In this document: positions 1 through 56,954 of the stretch, piece by piece
Numbering within the stretch: the stretch's first letter is position 1
Layout of the letters: the number at the start of each line of letters is the position of its first letter
NCBI GenBank assembly: GCA_965659815.1
Contig: CBFHXO010000006.1
Span: 1-56,954 of the forward strand
Direction: 5' to 3'
DNA: 56,954 bases
From: Pseudomonadales bacterium
GTDB taxonomy: Bacteria; Pseudomonadota; Gammaproteobacteria; Pseudomonadales; UBA7434
Notes under the pieces: generated by a model
What the model saw: the letters and a program-made list of their open reading frames with translations, nothing else
Told to the model about the DNA's origin: nothing
Databases searched by the model: none
Position numbers and translations under genes: made by a program

Positions 1-683
1 ACCACCAGCAGTAAGTCGCATTTTGCGGCCAGCTGGCGCACTGCGTCCTGGCGATTTTGCGTAGCGTAGCAAATATCGTCTTTTTTCGGCCCACGAATGG
101 CCGGAAATTTTGCCCGCAGTGCATCAATTACCTTCGCAGTGTCATCCATCGACAAGGTAGTTTGCGTCACATAAAACAGCGCCTCAGGATCGCGCACCTG
201 CAGCTGTGCCACATCCTGCTCTGTCTCAATCAAATAAATATCGCCACCACATCTGGTGTCGTACTGCCCCATAGTACCCTCGACTTCGGGATGTCCTTGA
301 TGGCCTATCAGTACGCATTCCTGGCCATCGCGACTATGCCGCACGACTTCCATATGCACCTTGGTTACCAGCGGGCATGTAGCATCAAAAATCTTTAAGC
401 CACGTTGTTGTGCTTGCGCCCTCACCGCTTGTGATACACCGTGGGCACTAAAAATAACAATGACATTGTCGGGCACTTCATCAAGCTCATCGACAAAAAC
501 CGCACCGCGCTCGCGTAAACTCTCCACCACAAATTTATTGTGTACAACCTCATGCCGCACATAAATAGGCGCACCAAACACATCGAGTGCACGGTTAACA
601 ATATCAATGGCACGGTCGACACCGGCGCAAAATCCCCGTGGGTTGGCTAACATCAGTTGGGCAGATAATACGGGTTCGGTCAC
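1..683 (-). CDS. ispH: 4-hydroxy-3-methylbut-2-enyl diphosphate reductase, 3' end runs off the window
   Basis: Read by hand on the minus strand from GTG at 683: [29 protein letters not shown]...HEVVHN...[11 protein letters not shown]. Usual position after fkpB. Not in the ORF track because it is truncated. Confidence 0.96.
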
Positions 684-703
684 GCGTTTTCACCTTGCTA
701 TTT

Positions 704-1198
704 TTACTTTGCTGTCTTTACCTTAACGATATGCACATCAAATATAATATCTTTACCCGCCAGCGGGTGATTGAAGTTGACATAGACATCATCTGACTCA
801 ATGCGATCAATCACGCCCGCCAACTCGCCATTGGCCGCATCGGCAAAGCTTAACACCAAACCGGGTACCAGCGGGTCGGAGGTATGACTATTACTTTCAG
901 CCTGCACCTGGGGCGTTAGCGACGCCGCTAGCGGCTCGAGATCACGACGTTTAAAGCACTGGATATTATCTTCATTCGGCTCGCCAAACGCCGCCGCTGC
1001 AGGAATTGTGTAACTGGCCTTTTGCCCTGCCTGCATACCTATGAGCGGCTGTTCAAAGCCGGACAAAAGGCTGCCATCGCCCATTGTAAAGGTTGCCGCC
1101 GCTGCATCAAAATTTGAATCGATTAACTGGCCGCTAACCAGCTTTAACGAAAAATGCAGCGTCACTTCACTGGCCGTGTTTATTTTAACTTCTGACAT
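704..1198 (-). CDS. fkpB: FKBP-type peptidyl-prolyl isomerase (SlpA/FkpB)
   Basis: VTLHFSLKL...GFEQPLIGM...AFG...VNFNHPLAGKDIIFDVHI; lies between lspA and ispH. Confidence 0.92.
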   Translation of the reverse strand: MSEVKINTASEVTLHFSLKLVSGQLIDSNFDAAAATFTMGDGSLLSGFEQPLIGMQAGQKASYTIPAAAAFGEPNEDNIQCFKRRDLEPLAASLTPQVQAESNSHTSDPLVPGLVLSFADAANGELAGVIDRIESDDVYVNFNHPLAGKDIIFDVHIVKVKTAK

Positions 1199-1243
1199 TT
1201 TTAACTTCTAACATTTTTAACTTCAGATATTTTTAACGCTCAA
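1182..1243. repeat. Four degenerate 16-bp tandem repeats (ATTTTTAACTTCwrAy) covering the fkpB start
   Basis: attttaacttctgac / atttttaacttctaac / atttttaacttcagat / atttttaacgctcaa. Confidence 0.85.
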
Positions 1244-1248
1244 ATAGG

Positions 1249-1749
1249 TTAACGTCCATCGGCATCGGGCTGATTAATAAATATATCGGCAATCATTAGC
1301 ATTGCTCCCAGCGTAATCGCGCTATCGGCAACGTTAAACGCAGGGAAATACCAATCGTTATAGTAAAACAGCACAAAGTCGACCACCTTACCTAACATCA
1401 CCCGATCAATCAGATTGCCTACAGCACCTGCCAAAATCAATGTTAGCGCCGCCATAAGTAATGCCTGACCGCGCTCCAGCCGATAGATCCAGACAACTAA
1501 CACAACACTGACCACCGATGAGATACCGGTAAACAACCAGCGCTGCCAGCCGCCTGCATCGCTTAAAAAACTCCAGGCCGCGCCCTCGTTATAAACCAGC
1601 GTAAAATCCAGAATCGCCAGCAAATTCACCCGTTGGCCTTCAAAAAATTGCGCCTGCACCCAGTACTTACTCAGCTGGTCGAGCACAATAATCGCCATTA
1701 CCAAGCCATACCAAAACCAGAGCCGAGGTTTTTCTGCGCCGTTAATCAT
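1249..1749 (-). CDS. lspA: Lipoprotein signal peptidase II
   Basis: DQLSK, NEGAAWS, GNLIDR, VVDF and FNVADSAI motifs; overlaps the ileS stop by 1 nt. Confidence 0.97.
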   Translation of the reverse strand: MINGAEKPRLWFWYGLVMAIIVLDQLSKYWVQAQFFEGQRVNLLAILDFTLVYNEGAAWSFLSDAGGWQRWLFTGISSVVSVVLVVWIYRLERGQALLMAALTLILAGAVGNLIDRVMLGKVVDFVLFYYNDWYFPAFNVADSAITLGAMLMIADIFINQPDADGR

Positions 1750-4589
1750 TAAGCGTATTTCCTGATTTCGCCATTGCCATCGACATTATCGACGCAGCGC
1801 TGGCAAAGTTGCTCGTGCCCTTCAATACTGCCAACCTCAGCACGGTAGTGCCAGCAGCGGACACATTTACTATGGTCGCTTTTTCTCACCACCAGTTTGA
1901 GCGAAGGCAACTCAGTCGCTAGCGCTGCCTCCGGTGCTTCTGCATCGCTTACCACTACCGCCGACGCAATTAATACGAAGCGCAATTCGTCCTCGATCAC
2001 CCGCAACTGCTGTGCCAGCTCATTACTGGCGTAGATTTCGATTTCTGCCTCCAGCGATGCGCCAATGACGCCTGCCGCACGCTGGCTTTCCAGCGCTTTG
2101 TTCACCGCTTCTTTAACCGAACAAAGCGTCTCCATAAGTTCGACTTCGCCAGCCGCCTGATCTAACAAGTTCACTACGCCATCATAGACTTCTTCAACAA
2201 AGATATTGTCGCTGCGTTTACCAGGGATAAACTCGTTCAGCTCATCGGCGGTAAAACTCAGTATTGGCGCGATCCAGCGCGTAAACGCTTCGACAATATG
2301 GTAAAGCGCGGTTTGTGCAGAGCGTCTGGCCACGCTGTCAGCCTGAGTGGTGTACTGACGATCTTTAATAATATCCAAATAAATACTGCCCATATCAACC
2401 ACACAGAAATTATGCAGCTTTTGATAAATGGCATGAAACTGATAGTTGTTGTAGTCGGCAAGAATTTCCTGCTGTAACTGCGCAGCGCGACTAATTGCCC
2501 AGCGGTCTAATAGCAATAGCTGGTCGTTGGCAAGCAAATGCTGGTCGGGGTCAAAGCCTTCAAGATTCGATAGTAAAAAGCGCGCGGTATTGCGAATGCG
2601 CCGATAAGAGTCGGATACCCGCTTGAGAATTTCGTTAGAGACACTCATTTCGCCGCTAAAATCGGTGGCTGCCACCCATAAGCGCAGCACATCAGCACCG
2701 AGCTCGTTCATCACCTCCTGCGGCGCGACAATATTGCCCAACGACTTGGACATTTTTTTGCCTTCGGCATCAACAGTAAAGCCGTGGGTCAATACCGCTT
2801 TATAAGGTGCACTGTTGTTCATCGCCAACGCGGTTTTTAACGACGACTGAAACCAGCCGCGATGTTGGTCGGAGCCTTCTAAATACAAGTCAGCTGGATA
2901 ATGCAGGCCCGATGTATTTTCTAATACAGAGTAATGCGTCACGCCAGAGTCAAACCAAACGTCCAGCGTATCGGTAACCTTACTGTAATCATCGGCTTCG
3001 GCGCCCAGCAAATCAGCGGGGTCAAGATCAAACCAGGCATCAATACCCGATTGCTCAATACGCTGCGCCACCTGCTCAATTAACGCAACGGTATTGGGGT
3101 GTAGCTCCTGCGTCACCTTGTGAACAAATAAAGTAATCGGCACGCCCCAGGTGCGCTGACGCGAAATACACCAGTCGGGGCTGCTGGCCAACATGCCATC
3201 GATACGCGCCCGGCCCCAATCGGGAATCCACTGCACGCCATCAACAGCCTGCTTGGCCGCATCCAATAAGCCGCGCTCTTGCATACCAATAAACCACTGC
3301 GGCGTAGCGCGATAAATTAATGGCGTTTTGGTACGCCAGCAATGCGCATAACTGTGACGAATTTTTTCTTCGGCGCACAATACCTTTTGCTCAATTAATA
3401 GCGCGATAATATTCTCATCGACTTTATAAACATGCTGTCCAGAAAAAATAGCCGTATTCTCATTAAACACCCCGTTATCACCAATTAGGTTGAGCGTTTC
3501 GATACCGTATTTTTTGGCGGCAACAAAATCTTCAACGCCGTGATCTGGCGCGGTATGCACACAGCCTGTACCCGCTTCTGTTGTGACATGGTCACCAAGA
3601 ATCACCGGCACCTGTTTTGGGTAAAACGGATGTTGTAAAGACAGTTTTTCAATAGCCTCACCTTTAAAGCGCGCAACAATTTTATGCTCGCCCGCCTGGT
3701 AGCGCGCTAATGCCATTTCCAGTAATGCATGCGCCAAAATCAACCGCCGCTTACCTGCGCCCATTGACGGTACTTCACATTCCACCACAACATAATCAAG
3801 CTTTGGATGAACGCAAACCGCTTGGTTGGATGGCAAGGTCCAGGGCGTTGTGGTCCAAATCACCACATTCACCTCACCTTCACCCCCAAGGCCGCCAATC
3901 GCGTTAGTCAGTTGCGCCTCATCGGCAACTGCAAAGGCAACATCGATCGAGAACGAGTCTTTATCCTGATATTCCACTTCTGCTTCGGCTAATGCTGAGC
4001 CACCCACAACGCTCCAGTACACCGGCTTGAAGCCGCGAACCAGATGACCGTTGTCAACGATTTTACCCAGCGCCCTAACGATATTGGCCTCGGTCTGGTA
4101 GTTCATTGTCAGGTAAGGATTATCCCAATCACCTAGTACACCCAGCCGAACAAAACCTTTGCGCTGGCCATCGACCTGCTTGGCCGCATATTCGCGACAC
4201 TTTTTTCTAAACGTTTTGTGGTCGACCTTGGTGCCGGCTTTGCCGACTTTGGTTTCAACCTTGTGCTCTATGGGTAAACCATGACAGTCCCAGCCTGGCA
4301 CATAAGGTGCATCAAAGCCCTGCAATGTTTTCGACTTAACAATAATATCTTTAAGAATTTTATTAACCGAGTGGCCAATATGAATATCACCGTTGGCGTA
4401 GGGAGGGCCATCGTGCAATATAAAAGTCTCACGCCCAGCAAATTTCTGTCTTATCTGCCCATACACGTCGGCCTGTTGCCAGGCTTTTAAGCGCTGTGGT
4501 TCGCGCTGCGCCAAATTGGCTTTCATGGGAAAACCGGTTTTCGGCAAATTCAACGTATGTTTATACTGGTTTTTTGCGTCTTCACTCAT
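1749..4589 (-). CDS. ileS: Isoleucine--tRNA ligase (type 1)
   Basis: [33 protein letters not shown], and C-terminal Zn site CVRCWH...CQRC. Confidence 0.99.
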
Positions 4590-4651
4590 AAATTACTAAT
4601 ACTACCCTGGTAATAAAACTGATTTTTAACACCTAAACTCGCCAAAAAGAA

Positions 4652-5674
4652 CTACGCCATAAAGTAGCGCCTGGCGGTATCGATATCGCTATGGATTTGC
4701 GTTTTTAATAAATCCAGCGAATCAAATTTTTGCTCTTCACGAATTTTATTGCGAAACCGCACAGTAATTCGCTTACCATAAAGATCAGCGCTAAAATCCA
4801 ACAGGTGGACTTCGAGTATCGCTTTAATTGATTCATTAACCGTTGGTCGACAGCCGACGTTTGCAACAGCAGGCAGCCAGTCCTGTTCACCTACCGCTAA
4901 CTCATGCCCATTATCAATTTGCACTTGTACCGCATACACACCCGACATCGCGGTTCTTAACCGGTGTAGCTCAACATTGGCGGTGGGCGCATCCAGTGTG
5001 CGACCTAGCTGCTGACCATAAACCACTTTACCCGAAATACTGTAGGGCCTGCCAAGCAAAGCCTCTGCACCAGCAAAATCGCCAGCCTCAAGCAATTGCC
5101 TTATGCGAGTACTGGATACGCGGGTATCATCCAGCGCCAGTGTCGCGGTATCTTCGACTAAAAAATTGTGCTTGCGCGCCAGTGCTTCGAGCAAGGCAAA
5201 ATCGCCACTGCCGTCGCGACCAAAACGCAAATCATCGCCAACAACAATATGGCGCGCGCACAGTCGCTCAACAAAAACCTGCTCAATAAATTCAACCGCT
5301 TCCATATTGCGCATGGCATCGTTAAAACGCACCACCAGCACCCAGTCAATACCCAGCTCGGCCAGCCCTTCGAATTTCTCACGAAAACTCATTAACCGCG
5401 GCGGCGCATCCAGTGGTGAAAAATACTCGCGCGGCAATGGCTCAAGCGTGACCACAACCGATGGCATTCCGGTTTCACGCGACCGCCGACACAAATGATT
5501 CAGCACCGCCTGATGTCCACGGTGTAATCCATCAAAGGCGCCAATCGTGAGCACCGTGCCTTCACTGCCCGAATTTTCGCTGCCGGGCACAGCTAACCCA
5601 TCGGGGCCGCCCGTTTCAGGAAAAGCACGGCGATGCCGCTCTTTTAGATTGTGAATGCCGCGAATCAGCTCCAC
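4652..5674 (-). CDS. ribF: Bifunctional riboflavin kinase / FAD synthetase
   Basis: TIGAFDGLHRGH, VSSTRIR, GRTL..PTAN, EVHLLDF..DLYG; directly upstream of ileS. Confidence 0.97.
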   Translation of the reverse strand: MELIRGIHNLKERHRRAFPETGGPDGLAVPGSENSGSEGTVLTIGAFDGLHRGHQAVLNHLCRRSRETGMPSVVVTLEPLPREYFSPLDAPPRLMSFREKFEGLAELGIDWVLVVRFNDAMRNMEAVEFIEQVFVERLCARHIVVGDDLRFGRDGSGDFALLEALARKHNFLVEDTATLALDDTRVSSTRIRQLLEAGDFAGAEALLGRPYSISGKVVYGQQLGRTLDAPTANVELHRLRTAMSGVYAVQVQIDNGHELAVGEQDWLPAVANVGCRPTVNESIKAILEVHLLDFSADLYGKRITVRFRNKIREEQKFDSLDLLKTQIHSDIDTARRYFMA

Positions 5675-5817
5675 CCATCACCCCGGTTATCTATGCTAAC
5701 AGTTGTGCTCGGGCAACAGCCTACATTCGCAAACGGCGCCAACGAACCAAAACCGTAGATTATAACCATACTGACGGCTTAAAATCGCGCACCGGGTTTA
5801 GGAAGGACTACCGACTT

Positions 5818-7500
5818 CTAGGTGACCTGAGGTGAACGAAACTGCGCTGGCCGGGCACCGACCAGCAACAGACAGAATAAGTAGGTCAACAAACCGGCCA
5901 CGCACAAGCCAGACACTGTCCACAGGCGCTGCAGCCAGTCGGCCGTAGGCCAAAATTCAGGCTCGGGCTGCAAAACTAGTAATACAACAACCATTATCGC
6001 GACCGAGATCAGCACCCTGAGCAATAACTGCCAAAATTCAGGGCTCAACAGTTGCGCCGAGCCTGACCCGTTTCGCAGCGCATCGCTGCTGGCCAGCCCT
6101 TTAAATAGCAACAGCGCATTAATATAGGCGGACACAGCGGTGGCCAGCGCTAGGCCAACATGACCCACCTGGTAGTAGTAATGCAATAGTCCGACAAACA
6201 GCAGATTTAAGCCCATATTTGACACCATGGCGATAATGCCGATTTTGACCGGTGTTTTCATATCCTGCTGAGCGTAAAAGCCGGTTGCCAGCACCTTAAT
6301 TGCCATAAACGCCAGCAACCCCAGCGCGTAGGCCCAGAGACTCGCTGTCGCCATAACAACATCGTTAGGCGTCATGGCCTGGTATTGAAACAATGTGTAC
6401 AAAATGGGGCCTGCCAAAACAATCAGCGCGGCGGTGGCCGGTAGTGCAACCGCAATGATGCAACGCAAAGCCCAGTCGAGTGTCAACTTAAAATAACGTG
6501 CGCCAGCCTGGGCTTCATTAGCGGCCAGGTTTTGAAGCTGCAGTCGAGAAAGCCCGGGTAAAATCACGGTTGCAATAGCAATACCAAATACCCCTAACGG
6601 CAACTCTGCCAAACGATCGGAGTAATAGAGCCAGGATACGCTGCCGGTTGGCAGAAACGATGCCAGTACGGTATCGAGCAGTAGATTGATTTGACTCACA
6701 GATACGCCAAAAATGGCGGGCAACATTAGCACCAGGATTTTTTTGACGCCCGGGTGCTGCAAATCCCATTTTGGTACCGGCATGCGATCGATGCGCGCTA
6801 AAAATGGCAACTGAAACAACCACTGTAATACGCCTGCAAATAAAACAGCCCAGGCCAATGCGTAGACCGGCTGTTCAAAAAATGGTGTCGCAAACAGGGC
6901 AAACCCGATTAGCGACAAGTTTAATAAAACCGGTGTAAACGCAGGCACTACAAAGCGGTCGTAGCTATTTAAAATTGCACCGGCAAAACCGGTGAGTGAA
7001 ATCAATAATAAATACGGAAACGTGATACGCAACATTTGCTGCGTCAACGCGAATTTATCAGGTTGGTTAATAAACCCCGGCGCAAACAGCATGGTGACCA
7101 AGGGTGCGGCTATAACAACCAGCGTCACTAACAGTATTAGCGTGCCTCCCAAAACGCCGCAGACAGCGTTAATTAACCCTTTGATCGCTGCGACCTGGCC
7201 CTCGGCTTCATACTGCTTGCGATACTCCGAAAGCACCGGTACAAATGCCTGCGCAAATGCACCTTCAGCAAACAAGCGGCGAAGAAACTGAGGGATTTTA
7301 AAAGCGATAAAAAAAGCATCGGCGTTACCAGTAGCACCAACCATACGGGCAATCACAATATCCCGCGCCAGGCCCATCACCCGCGACAGCATGGTCATTG
7401 CGCTAACCCAAATACTGGAGTTAAGCAGACTGGGCGAACGCCGGGGCTCGTGTGCCGACGATGTTATCGACAATGGCTTTTCGGTGGCGGGATCAGGCAA
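5818..7500 (-). CDS. murJ: Lipid II flippase MurJ (MviN)
   Basis: TMLSRVMGLARD, ADAFFIAFKIP..LRRLFAEGAF, YYSDRL.ELPLG; many TM segments. Start codon uncertain. Confidence 0.96.
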   Translation of the reverse strand: MPDPATEKPLSITSSAHEPRRSPSLLNSSIWVSAMTMLSRVMGLARDIVIARMVGATGNADAFFIAFKIPQFLRRLFAEGAFAQAFVPVLSEYRKQYEAEGQVAAIKGLINAVCGVLGGTLILLVTLVVIAAPLVTMLFAPGFINQPDKFALTQQMLRITFPYLLLISLTGFAGAILNSYDRFVVPAFTPVLLNLSLIGFALFATPFFEQPVYALAWAVLFAGVLQWLFQLPFLARIDRMPVPKWDLQHPGVKKILVLMLPAIFGVSVSQINLLLDTVLASFLPTGSVSWLYYSDRLAELPLGVFGIAIATVILPGLSRLQLQNLAANEAQAGARYFKLTLDWALRCIIAVALPATAALIVLAGPILYTLFQYQAMTPNDVVMATASLWAYALGLLAFMAIKVLATGFYAQQDMKTPVKIGIIAMVSNMGLNLLFVGLLHYYYQVGHVGLALATAVSAYINALLLFKGLASSDALRNGSGSAQLLSPEFWQLLLRVLISVAIMVVVLLVLQPEPEFWPTADWLQRLWTVSGLCVAGLLTYLFCLLLVGARPAQFRSPQVT

Positions 7501-7529
7501 AGTTATGGCTCATTTGCTGGTGGGCGCCG

Positions 7530-8546
7530 CTACTGGAACCTGCTGCCGGTATACCAACGCACCGACTGCGCACTGTCATCAACCTTTTCAACCACATTTA
7601 ACACAAGTGCAAATAGTGACATTCTCAGCACCACACCATTATCCGTTTGGCGGAAGATGGCCAGATTGGGGTTTTCGTTAAGGTCGCTGTCAAGCTCATT
7701 GGCCTCGGCGCGGGAGTCGCGTGGCAGCGGATGCATAATCACAGTATTTGGCTCGCAGTTTTGTGTATAGACACTCTGGTTCAAGCGGAATTTGCCCCGA
7801 TACATATCGGCCTCTTCCTGCGAGCCAAACCGCTCCTCCTGGATACGCGTAGAGTAGACGATATCGACATGGGCAATACTAGCTTCGAGGTTATCGGATA
7901 CGGTGACCTGGTGACCTGCCATACGCAACATCTCAACCAGCTCGCCGGGCATTTGCAGTGCTTTCGGCGAAACCAGATATAATTCAATATTGCTGTAACG
8001 ACATAGCAGCTTGGCTAATGAGTGAACCGTGCGGCCAAAACGTAAATCGCCAATCATGCCAATGCGCAGACCATCGAGATCACGCCCTTTGGCGGCAAGT
8101 TCTTTTTGAATGGTGTAGAGGTCGAGCAATGCCTGAGTAGGATGTTCGTTGGCGCCATCACCGCCATTAATCACCGGAACGCGACTGGCAGACGCGAATT
8201 CGCTCACTGAGCCGGCCTCGGGATGACGCATGGCAATCACATCGCTGTAGCCACTTAATACCCGTGCGGTATCGTACAGTGACTCGCCCTTTGCCAGTGC
8301 TGAATTCTCAAAACCAGTGGTTTCGCGCACCTCACCGCCCAGTAGGTTAAATGCACAACCAAAACTCACCCGGGTCCGGGTGCTGGGCTCGAAGAACATA
8401 TTGCCTAAAATGGCGCCATCGAGCACTTTGGTCACACGGTGCCGCTTGGCGTAAGGCTCCATTTTCTGGGCAACTGCAAAAATGCGGTCAATATCTGCCC
8501 GCTCAAATTGGTCTATGGACAGGATATGACTGCCGATAAAATCCAT
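7530..8546 (-). CDS. pyrB: Aspartate carbamoyltransferase catalytic subunit
   Basis: FFEPSTRTR.SF, KGESL.DT, HPTQALLD, GDL.FGRTVHSL, TRIQ.ER, HPLPR. ATG at 8546 has GGAG 8 nt upstream. Confidence 0.92.
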   Translation of the reverse strand: MDFIGSHILSIDQFERADIDRIFAVAQKMEPYAKRHRVTKVLDGAILGNMFFEPSTRTRVSFGCAFNLLGGEVRETTGFENSALAKGESLYDTARVLSGYSDVIAMRHPEAGSVSEFASASRVPVINGGDGANEHPTQALLDLYTIQKELAAKGRDLDGLRIGMIGDLRFGRTVHSLAKLLCRYSNIELYLVSPKALQMPGELVEMLRMAGHQVTVSDNLEASIAHVDIVYSTRIQEERFGSQEEADMYRGKFRLNQSVYTQNCEPNTVIMHPLPRDSRAEANELDSDLNENPNLAIFRQTDNGVVLRMSLFALVLNVVEKVDDSAQSVRWYTGSRFQ

Positions 8547-8746
8547 CCAACTCACTCCACCCGTTTATTAGTATGGCCGCCGGTAACACGAATCATGGGC
8601 CAGTCTAAACCGCCATAGATTGAACGCCAATACTTCGGCTACGCGACTGTCATTATTCCCCAATAGAGTAGGTTAGCCGTGCGAGTGTAACAAGTATAAG
8701 GAATGGCCAGCACTTAAAGCGCGCTGAAGCAGTGCCAAAACAACCG

Positions 8747-9151
8747 CTATTTAACTTTTTTGATATCGCGGTGGGCGTTTAAATACACGTACTGCACCAG
8801 TGTAGCAATATGCGTGGCAGGGCCCAGATCATCCGGGGCGTCAAGCGCTACCAAACCGCAACGGGCGGAAATGGCCGACCAAAGTGCCTGTTTTTGTTCT
8901 TCGCCAGGTTGGCCGGCGCGCGGGTACCAGGAGTTTAAGCGCAGTTCACGGCAGTAAAAAAAATTTGACAGCTCAGCACCATGGGGGCTTTTGCGAAATC
9001 GCTCGACTTCACCGCAGTGAAGCTGACCGCCGTCACTGCCGGTGTGCTCATGCAGTATATCGAGTATGTGTTTCTGTACAGTGCGAGTTTGTTCATCAAT
9101 AAACATGGCAATGTCCTTTAAAAGCCGGTTCCTGCTCAACCAATTTAGCAA
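8747..9151 (-). CDS. Hypothetical protein, 134 aa (weak acyl-carrier-protein-like pattern)
   Basis: Longest ORF in the interval, ATG start, protein-like composition, same strand as its neighbours. Confidence 0.65.
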   Translation of the reverse strand: MLNWLSRNRLLKDIAMFIDEQTRTVQKHILDILHEHTGSDGGQLHCGEVERFRKSPHGAELSNFFYCRELRLNSWYPRAGQPGEEQKQALWSAISARCGLVALDAPDDLGPATHIATLVQYVYLNAHRDIKKVK

Positions 9152-9503
9152 TTAATCGAGTGTACGCGTAGCGCTTGCGTAAGTAGTTTTGGTCACACTT
9201 TTCAAGTATAAAACGGCTGTCGTAAATCTATACGCTCTCAAAACGCCAGGCTATTTACATGGCGCTATTGATGGCGCTATCGCTGACGGCATTCATAACA
9301 ATATTGCGGGCAATAGAGAGGTTATGCGCTACCAATAATTCGACAGCTTGCTATGGGGAGCGGAAACTAAAGTATTCGTTTTGCTAACACAAGTACCCCA
9401 TTCGTAAAACGGTACAAAATTGACTGAATCAAGGGCAACTATTTTTATCTATCGCAGCCGAGTTTATTCAGCTCAGTCGCTTTTTGTCATTGGGTCGCAG
9501 GTG

Positions 9504-10013
9504 CTAGGCCACAGTAATCAACGTCGGTGTGTCACTACTGATATCCAACAACAATGTAGACTGCGGCTGGGTCACCGTTTTTGATATCAACCATTGACCG
9601 TCAATCTCACGATATTCATCTTGGTAAATCAAACCGAGCTGGGTCAAGGTTTTGTCACGAGTGTTGATCAACTGGTAGCATAGCTCCCAGCTCCCGGTGG
9701 CCAGCCCCGTCTGTTCGGGATCGAGTTGAATTACGGGGTTATGGCCATGATGCATCTCTAACATATGTGGATGACAGCCCACCTCCGAAAATAAACTAAC
9801 TAGCTGATCGCGATGGCTGAACTGGCCAACCGGGCCGTAATCGATATGCACTTCACCATCGACAAAACACTGCCGCATCAGCTCGGGTTTCTTGCTATCA
9901 CAGGCCATAAAATAGCGGGCTTTGAGCGTTTTAATCCGGTCAATCGCCTCCAGTATCTGCAGGCGCTGCTCTAGCCCTGCCAGCCTTTGTTCGAAAATTG
10001 CCTGATCGGTCAT
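9504..10013 (-). CDS. NTF2/SnoaL-like protein (BaiE/LinA/scytalone dehydratase-like)
   Basis: LEQRL..LEAIDRIKTLKARYF.ACD.K...MHHGHNPVI...ATGSW...Y.DEYREIDGQWLI. ATG at 10013 follows GGGAG. Confidence 0.85.
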   Translation of the reverse strand: MTDQAIFEQRLAGLEQRLQILEAIDRIKTLKARYFMACDSKKPELMRQCFVDGEVHIDYGPVGQFSHRDQLVSLFSEVGCHPHMLEMHHGHNPVIQLDPEQTGLATGSWELCYQLINTRDKTLTQLGLIYQDEYREIDGQWLISKTVTQPQSTLLLDISSDTPTLITVA

Positions 10014-10319
10014 ACTGACTCCCATGGTTGCTGATTGTATCTGTTCAGCCATTGTCGCTGAGGCTGCTTAGCCCTACAATTTACGGCTGATGAAATACGG
10101 GTTATTGCCCCGGATATCACACGGTAACCGGACTATACGTGCGAGAGCAGGGCTTACTATTTGCTTACCGTTAAGCGACGGTAAGCTTAAACCGAGCATG
10201 CGGCATGGCTTCGCAAACAGCCGAATCATCATAATATAAGCAGTATCGCTGTATAAGTAGCATCTGGTAATAATAAGTATCACGTAATAAAAAGTATTGA
10301 GTCTTGAAGAGAAACCATT

Positions 10320-10934
10320 ATGTTTATAGTTGGGCTTACCGGTGGCATCGGCAGCGGAAAATCAGCAGCAGCAGCGATATTTTCCGACCTGGGTGTAACC
10401 GTGGTCAATGCCGATATTGTCGCGCGTGAAATTGTCGAGCCTGGCTCCGATGCCCTCGCTCAAATCGCCAACCATTTTGGTCAGGATATCTTACTACCGG
10501 ATGGTGGCCTTAACCGCGCCCTGTTGCGTCATAAAGTATTTGCAGACCCAAGCGAGCGGGCCTGGCTGGAGCAACTCACCCACCCTTTAATTGGTATGCG
10601 CATTGCCGAGCAGCTGGACGGTGACCCGCTCGAGGGCGAGCCGCCGTACCGAATTCTCGAATCGCCGCTACTTCTTGAAACAGCACAACGCGAGCTTACC
10701 CAACGAATTTTACTTATTGACGTCAGTGAACAAGTGCAAATTGAAAGAACCATGCAACGGGACAATAATAATGCTGAGCAGGTTAAGGCAATTATCGCCG
10801 CCCAATTGCCCCGCGATAAAAAGCTTAAACTGGCCGACGATATTATCGAAAATAACGGCACGCTGAATGAATTGCAACAAGCGGTTGAACAACAACATAA
10901 ACACTACCTGGCCCTAGTGCAGCGGAGTATATGA
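10320..10934 (+). CDS. coaE: Dephospho-CoA kinase
   Basis: IVGLTGGIGSGKS P-loop, HPLI, PLLLE, ADDIIENNG. Confidence 0.97.
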   Translation: MFIVGLTGGIGSGKSAAAAIFSDLGVTVVNADIVAREIVEPGSDALAQIANHFGQDILLPDGGLNRALLRHKVFADPSERAWLEQLTHPLIGMRIAEQLDGDPLEGEPPYRILESPLLLETAQRELTQRILLIDVSEQVQIERTMQRDNNNAEQVKAIIAAQLPRDKKLKLADDIIENNGTLNELQQAVEQQHKHYLALVQRSI

Positions 10935-11155
10935 TGCAGCAAAAAGTCATTGGTAAAGTAACACAAAAAGCAACACGCGTTGATTGTCCAGCCTGCCAAA
11001 CAATCATTGAGTGGAGTGAGCAATATCCCGACCGTCCGTTTTGCTCCAAGCGTTGCAAAGACCGCGACTTTATCGATTGGGCAAATGAAGAACAACGCAT
11101 TGCTGGCAGCGGCAGCTATGACGATATATTTAGTGATAGCGATATCAACCCGTAG
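10931..11155 (+). CDS. yacG: DNA gyrase inhibitor YacG
   Basis: CPAC-x15-RPFCSKRC Zn finger, D..DWA.E..RI; overlaps the coaE stop. Confidence 0.93.
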   Translation: MMQQKVIGKVTQKATRVDCPACQTIIEWSEQYPDRPFCSKRCKDRDFIDWANEEQRIAGSGSYDDIFSDSDINP

Positions 11156-11316
11156 TAAATGTCTGCCAGTCTAAATTGCAAAAAGACAACCACCTCCCTT
11201 TCTCTTGCTATCTGTTTACTAAGCATTAACTGTGTATTAACTATATAGTATTAACCTAGCGTTAAAAAAGCAGGGAGCACAGAAATCCTATTTTTTAAAA
11301 ATGTTGCCCACACCTC

Positions 11317-11345
11317 TTTACTGTTTATTTATACAGGCATATACT
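11317..11345 (+). promoter_or_regulatory. Sigma70 promoter with a LexA (SOS) box in the spacer
   Basis: CTG-TTTATTTATA-CAG at 11321-11336 (CTG-N10-CAG, preceded by TA). -35 TTTACT at 11317-11322, 17-bp spacer, -10 TATACT at 11340-11345. Confidence 0.85.
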
Positions 11346-11493
11346 TTTACCGATGGTATTTCTCAGGACGCCACTTTTGCAGCAAATACTTGTCGCGCAT
11401 AAGCACCCTCAACTGTCGCGTTAAGTACTGCTATAAATACGCTTGCCGTAAATACCGCCACCCACTTTACTTTACGAAAATCAGGAATTCGTT

Positions 11494-11994
11494 ATGACTA
11501 CGCTCGCATTAAAACCTCAAGCCGAAACAGTAAACCCTGAAAGTGACACCGTTAATACTGCTTGTTTTTATAATACAAATAGGCTCTCTATAAATCGCCT
11601 TTATTCAGATAGTCTTTACCCAAACAGCCTCTACCGAGACAATGCAAGCAACAGCCTAGTCAGCACTGCCAAGGCTGGCTCAGACTATCGCTACCCGGTA
11701 TTGCAACCCAACATCAATCGTTACCGCGTTGCCGAGCCCGACCGGCCCTACCAAGACTTTCAACAACTTAAGTTTACCGCAGTAACCACCGTAGCCCGCG
11801 AACATGCCAAACATATATCAGCCAGTGTTAAACAAAGTAGCAGTAAACCCTGCTTGCAATTAAGCGGTAATTGGTTAGAAAAGGCCGGATTTATTGAGGA
11901 TGCACGCTGCCTGGTTGAAGTGTATAAGGGAATGCTGTTACACTGGATGAATAACCGGATAAGCGATACTGAATATACCACGCTGGGCGAGTAA
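11494..11994 (+). CDS. symE: SymE-family (AbrB-fold) type I toxin-like protein with a long N-terminal extension
   Basis: C-terminal KPCLQLSGNWLEKAGF...CLVEVYKGMLL fits the SymE pattern P.L.L.G.WLE.AGF....V.V..G.L. AGGA RBS 7 nt before ATG; LexA box upstream as for E. coli symE. Confidence 0.8.
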   Translation: MTTLALKPQAETVNPESDTVNTACFYNTNRLSINRLYSDSLYPNSLYRDNASNSLVSTAKAGSDYRYPVLQPNINRYRVAEPDRPYQDFQQLKFTAVTTVAREHAKHISASVKQSSSKPCLQLSGNWLEKAGFIEDARCLVEVYKGMLLHWMNNRISDTEYTTLGE

Positions 11995-12016
11995 CGCCCG
12001 CTAGAGCTTTTATCTA

Positions 12017-12421
12017 TTACGCATTTGCGGTATCAGTTTTTTGTTCAAGCCATTGAACAATGGTTTTGTTCGCTTTGGGAAATTGATGTGCGCTCAGCTC
12101 ATTGATGGACAGCCATTTAATGACCTGCCCTTCTCTACCGATGGGCGTACCCGAAAATGCATTGACAGCCCAGACATCAAGCAGCACTTTTTTATCGCCA
12201 TAATCGTGCGGAATTTGCATGACTGGGCTCGCTGCACTTATATGAATATCAAGCTCTTCGCGTAACTCACGCGCCAGTGCAATATCAACAGACTCGTGCG
12301 TCTCAACTTTGCCGCCAGGAAACTCCCAAAGCCCACCTTGATGGGCATCATCGGCGCGCTTGGCAACCAGCACTTTGCCGTTCGAATGAAATACCAAACC
12401 CACAGCAACATGAACCATCAT
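12017..12421 (-). CDS. mutT: 8-oxo-dGTP diphosphatase (Nudix), stand-alone form
   Basis: VHVAVG...HQGGLWEFPGGKVE..E....ALARELREEL Nudix box, FPKAN; follows argJ. Start placed at ATG 12421. Confidence 0.93.
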   Translation of the reverse strand: MMVHVAVGLVFHSNGKVLVAKRADDAHQGGLWEFPGGKVETHESVDIALARELREELDIHISAASPVMQIPHDYGDKKVLLDVWAVNAFSGTPIGREGQVIKWLSINELSAHQFPKANKTIVQWLEQKTDTANA

Positions 12422-12449
12422 TTGACCCACTGACTTCACAATGGTGCGA

Positions 12450-13724
12450 CTAACTACGGTAGTCGGCATTAATTCTTACATAGTCCAGCGATAAATCACT
12501 GGTCCAAACCCGCTGCTGATGATCACCACGATTCAGTTTTATCGTCACGCTGATATCGCCTTGCCCCATAATCTCCATCGCACGCGACTCTTGGTAGCCT
12601 ACAGCAACACCACCGTGCTCACAGATCAGCAGTTCATCCAAATATATTTCAACACGTTCAACATCCAAATCGCTTACATCGGCGCGACCAATCGCGGCAA
12701 GAATTCTGCCCCAGTTGGCATCACTGGCAAAAAACGCGGTCTTAACCAGCGGTGACTCCGCAACCGTATAGGCAACGCTTAGACACTCTTCATCATTACT
12801 ACCACCAACAACATCAATGGTGATAAATTTGCTCGCCCCTTCGGCGTCGCGAATAATAGCAGTTGCAAGCTCAGCCAATAAGTCGTTTAAAGCCAATTGA
12901 AAGCTGGCCCAGTTTTGATTTTCCAAACCATCAGTAGCAGACGATACTGACACCCCCGACTGTCCGGTCGCCGCTAGCACACAGGCATCATTGGTAGACG
13001 TATCACCGTCGACAGTAATGCGATTAAACGACTGATTCACTGCCACCGCCAGCAAAGCGTCGAGATCGGCCTGGCTTACATCGGCATCGGTTGCAATATA
13101 GGCCAGCATGGTCGCCATATTGGGTCGAATCATGCCTGCACCCTTGCAAATACCACTTAGCGTAACGCGTTGCCCATTCAGTGTCAGTGTACGCGAAGCA
13201 GTCTTGGCAACCGTGTCTGTTGTCATAATTGCCTGCGCTGCAACACCCCAGTTATTGGCATCAAGACTGTCACACAATGTCGATGCCGACTGGGCTATTT
13301 TTTCGGCGGGAAGTAACTCGCCAATCACACCAGTAGAAAAAGGCAATACCTGATCGGCCGCCAAAGAAAGCGCGGTGGCAATCGCCCGGCAGCTTTGCAA
13401 AGCGGCGTCATGCCCCGCCAGACCGGTACCGGCGTTAGCATTGCCAGAGTTGATCAGGCAGATAACCTTATTGTCAGAGTTTGATTGAGCAATCGTCTGC
13501 AGGCGCTCGCGCGCAATTTTTACCGGTGCAGCAGAAAAGGCATTGCGGGTAAATACCGCCGATACAGTGCTGTTTTCTGCTAACTCCATTAACGCCAGAT
13601 CATAAAGCGGCGCTTTCGTATCGGCACCGGCAAACGCCGATTGTTTTATACCTGCATACGCCACACCCCAGCGCACCCCGGCAACGGCTTGCACTGGATT
13701 GATCGGCTGGGGCTTAGTCATCAA
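12450..13724 (-). CDS. argJ: Bifunctional glutamate N-acetyltransferase / amino-acid acetyltransferase
   Basis: NSGNANAGTG, STGVIG, IMTTDT, KGAGMI.PNMATML, DGDTSTND, NWGRI, INADYRS. Confidence 0.97.
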   Translation of the reverse strand: MMTKPQPINPVQAVAGVRWGVAYAGIKQSAFAGADTKAPLYDLALMELAENSTVSAVFTRNAFSAAPVKIARERLQTIAQSNSDNKVICLINSGNANAGTGLAGHDAALQSCRAIATALSLAADQVLPFSTGVIGELLPAEKIAQSASTLCDSLDANNWGVAAQAIMTTDTVAKTASRTLTLNGQRVTLSGICKGAGMIRPNMATMLAYIATDADVSQADLDALLAVAVNQSFNRITVDGDTSTNDACVLAATGQSGVSVSSATDGLENQNWASFQLALNDLLAELATAIIRDAEGASKFITIDVVGGSNDEECLSVAYTVAESPLVKTAFFASDANWGRILAAIGRADVSDLDVERVEIYLDELLICEHGGVAVGYQESRAMEIMGQGDISVTIKLNRGDHQQRVWTSDLSLDYVRINADYRS

Positions 13725-13786
13725 AATGCTCTTTGCTTGCTACGGGCAGCTATAAAAAATCAAATCTTGTAATCGCAATCGGTCTG

Positions 13787-16537
13787 CTAGGACAGCCGAC
13801 CATGACACTGCTTATACTTTTTGCCCGACCCACAGGGACAGGGTTCGTTGCGACCGACTTTGCGTCCTTCGCGAACCACCGGCTGGTCTGGCGCTGGCGC
13901 ACCTTCTGCCTGCTGATCGGCGCCCGCGTCGAGACCCATAGCGCCAGGATCATCGTGCTTGGCGGTAATGGTTTCACGCTCACGCTCTTCGCGACGTTGT
14001 TGCTCTATTCGTTCAGCGTCATCTTGCTGGACCTGCACCCGCGATAGAAACCGAATCAGCTCCAGCTTCATATTGCCCAGCATCGATTGAAACAACTGAA
14101 ACGCCTCCTGCTTATATTCCTGTTTGGGGTTGCGACCTGCATAGCCACGCAAGCCAATACCCTGACGCAGATGATCCATCGTCGACAGATGCTCTTTCCA
14201 TAGCGAATCGAGAATCTGCAACATAATTTGTTTCTCTACCCGCCGCGCGGTATCACCAAAGACACGCGTTTTATCATCGTAATACTGGGTCATACTATCG
14301 ACAATTTTGCGGCGCAAGGTCTGCTCATGCAACTCGTCGTCTTCATCCAACCACTTGGCGATGGGTAGTTCAATACCAAACTCATCGAGCAGCGAAGATT
14401 CAAGCTCAGGAATATTCCACTGCTCTTCAATACTTTGCGGCGGAATATAAGCGTTGATATGCTCATTCACCACATCGTCACGAATGGCGAGAATCATATC
14501 GGAAATATCACTGGCCAGCAGAATATCGTTGCGTTGCTGGTAAACAATTTGTCGCTGGTCGTTGGCAACATCATCGTACTCTAACACTTGCTTGCGCATA
14601 TCAAAGTTGCGGCCCTCGACTTTGCGCTGCGCCTTCTCAATCGCGTTAGAGACCATTTTGTGCTCGATGGCTTCACCTTCATCCATGCCCAGGCGCTGCA
14701 TAAAATTGCGCACCCCATCGGATGCAAACAGACGCATCAGGTTATCTTCCATAGAAAGATAAAAACGGGTTTCGCCAGGATCACCCTGCCTACCCGAACG
14801 GCCGCGCAGCTGGTTATCGATACGGCGCGACTCATGCCGTTCGGTGCCAAAAATATGCAAACCACCCGCTGCCATGACCTTTTCATGGCGCTGTTTCCAA
14901 TCTTTTTTATGCGCTTCAACTTCCGCTTCGGTGGGGTTGTCTAACGCCGCAAGCTCAGCTTCGAGATTACCACCAAGCACTATATCGGTACCACGACCAG
15001 CCATATTCGTCGCAATAGTCAAAGCGCCAGGTCGGCCAGCTTCAGCCACAATTTTTGCTTCGCTCTTATGGAACTTGGCATTTAAGACCTGGTGTTCAAT
15101 TTTTTCTTTTTTCAAAAACTTCGAAAGCTGCTCCGAAGTTTCAATCGATGCGGTACCCACTAACACAGGGGCATTTTTTTCAATCGCGGTTTTAATATCA
15201 CGCACCACAGCGTTGTACTTTTCGGCTACCGATAAATAAACCAGGTCGTTTAGGTCTTTGCGCACAGTAGGCTTGTTGGTGGGAATAACCGTGACATCCA
15301 AGCCATAAATCTGGTGGAACTCAGGTGCTTCGGTATCTGCAGTACCCGTCATGCCAGAGAGCTTTTCGTACAGGCGAAAAAAATTCTGAAAGGTGGTTGC
15401 GGCTAACGTTTGACTTTCAGCCTGGATTTGCACATTTTCTTTTGCTTCAATCGCCTGGTGCATTCCCTCTGATAAACGGCGCCCTGGCATGGTTCTACCA
15501 GTGTGTTCATCGATTAACACCACACTGCCATTCTGGACAATATATTCAACATTACGATTAAATAAATGCTGTGCTCGCAGTGCAGTGGTCACGTGGTGCA
15601 ACAAACCCAGGTTACTCGATGAGTAAAGACTGTCGCCTTCTTCAAGCAACTGCTCTTTAGCTAATAGCTCTTCGACATATTCATGGCCAATTTCGGTTAG
15701 CTCTACACTGCGATGTTTTTCATCAATAGTGAAATGACCCTCGGGGTCGAACTCACTTTCAACACCATTGGCAATATCGTCGGGGTCGGGCGCACGCTTT
15801 AATGCAGGCACCAAGGCCTTCATACGCTTGTACATTGACGAACTGTCTTCGGTTGCACCGGAAATAATCAGCGGCGTTCGGGCTTCATCAATCAGAATGG
15901 AGTCAACTTCATCGACAATAGCAAAGTGCGTGCCACGCGTGGCACGATCTTCTAATGCAAAGGCCGTATTGTCGCGTAAATAATCAAAACCAAATTCATT
16001 ATTGGTACCGTAGGTAATATCGGCGTTATAGGCCACTTTTTTATCTTCCGGCATTTGCCCCGACTGAATAATGCCCAGGCTTAAACCCAAAAACTCGTAA
16101 AGCGGTCGCATCCAGTTAGCATCGCGCTCGGCCAGATAGTCGTTAACGGTAACAATATGCACACCCTTGCCGGTTAATGCATTCAAGTATGCCGGCAGTG
16201 TTGCCACCAGCGTTTTACCTTCACCGGTACGCATTTCAGCAATGCGGCCTTCGTGCAAGGTAATACCACCGATTAACTGCACATCAAAATGACGCATGCC
16301 CAGACTACGAACACCCGCCTCGCGCACAGCAGCAAAGGCATCGGGTAGCAATTGGTCGAGTGCCTTGCCATCGGCAAGCTGCTGCTTGAACTCGTTGGTT
16401 TTGGCGCGCAACTCGGCATCGCTAAGCGCTTGATAGCTCTCCTCCAACGCATTGATTTTGGCAACCACTTTGCCCATGCGTTTGAGTTCCCTGTCGTTAC
16501 GGGTACCAAAAACTTTTTTAAATAGTTTTGCAATCAT
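13787..16537 (-). CDS. secA: Preprotein translocase ATPase SecA
   Basis: [41 protein letters not shown]-terminal [19 protein letters not shown]. Confidence 0.99.
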
Positions 16538-16896
16538 ATTCGCTTGCTATGTCTCAATTCGAATGTTAACGAGGCGTTTATCGCTTGCCGTAAAGGTTGT
16601 TGTCAAAATAATGTCTATCGACCCGTTTTCAAGGACTGTGCATGCGCCTTGAGCTATTTCAGAACCATTTCGAAGAGCCTTAGGGGTCGAACGCGACAAG
16701 CCAGAAAGGATACCAGAATAGCGCCCACTAATCCCAATAATCCTGACGCGTTAGCCAGCAAAACCGCGAGTTTACGCAGTTTTTCCACCAGTGATGGCGT
16801 TTTGCCATAATTGTGCTCGAGGTCGAATCAGGGACCGATTCAAGGACAGCTCGGCCCCAAGCCCAGCGGGCAAAGCACCAGAGTAACTAAGAGTAA

Positions 16897-17877
16897 TTAA
16901 AGACTGTTGCGGTAAATATAACGCTCAGGATTCATCGGCTTGCCATGACGCAGCACTTCGAAATGCACATGCGGGCCAGTGGAGCGGCCAGTACTACCCA
17001 TTTTCGCAATCACCTGCCCCTTATTAACCACATCGCCAACCGCAACCAGGTGCGATGCGTTATGGGCATAGCGGGTAACAAAGCCATTGCCATGGTTGAT
17101 TTCGAGCGTTTCACCATAACCGGATTTTTTCGTCGATAGCGTCACTACACCACTGGCCACCGCTATGACATCCGCCCCCTCTTTTCCAGCAAAGTCGACA
17201 CCGGCATGCCAGGCCTCACCGCCATTAAAGGGGTCGGTGCGCTTACCAAATGCCGAGGACATCCAGCCTTTAGCCACCGGTCGCCCAGCGATAAACGACT
17301 GCAAACGCGACTCGCGTGCATTGAGCTGCTTGTCTAGCAGTGCCAGTTGCTGTTCACGGTTATCGATATGTTCAACCAGCTGGTCAAGCATTTGCTGCAA
17401 GGTGCGTTGTTGCACAGCCGTGTCGGCCGGCTGCATAACGGCAACTTCAGGGTTAGATGCTGTGCTGCTTGTCGTGCTGGATTGGACTGCGGGGCCACCC
17501 AATGCCGGCTTGCGAGTAAAATCAAACTCGCCATTGTCGAGCTGGGCGACTTGCGCAACCTGCTCGCCCAGTGCATCGAGCCGCATTATTCTCGCCTGTA
17601 ATTCGGCCACCTTAACAGTAATTGCCGTTAACTCATCACCTACCTGGTTATGCATCTGCTCAACGCTTTCGCTTTGGCGTGCCAGCTCTTGCTGCCATTG
17701 GGTGATTATTAACCGCTCGTTAGCTTGCTGGCTCTGATTTTGATACAGCCAAAGGCTAATTACACCAAGCAAAAATGGCAGCAAGGTCAAACCCATTACC
17801 AATAGGATATCGCGCTGGCGCCCAGTATCGAGCGTCAGCGATTGACCGCCGGTGCGGGGCAATAAAATTAACTTCAT
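16897..17877 (-). CDS. M23 family metallopeptidase with N-terminal TM segment and coiled coil
   Basis: H.GVDF, YAH, GSTGRSTGPHVHFEV; usual position upstream of secA. Confidence 0.93.
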   Translation of the reverse strand: MKLILLPRTGGQSLTLDTGRQRDILLVMGLTLLPFLLGVISLWLYQNQSQQANERLIITQWQQELARQSESVEQMHNQVGDELTAITVKVAELQARIMRLDALGEQVAQVAQLDNGEFDFTRKPALGGPAVQSSTTSSTASNPEVAVMQPADTAVQQRTLQQMLDQLVEHIDNREQQLALLDKQLNARESRLQSFIAGRPVAKGWMSSAFGKRTDPFNGGEAWHAGVDFAGKEGADVIAVASGVVTLSTKKSGYGETLEINHGNGFVTRYAHNASHLVAVGDVVNKGQVIAKMGSTGRSTGPHVHFEVLRHGKPMNPERYIYRNSL

Positions 17878-18293
17878 GCAAATAGTCCAAAAACCCTGTT
17901 ACAACCGAATACCGGTAGACTTCGCTGTCAATCGTGCTGAGGTACCCAATTCTTGGCGACATTCTACGGTTTTTGTTAATTAAGTCATTATTATTTTAGT
18001 GAAGATTTAACAAGTCTCACCTTGCGAAGCCCGTGAATTCTGCTTCGCTGTGATACTCGTGTCACATTTGCCAGCAAGGACGTCAATATCGGATGAAAAA
18101 ACAGCTCTCCCGGGCGAGACCGGGCAAACAATGTTGACCTTAGGTACGAGGCAGAAGCGGTTTTATAGCGTAGAAAGAGTGCTGTCGGGGGGTAAGGCCC
18201 ACTTAGGCCTCTACAACGTGGCAGCACCGCAAAGACCTGCGACCGAGGCAATAGGACTGGGCCGCTTATTGCGCGGCAGGTTTCGCAATAAAA

Positions 18294-19205
18294 CTATACG
18301 GCCAATTGCGGCGAAGCAAAAGAGATCGGTGCGGTTTCTGCATCGTCAAAGGTGACAACCTCCCAGGCATCGGGTTGGGCAATCAATTCACGCAACAGCT
18401 TGTTATTGAGCGCGTGGCCCGATTTGTGCGCGCGAAACTCACCGATCAAGCTATTGCCAAGCAGGTATAAGTCCCCTATGGCATCGAGCACCTTGTGGCG
18501 AACAAATTCATCTTCGTAACGTAAACCATCTTCGTTAAGAATGCGGTAATCATCGACAACAATGGCGTTATCAACACTGCCACCTTGCGCCAAACCCTTG
18601 GAGCGCAGGTATTCCATTTCGTGCATAAAGCCAAAGGTACGTGCGCGGCTAACTTCGCGAACAAATGAAGTTGAGCAAAAATCCACTTCAGCACAGGCTG
18701 GGCGACCGCGAAATACCGGGTGGTCGAAGTCAATTGTAAAGCTAACTTTAAAGCCGTTGCGCGGCAAAAAACTGGCAAACTTATCGTCATCTTGCACTTT
18801 CACTTCGCGCTTAATGCGAATAAATTTCTTTGCCGCCGACTGCTCTTCGATGCCTGCCGACTGCAATAAAAATACAAACGGGCCAGCGCTGCCATCCATA
18901 ATAGGCACTTCGGATGCATTCATTTCTACATAGGAGTTGTCGATGCCAAGCCCCGCCATTGCCGACAACAAGTGCTCGACGGTAGAGATGCGAACATCGC
19001 CTTTGGATAACGTGGTAGAAAGTGTGGTGTCGCCAACGTTATTGGCGTGGGCGGGAATTTCAACAACCGGATCGAGATCAACACGACGAAAAACAATGCC
19101 AGTATCAACAGGTGCGGGGCGTAAGGTTAAGTAAACTTTTTTGCCCGTATGCAAGCCAACGCCTGTTGCACGAATACTGTTTCTTAATGTTCTCTGTCTA
19201 ATCAT
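18294..19205 (-). CDS. lpxC: UDP-3-O-acyl-N-acetylglucosamine deacetylase
   Basis: [43 protein letters not shown]. Confidence 0.99.
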
Positions 19206-19506
19206 GGCTCACCTGATTTCGCTAATGTCGTTCGCTGCCGCCAGTAAGATTGCCGCACAGATGCAGAGTTCATCGCCTGCACCGCGACTGGCCATATTCA
19301 CAGTTCGGGTACAAATCTGGCTTTACGGTCACTCTGGCTAATCTGCGGCACTCTGCCGATAGTCACTTACTTTGAATGGCGCACAATATACAGAGGATGC
19401 CGTTCAGTTTGGAGATCGATTTACCCGACATATGACCGGCTTGTGACAGCAATTGTCCAAAAATGAACCCACTTCTCATAAACTTTCCGACAAATTACCA
19501 GAAAGC

Positions 19507-19549
19507 CCCCAAATAGTGCATCCATCTATTTGGGGCGCGGATCTTAGCA
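19507..19549 (-). promoter_or_regulatory. Extended -10 (TGCTAAGAT) followed by a 10-bp hairpin: lpxC promoter and/or ftsZ terminator
   Basis: Minus strand TG-C-TAAGAT at 19549-19541, GC-rich discriminator, then CCCCAAATAG-N9-CTATTTGGGG (19535-19507) and only a short CTTTC tail. Confidence 0.5.
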
Positions 19550-19663
19550 GAACTTATTCACGGTGACCATAACGACTAAATGTAGCTATCTAAACAGTCA
19601 CAGAGATAGTCTTCGCTAACATCCGCACCCCAATCCTTACATTAACTTGAGCCTAGTGCAGGA

Positions 19664-20875
19664 TCAGTTAGCCTGCCGACGTAAAAACGCTGGAATATCG
19701 AGCATCTCCATATCTTTGCTAGCATTCGATGACAGGCTATCCATCGCAGTTTGTGTTTCTGCGGATGAAGCGGCCTGTATTTCCGGCTGGCGTGCTGCGC
19801 GCTGTGGCTCAACAGGTGCTGACTGACGACGCATGGTTGGTGGCAAATCGTAATCGGCGTAGTTCGGTTTGGCTGCAGCACTTTCACGACCAACCAATCG
19901 CACAGCCACGTCAGTTTCGGCTTCACCCAGACCAGTGGCGACTACAGTGACTTTCAATTCATCGGTCATATCGGGGTCGATAACCGTACCAACAACCACC
20001 GTCGCATTGTCAGAGGCAAACTCTTCAACGGTATCGCCCACTTCGGTAAATTCACCCAGGGACAGATCCATACCGGCAGTGATATTGACCAAGATACCGC
20101 GCGCGCCTTGTAAATTCACATCTTCGAGCAGCGGGCTGCGAATGGCAGCTTCCGCCGCTTCGCGAGCGCGAGCATCGCCACGTGATACGCCAGTGCCCAT
20201 CATCGCCATACCCATTTCAGACATCACCGTGCGCACGTCGGCAAAGTCAACGTTGATCATACCGGGGCGAATAATCAAATCGGCAATACCTTGCACTGCA
20301 CCCAACAACACATCGTTGGCTGAACGGAAGGCATCTAGCAGGCTGGTGTTCTTACCCATTACCGCCAACAGTTTTTCGTTAGGAATAGTAATCAGTGAAT
20401 CGACATGCTGTTGCAACTCAAGAATCCCTTCATCGGCATGCAGTTTTCGCTTTTTGCCTTCGAACTTAAACGGGCGGGTCACAACCGCAACCGTCAATAT
20501 GCCCATCTCCTTGGCCACTTCAGCGATAATAGGTGCACCGCCAGTACCCGTACCGCCACCCATACCGGCAGTGATAAACACCATATCGGCACCACCCAGC
20601 ACTTCGGCAATACGCTCACGATCTTCCAGCGCCGCCTGGCGACCCACATCAGGGTTTGCGCCCGCACCCAAACCTTTGGTGATGGCACCACCTAGTTGCA
20701 ATACCGTATTGGCAGCCATATCCGCCAGCGCCTGGGCATCGGTGTTAGCACAAATAAATTCAACGCCATCAATATTATTGGCAATCATATGTTTAACGGC
20801 ATTACCGCCGCCGCCGCCAACACCAACAACTTTTATGACTGCATTTTGTGGAACATTATCTACGAGTTCAAACAT
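19664..20875 (-). CDS. ftsZ: Cell division protein FtsZ
   Basis: VGVGGGGGNAV, GMGGGTGTG tubulin signature, C-terminal LDIPAFLRRQ. Confidence 0.99.
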   Translation of the reverse strand: MFELVDNVPQNAVIKVVGVGGGGGNAVKHMIANNIDGVEFICANTDAQALADMAANTVLQLGGAITKGLGAGANPDVGRQAALEDRERIAEVLGGADMVFITAGMGGGTGTGGAPIIAEVAKEMGILTVAVVTRPFKFEGKKRKLHADEGILELQQHVDSLITIPNEKLLAVMGKNTSLLDAFRSANDVLLGAVQGIADLIIRPGMINVDFADVRTVMSEMGMAMMGTGVSRGDARAREAAEAAIRSPLLEDVNLQGARGILVNITAGMDLSLGEFTEVGDTVEEFASDNATVVVGTVIDPDMTDELKVTVVATGLGEAETDVAVRLVGRESAAAKPNYADYDLPPTMRRQSAPVEPQRAARQPEIQAASSAETQTAMDSLSSNASKDMEMLDIPAFLRRQAN

Positions 20876-20937
20876 GGTATTTCCCCCTCAGGAAAGTGAA
20901 TAATAAAAAAATGAAAACCTAAAACTTTAAAACCCAA

Positions 20938-22170
20938 TTAAAAATTACTTTGAAACCAACCCTTGACCCTACCTAAAAATCCTGCTGCATCGGCCGCGTC
21001 GGCCGCCAGCTGCAATTCGTTTTGCTGCTTAAAGCCGTAATGCAGCAATCCCACCCCAGTAGCATGTACGGGGTTATCGGTAATATCCTGCAAACCATAA
21101 GCACCCTGTGGTGAACCCAAACGCACGGGAACATGAAATATTTCTTCGGCCAACTCAACCACGCCGTGCATTTTAGATGTACCACCGGTTAACACGATTC
21201 CGGCGGCAATCAAATCTTCGAAACCACTGCGGCGCAACTCAGCCTGCACCAGCGTGAATAATTCGTCATAGCGCGGCTCAACCACTTCAGCCAGCGCATG
21301 GCGCGACAAATCTCTTGGTGGCCTATCACCAACACTAGGTACTTTTATCGTTTCGTCCAAACCCGCTAACTGGGTTAACGCACAGGCGTATTTAATTTTG
21401 ATATCTTCGGCGTATTGCGTAGGCGTTCGTAGCGCCATGGCAATATCGTTAGTCACTTGATCACCGGCAATAGGAATATTGGCGGTATGCCTAATTGCCC
21501 CTTCGGTAAATACGGCGATATCCGTAGTGCCACCACCAATATCTACAATACATACACCTAACTCGCGCTCGTCGTCAGTCAGCACGGCATAGCTGGAGGC
21601 AAGCTGCTCCAGAATCACATCTTCAACGGTAAGGCCACAACGGTTAATACATTTTTCAATATTCTGTGCCGCATTAACCGCACAGGTAACCAGGTGTACC
21701 TTGGCCTCTAATCGCACACCGGACATACCCAGCGGCTCTTTTACTCCCTCCTGCGTATCAATCACATATTCCTGTGGCAGCACGTGAAGTATTTTTTGGT
21801 CAGCAGGTATTGCTACTGCGCGGGCCGCATCAATAACTCGCTCTACATCAGCAGCCATGACTTCGCGCTCGCGAATGGCGACAATACCGTGAGAGTTCAG
21901 ACTGCGAATATGATTACCGGCAATACCGGCGTACACGGAGTGAATTTGGCAGCCGGCCATTAACTCCGCCTCTTCCACTGCGCGTTGAATCGACTGCACG
22001 GTCGACTCAATATTCACCACTACCCCCTTTTTCAAACCGCGCGAGGGATGCGAACCAATGCCAACAATTTCAATCGCACCGTCTTCATTCATCTCACCAA
22101 CGATTGCTACCACCTTAGAGGTGCCAATATCCAGACCCACTATCATTTTTCCCGCAGAAGGATTAGACAT
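20938..22170 (-). CDS. ftsA: Cell division protein FtsA
   Basis: GLDIGTSKV, VDIGGGTTD, VLTGG, C-terminal amphipathic helix. Confidence 0.99.
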   Translation of the reverse strand: MSNPSAGKMIVGLDIGTSKVVAIVGEMNEDGAIEIVGIGSHPSRGLKKGVVVNIESTVQSIQRAVEEAELMAGCQIHSVYAGIAGNHIRSLNSHGIVAIREREVMAADVERVIDAARAVAIPADQKILHVLPQEYVIDTQEGVKEPLGMSGVRLEAKVHLVTCAVNAAQNIEKCINRCGLTVEDVILEQLASSYAVLTDDERELGVCIVDIGGGTTDIAVFTEGAIRHTANIPIAGDQVTNDIAMALRTPTQYAEDIKIKYACALTQLAGLDETIKVPSVGDRPPRDLSRHALAEVVEPRYDELFTLVQAELRRSGFEDLIAAGIVLTGGTSKMHGVVELAEEIFHVPVRLGSPQGAYGLQDITDNPVHATGVGLLHYGFKQQNELQLAADAADAAGFLGRVKGWFQSNF

Positions 22171-22306
22171 TTTGCGTGCTCCGGTTTGTATTCGTCATGT
22201 TGATCATGCTTTTCATATTTACTGTTAAATTTGCTTTGTTAAAAGGTTTTACAGGCCTATGTTAATCGCCCTTGCTACTGCTCAGCCCTGCTGTATGTAT
22301 AACTGA

Positions 22307-23185
22307 TCACTTTACGGCAAGCTCCAATTCATCATCCCACTTACTGTCAATACTGCGCCACTGGATTGAAACGCCGTTGCTATAACGCAGGTCAATCGTT
22401 TCAATATGTCGCGCCCGGCCCGATAACGGCCCATCGAGCAATGTTAAAAAGCGATCAAAGCGCTGCTCCAACTGCACTGCCCCCAGTTTCATTTGCATAC
22501 CATTGCTTAATAGCAAAGAAAAATCACCGCCGCGCATACTGACCAGCTCGCGAATGGACAAACCGTAGTTGGCCAGCGGTTTCTGCAAACGGTTAAACCA
22601 TTCAACACTTTGCCTGATCACGGTGGCCTGACTGTACGGGCCCGCATCGGCCTGGTAACCTTCGACCACAAACAGCGGCAATGGCATAAACGCCTTGATA
22701 TTTTTAGGTGCAAAAATATCGCCAGTGGCCGACAGTAAATAACGCTCGTTCCAACGTGCCACTGCAACGTATTCATCAATACCAATCACCAAGCGATTTG
22801 GCCACTCACGACGAATCATTGCCTGTCGTACCCAGGGGTGTGATTCCAGCTGCACTTTCAACTGCTGTAAATTTAACTGCCAAAACCCTGTGTTTAACTG
22901 TTCCGCTATTAACGCACGCAGTTGGTCTTCGCTGGCACCAGAGCTGGACATACCGGCATCGGCGCTGTAACCAGTTATCATCACATCACCAATTTCAACC
23001 GAGCGGACCTGGTGAATAACACTGGCCGTTACCATTAATAAAGCAATAATCAGTGACGCCGACAGCAGCCGCAACATCCATAGCCGCCAATCGATCACGC
23101 TTACATCGCGCTTTACCGCGCGCGTGGCACCATTGCCGCGACGACCTCGTCGCTTTATGCTGACTAATTGTGGCGTTCTGCTCAC
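22307..23185 (-). CDS. ftsQ: Cell division protein FtsQ/DivIB
   Basis: Basic N-terminus, one TM, POTRA (LESHPWV...RREWPN.L), IDLRYSNG..W; between ddl and ftsA. Confidence 0.92.
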   Translation of the reverse strand: MSRTPQLVSIKRRGRRGNGATRAVKRDVSVIDWRLWMLRLLSASLIIALLMVTASVIHQVRSVEIGDVMITGYSADAGMSSSGASEDQLRALIAEQLNTGFWQLNLQQLKVQLESHPWVRQAMIRREWPNRLVIGIDEYVAVARWNERYLLSATGDIFAPKNIKAFMPLPLFVVEGYQADAGPYSQATVIRQSVEWFNRLQKPLANYGLSIRELVSMRGGDFSLLLSNGMQMKLGAVQLEQRFDRFLTLLDGPLSGRARHIETIDLRYSNGVSIQWRSIDSKWDDELELAVK

Positions 23186-24153
23186 CTGCTTTCCCGCATC
23201 GATAATTGAATAATATTGGCCATTAACAACTCAAAATCCAGGCCCGCCGCACTGGCAGCCATAGGCACCAGGCTATGATTGGTTAAACCCGGTACGGTAT
23301 TGGCCTCAAGTAGATAAAACTGCCCACTGTTTTGGTCCCGCATAAAATCAATACGCCCCCAGCAGCGACAATCCAATGCATCAAATGCCGCGCGCGCCAG
23401 TTGCTGCAAATGTAATTCGTCGCTGGCTTCCAAGCCACTGGGAATAAAAAATTCTGTATCGTCGTCTTGGTACTTGGCTTCGTAACTATAAAACTCACGT
23501 TTGGTCGCAATGCGAATAGACGGTAGTTCAAAACCTTCCAAAATCGATACTGTGTATTCGGGCCCATCAATATATTGCTCAGCAAAAATATCAACACCGT
23601 ACTGCGCGGCATGATGATAGGCCTGCTTTAATGCTTCAGCGTCGCTCACCATAGCAAGACCAACGCTGGAACCTTCGTCTGCAGGTTTAACAAACACCAC
23701 GCCGCCGAGTCGCGCTAACACTGCCGAAAAATCAGCATCCTCCGCCAACATTTCGTAGGCAGGCGTGGGTAAATCCAGACCACGCCAGACATTTTTACTA
23801 CGTACTTTATCCATCGCCAATGCTGAGCCCAGCACACCGCTGCCGCTATAGGAAATATCCAAGCTCTCTAATAAGGCCTGCATGGTGCCGTCTTCACCAC
23901 CACGTCCATGCAATGCAATAAATGCAAATGCGGGGTTCATCGCTTGCAACTGGGCCACGACATTGTTGGCGCTATCAATAGCAACCGCATCTAGACCCGA
24001 TGCTTGCAAACTTTCGATGACTGCACGACCGCTTTCAAGCGAGACTTCGCGCTCAGACGTATTGCCGCCCAGCAATACCGCGATCTGGCCGGTAAAATCG
24101 CCCAGCAATGCACGCACCGCCGGGCTCACATCATTGTGTAATCGATCTACCAT
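23182..24153 (-). CDS. ddlB: D-alanine--D-alanine ligase
   Basis: GG..SEREVSLESG, ALHGRGGEDG, KP..EGSS.G, YEAKY, LEANTVPG. Start placed at ATG 24153, just after the murC stop. Confidence 0.96.
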   Translation of the reverse strand: MVDRLHNDVSPAVRALLGDFTGQIAVLLGGNTSEREVSLESGRAVIESLQASGLDAVAIDSANNVVAQLQAMNPAFAFIALHGRGGEDGTMQALLESLDISYSGSGVLGSALAMDKVRSKNVWRGLDLPTPAYEMLAEDADFSAVLARLGGVVFVKPADEGSSVGLAMVSDAEALKQAYHHAAQYGVDIFAEQYIDGPEYTVSILEGFELPSIRIATKREFYSYEAKYQDDDTEFFIPSGLEASDELHLQQLARAAFDALDCRCWGRIDFMRDQNSGQFYLLEANTVPGLTNHSLVPMAASAAGLDFELLMANIIQLSMRESR

Positions 24154-24157
24154 TGCT

Positions 24158-25645
24158 TTAATCCACCGCGCCATTAACAGGTGTAGCAAAATCGTAATTG
24201 GCAATTTCAACGGAGAGCTTGCCAACATCACCAGCGCCCTGGGTAATTAAAATATCGCCCGGCTGCAGCTGACCACCCAACACATCAAACAGTGCAGTGC
24301 GATTTTCGACAAACACCGGGTCGATTTTGCCGCGCTGCCTAACACTACCTGCCAGGCTGCGACCATCGGCACCGGTAATCATTTCTTCACCAGCCGAATA
24401 CACATCGAGCAAGAGCAATACATCCACCGTTGATAACACTCGAACAAAATCTTCGTAAAGATCGCGGGTACGAGAGTAGCGATGCGGCTGGTATAGCATC
24501 ACCAATCGCTTATCCGGCCAGCTTTCTCGCGCCGCTGCAATAGTTGCGGCAACCTCAGTGGGGTGATGGCCGTAATCATCAACCAGCGTGACGCTACCGT
24601 TACTCACCGCAAGATTCTCGGTGACTTCAAAACGCCGCCCCACACCTTTAAAGTTGTCCAACGCTTTTAGAATCAAACCCTGCTCAATACCCTCGTCATA
24701 AGCCACAGCAAACGCTGCCGTTGCATTTAAGGCGTTGTGAACCCCAGGGGTATTTAACGTTACCTGAACCGGCCCGCTAGCGTCTTTATAATGAATAAGA
24801 AAGTTGGCCTTTAAACCTTCACAGCGATAATCACTGATCCGATAATCGGCATCTTCACTAAAGCCATAACTGATAATGGGGCGATGAAAGTCAACCAGTA
24901 GCTGACGAGTATTTTCATCATCGATACACACGACAACCAGGCCATAAAAAGGCAGGTTATGAACAAACTCAACAAACGTGTCAGTGAGTCTGGAGAAATC
25001 GCCACCGTAAGTCGACATATGGTCGGCATCGATATTAGTAATAATCGAAACCATGGGCTGCAGGTGTAAAAACGAAGCATCGCTTTCATCAGCTTCAGCA
25101 ATCAGGTAACGACCATTGCCGAGCTGCGCATTAGCACTGGCACTGTTTAACAAGCCACCAATCACAAAAGTTGGACCCAACCCTGCCTCACCAAAAATTG
25201 ATGCAATTAAACTGGTAGTTGTGGTTTTACCGTGCGTACCCGCAACCGCAATGCCATGACGATAACGCATCAATTCAGCAAGCATTTCTGCGCGCGGCAC
25301 AATGGGCAAGTGCGCCTCTTTCGCGGCAATTAATTCAACATTCTCCGAATCAATGGCGGTAGACACCACTACGACGCTAGCCGATTGAATATTCTCAACT
25401 GCATGACCAATAAATATTTCTACTCCCAGGTCTGCCAGGCGACGCGTTGTATAAGAAATCTGGATATCCGAGCCACTGACCCGATAACCCTGGTTTAATA
25501 GCACTTCGGCGATACCGCACATCCCGGCGCCACCAATACCAACAAAATGAATTTGCTCTACACGACGCATTTCAGGTACAAAAAAAGTCGCGTCAGGTAA
25601 TGTTGAATCAGGCTCTATATTCTTAGCCCCTTTATTCTCAGCCAT
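24158..25645 (-). CDS. murC: UDP-N-acetylmuramate--L-alanine ligase
   Basis: [41 protein letters not shown]. Start placed at ATG 25645. Confidence 0.98.
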
Positions 25646-26747
25646 GGGCAAACTCCCGACAGCTGTCGACGATATATTGCGTTGCCTCAGGTGTAGCAAG
25701 TGCTCGGGCGTGTGTCGCACGTTCTAACAGACGCTGCTTGTCAGCCAACAAACCCTGCAATAATTTCACCGCAGTTTCGACAGTGAATTCGCTCTGTTCA
25801 ACTTTAACCGCAGCACCAGCATCGACTAACCAATCGGCATTAAACGATTGATGATTATCGGTTGCATAGGGATACGGAACCAATAAGGCAGCCACACCCA
25901 CCGCAGCGATTTCGCTAACCGTTAATGCGCCAGCGCGGGCAATAACCAAATCGGCCGCCGCATAAGCGACAGCCATATCTTCGATAAATGCACTGACTTT
26001 AGCCTCGACACCGACCTGCGAATAAGCCGCGTTAACCATTTCAACATCGTTAATACCGGTTTGGTGTACCACAGTGAAAATATCAATATTGCTGTGGCTT
26101 TGCTTAAGCTGCGCAAGTGCCCTGGGTAGCACCTGGTTCAACGCATGAGCACCAAGACTCCCGCCAAGCACCAATAGCTGTAGTGATTGTGACGCGACAT
26201 CGATGCGTTGCGCGGGCGGTAACTGCACATACAGTTCAGCTCGCAATGGGTTACCAGTAAAACAGGTCGTTTTACGCTGTGAAAACACGCCAGGAAAGCC
26301 GGTAAATATTTTACTGGCCATCGGCGCTAGTAATTTATTGGTGGTACCGGCAATAGAATTTTGCTCTTGCAGCAGCAGTGGTGTGCGGGTAAGAAATGCC
26401 GCAAAGCCCGCGGCAGCAGAGGCAAAACCGCCCATACCTAAAACGCAAACCGGCTTTATTTTCACAATAAGACGAATAACCGATATCACGGCCAGCGCCA
26501 GTAATAACGGTGCTGCAATCCAGGACAACAGGTTTTTACCACGCACACCAGCAACATTAATAAAATGAATAACAAAATCGTTGGACGGTACCACGCGCGA
26601 CTCAATACCTTTTCGAGTGCCAAGCCAAACCACATCCACATCCTGCTGGCGTAAACCCTGGGCCACCGCTAAGGCAGGAAACACATGGCCGCCGGTGCCA
26701 CCGGCAGCAATCAGTACGGTAGCGCGAGTGCTGGCCATATTACCCAT
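25638..26747 (-). CDS. murG: Lipid II GlcNAc transferase
   Basis: [46 protein letters not shown] before ATG 26747. Confidence 0.97.
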
Positions 26748-28017
26748 ACACCACCTCCGATTTTCTACCTTTACGTGCCGTCGTCTTCGCGCCAACATCG
26801 GTGAGCAAATCGCGCGTACCTTTACTGCCATATTTCTTAATCGCGTTATCGGCGTGCTCAAGCACAAGCTCGCGATGAATACGTAATACCAAGCCTATCA
26901 TGGCGCAACTGACTAACAGACTACTACCGCCATAACTTAAAAATGGCAGCGTTAAACCTTTGGTTGGTAATAAACCAACATTAACGCCCACATTAATAAT
27001 TAATTGGGCTGAAAAAACCAGCGCGATACCATAGGCAACATAGGCACCAAAAGCCTTACTCATCGCCTCGGCTCTTCGCGCCGTTACAAGTATGCGCGCA
27101 ATAAGCAATGCGTACACCAGCAACGCCATTAAGCAGCCGATAAAACCCAGCTCTTCAGCCATAATGGCAAAAATAAAATCGGTGTGTGCCTCGGGTAGGT
27201 AAAACAGTTTCTGCACGCTATTGCCCAGGCCAAGCCCAAACCACTCGCCACGCCCAAAAGCAATTAATGCCTGAGTAAGCTGGTAACCATCACCAAACTG
27301 GTCGGCCCAAGGATCGAGATACGCTGACAAGCGCGCTTGGCGCTCCGTCGATGAAAGAATCATACCCACCGCAGCGGCAGCGCTACCGGCAAGCAAAATA
27401 ACAAATTGCCAAAGCCGAACACCGCCAAGAAATAACATACCTAAAGCGGCACCCAACAGTACAACCACGGCGCCAAAATCCGGCTCAAGCAATAGCAATA
27501 CCACCAGCGCAGCCATAATCATCATGGGGTTTAAAAAGCCGCTCCAGTGGCTTCTAACCAAATCATGCTGACGCACCAGGTAACTGCCCAAATAAACAAT
27601 CACGCCAATTTTCGCCACCTCAGAACCCTGGAGCGTAAACGGGCCTACCGCCAACCATCGCGTAGCATTGTTGGCGGTATGGCCAAGGCCGGGTGTAATA
27701 ATCAAAATTAAAATAATGAAACTGGCAACAAGTAGATAAGGCCCGCTTCGCTCCCACAGCGCCACTGGAATTTTAAATGCCACCCAAGCCGCGACAGAGG
27801 CAACTAACATATACACCATATGTCTGCGAGTATGAAAAAACGCATCGCCATAGCGCTCATTGGCATAATCGACCGAAGCCGAGCAAATCATGACCAAACC
27901 CAACGCCATTAACGCACAGGTGCAGCTCAGCAAGATGTAGTCCAAGTCAGCAATATGCTTGGTCGGCGCCAGGCTAGACACTTTAGAGGTGCGACCTTTT
28001 TCGATTCGCGAGATCAT
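26740..28017 (-). CDS. ftsW: SEDS peptidoglycan polymerase FtsW
   Basis: RW...Q.SE.AK, EPDFG, GYQLTQ, LPEAHTDFIF..EELG, PTKGLTLPFLSYGGSS. Confidence 0.98.
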   Translation of the reverse strand: MISRIEKGRTSKVSSLAPTKHIADLDYILLSCTCALMALGLVMICSASVDYANERYGDAFFHTRRHMVYMLVASVAAWVAFKIPVALWERSGPYLLVASFIILILIITPGLGHTANNATRWLAVGPFTLQGSEVAKIGVIVYLGSYLVRQHDLVRSHWSGFLNPMMIMAALVVLLLLEPDFGAVVVLLGAALGMLFLGGVRLWQFVILLAGSAAAAVGMILSSTERQARLSAYLDPWADQFGDGYQLTQALIAFGRGEWFGLGLGNSVQKLFYLPEAHTDFIFAIMAEELGFIGCLMALLVYALLIARILVTARRAEAMSKAFGAYVAYGIALVFSAQLIINVGVNVGLLPTKGLTLPFLSYGGSSLLVSCAMIGLVLRIHRELVLEHADNAIKKYGSKGTRDLLTDVGAKTTARKGRKSEVVYG

Positions 28018-29507
28018 TGCAGGCCCTCGCTCTCAAACCGGCTGGCCAGTTCGCTCACTGCCGAACAAAAAACCTCACCGCGATGTTCGAAGCTATCGAA
28101 CATATCAAAGCTGGCACAAGCCGGAGAGAGCAGCACCAAATCACCCGGCTGGCTAAGTTGATAGGCAGTTGCAACTGCCAACTCAAGACTCTCGGCGTAG
28201 GTAATCGATAGTGACTCGCCAGCCGCCGCGGCAATCGCATTAGCACCAACACCAATAACAAGCAGCCGACTGTTACGCTTTTCAAGTTCAGCAAGCAACT
28301 CGCTAAAGTCAGCGCCTTTAGTTTCACCACCAGCAATCAGTGTGATTGTGCCTGTTGCGCCATCGCTCAAACCGCGCAGTGCCGCCAGTGCCGCACCAAC
28401 GTTGGTGGCCTTGGAATCATTAATGAAGTGAACGCCTTGAATATGAGCAACCGATTCGCAACGATGGGGCAAACCTTTAAAAGCGGTGATTGCCGCCTTC
28501 ATTGCCTCAATCGAAAAACCTGCGGCTTCGCCTATTGCCAGTGCCGCAAGTACATTTAAAATATTGTGCGAACCCGGCAATGGTAAATCTGCTACCGCGA
28601 TTAATGGATCAAAGCCTCGACACAAAAAGCGCCGACCATCAATAGACACGACACCGTACTGACCAAGATCAGGCGCAGCCAGGCCAAAGCTGATTAGTTT
28701 TGCCCCTAGGGTTTGAAGCGGCGTGGTTAAACCGTCGTCGCGGTTGTAAACAATAATTTCAGCACCGCGAAAAACGCGCTGCTTGGCCTGATGATAGCTC
28801 AACATATTGCCGTGTCTGTCCATATGATCGGCAGTTAAATTTAACAGGCAGGCGATACGCGGTTTCAACTCACTGCAGCGCTCCAGTTGAAAACTCGACA
28901 GTTCCAACACATAAAGCTCGCGCTGAGGCGATAATAACTCCAGCGCTGGCACACCGAGGTTACCACCGACGGCTGCATCAAGCCCCGCCTGACTGGCCAT
29001 ATCGCCCACTAGCGAAGTCACGGTACTTTTGGCGTTCGAACCGGTAATTGCAATCACCGGTGCATTGACCTCACGAGCAAATAAATCGATATCGCCACTG
29101 AGCACCGCACCGTTAGCAGTAGCATTGGCAAATAGTGCGTCATCAACCGCAATACCAGGGCTAATATAAATTTCATTGGCACTATCGATTAGCGCAGCGT
29201 TATCGCGGCCCAGGTGAATCTCTACATCGGGAAACTCGCAGGCGATATCGGCAATACCCTCAGGCTTACTACGCGTATCTAATACGCTAAAGGGTAGTCC
29301 CAGGCGCGATAAATGACGCATGCAGGATTTGCCGGTAGCACCCAGCCCCACGATCAGTCTTTTTTTATCGCTTTGTATTAAGTTCACGTTAACGATTTTT
29401 CCACTCGTATTTTTTACTGCTTGTTCTATAAATGCTTGTTCTATAACTGCTTGTTCTGTAAAAGCAGACTTGCTGCTAAAATAGTTTTGTACCCTGACCA
29501 CCGACAT
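28014..29507 (-). CDS. murD: UDP-MurNAc-L-Ala--D-glutamate ligase (true start may be GTG 29387)
   Basis: GLGATG, SPG, ITGSNAKSTVT, ELSSFQLE, NDSKATN, LLSPACASFDMF. Confidence 0.97.
   Translation of the reverse strand: MSVVRVQNYFSSKSAFTEQAVIEQAFIEQAVKNTSGKIVNVNLIQSDKKRLIVGLGATGKSCMRHLSRLGLPFSVLDTRSKPEGIADIACEFPDVEIHLGRDNAALIDSANEIYISPGIAVDDALFANATANGAVLSGDIDLFAREVNAPVIAITGSNAKSTVTSLVGDMASQAGLDAAVGGNLGVPALELLSPQRELYVLELSSFQLERCSELKPRIACLLNLTADHMDRHGNMLSYHQAKQRVFRGAEIIVYNRDDGLTTPLQTLGAKLISFGLAAPDLGQYGVVSIDGRRFLCRGFDPLIAVADLPLPGSHNILNVLAALAIGEAAGFSIEAMKAAITAFKGLPHRCESVAHIQGVHFINDSKATNVGAALAALRGLSDGATGTITLIAGGETKGADFSELLAELEKRNSRLLVIGVGANAIAAAAGESLSITYAESLELAVATAYQLSQPGDLVLLSPACASFDMFDSFEHRGEVFCSAVSELASRFESEGLQ
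29416..29460. repeat. Three 15-bp tandem repeats at the 5' end of murD
   Basis: actgcttgttctata / aatgcttgttctata / actgcttgttctgta. Confidence 0.9.
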
Positions 29508-29519
29508 AGTCTTTATGAT

Positions 29520-30602
29520 CTAACGCAGTTTTAGCGTTGCCAGACCAAATAAAACCAGCATCACTGTAATAATCCAAAAGCGCACAATCACCCTGGGTTC
29601 TGGCCAACCCTTAAGCTCAAAGTGATGATGTAGCGGGGCCATTCTAAATAGCCGCTTGCCGGTTAATTTAAACGACGCAACCTGCAAAATAACTGACAGG
29701 GTTTCTGCGACAAAAATGCCGGCCATAATAAAAAAGACAATTTCATGCCGGGTAACAATGGCTATAACACCCAGTGCAGCACCTAATGCCAGCGCACCGA
29801 CATCGCCCATAAAGACTTGCGCGGGGTAGGTGTTAAACCAAAGAAAGCCCAGCCCTGCCCCTCCCAGCGCGCCACAAAAAATCACCAGCTCGCCCGCGCC
29901 CGGAATAAAGGGAATATGCAGGTAGCGCGAGAATTCTGCATGGCCGGAGAGATAGGCAATGGCACCCAGTGCGGAACCCACCAGTACTGTCGGTAGAATT
30001 GCCAGCCCATCGAGACCATCGGTAAGGTTGACCGCATTACTGGAACCAACAATCACCAGATAGCCTAAAATCAAATACCACCAGCCAAGATCAATAACCA
30101 CATCTTTAAAAAACGGCACAATAAGCTGGGTTTCAGCTGGAATCGTTGCAGTTACGTAAAGCGCAGTGACAACCGCTGCTGCTGCCACCGACTGCCAAAA
30201 ATACTTCCAGCGCGCTGCCAGGCCCTTGGAATTTTTTTCGATAACCTTACGATAATCGTCGACCCAACCCACGGCGCCAAACATGACAGTTACCGCCAAC
30301 ACTGCCAATACATAGCGGTTGCTTAGGTCAGACCAGAGCAAAGTACTAAAGCAAATACTGATAAGAATTAATGCGCCACCCATGGTTGGCGTGCCGGCTT
30401 TCACCAAATGCGTTTGCGGGCCATCGTCACGAATACTTTGCCCGACCTGGTGGTAATTTAATTTACGAATCACCCAGGGGCCGACTAATAGCGAAATACC
30501 CAGCGCCGTCATCACGCTAAAAATACCGCGCAAGGTTAGGTATTGGACAACGCCAAAACCACTATCGAACTGCTGCAGGTACTCGGCCAGTAAAATCAAC
30601 AC
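29520..30602 (-). CDS. mraY: Phospho-N-acetylmuramoyl-pentapeptide transferase
   Basis: [40 protein letters not shown]. Confidence 0.99.
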
Positions 30603-32089
30603 AAGGAGTTTTTCTCCTGTTGGTTAGAAGCATTTTTTGAATCAGTACTGTTTGTGTCAGCAATACTTTCACCAGCGACAAGCTTCGCAACCAACTGCTC
30701 CATTGCCGCAGAGCGTGAGCCTTTAACTAATACCGCCGCACCTATGCAATCATCATCGAGTAAGTATTCAGCCAACGGTTGCTGTGATTCGAATTCAGTC
30801 GCTACCCCGCTAGCCGCTTCTGCAGTAAAGCCATCGAGAGTCGAGCCCGCAAACTCGCCGATTGCGCAAAGCTGGTCAATGCCACGGCTTGCCGCATATT
30901 GGCCCATTTGATAGTGCAGCTGCGCCGCCTGCTCACCCAGTTCTGCCATATCACCCAGAACTGCAATTGTTTTGTTAGCGGCTTCGGTCGCAGGTAAACG
31001 AAGAAAAGTATCAATGGCTGCTTCTACTGCTTTGGGGTTGGCGTTATAACTGTCGTCGAGTATAGCCAGGTTATTGCGACCTGAGCGCAAAGATAAGCGA
31101 CCTGCTTCAGCCTCTACACCGGCAAGCCCATCAATAATCGCTTGGTCGCTAACATCAAGTGCCCTAGCAATTGCAATTGCTATCAGAGCATTAGAAATAT
31201 TGTGCACACCGGGCAGTTTTAGCGTAATGGGCAGTGCTGCCATCGACTTGCTGTCTTCAGCTGCTATAGCACCCTGTACATTGGCAATAAAAGACTGGCC
31301 ATTGGGCAGCTGCTGAATTGCACTGGCGTAGATATCGGCGTCGTTGTTTTGTAAACAACAACGAATAATCTGAACAGCTACGTCGCGGCGCTCAATTTGG
31401 TTACACCAACCATTGGCAAAATCATCATCAGCATTAATAACAGCAAAACCACCATCAGTTAATGCGCCGTAGATTTCACCTTTTGTTTGGGCCGTGGTTT
31501 CGAGGCTGCCAAAACCACCAATATGCGCTTCGCTAATATTGGTAACCGCACTGACATGTGGCTGGCCAATCTGCACCAGGTAATCGATATCACCGGCTTT
31601 GGCCGCGCCCATCTCCAGCACCGCGTAATCGTGCGACTCTTCCAGTCGCTGCACGGTTAGCGGCAAGCCCAACTCATTGTTTAAATTGCCCTGGGTTGCG
31701 CAAACATTGCCTGCCTGCGATAAAATCGCGGCCAACATATTTTTGCAGGTAGTTTTACCGGCACTACCGGTAATAGCCGCAACCTTGCCGCGATATGCAT
31801 CGCGATTAACCTTGGCAATCACACCGAGTGCGCGCTGGGTATCAGCAACAATAATTTGCGGTAGCGCAATATCCTGTACGGTTTCAACCACGGCAGCCAC
31901 AGCACCGCGCTCGGCAGCACTGCCAACAAAATTGTGACCATCGACATGCTCACCTTTCAATGCGACAAACAAATCACCATTTCCCACCAGGCGACTATCA
32001 ATACAAACACCGGTCACTGGTGCATTGGCGCCAGACAATACTGCATCGTTCGCTGCAGCCAGCATGTGTAAATCAATACCCGGCATCAT
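30596..32089 (-). CDS. murF: UDP-MurNAc-tripeptide--D-Ala-D-Ala ligase
   Basis: [43 protein letters not shown]. Confidence 0.97.
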
Positions 32090-33627
32090 TGATTCTGCCC
32101 CGGTTCAAGACTTGCACGAACCACGTCAACATCACTAAAGGGTAAACGCTGGTCACCAATAATTTGAAATTGCTCATGGCCTTTGCCAGCCACCAAAATC
32201 ACATCACCTGCACCGGCTTGCGCAATCGCAAATTGAATGGCGCTGGCGCGATCCTGCTCGACATTAACGTTGTGCATATCGTCGATGCCCAACAAAATAT
32301 CATCGATAATTTGCTCGGCAGGCTCGTTGCGCGGATTATCCGAAGTGACCACCACCGCATCGGCATGAGCTTTGGCAATTCGTCCCATCTCTGCCCGCTT
32401 GCCATGATCGCGATCGCCACCACAACCAAATACACACCAAAGGCTACGTTCGCTATGTGGACGCAGTGCTTTTAATGCCAACTCTAATGCATGTGGTGTA
32501 TGCGCGTAATCAACCACCACGGTTTTATCGTGCATTTGACCCTGCACGGCGCGAACAATCTCCATGCGCCCTTTAACTGCACTCACACTCTCAAATGCTG
32601 CCAGCAAACGATCGAACTCTGCACCCGTAGCTAGCATCGCCGCTAACGCCGCTAACGCATTACTTAAATTAAATTCACCGATTAATGGAATACGAATAAC
32701 ACCCTGGCCAAAAGGGGTATAAACATCGGCGCTTATCTGGTTAAGCCCGTAACGTGCATTACGTACATACACATCGGCTTCGCCCTCGGTGGAATAGCTG
32801 ATAATAGAGAGCCGTTCACGCATCTCGTCGACCAACTGCCGACCAAAAGGGTCGTCGATATTAATCACCGCAGCATCTACTGCATCCAGCGTAAACAAGC
32901 GGCGCTTGGCATCAGCGTAGCTGGCCATATCCTGATGAAAGTCAAGATGATCACGCGACAAGTTGGTTAGCACCGCAACTTTAAAATGAATCGCGTCAAC
33001 GCGATACTGCGCCAATGCATGGGAAGAAACCTCAGCGGCAACTACATCGCAGCCCTTATCGTATAGCGCTTTCATACAGGCTTGCAGTTTGACCGCATCA
33101 GGTGTGGTAAAACCGGTTTCCTGCAATGCGATTCCATCCGCTTGATAAACCCCATAACCCAGCGTACCCACCACACCGCTTTGCTGGCCTATACCATCGG
33201 CCAGGCTGGCAACCAAGTGGCTGCAACTGGTTTTACCGTTAGTGCCAGTAATACCCACGATAGAAAGCTTATCGGTAGGGTTGGCATAAAAACGTCCAGC
33301 AATACCACTAAGCTTTTCTGTTAGATTCGGAATTGAAACAATTGGCGTTGACAGCTGCATGCGAACGGCAAAGTCGGCATCGGCTTCAGCAAATACCGCA
33401 ATAGCTCCGCGCTTCACGGCATCATTAATAAAATTGCGACCATCGACGGTGAGCCCATTTACGGCAAAAAATAGATCGCCGCTAACAACTTCACGGCTAT
33501 CTGTCGCCAAACCGGTAACCGACAAGCTGGCGCAGTCATCGGGTAATATATACTCGGTTAATTCCCCCAACAGACGCGCCTGGCGTGCATTGATTGGCTG
33601 CTGACTACTCATATCAAACGCTTCCAT
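32086..33627 (-). CDS. murE: UDP-MurNAc-dipeptide--meso-diaminopimelate ligase
   Basis: GITGTNGKTS, EVSSH, DHLDFH, DYAHTP, FGCGGDRD..KR, DNPR (mDAP-type), AGKGHE. Confidence 0.98.
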   Translation of the reverse strand: MEAFDMSSQQPINARQARLLGELTEYILPDDCASLSVTGLATDSREVVSGDLFFAVNGLTVDGRNFINDAVKRGAIAVFAEADADFAVRMQLSTPIVSIPNLTEKLSGIAGRFYANPTDKLSIVGITGTNGKTSCSHLVASLADGIGQQSGVVGTLGYGVYQADGIALQETGFTTPDAVKLQACMKALYDKGCDVVAAEVSSHALAQYRVDAIHFKVAVLTNLSRDHLDFHQDMASYADAKRRLFTLDAVDAAVINIDDPFGRQLVDEMRERLSIISYSTEGEADVYVRNARYGLNQISADVYTPFGQGVIRIPLIGEFNLSNALAALAAMLATGAEFDRLLAAFESVSAVKGRMEIVRAVQGQMHDKTVVVDYAHTPHALELALKALRPHSERSLWCVFGCGGDRDHGKRAEMGRIAKAHADAVVVTSDNPRNEPAEQIIDDILLGIDDMHNVNVEQDRASAIQFAIAQAGAGDVILVAGKGHEQFQIIGDQRLPFSDVDVVRASLEPGQNQ

Positions 33628-35428
33628 GTCGCACTCGCGCCTCTGCTAAACTGTATTCACTGACCGTCTTGTCAGCCGCGCTATGAGTGGCTTGAACTTT
33701 AGCGGCGCTGCTCGCCGCCCGCCCCAATTCTTCCGCCCCCAACTCATCAAGGCGATCGGGCGCAACATTCATTAAGCGCAGTGCCGACTGCATCACCCGG
33801 GCAAACACCGGAGCGGCAATTTCACCACCGTAATAGCGCTCACCACTGGGATCGTTAATTGTGACCACTGCCACCAGCCTGGGGCTGGACGCCGGCGCCA
33901 TACCGGCAAAGGTCGCCCGATAGCGGCTTTCTTCATAACCACCCGCGCCTACCTTATGCGCAGTACCGGTTTTGCCGGCAACACTGTAGCCAGCAATGCG
34001 CGCCCTGGCGCCACCACCTTGCTCCACAACACCTTTCATCATTTCCCTGACCTCACGTACGACATCGGCCGAAATCACGCGCTCCGGCCCAACCGTGTTT
34101 TCACTATCGAGTTTTAACAAGCTCACCGGCAACTTGATACCGTCGTTGGCAATCACCGAATAGGCGCGCGCCAATTGCAAGGTATTGACATGCAAGCCAT
34201 AACCATAAGACAGGGTTGCCTTTTCTATTGGCGCCCACTGACGGTAATTGGGTAGGTAACCCGCCTGCTCGCCAGGGAAGCCAGTAGCGCAGTACTCGCC
34301 AAGACCGGCGCGGGAAAACAGACTTTGCATTTGGTCGATATCAAGGTCCAGTGCAATTTTGCTGGTTCCAACACTGCTGGATTTATTCAATACAGTCGCC
34401 AAGCTAATAGGGCCGTAGTCACCCAGGTCGGTAATTACCTTGCCGCCTATACGCATTGCCCCACCGGTGGTATCGACAATGGTATCGGCAGTGAAATCCC
34501 CCGATTCAAGCGCCGCCATAATCGTAAAGGGTTTTACTGTTGAGCCTGGCTCGAATAAGTCGATCAGCGCGCGGTTGCGCATTTTTTCCGGCAGCAACTG
34601 GCTGCGATCATTGGCGTTGTAAGATGGCTGATTAACCAGCGCCAAAATCTCGCCGCTTTGACTATCGAGAATCACCATAGAACCGGAGCGCGCCTTATAA
34701 CTTGACACCGCCGCTTTTAGTTCGCGATAGGCGATATATTGCAAACGCATATCAATAGATAAAGCCAGTCGCTGACCTTCGTTGGCGGCCTTAAGCAACT
34801 TGATATCCTTTATTACTTCATGATGCGCGTTTTTCATAACCTGCTTAAGGCCGGGCTCGGCAGTGAGGAGCGAGTCAAATGCCAGCTCTATACCCTCCTG
34901 GCCGTGATCGTCGACGTCAGTAAAGCCCACCAGATGCGATGCAACCTCACCCGCAGGGTAAAATCGCTGGTATTCGGTTTTAACAAATACACCCTCGAAT
35001 TTTTGACTGGCAATGGCCTCGGCGACACGCGGCTCAAGCTGGCGACGCAGGTAAACAAAGTTATCGTTATTGGCTAGCCGTTTGCGCAGCAAGGCGGTTG
35101 ACATATCGAGGGCGCTCGCCAGCGCCGCCAAGCTGTTGTCACTGTAATCAACTAGTGATGGCTGGGCCCATATCGACTTAACCGGCGTGCTAAAGGCGAG
35201 CAACTTACCGTTGCGGTCGACAATTTCACCGCGACTGGCAATGATGGTCTCATTGCGCAAAATTCTGGCGTCGCCCTGCTGCTGTAAAAAGGTGCGGCCA
35301 CGATGCGCATCATCACTGAGCTGGAGCTGGCCAAGACGAAATACAATAGCACCCATGGCAAGCACCAGCAGTATCCACAGCGGATATACGCGCCACGACC
35401 ATTTATTAAAGCGGTTAGCGCTGGCCAT
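33614..35428 (-). CDS. ftsI: Penicillin-binding protein 3
   Basis: RGEIVDRNG, RFYP.G, EPGSTVK (SxxK), KTGT (KTG); the SxN position reads SSS. Confidence 0.96.
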   Translation of the reverse strand: MASANRFNKWSWRVYPLWILLVLAMGAIVFRLGQLQLSDDAHRGRTFLQQQGDARILRNETIIASRGEIVDRNGKLLAFSTPVKSIWAQPSLVDYSDNSLAALASALDMSTALLRKRLANNDNFVYLRRQLEPRVAEAIASQKFEGVFVKTEYQRFYPAGEVASHLVGFTDVDDHGQEGIELAFDSLLTAEPGLKQVMKNAHHEVIKDIKLLKAANEGQRLALSIDMRLQYIAYRELKAAVSSYKARSGSMVILDSQSGEILALVNQPSYNANDRSQLLPEKMRNRALIDLFEPGSTVKPFTIMAALESGDFTADTIVDTTGGAMRIGGKVITDLGDYGPISLATVLNKSSSVGTSKIALDLDIDQMQSLFSRAGLGEYCATGFPGEQAGYLPNYRQWAPIEKATLSYGYGLHVNTLQLARAYSVIANDGIKLPVSLLKLDSENTVGPERVISADVVREVREMMKGVVEQGGGARARIAGYSVAGKTGTAHKVGAGGYEESRYRATFAGMAPASSPRLVAVVTINDPSGERYYGGEIAAPVFARVMQSALRLMNVAPDRLDELGAEELGRAASSAAKVQATHSAADKTVSEYSLAEARVRHGSV

Positions 35429-35762
35429 TAAGCGCCTCCTGCAGACTCAATTGCAGGCCTGACGGTCCGGCAGACTGCACCGCTGTGACGACAATACTGT
35501 CGTTGGCTGGCACCCGCATGCCCAGCTTATCACCGGCCACTTGCTCAATCATGGCCAGCGATGACCATGCGCCCTCTTCCAACAGTAATTGGCCGAGCTG
35601 AATCTGTTGGTGGGTGGCCTGATTTTGCAGACTTTGCAGTTCAATAAACAGCTGGCGGCTTTTGAAGCTCGAATAAACGACCGCGAGCGCAGAGAGCGTT
35701 AGCGCCACCAACAATAGGGCAGTCAAACGCAGCTGCGTATTTGACAAGGTCAGACCTGACAT
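35415..35762 (-). CDS. ftsL: Cell division protein FtsL
   Basis: TM segment then coiled coil SRQLF.ELQ...GQLLLEE..W...IE..A...LGM..P; between rsmH and ftsI. Confidence 0.92.
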   Translation of the reverse strand: MSGLTLSNTQLRLTALLLVALTLSALAVVYSSFKSRQLFIELQSLQNQATHQQIQLGQLLLEEGAWSSLAMIEQVAGDKLGMRVPANDSIVVTAVQSAGPSGLQLSLQEALNGQR

Positions 35763-35858
35763 TTGTTTATGAATCCCCTCAGATTCGTTTTTTCAAGTGC
35801 GGTTATCGCAACCGTACCTGCCTACCTCTTTACGGGCGTTTTTTTGCCCGCGACTGCA

Positions 35859-36791
35859 TTACAAGCGCTCTGCAGCTCGCAAAATAGCGCTTCGTGCGCG
35901 CGGGTTGTTCGCTAGTTCCTGCTCGTCGGCTCTATCCGCCTTAACAATCATTTTCATTCGTCGGTTTAGCGCCGCATCGGTTACTGGTATTGACGCCGGC
36001 AGCTTGTCACCTTTCACCTGGTCGCGCATAAAACGTTTAACAATGCGATCTTCCAACGAATGAAAGCTGATAATTGCCAGGCGACCACCGCTGGTCAGTA
36101 GCTCAACGCTGTCATCCAAAAACGTTTTCAGTTGTTCGAGCTCCTGATTAATATGAATTCGGATACCCTGAAAACTTCTTGTCGCCGGATGTTTGCCCTT
36201 TTCGACAAACGGCATGGCGTTATCAATAATGCTGGCGAGCTGATGCGTTGTTGTTATCGCTTTATCAACTCGCGCTTCAACAATGGCGCTGGCAATACGG
36301 GTAGCAAACTTTTCCTCACCGTATGCACGCAATACCTCGCGTATCTCTTCCATACTGGCAATGGCTAACCACTGCGCTGCGCTTTGCCCCTGGTCGGGAT
36401 CCATACGCATATCCAACTCACCGTCACGCATAAAACTGAAACCGCGCTCTGGCGCATCTAACTGTGGCGATGAAACACCCAGATCCAGCAGTATTCCGCT
36501 AACCTTGCCCTGCCACTGCTGAGCCTCAACCAGGCTGCGCAGCTGGGCAAAATCCGATTGCGCAACCACCACTTGCTCAAACTCCTGCGCCAGTTGCTGC
36601 GCTACTACAATGGCCTCGGGGTCACGGTCGACCACTAGCAGCTTAGCCCTTGGCGAGAGCCGCTTGAGTAACAGTCGACTGTGACCACCACGACCAAAAG
36701 TGCCGTCGATATAAATGCCATCGGGGTCAGTAAACCAGGCATCGACTGTCGCTGTATCCAATACCGCCTGATGTTGCAGGTCAGCAGCCAT
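35859..36791 (-). CDS. rsmH: 16S rRNA m4C1402 methyltransferase
   Basis: DGTFGRGGHS, DLGVSSPQLD..RGFSF, HPATR.FQ, SFHSLEDR, NPRARSA.LR. Confidence 0.98.
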   Translation of the reverse strand: MAADLQHQAVLDTATVDAWFTDPDGIYIDGTFGRGGHSRLLLKRLSPRAKLLVVDRDPEAIVVAQQLAQEFEQVVVAQSDFAQLRSLVEAQQWQGKVSGILLDLGVSSPQLDAPERGFSFMRDGELDMRMDPDQGQSAAQWLAIASMEEIREVLRAYGEEKFATRIASAIVEARVDKAITTTHQLASIIDNAMPFVEKGKHPATRSFQGIRIHINQELEQLKTFLDDSVELLTSGGRLAIISFHSLEDRIVKRFMRDQVKGDKLPASIPVTDAALNRRMKMIVKADRADEQELANNPRARSAILRAAERL

Positions 36792-37243
36792 TAGAGCGAA
36801 ACGGTAAAAAGCTCTTCAGGCAATGGCTGATCTTGCGCCTGACCCAAACCACTTTCACGCTCGGCATCCCAGGCCGACTCACTCCACAACTCTAATTTTT
36901 TACCCTGACCAACCAGCACCACTTTTTTGCCCAACCCCGCGTGCTCGCGCAACGAAGGTGGTAACAGCAAGCGGCCATTGCCATCGAGTTCAATATCACT
37001 GGCATAACCTAATAGCAGTCGCTGAATACGACCGACTTCGGGCTTTAAGCTGGGCAGCTCCTGAATTTCCTGCTCAATCTCTTCCCACATTGGCAGTGGG
37101 TAAATCAGCAGACACTTAACCTGCAAATGAATCGTTGCCACCAAACGTCCCGCACAGGCGTCAACCAACCGATCGCGATACTTGCTTGGCATCGCAATTC
37201 GACCTTTGGCATCCATATTGATTGGATTAACGCCCCTGAACAA
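36791..37243 (-). CDS. mraZ: Transcriptional repressor MraZ
   Basis: MFRG...DAKGR..P and D.NGRLL.P repeats; TTG start after a GGGGA RBS. Confidence 0.97.
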   Translation of the reverse strand: MFRGVNPINMDAKGRIAMPSKYRDRLVDACAGRLVATIHLQVKCLLIYPLPMWEEIEQEIQELPSLKPEVGRIQRLLLGYASDIELDGNGRLLLPPSLREHAGLGKKVVLVGQGKKLELWSESAWDAERESGLGQAQDQPLPEELFTVSL

Positions 37244-37489
37244 TTCACTTCCCCAAAAAGTAAAAACGCCGCTGTTAGCGCGTTAGAAAAATTTGTTACA
37301 GTGGAGTAAAACCAGCACAGATGGAAAAGCAGCTTGAAAAAATAGCCGGCTGAAGTGACCGGCTCAAGATCTGCCTAATAACCGCTGGACAACAACCTGT
37401 TTAACAATTGACTACTGAACTTTTGCTTGCCGCTATTTGCCGAAGCTTCAATTGCGAAACACAAACTTGCGAGGATTTGTTAAGAAAAA

Positions 37490-37561
37490 GCACTTTTTAT
37501 CCACAAATCACCACTTTACACCACATTCTCACACTATAGTGTGAGAAGCGCTCGCATGCAA
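37490..37561 (-). promoter_or_regulatory. dcw (Pmra) promoter with MraZ-type GTGG boxes at 10-bp period
   Basis: Minus strand -35 TTGCAT (37561-37556), 17 bp, -10 TATAGT (37538-37533). GTGG boxes appear as plus-strand CCAC at 37501, 37511 and 37521, with partial copies at 37490 and 37531. Confidence 0.85.
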
Positions 37562-37667
37562 GCCTTGCGTAATACAATTTTTATTATAAAAATCAATAAT
37601 TTACTAGAAAGTTGGGGCTTATCTGGACAGCAGAAATAGCAGCTTTTGGAATGAATACATGAGGCTG

Positions 37668-37704
37668 AAATCCAAACTTAATGTCCTACATTAAGTTTGG
37701 ATTT
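37668..37704. terminator. Perfect 17-bp inverted repeat, probable terminator of the PQQ gene
   Basis: aaatccaaacttaatgt-cct-acattaagtttggattt, about 70 bp past the PQQ gene stop. Confidence 0.6.
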
Positions 37705-37773
37705 ACATATATTTTTATTTGATTAAAAATTATTTTTTTATATCTTTATTGAAATGTCAGCAAACAATTGATC

Positions 37774-39486
37774 TTACTCGGAAACTTCCATGACAATAAA
37801 GGCGTTGCCTGGCTTCTGGTCAAACACACCGTAGCCTGACGTAATAAAGAGCTGACCATCGTCCAGGTACACCCCGCCCAGATCAATCGCTCCACCTTTG
37901 GCATCTTTGCCATTAACCGATGCAAATCGTTGCCGGGTATCGAACGCCCAGATATGCGCACCACTATGCGCATCAAAAACGCGTACATGACCATCCAGCG
38001 ATGGTGCAAACACCAGATTCTCAGTCGCAGTAATGGCAGCAGACAAGCCTGGATAACAACCCTTAACCTGCTTTCCTTTATCATTGATACAAACATCAGG
38101 CGCCGGGGTAGCCCATAAGGTTTCTCCGGTTTTAATATCAAAAGCATGCAATGAAGGGTTTGGTGTGCCTGCAGGGTTATCACCCAGCGCTTTAACCGGG
38201 CGGTCGCTAATAGGTACGTATAGCACTCCGCGCTGCTGGTCGACAGCCATACTAAAGTGCACACCACCCAGCTTTCCACCGGTGCCGGGTTTGTGGCTCC
38301 ATATCAGTTCGCCACCATTATCAGGGTCAAGTGCGTAAACCGCGCCATTCTTTTGACCTGCCAAAATATAATCGCGATTGGCTACTCGCGCTAAAATCGG
38401 CGGCGCACCAAAGTCCAGGTCCACCCCGCGCTCTTTGGGACAATTGGTTTCAACCAACACTTCACAAGACACATTCCAGGCATCGCTGGCCAAAAACTGC
38501 TGGTGCCAAAGCATCTCGCCAGTGTTTAAATCAAAAGCAATAATCGCATCGCTAGTGTCGGTGGCCGGGCTGGAATAATTTTCACCTGTGCCTACGTAAA
38601 TCCGATTACGGCTGACATCGAGTGTGGGTTGCGACCATACGGGCGCACCCGAGGGGCCGCGCATATCGGGCAACAGTAAGCGCTTTTTGGTAACCGCCGC
38701 CGCCTCCTCAATCATATCAGCGCGCCACAAAATCTCACCGTTAGACGGCTGCAAGGCAATTAATGAGCTGCGAAAAGTGCAGCAACCATAAAAGGGGTTC
38801 ATGGCATAGAATGCCTCCCATGACGATACCGGCTGGTAGATAATACCGTTGTGGTCAATCGAAGAACCCGAGACCATGGTTTTAGAGTGACTGTCGGCAA
38901 CAATACGCCAGCGCTGCTGGCCGGAAATCGGGTCTATGCCAAATACTTCGCCCCCTGCAGTACCAAAGCTAAGCAGCCGCTCAGACTCGCCATTGGTATC
39001 GCGATAATTAACCAGACGTATCGCAGTACGCACAGTATTTTCTGCATCAAAGCGCCACTTTTCACAACCGGTTTCACGGTCCAGTGCATAAACTACACCC
39101 GGCTCATCACCAATATAAACAGTATTGCTTGTAATCAATGGCTGGCTATGTGGCGTTTTGGTATTGGGCATGGCAAATACCCATTTAATCTTTAGTTTAT
39201 CCAGCGCTGCTTTACTAATACCGGCATCTTGCTCTGCTATAAATCGATGGTTACGGCGGTTGATACCCCAGCCATTAATTGCTGGCGTCAGATCAATAGT
39301 AGCTGCCGTCGTGGGTGAACAATCGCTTGCCGATATCGTCGATGCCTGAGTAAGCAACAAAGCCGTCAGCGCGATAGTGACTGGCGAAGATAGCGCCCGC
39401 TGTCGGATGTGCTGTCGGGTATGCTGTCGGGTGTACTGCCGTAGAAACTGTTGTAAAAACTGAAGTAAATCGATTAACTTTAACAA
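37774..39486 (-). CDS. Exported PQQ-dependent dehydrogenase, polyvinyl-alcohol-dehydrogenase-like, without a cytochrome c domain
   Basis: Trp-docking repeats (ALDRETGCEKWRF, AFDLNTGEMLW, ALDPDNGGELIW), vicinal CCTFR, GPSGAPVWS.P, TGENYSSP, DLDFG. Hydrophobic signal stretch; TTG start with GGAG 8 nt upstream. Confidence 0.85.
   Translation of the reverse strand: MLKLIDLLQFLQQFLRQYTRQHTRQHIRQRALSSPVTIALTALLLTQASTISASDCSPTTAATIDLTPAINGWGINRRNHRFIAEQDAGISKAALDKLKIKWVFAMPNTKTPHSQPLITSNTVYIGDEPGVVYALDRETGCEKWRFDAENTVRTAIRLVNYRDTNGESERLLSFGTAGGEVFGIDPISGQQRWRIVADSHSKTMVSGSSIDHNGIIYQPVSSWEAFYAMNPFYGCCTFRSSLIALQPSNGEILWRADMIEEAAAVTKKRLLLPDMRGPSGAPVWSQPTLDVSRNRIYVGTGENYSSPATDTSDAIIAFDLNTGEMLWHQQFLASDAWNVSCEVLVETNCPKERGVDLDFGAPPILARVANRDYILAGQKNGAVYALDPDNGGELIWSHKPGTGGKLGGVHFSMAVDQQRGVLYVPISDRPVKALGDNPAGTPNPSLHAFDIKTGETLWATPAPDVCINDKGKQVKGCYPGLSAAITATENLVFAPSLDGHVRVFDAHSGAHIWAFDTRQRFASVNGKDAKGGAIDLGGVYLDDGQLFITSGYGVFDQKPGNAFIVMEVSE
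39400..39471. repeat. Six progressively diverging 12-bp tandem repeats in the PQQ gene N-terminus
   Basis: ctgtcggatgtg / ctgtcgggtatg / ctgtcgggtgta / ctgccgtagaaa / ctgttgtaaaaa / ctgaagtaaatc. Confidence 0.85.
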
Positions 39487-39683
39487 GGACGTCGCTCCAA
39501 TAAATTACTCTACTGAAAAGGATAATTTCAGTTAGCAAAAAGCCGTTATAAAAATAGGGCTTTACATTAAAGCGAATTTAGTCAGGGTACGCCAGTATCG
39601 ACAGTCAAACTATCTATATCGTCATAGTAGTTTTTTGTGCGGCAACACAGATTTTATTAAGAATAAATACCTGCAGCTTGAGG

Positions 39684-40814
39684 CTAGTCAGCCAGCAGTT
39701 GGCCCAACACATCAATCAGCTGACGGTTTTGCTGTTCGGAGCCAACGCTGATTCGCAAGTATTGCGCAATGCGCGGTGTCGCAAAATAACGCACAATAAT
39801 ATTGTGCTCGCGCAACTGCTCACCCAGCTGCCTGGCATCACGGCTTTTATGTTTAACCAACACAAAATTGGCCGCCGAAGGCAAGCTTTCAAAACCCAAG
39901 GACGCAAACGACTCAAGTAGCGCGTTTCGATTGGCTATCACCTTGGCTTTAACCGACTGAAAGTAGTCTTCATCCTGAAAACTGGCAATCGCCGCAGTTT
40001 GCGCCAGGCGATCGATGGGGTATGAATTAAAGCTATTTTTCACCCGCTGCAAGGCTTCAATCAGATGTGCGTTGCCAACCGCATAACCTACGCGCATACC
40101 CGCCAGCGCCCGCGATTTGGACAATGTGTGGACCACCAGTAAATTGTTATAGCTTTGTGTAAGATCGACAACCGAGCTCAAACCCTCTTGCTGCTGCTCG
40201 TCAATAAAATCGATATAGGCCTCATCGACAATCACCACCGAGCTGGGATTGGCCTCGAGCAACGCGATAATGCCCTGTCGCGACAAACCAATACCAGTAG
40301 GCGCATTGGGGTTGGCGAAAATAATTCCTCCATTGGCGCGCTGATAGTCGGCAACATCAATGCAGAACTGGGCGTTTAACGGCACCGTTTGATATTCAAT
40401 ACCATAAAGCTGGCAGTAAACGGGATAAAAGCTGTAAGTTAAATCGGGAAATAATATCGGCTGCGCTTGACGAAAAAAGGCATTAAACGCATGCGCTAGT
40501 ACTTCATCCGAACCGTTGCCAAGAAAAATATTATCGCTAGTCATCGCTACCGAATCCGTTGAGAAGTATTCGGCAATTACTCTTTTTAGCGCCATCGAGT
40601 CTGGGTCGGGGTACAAACGCAGCTGCTCACCTAGCTGTGACTGAACAGCCGCCAGAACCGCTGGCGACGGAGGGTAAGGACTTTCGTTAGTATTCAGCTT
40701 GACCAGATTGGTATTGACTGGCTGCTCTCCCGGCACATAGGGTTCGAGCTGCTTAACAAAGTTACTCCACAAACCCTCTGCGTGAGTGCTGGTATTATCA
40801 GGTTGATCGCTCAT
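39684..40814 (-). CDS. hisC: Histidinol-phosphate aminotransferase
   Basis: KLNTNESP, YPD, GNGSDE, NPNAPTG, DEAY, TLSKSRALAGMRVGY. Confidence 0.97.
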   Translation of the reverse strand: MSDQPDNTSTHAEGLWSNFVKQLEPYVPGEQPVNTNLVKLNTNESPYPPSPAVLAAVQSQLGEQLRLYPDPDSMALKRVIAEYFSTDSVAMTSDNIFLGNGSDEVLAHAFNAFFRQAQPILFPDLTYSFYPVYCQLYGIEYQTVPLNAQFCIDVADYQRANGGIIFANPNAPTGIGLSRQGIIALLEANPSSVVIVDEAYIDFIDEQQQEGLSSVVDLTQSYNNLLVVHTLSKSRALAGMRVGYAVGNAHLIEALQRVKNSFNSYPIDRLAQTAAIASFQDEDYFQSVKAKVIANRNALLESFASLGFESLPSAANFVLVKHKSRDARQLGEQLREHNIIVRYFATPRIAQYLRISVGSEQQNRQLIDVLGQLLAD

Positions 40815-40835
40815 AATTTTAAGGTGTTTATCGCC

Positions 40836-42161
40836 TTAGGACTTTTTCGGTGTTAAACGCATTTCAGCTGACCGCGCGTGCGCCGTTAGCGATTCACTGC
40901 GCGCCAACACCGATGCCAACTGCCCAATATCAGCCGCCGACTCCGCCGAACATTGAATCAGCGAGCTGCGTTTTTGAAAATCGTAAACACCCAGTGGCGA
41001 GGCAAATCGCGCAGTCGTTGAGGTGGGCAACACGTGATTGGGGCCGGCGCAATAATCGCCAAGCGCTTCGGGCGTATGCCGTCCTAAAAAAATCGCTCCC
41101 GCGTGTTTAATCGATGGCAGCCACTGCTGGGGATTATCGATCGATAGCTCCAAGTGTTCGGGGGCAATACGATTACTCACCTCAATGGCCTGATTCAAAT
41201 TATCGACCTGGATAAATGCGGCGCGATTACTAATAGAGGCCGCTATAATTTCACTGCGCTCAAGCGTAGGCAGCAACTGGTTCATACTGGTCGCCACCGC
41301 ATCTAAAAATTCAGCATCGGGAGAAATCAATAAGGCCTGAGCATCTTCATCGTGCTCGGCTTGCGAGAATAAATCCATCGCAATCCAGTCCGGGTCGGTT
41401 TTACCATCGCAAATCACCAGAATTTCGGATGGACCGGCAACCATATCAAGACCCACTTCACCGAACACCATTTTTTTCGCACAAGCGACAAAGCGATTAC
41501 CAGGGCCAACAATTTTATCGACCCGTGGAATCGATTCGGTACCATAGGCCAGCGCCGCAATAGCCTGTGCACCGCCAATACTATAAATCGTATCAACCCC
41601 AGCCACGGCGGCAGCGGCGAGCACCGTTTGGTTAATCTCACCAGCAGGCGACGGCGAAACCATAATTATTTTTTCAACACCAGCCACCTTTGCAGGAATC
41701 GCATTCATCAATACGCTGGACGGGTAAGCCGCTTTGCCACCAGGCACATAGATGCCGACTTTTTCCAATGCTGTGACTTGCTGCCCCAGCGTGGCGCCGC
41801 TTGCATCGGTAAATTGCCAGGAGTCCTGCTTTTGTCGAAGGTGAAAGTCTGCAATACGCTGGGCCGAGACTTCCAACGCAGTTCTTAAGTCGCTATCGAG
41901 TGACTCCAAGGCAGCCTGAATAGCCTCGCGCTCAATGGTTAAGTCTGCCATTGTATCCACACTGTAGCGGTCGAACCGCGCAGTGAATTCGACCAGCGAC
42001 TGGTCGCCGTTATTGCGCACCTGCAATAAAATATCGCGCACCGTTGTTTCAAACGCCGAGTCGGCCACTGCTGTCCATTGCGTAAGCTCAGCAAGCTCGT
42101 CAGCAAAGCCGGCCGCATTGGCCGACATTCGTCTGATCGCAAATAAAGCGGTATTAGACAT
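40836..42161 (-). CDS. hisD: Histidinol dehydrogenase
   Basis: [45 protein letters not shown]. Confidence 0.98.
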
Positions 42162-42173
42162 AAAGGTACCCTG

Positions 42174-42797
42174 CTAGACCGCTGCGGCAATCGCATCGGC
42201 CAATTTTTTAAGCACCGCGTGCTTGACCTTCATTGACGCTTTATTAACAACCAGTCGCGAGCTGATATCGGCAATAAAATCGGCCTCGACCAGACCATTG
42301 GCTTGCAGTGTTTTACCGGTATCTACAATATCAACAATTTCATCAGCTAAACCCATAATCGGTGCCAACTCCATTCCACCGTACAGCTTAATAATATCCG
42401 CCTGCACGCCCTGCTCTGCATAAAAGTGCTGGGCAATATTGACGTACTTGGTGGCGACTTTTATACGCGACTGACTCGCGGGCGGATTGCGATCTTTTTG
42501 ATACGCAGTCATCATACGACAACGGGCAATACCTAAGTCCAGCAGCTCGTATAATTGCGCGCCACCGTCTTCCATTAGCATATCCTTACCCACCACACCC
42601 ATATCTGCCGTGCCATGACGAATATAAGTCAGCACATCAGCGCCGCGCAACACCAGCAGGCGAACCTCAGGATGATTGGTAGCAAAAACCAATTTACGAC
42701 TTTTGGAAATATCCTCTTCGGGCACAATGTCCGCTGCCGATAACAGCGGTAAGGTGTCTTTTAAAATTCGGCCCTTGGTGAGCGCAATAGTAATCAT
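42174..42797 (-). CDS. hisG: ATP phosphoribosyltransferase, short (HisZ-dependent) form
   Basis: [34 protein letters not shown]; 207 aa with no C-terminal regulatory domain. Confidence 0.97.
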
Positions 42798-42850
42798 GCC
42801 AGTGTCAACTTTGTTGAATTTAATTAATCAGTCATCTTTTTGCAGTCACG

Positions 42851-44128
<1,278 letters not shown>

Positions 44129-44240
44129 TTATTTTGTGTCTGCTAACTGGAAACCATTCACAGCCTATTGATTAAAACAATAGCTTGGCAAAAAATCGCC
44201 AATCCAACGACAATTATTTGGCTCAACGACTCGCTGAGCC

Positions 44241-44474
44241 TTACCCTGCCTGCCACTGTGATGGCGTTAATGCTCGAATATTCACTGCATGGATTTCACC
44301 TGAGGCAATTTTTTCATTCAGGCATTGATAGACGCGCTGCTGTTTTTTCACTGGCGTTAAACCTTCAAATTCGGCGCTAACAATAGTTAACGTACAGTGG
44401 TTACCAGCCATTTCAATATCTAGGTGCTCTACCGCGATCTGCGCGTGTATCAAACGGGAAATATCTTCTTGCAT
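44241..44474 (-). CDS. ibaG: BolA/IbaG family protein
   Basis: GNH..L.IVS.EFEGL..VK.QQ.VY..L...I.SG.IHA.....TP..W; upstream of murA. Confidence 0.9.
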   Translation of the reverse strand: MQEDISRLIHAQIAVEHLDIEMAGNHCTLTIVSAEFEGLTPVKKQQRVYQCLNEKIASGEIHAVNIRALTPSQWQAG

Positions 44475-44543
44475 AGTTGATCTCGATGCTCGTCTATCAA
44501 TTTATCGTTGTCGAATCCTGCCTCGGTGACAGACTTAGCGACT

Positions 44544-45359
44544 CTACTCGGTACGCGATCCTTCGCGCACTTCATTGCCGGATTCTTTGTTCGGTTCTAC
44601 ACTTTGCTCTGGCTCACTGGTATCACCACCGGCCACCACCCAGTTATCAATAACGCGATCGATATCACCGTTATAAACCTGATAGGCATTATCAAACTGG
44701 TTGCGATAAATTTTGCCCAGGTTAATCGACTCGACAACCATATTGCGTAGCTTCCATTGCTGTTGTTTATTTTGTCGCATCGAGTAATAAATTTCGTAGG
44801 GCGCTTCACGCTCGCCATAAATTAACTGCTTAACCGCCGCTTTGCCTGGTCGAACCTTTGCTTCTGGGTCGGCGGGTACAACTTCAATCCGTTCACCCTC
44901 AAACGCCAATAAACCCTTGCCGTAGGTTTGGATTAATGCATTTGAAAACACATCACTAAAGTGATCAATTTGCGCGTTCAGTTTTTCACGTCCGACCTCA
45001 TCAAGTGCCGCCATTTTTTTTGAGCTGGCATGCTTACCCATTACCGCGCGTGCAAATGAACGAAAGTCGATAAAAGGCCTTAACAAACCATCGAGCTCAG
45101 CAAAAAAACGCTGTTCATCTTCGTCAACATATTCCTGCGCGCGTTGAATCAGCGCTAACAAGTCAACCGTGATCGCTTCAACCACCTGGTGCGCCGATTG
45201 TTCCATCGTATCGTTACTTGCCACTACAGTTGTCGCGGCCACTGTCTCGGCATTTACCCTGCCCGCTAGCAATGCCAGCAGACAAATCAAATAACCAGCT
45301 GCCCAGTGTTTGGTAAAGCTATTGTTGTTGCTTGAAAGCTTATACATTGATGGCTCCAA
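44544..45359 (-). CDS. mlaC: Phospholipid-binding periplasmic protein MlaC/Ttg2D
   Basis: Signal peptide, P.IDF...AR.VMG, F...LI.TY, Y.MR....WK..N..VE.INLG..YRNQF. Confidence 0.88.
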   Translation of the reverse strand: MEPSMYKLSSNNNSFTKHWAAGYLICLLALLAGRVNAETVAATTVVASNDTMEQSAHQVVEAITVDLLALIQRAQEYVDEDEQRFFAELDGLLRPFIDFRSFARAVMGKHASSKKMAALDEVGREKLNAQIDHFSDVFSNALIQTYGKGLLAFEGERIEVVPADPEAKVRPGKAAVKQLIYGEREAPYEIYYSMRQNKQQQWKLRNMVVESINLGKIYRNQFDNAYQVYNGDIDRVIDNWVVAGGDTSEPEQSVEPNKESGNEVREGSRTE

Positions 45360-45852
45360 TACTTTATTACTTTGATGCTTCTAATACGGTTCTTACTTGA
45401 CTATTTATCTAATCGCAGCTGTTTTCTATTGGCGCTGGCTTTGAACGCTTACCAACTTAAAAAATCCGTTATGGTTGATTCACCTTAGGCCGCGGCAGTA
45501 CCACTGGCTGGCAAACTGGCAACGGATACAACACATCGAGACTGCAACAGATCGCGCGCTAAGCTTATTGAGCCCGCCGCAGCGCTGCTGTATAGTCGCG
45601 CTGCCCAATTGAATGTCACGTTTAATGTCGCGTGCGTGTGCCCTGTTCAAACAAAGCCGATTTGACGCGTTAATTTACCGGTTTTTCTAATGTTTTGGCT
45701 ACATGTGAAATAACAGATACCGGGTTATATCGTCAAAACCTCATGATCTCATGCCAAGGACTGGGATCACAAAGAGAAAATACCGGACAAATTAGCAGTA
45801 TATTTGAGACACGATAAGCGATCAGCCAGCAAAACAACCATAAATCGACTTT

Positions 45853-46899
45853 ATGCCCATACCAATCATTGCTTCACTTACCTTTATTTTTGGTTTACTC
45901 GGATTGATCTGGAGCGCCAACCTGTTCGTGAGCGGCAGCGCATCAATGGCAAAACACCTGGGCATGACGCCCACGATGATAGGCCTCACCATTGTTGCCT
46001 TTGGCACCTCCGCACCCGAAATGATTGTATCAGCCGGGGCGGCTTTAGATGGCATTCCCAATCTAGGCATTGGTAATGCCATCGGCTCTAATATCGCCAA
46101 TATCGGTCTGGTACTAGGCGTCACTGCGCTAATCGCCCGAATCCCGGTCAATAATAGCCATCTACGCCTCGAGATCCCGCTATTACTGGGCGCAACACTG
46201 CTTGCAATACTGTTTTTATGGGACTTGCAGCTAACCCGAGTCGAAGGCCTACTATTACTGGTCGCCATGTTTGGCGTAGCCATAATACTGATAATTCATT
46301 CGCGCAATAGCAGCGACAACGACCCTTTTGCCGATCAAACCGAAGAGGAGATCCCAGACCTGAGTGGGCTAACATCGTTTATCTGGCTGCTTGGCGGCTT
46401 GATTGCGCTGCTGGTTTTCGCCGATTTACTGGTCTGGTCGGCATCCGCTCTGGCCGAACATATTGGCGTCAGCCCAATGATTATTGGTCTGACCGTGGTC
46501 GCACTGGGCACCAGCTTACCGGAGCTTGCAGCATCAATTACCAGCATACTTAAGGGACATCACGATATCGCTTTGGGCAATATTATTGGCTCAAATATGC
46601 TCAATATTCTTGCCGTTATGGCTTTACCAGGCATTATCGCCCCCTCCAAGCTCGACACGGCGGTATTACATCGCGACCTACCAACCATGGCGCTACTCAC
46701 CGTTGCGTTGGCATTCATTATGTGGATTAAAGTCCGTGCCAGCAAAACCCGCCCCGGCCAAGACTCGCCGGGAACAACGACTGTGCCAAGCAGCGGCCAG
46801 CAAGGCCCATCCATCGGCCTGCCTACCGGCGTGCTTTTTCTTGGCTGCTACATTGCCTATTACGCAGTGATTATTATTTCTACAACAACTTTAACCTAG
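45853..46899 (+). CDS. yrbG: Calcium/sodium antiporter (YrbG family)
   Basis: Two alpha repeats, GTSAPE...GSNIANI and GTSLPE...GSNMLNI; upstream of kdsD. Confidence 0.93.
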   Translation: MPIPIIASLTFIFGLLGLIWSANLFVSGSASMAKHLGMTPTMIGLTIVAFGTSAPEMIVSAGAALDGIPNLGIGNAIGSNIANIGLVLGVTALIARIPVNNSHLRLEIPLLLGATLLAILFLWDLQLTRVEGLLLLVAMFGVAIILIIHSRNSSDNDPFADQTEEEIPDLSGLTSFIWLLGGLIALLVFADLLVWSASALAEHIGVSPMIIGLTVVALGTSLPELAASITSILKGHHDIALGNIIGSNMLNILAVMALPGIIAPSKLDTAVLHRDLPTMALLTVALAFIMWIKVRASKTRPGQDSPGTTTVPSSGQQGPSIGLPTGVLFLGCYIAYYAVIIISTTTLT

Positions 46900-47074
46900 C
46901 TAAAGTTGTTTATCACCGCAGACCGGGTGAATCGCAATCGCTTAAAAGGCTACTTAATCACAAGTAAAATAGCGCCAAGCGAATTAAACTAGCAGACTGA
47001 TGAAACAAGAAACGGCCCAACTCACCCGTTGCCGCTATTGCAGATTGTCTATTGCCATTCAAAAACAGGATCAA

Positions 47075-48037
47075 ATGAGCAAAATTTCTTTTATCGAAGC
47101 TGGCAAGCGCACCGTCAAACTGGAACAAGCCGCGATTGAGGCGCTTGGCAGCCGTATAGACCAGGACTTTCATCGCGCCTGCGCCCGATTGCTCGACTGT
47201 GACGGTCGGGTCGTGGTCACCGGCATAGGTAAGTCCGGACATATCGCCAACAAAATTGCCGCCACGCTGGCAAGCACTGGAACCCCAGCTTTTTTTATGC
47301 ATCCTGGCGAAGCTAGCCATGGCGACCTAGGTATGTTAACCAGTAACGACGAGGTTATTGCGCTATCTGGCTCAGGCAGTACTCAAGAAGTTATCACGCT
47401 AATCCCTCTGATCAAACGTATTGGAGCAGGCTTAATCGCATTTACCGGCAACGCCCAATCGGTACTTGGCCAAGCCGCCGATATTCATCTCGATGTATCA
47501 GTCGCACAAGAGGCCTGCCCGCTGGGACTTGCCCCGACAGCAAGCACAACGGCGGCACTGGTAATGGGCGATGCACTGGCCGTAGCGCTGCTAGAAGCGC
47601 GTGGTTTTAGCGCCGAAGATTTTGCCTTTTCGCATCCTGGTGGCGCCCTGGGAAAACGCTTACTGCTTAAAGTCAGCGATGTGATGGAGCGTAATTTCCC
47701 TAAAGTCAGGCCGCAAACCACCATTAGCGAAGCGTTAATGGAAATTACCCAAAAAGGTTTGGGTATGACCACCATTATTGCCAACGATGGCAGCTTGGCT
47801 GGCATTTTTACCGATGGCGATTTACGACGCGCACTCGATACCCGTCATGACCTCCACAACACTGCCATTGCCGACTTAATGACGCGACAATGTAAAACTG
47901 TCACCGCCGATATGCTGGCCGCGCAGGCGCTAAAAATTTTAGAAGACAATAGTATCTCGGCGCTGGTGGTTATTGACCAGGACAAACCCTGCGCAGTGCT
48001 TCACCTGCACACATTAATAAAGGCAGGACTCGCATGA
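47075..48037 (+). CDS. kdsD: Arabinose-5-phosphate isomerase (SIS plus two CBS domains)
   Basis: GIGKSGHIA.K, HPGEASHGDLG, EACPLGLAPT.STT, HPGG.LG, GIFTDGDLRR. ATG 47075 follows AGGA. Confidence 0.97.
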   Translation: MSKISFIEAGKRTVKLEQAAIEALGSRIDQDFHRACARLLDCDGRVVVTGIGKSGHIANKIAATLASTGTPAFFMHPGEASHGDLGMLTSNDEVIALSGSGSTQEVITLIPLIKRIGAGLIAFTGNAQSVLGQAADIHLDVSVAQEACPLGLAPTASTTAALVMGDALAVALLEARGFSAEDFAFSHPGGALGKRLLLKVSDVMERNFPKVRPQTTISEALMEITQKGLGMTTIIANDGSLAGIFTDGDLRRALDTRHDLHNTAIADLMTRQCKTVTADMLAAQALKILEDNSISALVVIDQDKPCAVLHLHTLIKAGLA

Positions 48038-48606
48038 ACATCGATTCTATAGCGGCCGGATTGCTGGCCGGGCTAGATAAGCCGCAGCTTGAAAGGCTTC
48101 GGCAAATCCGCTTGCTAGCACTGGATGTCGATGGTGTGCTCAGTGATGGTAAACTGTATTACGGTAATAATGGCGAAGAGTTAAAATGCTTTAGCATACT
48201 CGATGGGCTGGGTATCAAACTGCTGCAAGACAGCGGTATTACGGTTGCAATTATTACTGGCCGCAGCTCCAATATTGTTGCTAGACGCGCACAAGAACTG
48301 GGCATTAAGCACCTAATACAAGGCCGTGAAGACAAAGCCATTGCACTGGCCGAGCTGCTGGATATAACCGGTGTCGGATTACAGCAAACCGCGTATATGG
48401 GCGACGACCTACCCGATCTTAGTGCGATTATTCTAAGTGGCTTTGGCGCTACGGTGGTTAATGGTCACGCGGTAGTAAAACAATATGCCGACTGGGTTTC
48501 GAGTTGCCGCGGCGGCGAAGGCGCTGTTCGCGAGCTGGCCGATGTATTGCTGGCTGCCAATGGTAAGCTCACTCAAAGCATCGAAGCATTTGTACCTGGT
48601 AGCTAA
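48034..48606 (+). CDS. kdsC: KDO 8-phosphate phosphatase (HAD)
   Basis: LDVDGVLSDG, DGLGI, ITGR, GDDLPD, GG.GAVRE. Confidence 0.95.
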   Translation: MNIDSIAAGLLAGLDKPQLERLRQIRLLALDVDGVLSDGKLYYGNNGEELKCFSILDGLGIKLLQDSGITVAIITGRSSNIVARRAQELGIKHLIQGREDKAIALAELLDITGVGLQQTAYMGDDLPDLSAIILSGFGATVVNGHAVVKQYADWVSSCRGGEGAVRELADVLLAANGKLTQSIEAFVPGS

Positions 48607-48648
48607 TAAACCGGTGTTATCAAGCATTCGATACAAACGGTTAGCACT

Positions 48649-49446
48649 ATGAGCCCAAAAACGCGCAGAAAACGCACCAGAAATATTCTAACGCTGGCAA
48701 TTAGCTGCGCTATATTGACCTGGTATCTGATTGGCGTGGGGCTGGATAACTACCTGCCAAGCCTAAGCATTGAGACCAGTTTTGTTAACAATACACCCGA
48801 CAATAGCAGCACAGGCTTAACCGTGCGCCGCTTTGATAAAACCGGCCAGCTGCAATATACGCTTCGCGCCAGGCAGGCCGACTACTTTATTGCCAATGCA
48901 AATACCGATAACATAGCGAGTCATGCTTCAGCCCTACAGCCCTGGGAAACAGCGCGGCCACACGACGACCTTATTGACATCCATATTATCGATAGCCATA
49001 ACGACCAAATGCTAATGGAAGATTTTGACAACACTATCGATAATATTATGGACAGCGCTGTCGAGGATGACACGGGCAGCGACAACAACTCGGCGAACCA
49101 ACGATATAATTATAACAAGGATTTTTTACGCTTAATGCAACCGCGTATAGCCGCCTATAACCAAGGGGTTAAGAGTACGCTACTCAATGCCAAACTGGCT
49201 TACCTGGTTGATAACGGCGATACCGCGGAACTAATTGGCGACGTGCAAGTCCATGACCTCGACGCCTTTACCCAGCTCAACACCCGAACCCTGACACTGA
49301 ACATGGCATTGCAGCAAATATTGACCCAAAACGCGGTGACTATTCAAACAGAGACTACCATGACCCATGCCACCGGACTGCAGGGCAATCTCACCGACCA
49401 ACGCTGGCAATTGTTGTCGGAGGTAAGAAGTGTTATTCAGCCTTAA
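48649..49446 (+). CDS. lptC: LPS export protein LptC with a long acidic insertion
   Basis: N-terminal TM; FD..GQL.Y.L.A, L.G.V, L.T..L, T...VTI, A.GL.G.L....L...V; between kdsC and lptA. Confidence 0.82.
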   Translation: MSPKTRRKRTRNILTLAISCAILTWYLIGVGLDNYLPSLSIETSFVNNTPDNSSTGLTVRRFDKTGQLQYTLRARQADYFIANANTDNIASHASALQPWETARPHDDLIDIHIIDSHNDQMLMEDFDNTIDNIMDSAVEDDTGSDNNSANQRYNYNKDFLRLMQPRIAAYNQGVKSTLLNAKLAYLVDNGDTAELIGDVQVHDLDAFTQLNTRTLTLNMALQQILTQNAVTIQTETTMTHATGLQGNLTDQRWQLLSEVRSVIQP

Positions 49447-50128
49447 GTTGATCGCAAAGCTATTATTGCTTGCACTTGTATTGCTTGGACTTGGGGCAGG
49501 CCCAGCTTTGGCACTGAATGGTGATAGCGAAAACACCGCGAATAACGGAGACAACCGTTCGGCCAATGCAAACGCATTTCGCGCACCCATCAGTATTGCC
49601 GCCGATAGCGCTGAGCAAAATGAAAAAAAGGGAGTGACCATTTATCGGGGTAATGTCGCGATTGAGCAAGGCACGCTGACCATTAACGCCGACACGGTCA
49701 CCATTGAGACCGTCGATATAGAAAACCGGAGTAACGTTGATAATGCAAACTCTGTATCGACTGACAGTGTGTCACGCACAGTAACAACCATTGTCGCCAG
49801 CGGCTTACCCGCACGCTTCAGCCAAATATCTGAAGGGCAAATCACAACAATTAATGCCAAAGGCAATACCATTCGCTACGCTGTTGACTCCGGCATTATC
49901 CAACTCGAAGAAAATGCCTCGATAGACAAGCTCGGCTCTAAAGTTTCGGGTGAAAAAATCGAGTACTTTATTAACGAAGAGCTGGTCAAAGCCCAGGCTG
50001 ACCCCAACGATAAAAACACCCGCGTGCACACGGTGATTATTCCCGGTTCGAACGCAAGCTTCCAAACCCAGGTGGCCTCCCCAACAGCGCCAGCAGCACA
50101 AACGGATACTGACACCCCTACCCAATGA
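49430..50128 (+). CDS. lptA: LPS transport periplasmic protein LptA
   Basis: Signal peptide, PISI.AD, Y.GNV.I.QG...I.AD, A.G.PA.F.Q, G..I.Y, RV..VI.P. Start uncertain. Confidence 0.92.
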
Positions 50129-50850
50129 GCAAACTCGTGGCCAGCAGGCTGGCAAAAAGCTATCGCCAGCGACAAGTGATTGTCGATGTCTCTATCGAAG
50201 TCGATAGCGGCCAAGTGGTTGGCTTGCTTGGCCCCAATGGCGCGGGCAAGACCACCTGTTTTTATATGATTGCAGGCATTGTTAAAGCTGACCAAGGCAA
50301 GATCACCATAAATGATACCGATATCACGCACAAAGCAGTGCACCAGCGCGCCAGGCTGGGGCTGGGCTACCTGCCACAAGAAGCGTCAATTTTTCGCAAG
50401 CTCAGCGTGGCAGACAATATTTTAGCTATTCTCGAAACCCGCCCCGGCCTCAAACGGGCCGACCGCATCACCAGGCGCGACTCGCTGCTCAAAGAGTTTA
50501 ATATCGAGCATATTCGTGACAGTATGGGTATGGCCCTGTCGGGCGGTGAGCGACGGCGGGTTGAAATCGCGCGTGCACTGGCTAGTGACCCGGCATTTAT
50601 GTTGCTCGATGAACCCTTTGCCGGTGTCGACCCTATATCGGTGAGTGATATTAAAAGCGTTATTGAGCAGCTAAAAAACCGTGGTATTGGCGTTTTAATT
50701 ACCGACCACAATGTGCGCGAAACCCTAGATATTTGCGAGCATGCGTACATTGTCGGTGAAGGCCAGATTATTGCCGCTGGCGATACCCACGATATCCTGA
50801 GTAACCAGAAAGTCCGTGATACCTACCTGGGCCACCAGTTTCAAATTTAA
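50125..50850 (+). CDS. lptB: LPS export ABC transporter ATPase
   Basis: [52 protein letters not shown]. Confidence 0.99.
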
Positions 50851-50969
50851 GCCGCCTACTTATCATTAACCACTGTCATCAAAACCATAGGTGATATTTG
50901 CACCTGACCTCGAACAAAATCTAACCGCATAGAGACAATATCCGTAAAAAAGTCAAGTTTTTTATATTT

Positions 50970-51009
50970 TGGCATCAGTCTTGCTTTGTAGGCATCACAG
51001 GGCTACACT
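50970..51009 (+). promoter_or_regulatory. Sigma54 -24/-12 site overlapping a sigma70 promoter upstream of rpoN
   Basis: TGGCA-TCAGTC-TTGCT at 50970-50985 (GG-N10-GC). -35 TTGCTT at 50981-50986, 17 bp, -10 TACACT at 51004-51009. Confidence 0.75.
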
Positions 51010-51095
51010 TCCAAATTGATGCAGAGACAACATAGTCATCCTGCGGGCGCCATTAAGCAACCGCTCAACCAAGAATACACCAGCAAAAAGAGCTT

Positions 51096-52709
51096 ATGAA
51101 ACAATCGCTTCAGCTAAAAATGGGTCAGCATCTGACAATGACCCCACAGCTCCAGCAAGCGATTCGACTGTTGCAACTTTCAACCCTCGACCTGCAGCAG
51201 GAAATACAGGAAATCGTCGATTCCAACCCCATGCTGGAGGTCTCAGACGAAAATGACACTACTGCGGCCAATGAAGATGGTAGTACAAGTGATAATGGCA
51301 GCGATGCTAGCAACGAATCCGATTTTGACCAGAATACAGCCAAGGGCTCGACAGCAGATGAATTCAATGCAGACGGTATTGAAAGCGAGGTAGGTAGCCT
51401 GTCGCAAAGCGAGACCTTTGACGCCGCCCATCAATCAACCGAACTGACCAATGCCGACGATACCAGCACCAGCGACGACTCCGACTGGCAAGACAATATT
51501 CCCGAAGACGTACCGATTGACAGCAAATGGGATGATATCTACCTCGGCAGTACCTCAGGCACCAGCAACCAAAATGCCGACTTTAATGAATTCAACGACC
51601 TGGATAGCCGCAATTCCGAGGCCGAATCCCTGACCAATCACTTAATGTGGCAGCTGAACCTGACACCCATGAGCGACACCGACCAGCTAATTGCCACAGC
51701 GATTATTGACGCGCTTGAGCCCAGCGGCATGCTCGGTGTAACACCCGAAGATCTGCTCGAGTGCTTTGACCCCGAATTAGATATCGAACTGGACGAAATC
51801 GAGGCCGTGCGGCATCGGCTCCAACAATTCGACCCACTGGGCGTTGCCAGCCTCGACCTGACCGACTGCCTAATGGTGCAATTAGCCCAATTGCCAGCAC
51901 AAACGCCCTGGCGCGAGCAGGCGGCACAAATTATCAATCGCCACCTGCCTCTACTGGCATCACGCGACTTTACCCAACTGATTCGGCGCACCCGACTTAA
52001 AGAACCTGAGCTTGCCGAAGTTATTGCATTAATCCGCAGTCTTAACCCGCAACCCGGCGACGCTTTTCAAAGCAATGCGGCTGAATACGTGGTACCCGAT
52101 GTCTATGTGCGCAAAGAAAACGGCCGCTGGCTGGTAGAACTCAACCCCGATATCGCACCGAAAATTCGGATCAACTCCGAATACGCTTCACTGGTTAAGC
52201 GCGCCGATAGCAGTTCAGACAACACCTATTTGCGCGACAACTTGCAAGAGGCCAAATGGTTTTTAAAAAGCCTGCACAGTCGCAACGAAACCTTACTGAA
52301 AGTTGCCACCCGTATCGTCAACCACCAACGCGGCTTTCTAGAGCATGGTGAAGAGGCCATGAAGCCACTAGTCTTACACGATATTGCTAAAGACGTAGAA
52401 ATGCATGAGTCCACCGTTTCGCGCGTCACAACGCAAAAATATATGCATACACCGCGTGGCATTTTTGAATTGAAATACTTTTTCTCCAGTCACGTTGCAA
52501 CAGCCGAAGGTGGCGAGTGTTCATCAACCGCCATTCGCGCCATAATTAAAAAGTTAGTTGCAGCAGAAAATACCCGCAAGCCGCTGAGCGATAATAAAAT
52601 CGCCTCCTTGCTCGACAATCAGGGCATTAAGGTCGCCAGGCGAACAGTTGCCAAGTACCGTGAATCAATGTCAATACCACCATCAAACGAACGTAAAAAG
52701 CTCGCCTAA
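51096..52709 (+). CDS. rpoN: RNA polymerase sigma-54 factor
   Basis: [15 protein letters not shown], acidic region II, HESTVSR, RpoN box [10 protein letters not shown]. Confidence 0.99.
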
Positions 52710-52720
52710 ACGGGCTTTTT
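52695..52720 (+). terminator. Intrinsic terminator overlapping the rpoN stop codon
   Basis: aaaaagctcg-cctaaa-cgggcttttt; the stem has one G-U pair and ends in a T run. Confidence 0.6.
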
Positions 52721-53264
52721 AGGACTCAAGCGACAAGCCATAGCGCCGCGTAAAACCAGCGCCGGTGAATATATACGCCGTGCCATATAACGTCATGTTA
52801 ATAAAAAAACCCGCCGGTATGAAAAAGCCTTCACACTAGCAACACAGAATCGACAGTTCGGGCTTGGATTGCGGGCCAATATAGGATACTCTTTTAATGA
52901 ATAAAGGAGATTTCCAATTAACAACCCTATCAGTTTCATGGCTGTTAGCTCTTTAACTACTAGCCTTAAAATCCTTCTAACAACTAGGGTTTTTACAGTA
53001 GTTTCAGGCGCTTTAAGCGCTATCTTTTCGATCAAGTCACTATCTTACCGCTTCGCTTTAATTTGCAATCTTTGGTTTACACATCGCGCGATATCGCCGC
53101 TGCTGTTCTTTACATTTGCAAGTGCCACTATTTATGTAACCCATGGTCTACCCGAATGGCTTGTATGATTAATGATTACAGCAGCATGTTATTCACCGCT
53201 ACGATAGGAACACGCCATCGCAGCCAAGCTCACCCCCTCACAAGCTACACTTCAGGAGTTGTCT

Positions 53265-53630
53265 ATGCGCATTAATGTCAGTGGTCACCATGTTGAAGTT
53301 ACCGACCCGCTTCGCGAATACGTTCTGAGCAAATTCAGTCGGCTCGAACGACACTTCGATCAAATTACCAATATCGACGTCACCTTAATTGTTGAAAAAC
53401 TGGTTCAAAAAGCCGAGGCGTCGGTACACGTTTCGGGCGCAGATTTATTTGCCAACGCCCAGGATCAGGATATGTACGCCGCTATTGATGGCCTGGCAGA
53501 CAAACTTGACCGGCAGATAATTAAGCACAAAGAAAAAGCCCACGGTAAACATCACCGCCAAAGCCTTAAACAGCACTCCGCCAATGACGAGCTTGATATC
53601 AATCAATCGGCCGAGCAATCTGACGGTTAA
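53265..53630 (+). CDS. hpf: Ribosome hibernation promoting factor
   Basis: MRINVSGHHVEVT..LREYV..K..RLERHFD, DMYAAID.L.DKL.RQ..KHKEK; AGGAG RBS. Confidence 0.96.
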   Translation: MRINVSGHHVEVTDPLREYVLSKFSRLERHFDQITNIDVTLIVEKLVQKAEASVHVSGADLFANAQDQDMYAAIDGLADKLDRQIIKHKEKAHGKHHRQSLKQHSANDELDINQSAEQSDG

Positions 53631-53633
53631 ACT

Positions 53634-54110
53634 ATGCTAGCTGAATTACTCAACCCACAACGAATTCAGCTAGATGCTGATATCAGCAGCAAAAAAAAGG
53701 CTTTGCAAGAACTGTCGAGACTTTTCGCCGACAGCAACAGCGCGCTCAATGCCAACCTGGTGTTTGATGCGCTAACCGATCGCGAAAAGCTCGGCAGCAC
53801 TGCACTTGAAAAAGGCATTGCAATACCGCATTGCCGCATCACCGATTGTACTCGCCCTCTATTGGCAGTTTTAACACTGGGTATGGGTATTGATTTTGAC
53901 GCACGCGATGATCAACCGGTGGATCTGATTTGCGCATTAATTGTTCCAGAGCAATCGACTGAAGAACACCTTAATATCTTATCGGCGCTAGCCGGAATGT
54001 TGAGTAATTCTGACAACTGCCACAGAATACGTGGCTGCAGCGATGCAAATCAACTATTAGCATTTATCACCGAACTGGAAACCAACTCACCAGCATACAG
54101 TGATCATTAA
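53634..54110 (+). CDS. ptsN: PTS IIA-Ntr
   Basis: SKKKAL, REKLGST...GIAIPHCR, DFDA.D..PVDL, HL..L..LA. Confidence 0.93.
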   Translation: MLAELLNPQRIQLDADISSKKKALQELSRLFADSNSALNANLVFDALTDREKLGSTALEKGIAIPHCRITDCTRPLLAVLTLGMGIDFDARDDQPVDLICALIVPEQSTEEHLNILSALAGMLSNSDNCHRIRGCSDANQLLAFITELETNSPAYSDH

Positions 54111-54193
54111 ACGGCGCCGACAATTAGCCCGCATCGTTAACTATATCGATAACTACTGCGATAACTAAACAAATACATGGTACTTGAGATTAC

Positions 54194-55078
54194 ATGAAAC
54201 TGGTCATCATAAGCGGCCGCTCGGGGTCGGGTAAAAGCACCGCACTGCATATGCTCGAAGACCTGGGGTTTTATTGCGTCGACAACTTGCCCGCCGGTTT
54301 GCTACCTGCATTAGCCACTGAAGCATTTGCGCCAAAAAACGAACGCCCCAAAGGTTCGCAAGACAGCATTAAAATCGCCGTCAGCATTGACGCCAGAAAC
54401 ATCCCAAGGGATTTATTACAGTTCCCATCGTTGGTTGAAAAAATTCCCAACGAAGTCGACACCAATATTATTTATCTCGACGCGAACAACAGCACGCTAA
54501 TTAAACGCTTTTCTGAAACCCGTCGTAAACATCCGTTAAGTAACGAGCAAATTTCTCTGCAAGAAGCCATCGAGAAAGAGGCCATATTACTCGACGCCAT
54601 TGCTGGCATGGCCGACTTAAGCATTGATACCAGCCAAATGAATTTACATGAACTACGGCACCTGGTGCGCAGCCGGGTGGGCGATAAATTTTCATCAGAT
54701 ATGGCCCTAATGTTTCAATCATTTGGTTTTAAGGGCAACATCCCCATTGATTCCGACCTGGTATATGATGTCCGCTGCCTGCCCAACCCCTACTGGGAAC
54801 CCAAATTAAGAAAGCTTACTGGTCTCGACCAGGGTGTTATCGATTTTTTACGCGACGATGAAGACGTTAAGCAAATGATTACCGATATTACCGATTACCT
54901 AAGCCGCTGGCTGCCGCGCTTTAGCGCCGCTAATCGCAGTTACACCACCGTGTCAATTGGCTGTACCGGTGGCCAGCATCGCTCGGTTTATATTGCCGAT
55001 GCTTTACACAAACATTTTTGTAACCAGTTTAATGTTGTGCAGGTCAGGCACCGCGAACTCAAAAACGATGGAGAATAG
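54194..55078 (+). CDS. rapZ: RNase adapter RapZ
   Basis: SGRSGSGKS, CVDNLP, RFSETRRKHPL, SFGFK, DVRCLPNP, IGCTGGQHRSV. Confidence 0.98.
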   Translation: MKLVIISGRSGSGKSTALHMLEDLGFYCVDNLPAGLLPALATEAFAPKNERPKGSQDSIKIAVSIDARNIPRDLLQFPSLVEKIPNEVDTNIIYLDANNSTLIKRFSETRRKHPLSNEQISLQEAIEKEAILLDAIAGMADLSIDTSQMNLHELRHLVRSRVGDKFSSDMALMFQSFGFKGNIPIDSDLVYDVRCLPNPYWEPKLRKLTGLDQGVIDFLRDDEDVKQMITDITDYLSRWLPRFSAANRSYTTVSIGCTGGQHRSVYIADALHKHFCNQFNVVQVRHRELKNDGE

Positions 55079-55148
55079 CCATTCGGCGCCCGTATTTCAA
55101 CGTTAAGATATGATTTTCGGCGACAACCCCAACCCATAGATAACAGCC

Positions 55149-55418
55149 ATGAGCCAAGAAACTGTCACAATCAAAAACAAACTGGGATTACACGCCAGGG
55201 CAGCCAATAAACTGGTTGACGTCACTACGCAGTTTTCGAGCAAAATCACCCTGGAATATCAATCCAATGCTATTGATGGAAAAAGCATTATGTCGGTTAT
55301 GCTCTTGGCTGCAGCCAAGGGTTCTGAGCTAACCATTACCACTGAGGGCAGTGATGAACACGAAGCCATGCAGGCAATTACCGGGTTAATTGATAATCTG
55401 TTTGACGAAGAAGAATAA
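55149..55418 (+). CDS. npr: Phosphocarrier NPr (HPr family)
   Basis: NKLGLHARAA, DGKSIM..M.LAA..G, G.DE..A. Confidence 0.94.
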   Translation: MSQETVTIKNKLGLHARAANKLVDVTTQFSSKITLEYQSNAIDGKSIMSVMLLAAAKGSELTITTEGSDEHEAMQAITGLIDNLFDEEE

Positions 55419-55625
55419 CCGCTATTTTTTCAGCCCACCCATGACGCTGCTCGCCCGCTAACTTTCCAGCAAAACCCGTCAACATTAACCGATTGTTTAT
55501 CTGCCATTGACCAGTTCGGCTATTGCCCATGCTGATATGATTGGTAAGAATCGAAGGACAAAAATCAGCCCCCAACCAAAACCGCGCGTAATGATACAGC
55601 GTGTAACCACCAAGAGAGTATAACC

Positions 55626-56273
55626 ATGCTGGACTTAACGCCGGAAGAGGTATTATCGACCACACGCAGTGTGCGCAAGCGACTCGACTTTGATAAACCC
55701 GTAGCAAGACAAACCTTGCAGGAGTGTCTTGAAATTGCTTTTCAGGCACCTAATGGGTCGAATATGAATACCTGGCGCTGGGTGTTGGTTGATGACAAAG
55801 CCATTATAGAGAAAATGGCTGGTATTTATAACAACGCGATGGACGACTATATTGCCATGTTAGGTGATGCCGTTGGTGAAGACTATATGGGCGCATCCAC
55901 ACCAGGCTTTGAAAAAATAAACCAGTCGGTAGATTACCTGCGTGACAATATGCGTCGCGCGCCCGCAATCCTTATTCCGTTATTAAATGGCCGCGTTGAA
56001 AACGCCGGTGTATTTATGCAAGCCAGCAGCTACGGTTCAATTCTTCAAGCGGTGTGGAGTTTCTTTTTAGCGCTACGCGCTCGCGGTATGGGCAGCGCAT
56101 GGACCACAGCACACTTATGGCGTGAACAAGAACTGGCTGAACTGCTGAATATCCCTTTTAACGAATACACACAAGTCGGTATGTTCCCCATTGCCTATAC
56201 ACTGGGTACCGAATTTAAAAAAGCCTACCGTAAACCGTTTGATGAAGTCGTGAGTTGGAACACGTTTAGTTAA
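55626..56273 (+). CDS. Nitroreductase family flavoprotein
   Basis: TTRSVRKRLD, QAPNGSN...WRW, LALRARG.GS.WTT; GAGAG RBS. Confidence 0.9.
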   Translation: MLDLTPEEVLSTTRSVRKRLDFDKPVARQTLQECLEIAFQAPNGSNMNTWRWVLVDDKAIIEKMAGIYNNAMDDYIAMLGDAVGEDYMGASTPGFEKINQSVDYLRDNMRRAPAILIPLLNGRVENAGVFMQASSYGSILQAVWSFFLALRARGMGSAWTTAHLWREQELAELLNIPFNEYTQVGMFPIAYTLGTEFKKAYRKPFDEVVSWNTFS

Positions 56274-56313
56274 CTTGCCCAATTAGCCCACTACCACATC
56301 TGGAGTTTTTGCC

Positions 56314-56787
56314 ATGAGTCAATATTCTGAACAAGAACAGCGCAACATCGATGCTGCCAACTCACTATTTGATGGCAGTTGTGGCGACCCTGCCACGCTA
56401 TTTGCCGATGATGCCGTTTGGTGGAACGGTCTGCCCCGCCTACCCGGCCTTGAAGGTCAAACCGAACATAAAGGGATAGAGACTATTAAAACCATACTAT
56501 ACGGTGCGGGTCAGGATAAGCCCGGCTCTGGCACCGACTCCTACGATTTGTCAACCAATCGCTTTACCGACTTACTGGTGTTAGCTGACGGCGATTATGT
56601 GATACGTCAGCACACACAGCACAGCAAAACCAATTCGGGTAAGGACTACAAAAACGTATACTGCTTTGTGTTTCGATTTAACGCTGAGGGAAAAATACAA
56701 TACCTGACTGAGCACTGGAACACCTGGTATGCCAATAAAATATTGCTGGACAACTGGGACCTCGAAGCTGCCCATCCGCTTAGTTAA
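56314..56787 (+). CDS. NTF2/SnoaL-like (ketosteroid-isomerase-like) protein
   Basis: LFADDAVWW, ADGDYV, GKDY.N.YCFVFRF..GKI....E.W.T; GGAG RBS. Confidence 0.85.
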   Translation: MSQYSEQEQRNIDAANSLFDGSCGDPATLFADDAVWWNGLPRLPGLEGQTEHKGIETIKTILYGAGQDKPGSGTDSYDLSTNRFTDLLVLADGDYVIRQHTQHSKTNSGKDYKNVYCFVFRFNAEGKIQYLTEHWNTWYANKILLDNWDLEAAHPLS

Positions 56788-56820
56788 GCTGACTACTGAC
56801 ACCTACTACCGGAGCATCGT

Positions 56821-56954
56821 ATGGCCTGGGACTTTTCTACTGAACCGGAATTTCAACAACAGCTCGACTGGATACGCCAGTTTGTTAATGAAGAAATTAT
56901 TCCTATTGAATTAATTCAGCGGGGACTAAATCAGGCTCAGCTCGACAAACTCTG
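56821..56954 (+). CDS. Probable acyl-CoA dehydrogenase, 5' part only
   Basis: Read by hand: MAWDFSTEPEFQQQLDWIRQFVNEEIIPIE..., a typical ACAD N-terminus. GGAG at 56811; frame stays open to the window end. Confidence 0.75.
   Translation, partial: MAWDFSTEPEFQQQLDWIRQFVNEEIIPIELIQRGLNQAQLDKL

Follow-up and report, generated by a model that had tools for sequence, protein, structure and literature searches.

A SymE-family gene with a predicted LexA operator and no detectable SymR homolog at a housekeeping site in a marine genus of Pseudomonadales

Introduction

The cellular role of SymE is unsettled. The protein was first regarded as a toxin that promotes RNA decay and later as a DNA-compacting protein, and nearly all of the literature that we found concerns a single Escherichia coli locus. 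As described by Kawano, Aravind and Storz (2007; PMC1891008), E. coli symE (yjiW) is repressed by LexA and silenced by the 77-nt RNA SymR (RyjC), whose promoter lies inside symE, and the SymE protein is degraded by Lon. The same paper places the SymE family in gamma- and betaproteobacteria, often beside mobile elements, and mentions a subset of family genes with no regulator gene beside them. According to a 2024 review (PMC11894785), Thompson et al. (2022) report that SymE binds DNA without sequence specificity and compacts the nucleoid, with no RNase activity found. The review itself describes, from AlphaFold models of E. coli SymE, a disordered N-terminal tail, a MazE-like domain and two C-terminal helices. 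In the openly available literature, we found no account of SymE homologs with a LexA box beyond the enteric bacteria; such genes may yet be listed in subscription journals or in Fig. S2 of the supplement to PMC1891008.

A SymE-like gene that stands alone between two housekeeping genes, with a LexA-like box ahead of it, raises two questions: is it under SOS control, and does it form one half of a toxin–antitoxin pair? We addressed these for a gene in a 56,954-nt stretch of DNA (the window) from a 3.09-Mb Pseudomonadales assembly. The explanation that best accounts for the data, to which we assign a probability of roughly 0.65, is a SymE-family (AbrB-type) gene, present in one chromosomal copy and directly repressed by LexA, whose product carries a long disordered tail and no C-terminal helices, and which has no SymR.

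A gene alone between yacG and mutT

The left neighbour is yacG (10931..11155, plus strand; gyrase-inhibitor family, PF03884, E = 6.3e-18), and the right neighbour is a MutT-like NUDIX gene on the minus strand (12017..12469; PF14815, E = 1.2e-22), convergent with both yacG and the SymE-like gene. The yacG–mutT spacer of 861 nt contains a single ORF, read in the window as 166 aa (11494..11994, plus strand). Within the 340-nt spacer upstream of it there is no other ORF longer than 36 aa, small ORFs of 20–36 aa being unsupported; no direct or inverted repeats of the kind left by mobile elements flank the gene in the window, and its neighbourhood contains no partner toxin gene. These results, together with the synteny across the genus reported below, bear out the initial annotation, which had described a gene alone in housekeeping surroundings with neither an antitoxin ORF nor a mobile-element scar. 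The same annotation had drawn attention to the neighbours as a gyrase inhibitor and a nucleotide-pool sanitiser. Their identities hold, but what they do is probably incidental to the SymE-like gene, which sits between convergent 3′ ends; in nine genomes of the genus, yacG directly adjoins mutT.

The natural allele encodes 154 residues

The 166-aa ORF follows the natural frame only to codon 148. Aligned with six syntenic orthologs, the window DNA lacks 4 nt (TGGT) after ATGC at 11935 (junction 11935..11936, plus strand); the last 18 codons are out of frame, and the last β-strand is replaced by 20 unrelated residues. TGGT is present behind 11935 in contigs of at least 99% identity from four of four metagenome runs (Logan contigs, each run belonging to a different study and none being marked as a candidate source of the assembly), as it is in a further metagenome contig (L050). 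Once these 4 nt are counted, the gene extends over 11494..11954 (plus strand) and encodes 154 aa, with its stop codon TAA at 11952–11954 in the old frame and an end that reads ...GMLVVTLDE-stop. In the protein collection, 154-aa forms (six variants) occur on 39 contigs and the 166-aa form on one, the window's own. The Pfam model SymE_toxin (PF08845; cut-off 29) scores the window's ORF at 26.7 bits, with the final profile positions unmatched, and the intact 154-aa allele at 33.1 bits. The ORF that had been noted as ending in a SymE pattern is thus real as an ORF, but its end is frameshifted, and the 166-aa protein deposited with the assembly results from this frameshift. Its stop codon sits in the loop of a 5-bp G+C stem between the convergent gene ends (11985–11999; GGGCG, loop AGTAA, CGCCC), which fits the C-terminal extension being non-coding 3′ sequence.

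The deletion may have arisen in assembly, or it may be a private variant that probably inactivates the gene. If it is real, the gene could be a decaying pseudogene in the source organism, its last strand destroyed and the cell relieved of a harmful protein. The context of the deletion, GC[TGGT]TGTT, is not a homopolymer and is not typical of a sequencing error; the frameshifted ORF falls under the Pfam cut-off; and the gene is dispensable, because nine genomes of the genus lack it at the yacG–mutT site. Against decay stand the 39 contigs to one and the four intact runs; the remainder of the gene, its promoter and its box carry no further lesions, and an assembly error is equally possible. We consider a pseudogene unlikely, though a serious candidate, and describe below the intact gene, which we take as the natural form.

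A SymE domain behind a variable tail

Among relatives of the protein, 9 of 9 exceed the SymE_toxin cut-off (29.9–68.9 bits), so that the HMM search proposed in the initial annotation is positive for the intact allele and for every relative and negative only for the window's frameshifted ORF. The latter matches no other Pfam family at E ≤ 1 and groups with SymE_toxin rather than with the MazE or AbrB models. Profile–profile comparison (hhalign) with the SymR-linked SymE proteins of the same order gave 99.2% (E = 9.4e-20, 68 columns), a value that is somewhat inflated by one sequence common to both alignments. Seven positions (L123, G125, W127, L128, A131, F133 and V143) are invariant in 20 sequences, and the G, W, L, G and F positions of the G-x-W-L-x-x-A-G-F core are also invariant in the SymR-linked set. 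By these sequence comparisons, the protein belongs to the SymE family. The subfamily around it is small, with 16 representatives at E ≤ 0.001 and six at E ≤ 1e-10 among 1.84 billion.

The hhalign match, the invariant positions and the substitution rates delimit a SymE (AbrB-type) domain at residues 88–154 of the natural protein (11755..11951, plus strand), preceded by an N-terminal tail of residues 1–87 (11494..11754, plus strand) that varies in length and sequence among relatives. In rough pairwise estimates, dN/dS is 0.085–0.65 for the domain (median about 0.17; 10 of 21 pairs with unsaturated dS) and 0.19–1.4 for the tail (median about 0.54; 12 pairs). The tail ends in a conserved E-P-x-x-P-Y motif, part of the longer E-P-x-x-P-Y-x-x-F-Q-Q-L-K motif ahead of the domain. 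Structure prediction gave low confidence and no secondary structure for residues 1–90 (mean pLDDT 43–66 per 10-residue block), and the tail is probably disordered.

The domain modelled alone as a monomer reached pLDDT 76, with the order strand–helix–helix–hairpin. Structural matches to this model are weak, the best having Z = 3.2, and include swapped-hairpin DNA binders: the AbrB N-terminal domain 1yfb_A (Z = 2.7, rmsd 3.2, 42 residues) and SpoVT 2w1t_B (Z = 2.2). Beyond this weak likeness, the protein differs from the MazE/AbrB/SpoVT group in having no sequence match to any solved chain and no partner toxin gene: a profile search of PDB sequences returned 0 matches at E ≤ 10, and Foldseek with the full-length model found nothing in the PDB at E ≤ 0.001.

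The window gene resembles E. coli symE in its PF08845 domain, in the G-x-W-L-x-x-A-G-F core, in having a LexA operator at its promoter (predicted in silico here; described for E. coli in PMC1891008) and in standing alone without a protein antitoxin. It differs in several respects. The NCBIfam equivalog model of E. coli SymE (PRK13605) scores it at 17 bits against a cut-off of 132, and for this reason the function of the E. coli protein is not simply transferable. Its N-terminal tail has about 85 residues, compared with about 20 in E. coli SymE. The final residue of the natural protein, 154, lies three positions beyond the last strand, and the C-terminal two-helix extension is absent; because these helices have been proposed for the E. 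coli SymE tetramer, DNA bridging may not apply here. Finally, no SymR homolog accompanies the gene, which occupies a fixed, vertically inherited position between housekeeping genes.

Family membership leaves room for a reading in which the product, rather than being a toxin, is an AbrB-type transcription factor induced in the SOS response, or an antitoxin-like DNA-binding protein with other genes under its control. According to PMC1891008, the AbrB superfamily, to which SymE has been linked, consists mostly of transcription factors and antitoxins; E. coli SymE is itself reported to bind DNA (PMC11894785, citing Thompson 2022); and no antitoxin was found at the window locus. However, that DNA binding is reported to lack sequence specificity, the sequence groups with SymE_toxin without any other Pfam match at E ≤ 1, and there is no partner toxin gene close by. 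We regard a regulator of this kind as quite improbable.

A conserved predicted LexA operator

A consensus scan places a sigma70-like promoter upstream of the SymE-like gene (11317..11345, plus strand; −35 TTTACT, 17-nt spacer, −10 TATACT; 9/12 matches). The predicted LexA operator, a 20-mer at 11319..11338 with its core CTGT-N8-ACAG at 11321–11336, overlaps the −35 hexamer and the spacer. If transcription begins near 11352, as the −10 hexamer would imply, the putative 5′ leader comprises about 142 nt (11352..11493, plus strand); it has no stable fold (z = +1.17), and AGGA at 11483–11486 lies 7 nt before the ATG at 11494. The near-consensus box, the promoter that holds it and the leader of about 140 nt had all been proposed in the initial annotation, and each was recovered.

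The operator agrees at 16 of 20 positions with the gammaproteobacterial LexA consensus 20-mer, and by this measure it ties with the recA box for second place among the 917 CTG-N10-CAG sites of the 3.09-Mb genome. The narrower pattern CTGT-N8-ACAG has 30 sites in the assembly, eight of them with an A/T-rich spacer. The sole better-scoring box (18/20) lies ahead of an operon with an ImuB-like (IMS family) gene. The genome also encodes lexA (LexA_DNA_bind, 100.1 bits; a 202-aa gene on contig C72), and the upstream region of lexA itself carries a CTG-N10-CAG box.

As a side observation on the 18/20 box, it is followed (contig C90, about 140–2815; locus L118) by a 312-aa ORF without a Pfam match and then by one of 525 aa that weakly matches IMS (impB/mucB/samB); judged by this arrangement, the operon looks like an SOS mutagenesis operon of the imuA-imuB type.

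Conservation of the box upstream of orthologs had been set beforehand as a test on which the assignment could fail; it did not. Among ten loci (L001–L010), nine have a perfect CTGT-N8-ACAG 11–157 nt upstream of the start codon, the tenth being a short SymR-type SymE gene. The distance is 54–157 nt in eight of the nine, and 157 nt in the window. In an upstream alignment of the nine subfamily loci, 11 of 12 invariant columns fall inside the box, which forms the only invariant block, with the remainder barely alignable. The box is likewise identical in the contigs of the four metagenome runs. Among the 24 sequencing runs listed for the stretch, none is of RNA.

Could the box be a chance palindrome in an AT-rich spacer, the gene lying outside SOS control? 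Taken alone, the window would allow this, since it contains two CTGT-N8-ACAG sites (the second, at 49752, within an ORF) where shuffled sequences average 0.62 and 14 of 100 reach two. A coincidence would, however, have to place the box within the best three of the 917 candidates and keep it in all nine subfamily loci, including two elsewhere on the chromosome, while the flanks diverged beyond alignment, and we consider it very improbable. The best reading of the sequence is that the SymE-like gene is under direct LexA repression.

SymR accompanies other SymE genes of the order

If the gene is under LexA control, it might also be controlled by an antisense RNA, as in E. coli. SymR-bearing symE genes found elsewhere in the order form a natural comparison set. 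In a profile search, 16 of 201 genomes of the order had SymE-family genes. The Rfam symR model (RF01809) matches the opposite strand across the start codon at four loci, L102 (55 bits, E = 1.1e-8), L098, L101 and L096, with scores of 47–55 bits that are all below the cut-off of 61. With RF01809 or with R1, a model built from six same-order SymR sequences, SymR-like antisense elements were located at L102:1383–1455 (−), L098:1750–1821 (+), L101:143–214 (−), L096:1759–1831 (+), L100:1765–1837 (+), L094:1414–1488 (−), L093:1720–1792 (+) and L107:1729–1800 (+). The element is 72–77 nt long, nearly invariant and placed across the start codon of SymE genes of 74–97 aa. The matches suggest that the range of SymR is much wider than the E. 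coli and Salmonella loci from which it was described.

Some of these genes also share the operator. A CTGT-N8-ACAG-like box stands 155–160 nt before the start in 5 of 25 loci outside the genus: L098, L102 and L096 (degenerate) with SymR, and L104 and L106 without a SymR match. The leaders of these five loci are nearly invariant, and SymR-type leaders of the order are 87% identical across families. The three SymR-linked genes with a box thus resemble the window gene in box position (157 nt in the window), as the SymR-linked set does in its homologous domain (hhalign 99.2%, as above). The SymR-linked proteins are, by contrast, shorter than the 154-aa protein of the window, their genes keep the antisense RNA, and they occur in multiple copies in several genomes, whereas the window gene is single-copy.

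No SymR homolog at the window locus

Rfam found no SymR in the window from 11100 to 12100 at E ≤ 10, nor in nine related loci at E ≤ 1. The remaining Rfam matches within the window, to snoRNA and HBV epsilon models (E = 0.71–6.4), were set aside as noise. R1, run with filters off on the 5′ ends of the window locus and nine relatives, also found no SymR; as a positive control, it recovered four further SymR copies elsewhere in the order (39.8–73.7 bits). Since Rfam and R1 found SymR at other SymE genes of the order, a SymR homolog at the window locus would have been seen. In addition, the promoter scan showed no minus-strand promoter (at least 8/12) or terminator near the 5′ end of the gene.

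The initial annotation had spoken of a SymE module, either with an unannotated antisense RNA over the leader or domesticated without one. With no SymR homolog and no convincing minus-strand promoter over the 5′ end, domestication without SymR is favoured over the antisense branch, and the notion of a module with its antitoxin is not supported. A version of the antisense branch that escapes the homology searches would be a true type I toxin–antitoxin pair, in which a minus-strand antisense RNA unrelated to SymR lies over the leader or the 5′ part of the coding sequence and prevents translation for as long as LexA repression holds. The E. coli precedent (PMC1891008) and the box-to-start distance of 54–157 nt in eight of nine loci would suit such an RNA, as would a weak minus-strand promoter-like site (TTCAAA, 17 nt, GATAGT or GATAAT; 8–9/12) whose end lies 30 nt before the start in L002, L003 and L005. 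These three loci are close kin, however, so that conservation of the weak site means little, and the window gene has no counterpart of at least 8/12. Furthermore, neither the sequence nor the length of the leader is conserved in the genus, in contrast to the 87% identity of SymR-type leaders across families, and no SymR homolog was found even though the positive controls worked. We therefore think a type I pair unlikely and retain LexA repression without SymR as the preferred reading.

Among LexA-operated genes with growth-inhibiting products, E. coli tisB/istR-1 and hokE (PMC1891008) offer a further likeness to the window gene as proposed here. Those loci encode small membrane peptides and each is paired with an sRNA, whereas the window encodes a soluble AbrB-type protein for which no RNA partner was found.

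Distribution and history of the gene

A search of 40 related genomes, 20 from the genus and 20 from elsewhere in the order, found the protein in eight of the former and one of the latter. Of the 21 genomes of the genus, the window's own included, 20 gave a yacG match. Seven of the 20 yacG loci carry the gene and its box between yacG and mutT; nine are empty, with yacG directly beside mutT and no box, and four are rearranged. In a coaE+yacG tree of 18 of the 20 rows (L022 and L032 were dropped, only yacG having been recovered), all seven occupied sites fall in one half (SH-aLRT 97), along with five empty sites. The tree is compatible with a single origin. The gene appears to have entered the yacG–mutT spacer in an ancestor of one half of this marine genus and to have been inherited vertically thereafter with some losses.

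Two genomes with an empty yacG–mutT site carry a boxed copy elsewhere (L008 and L009). The relocated copy at L008 (1339–2360, genome G012) is again convergent with a NUDIX gene (206 aa; PF00293, E = 2.4e-10). This neighbour is no mutT ortholog, only the Nudix box being alignable, and the arrangement may be a coincidence. At L009, a 327-aa neighbour of the relocated copy was considered as a transposase and dropped, as it has no Pfam match.

A wider genome scan with the single protein returned 16 distant SymE-family loci, three of them proteobacterial; CTG-N10-CAG occurred within 400 nt upstream of none of the 16.

A probably LexA-operated branch of the SymE family without SymR

The subfamily is a SymR-less, probably LexA-operated branch of a known family and not a new kind of system. 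Because it keeps the operator, has no detectable SymR, occupies a stable housekeeping site and is under purifying selection, SOS control rather than the antisense RNA seems to be the conserved part of the system.

We propose the following sequence of events. In an undamaged cell, a LexA dimer would occupy the operator over the −35 hexamer and spacer and block transcription. DNA damage would lead to self-cleavage of LexA and thereby to transcription of the SymE-like gene. In the predicted product of 154 aa, a tail of some 85 residues, variable and probably disordered, is followed by a SymE domain of some 65, which by homology would dimerise and bind nucleic acid. By analogy with E. coli SymE, the protein might then coat and compact DNA or, in the older model, promote RNA decay, and growth would be slowed during repair. 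Since SymR and the C-terminal helices are both missing, protein dosage would be governed by the strong operator and perhaps by proteolysis of the tail.

A more speculative extension, which we put forward tentatively and hold to be rather doubtful, is that proteins of the SymE family can act as ordinary SOS effectors under vertical inheritance instead of as selfish toxins. SymR would have been lost here, a strong LexA operator and a fast-evolving disordered tail would have taken over its role, the conserved motif ahead of the domain would be a possible degron or partner-docking site, and damage-induced coating of the nucleoid would be ancestral. The subfamily offers a simpler model for what a SymE-family protein does after DNA damage.

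Other features of the spacer

Two further features of the yacG–mutT spacer were noted. The first is a 35-codon, TTG-started leader ORF (11390–11497) whose TGA shares bases with the start codon of the SymE-like gene (ATGA); no ribosome-binding site is visible for this ORF, which is probably due to chance. The second is a set of three direct ATTAAC repeats at 11225–11255, 65–95 nt upstream of the LexA box, with start-to-start spacings of 11 and 14 nt. The repeats are absent from the corresponding spacer in five relatives, and they account for the only ATTAAC pairs of this kind in the window (2 matches against an expected 0.10; 0 of 100 shuffles reached 2).
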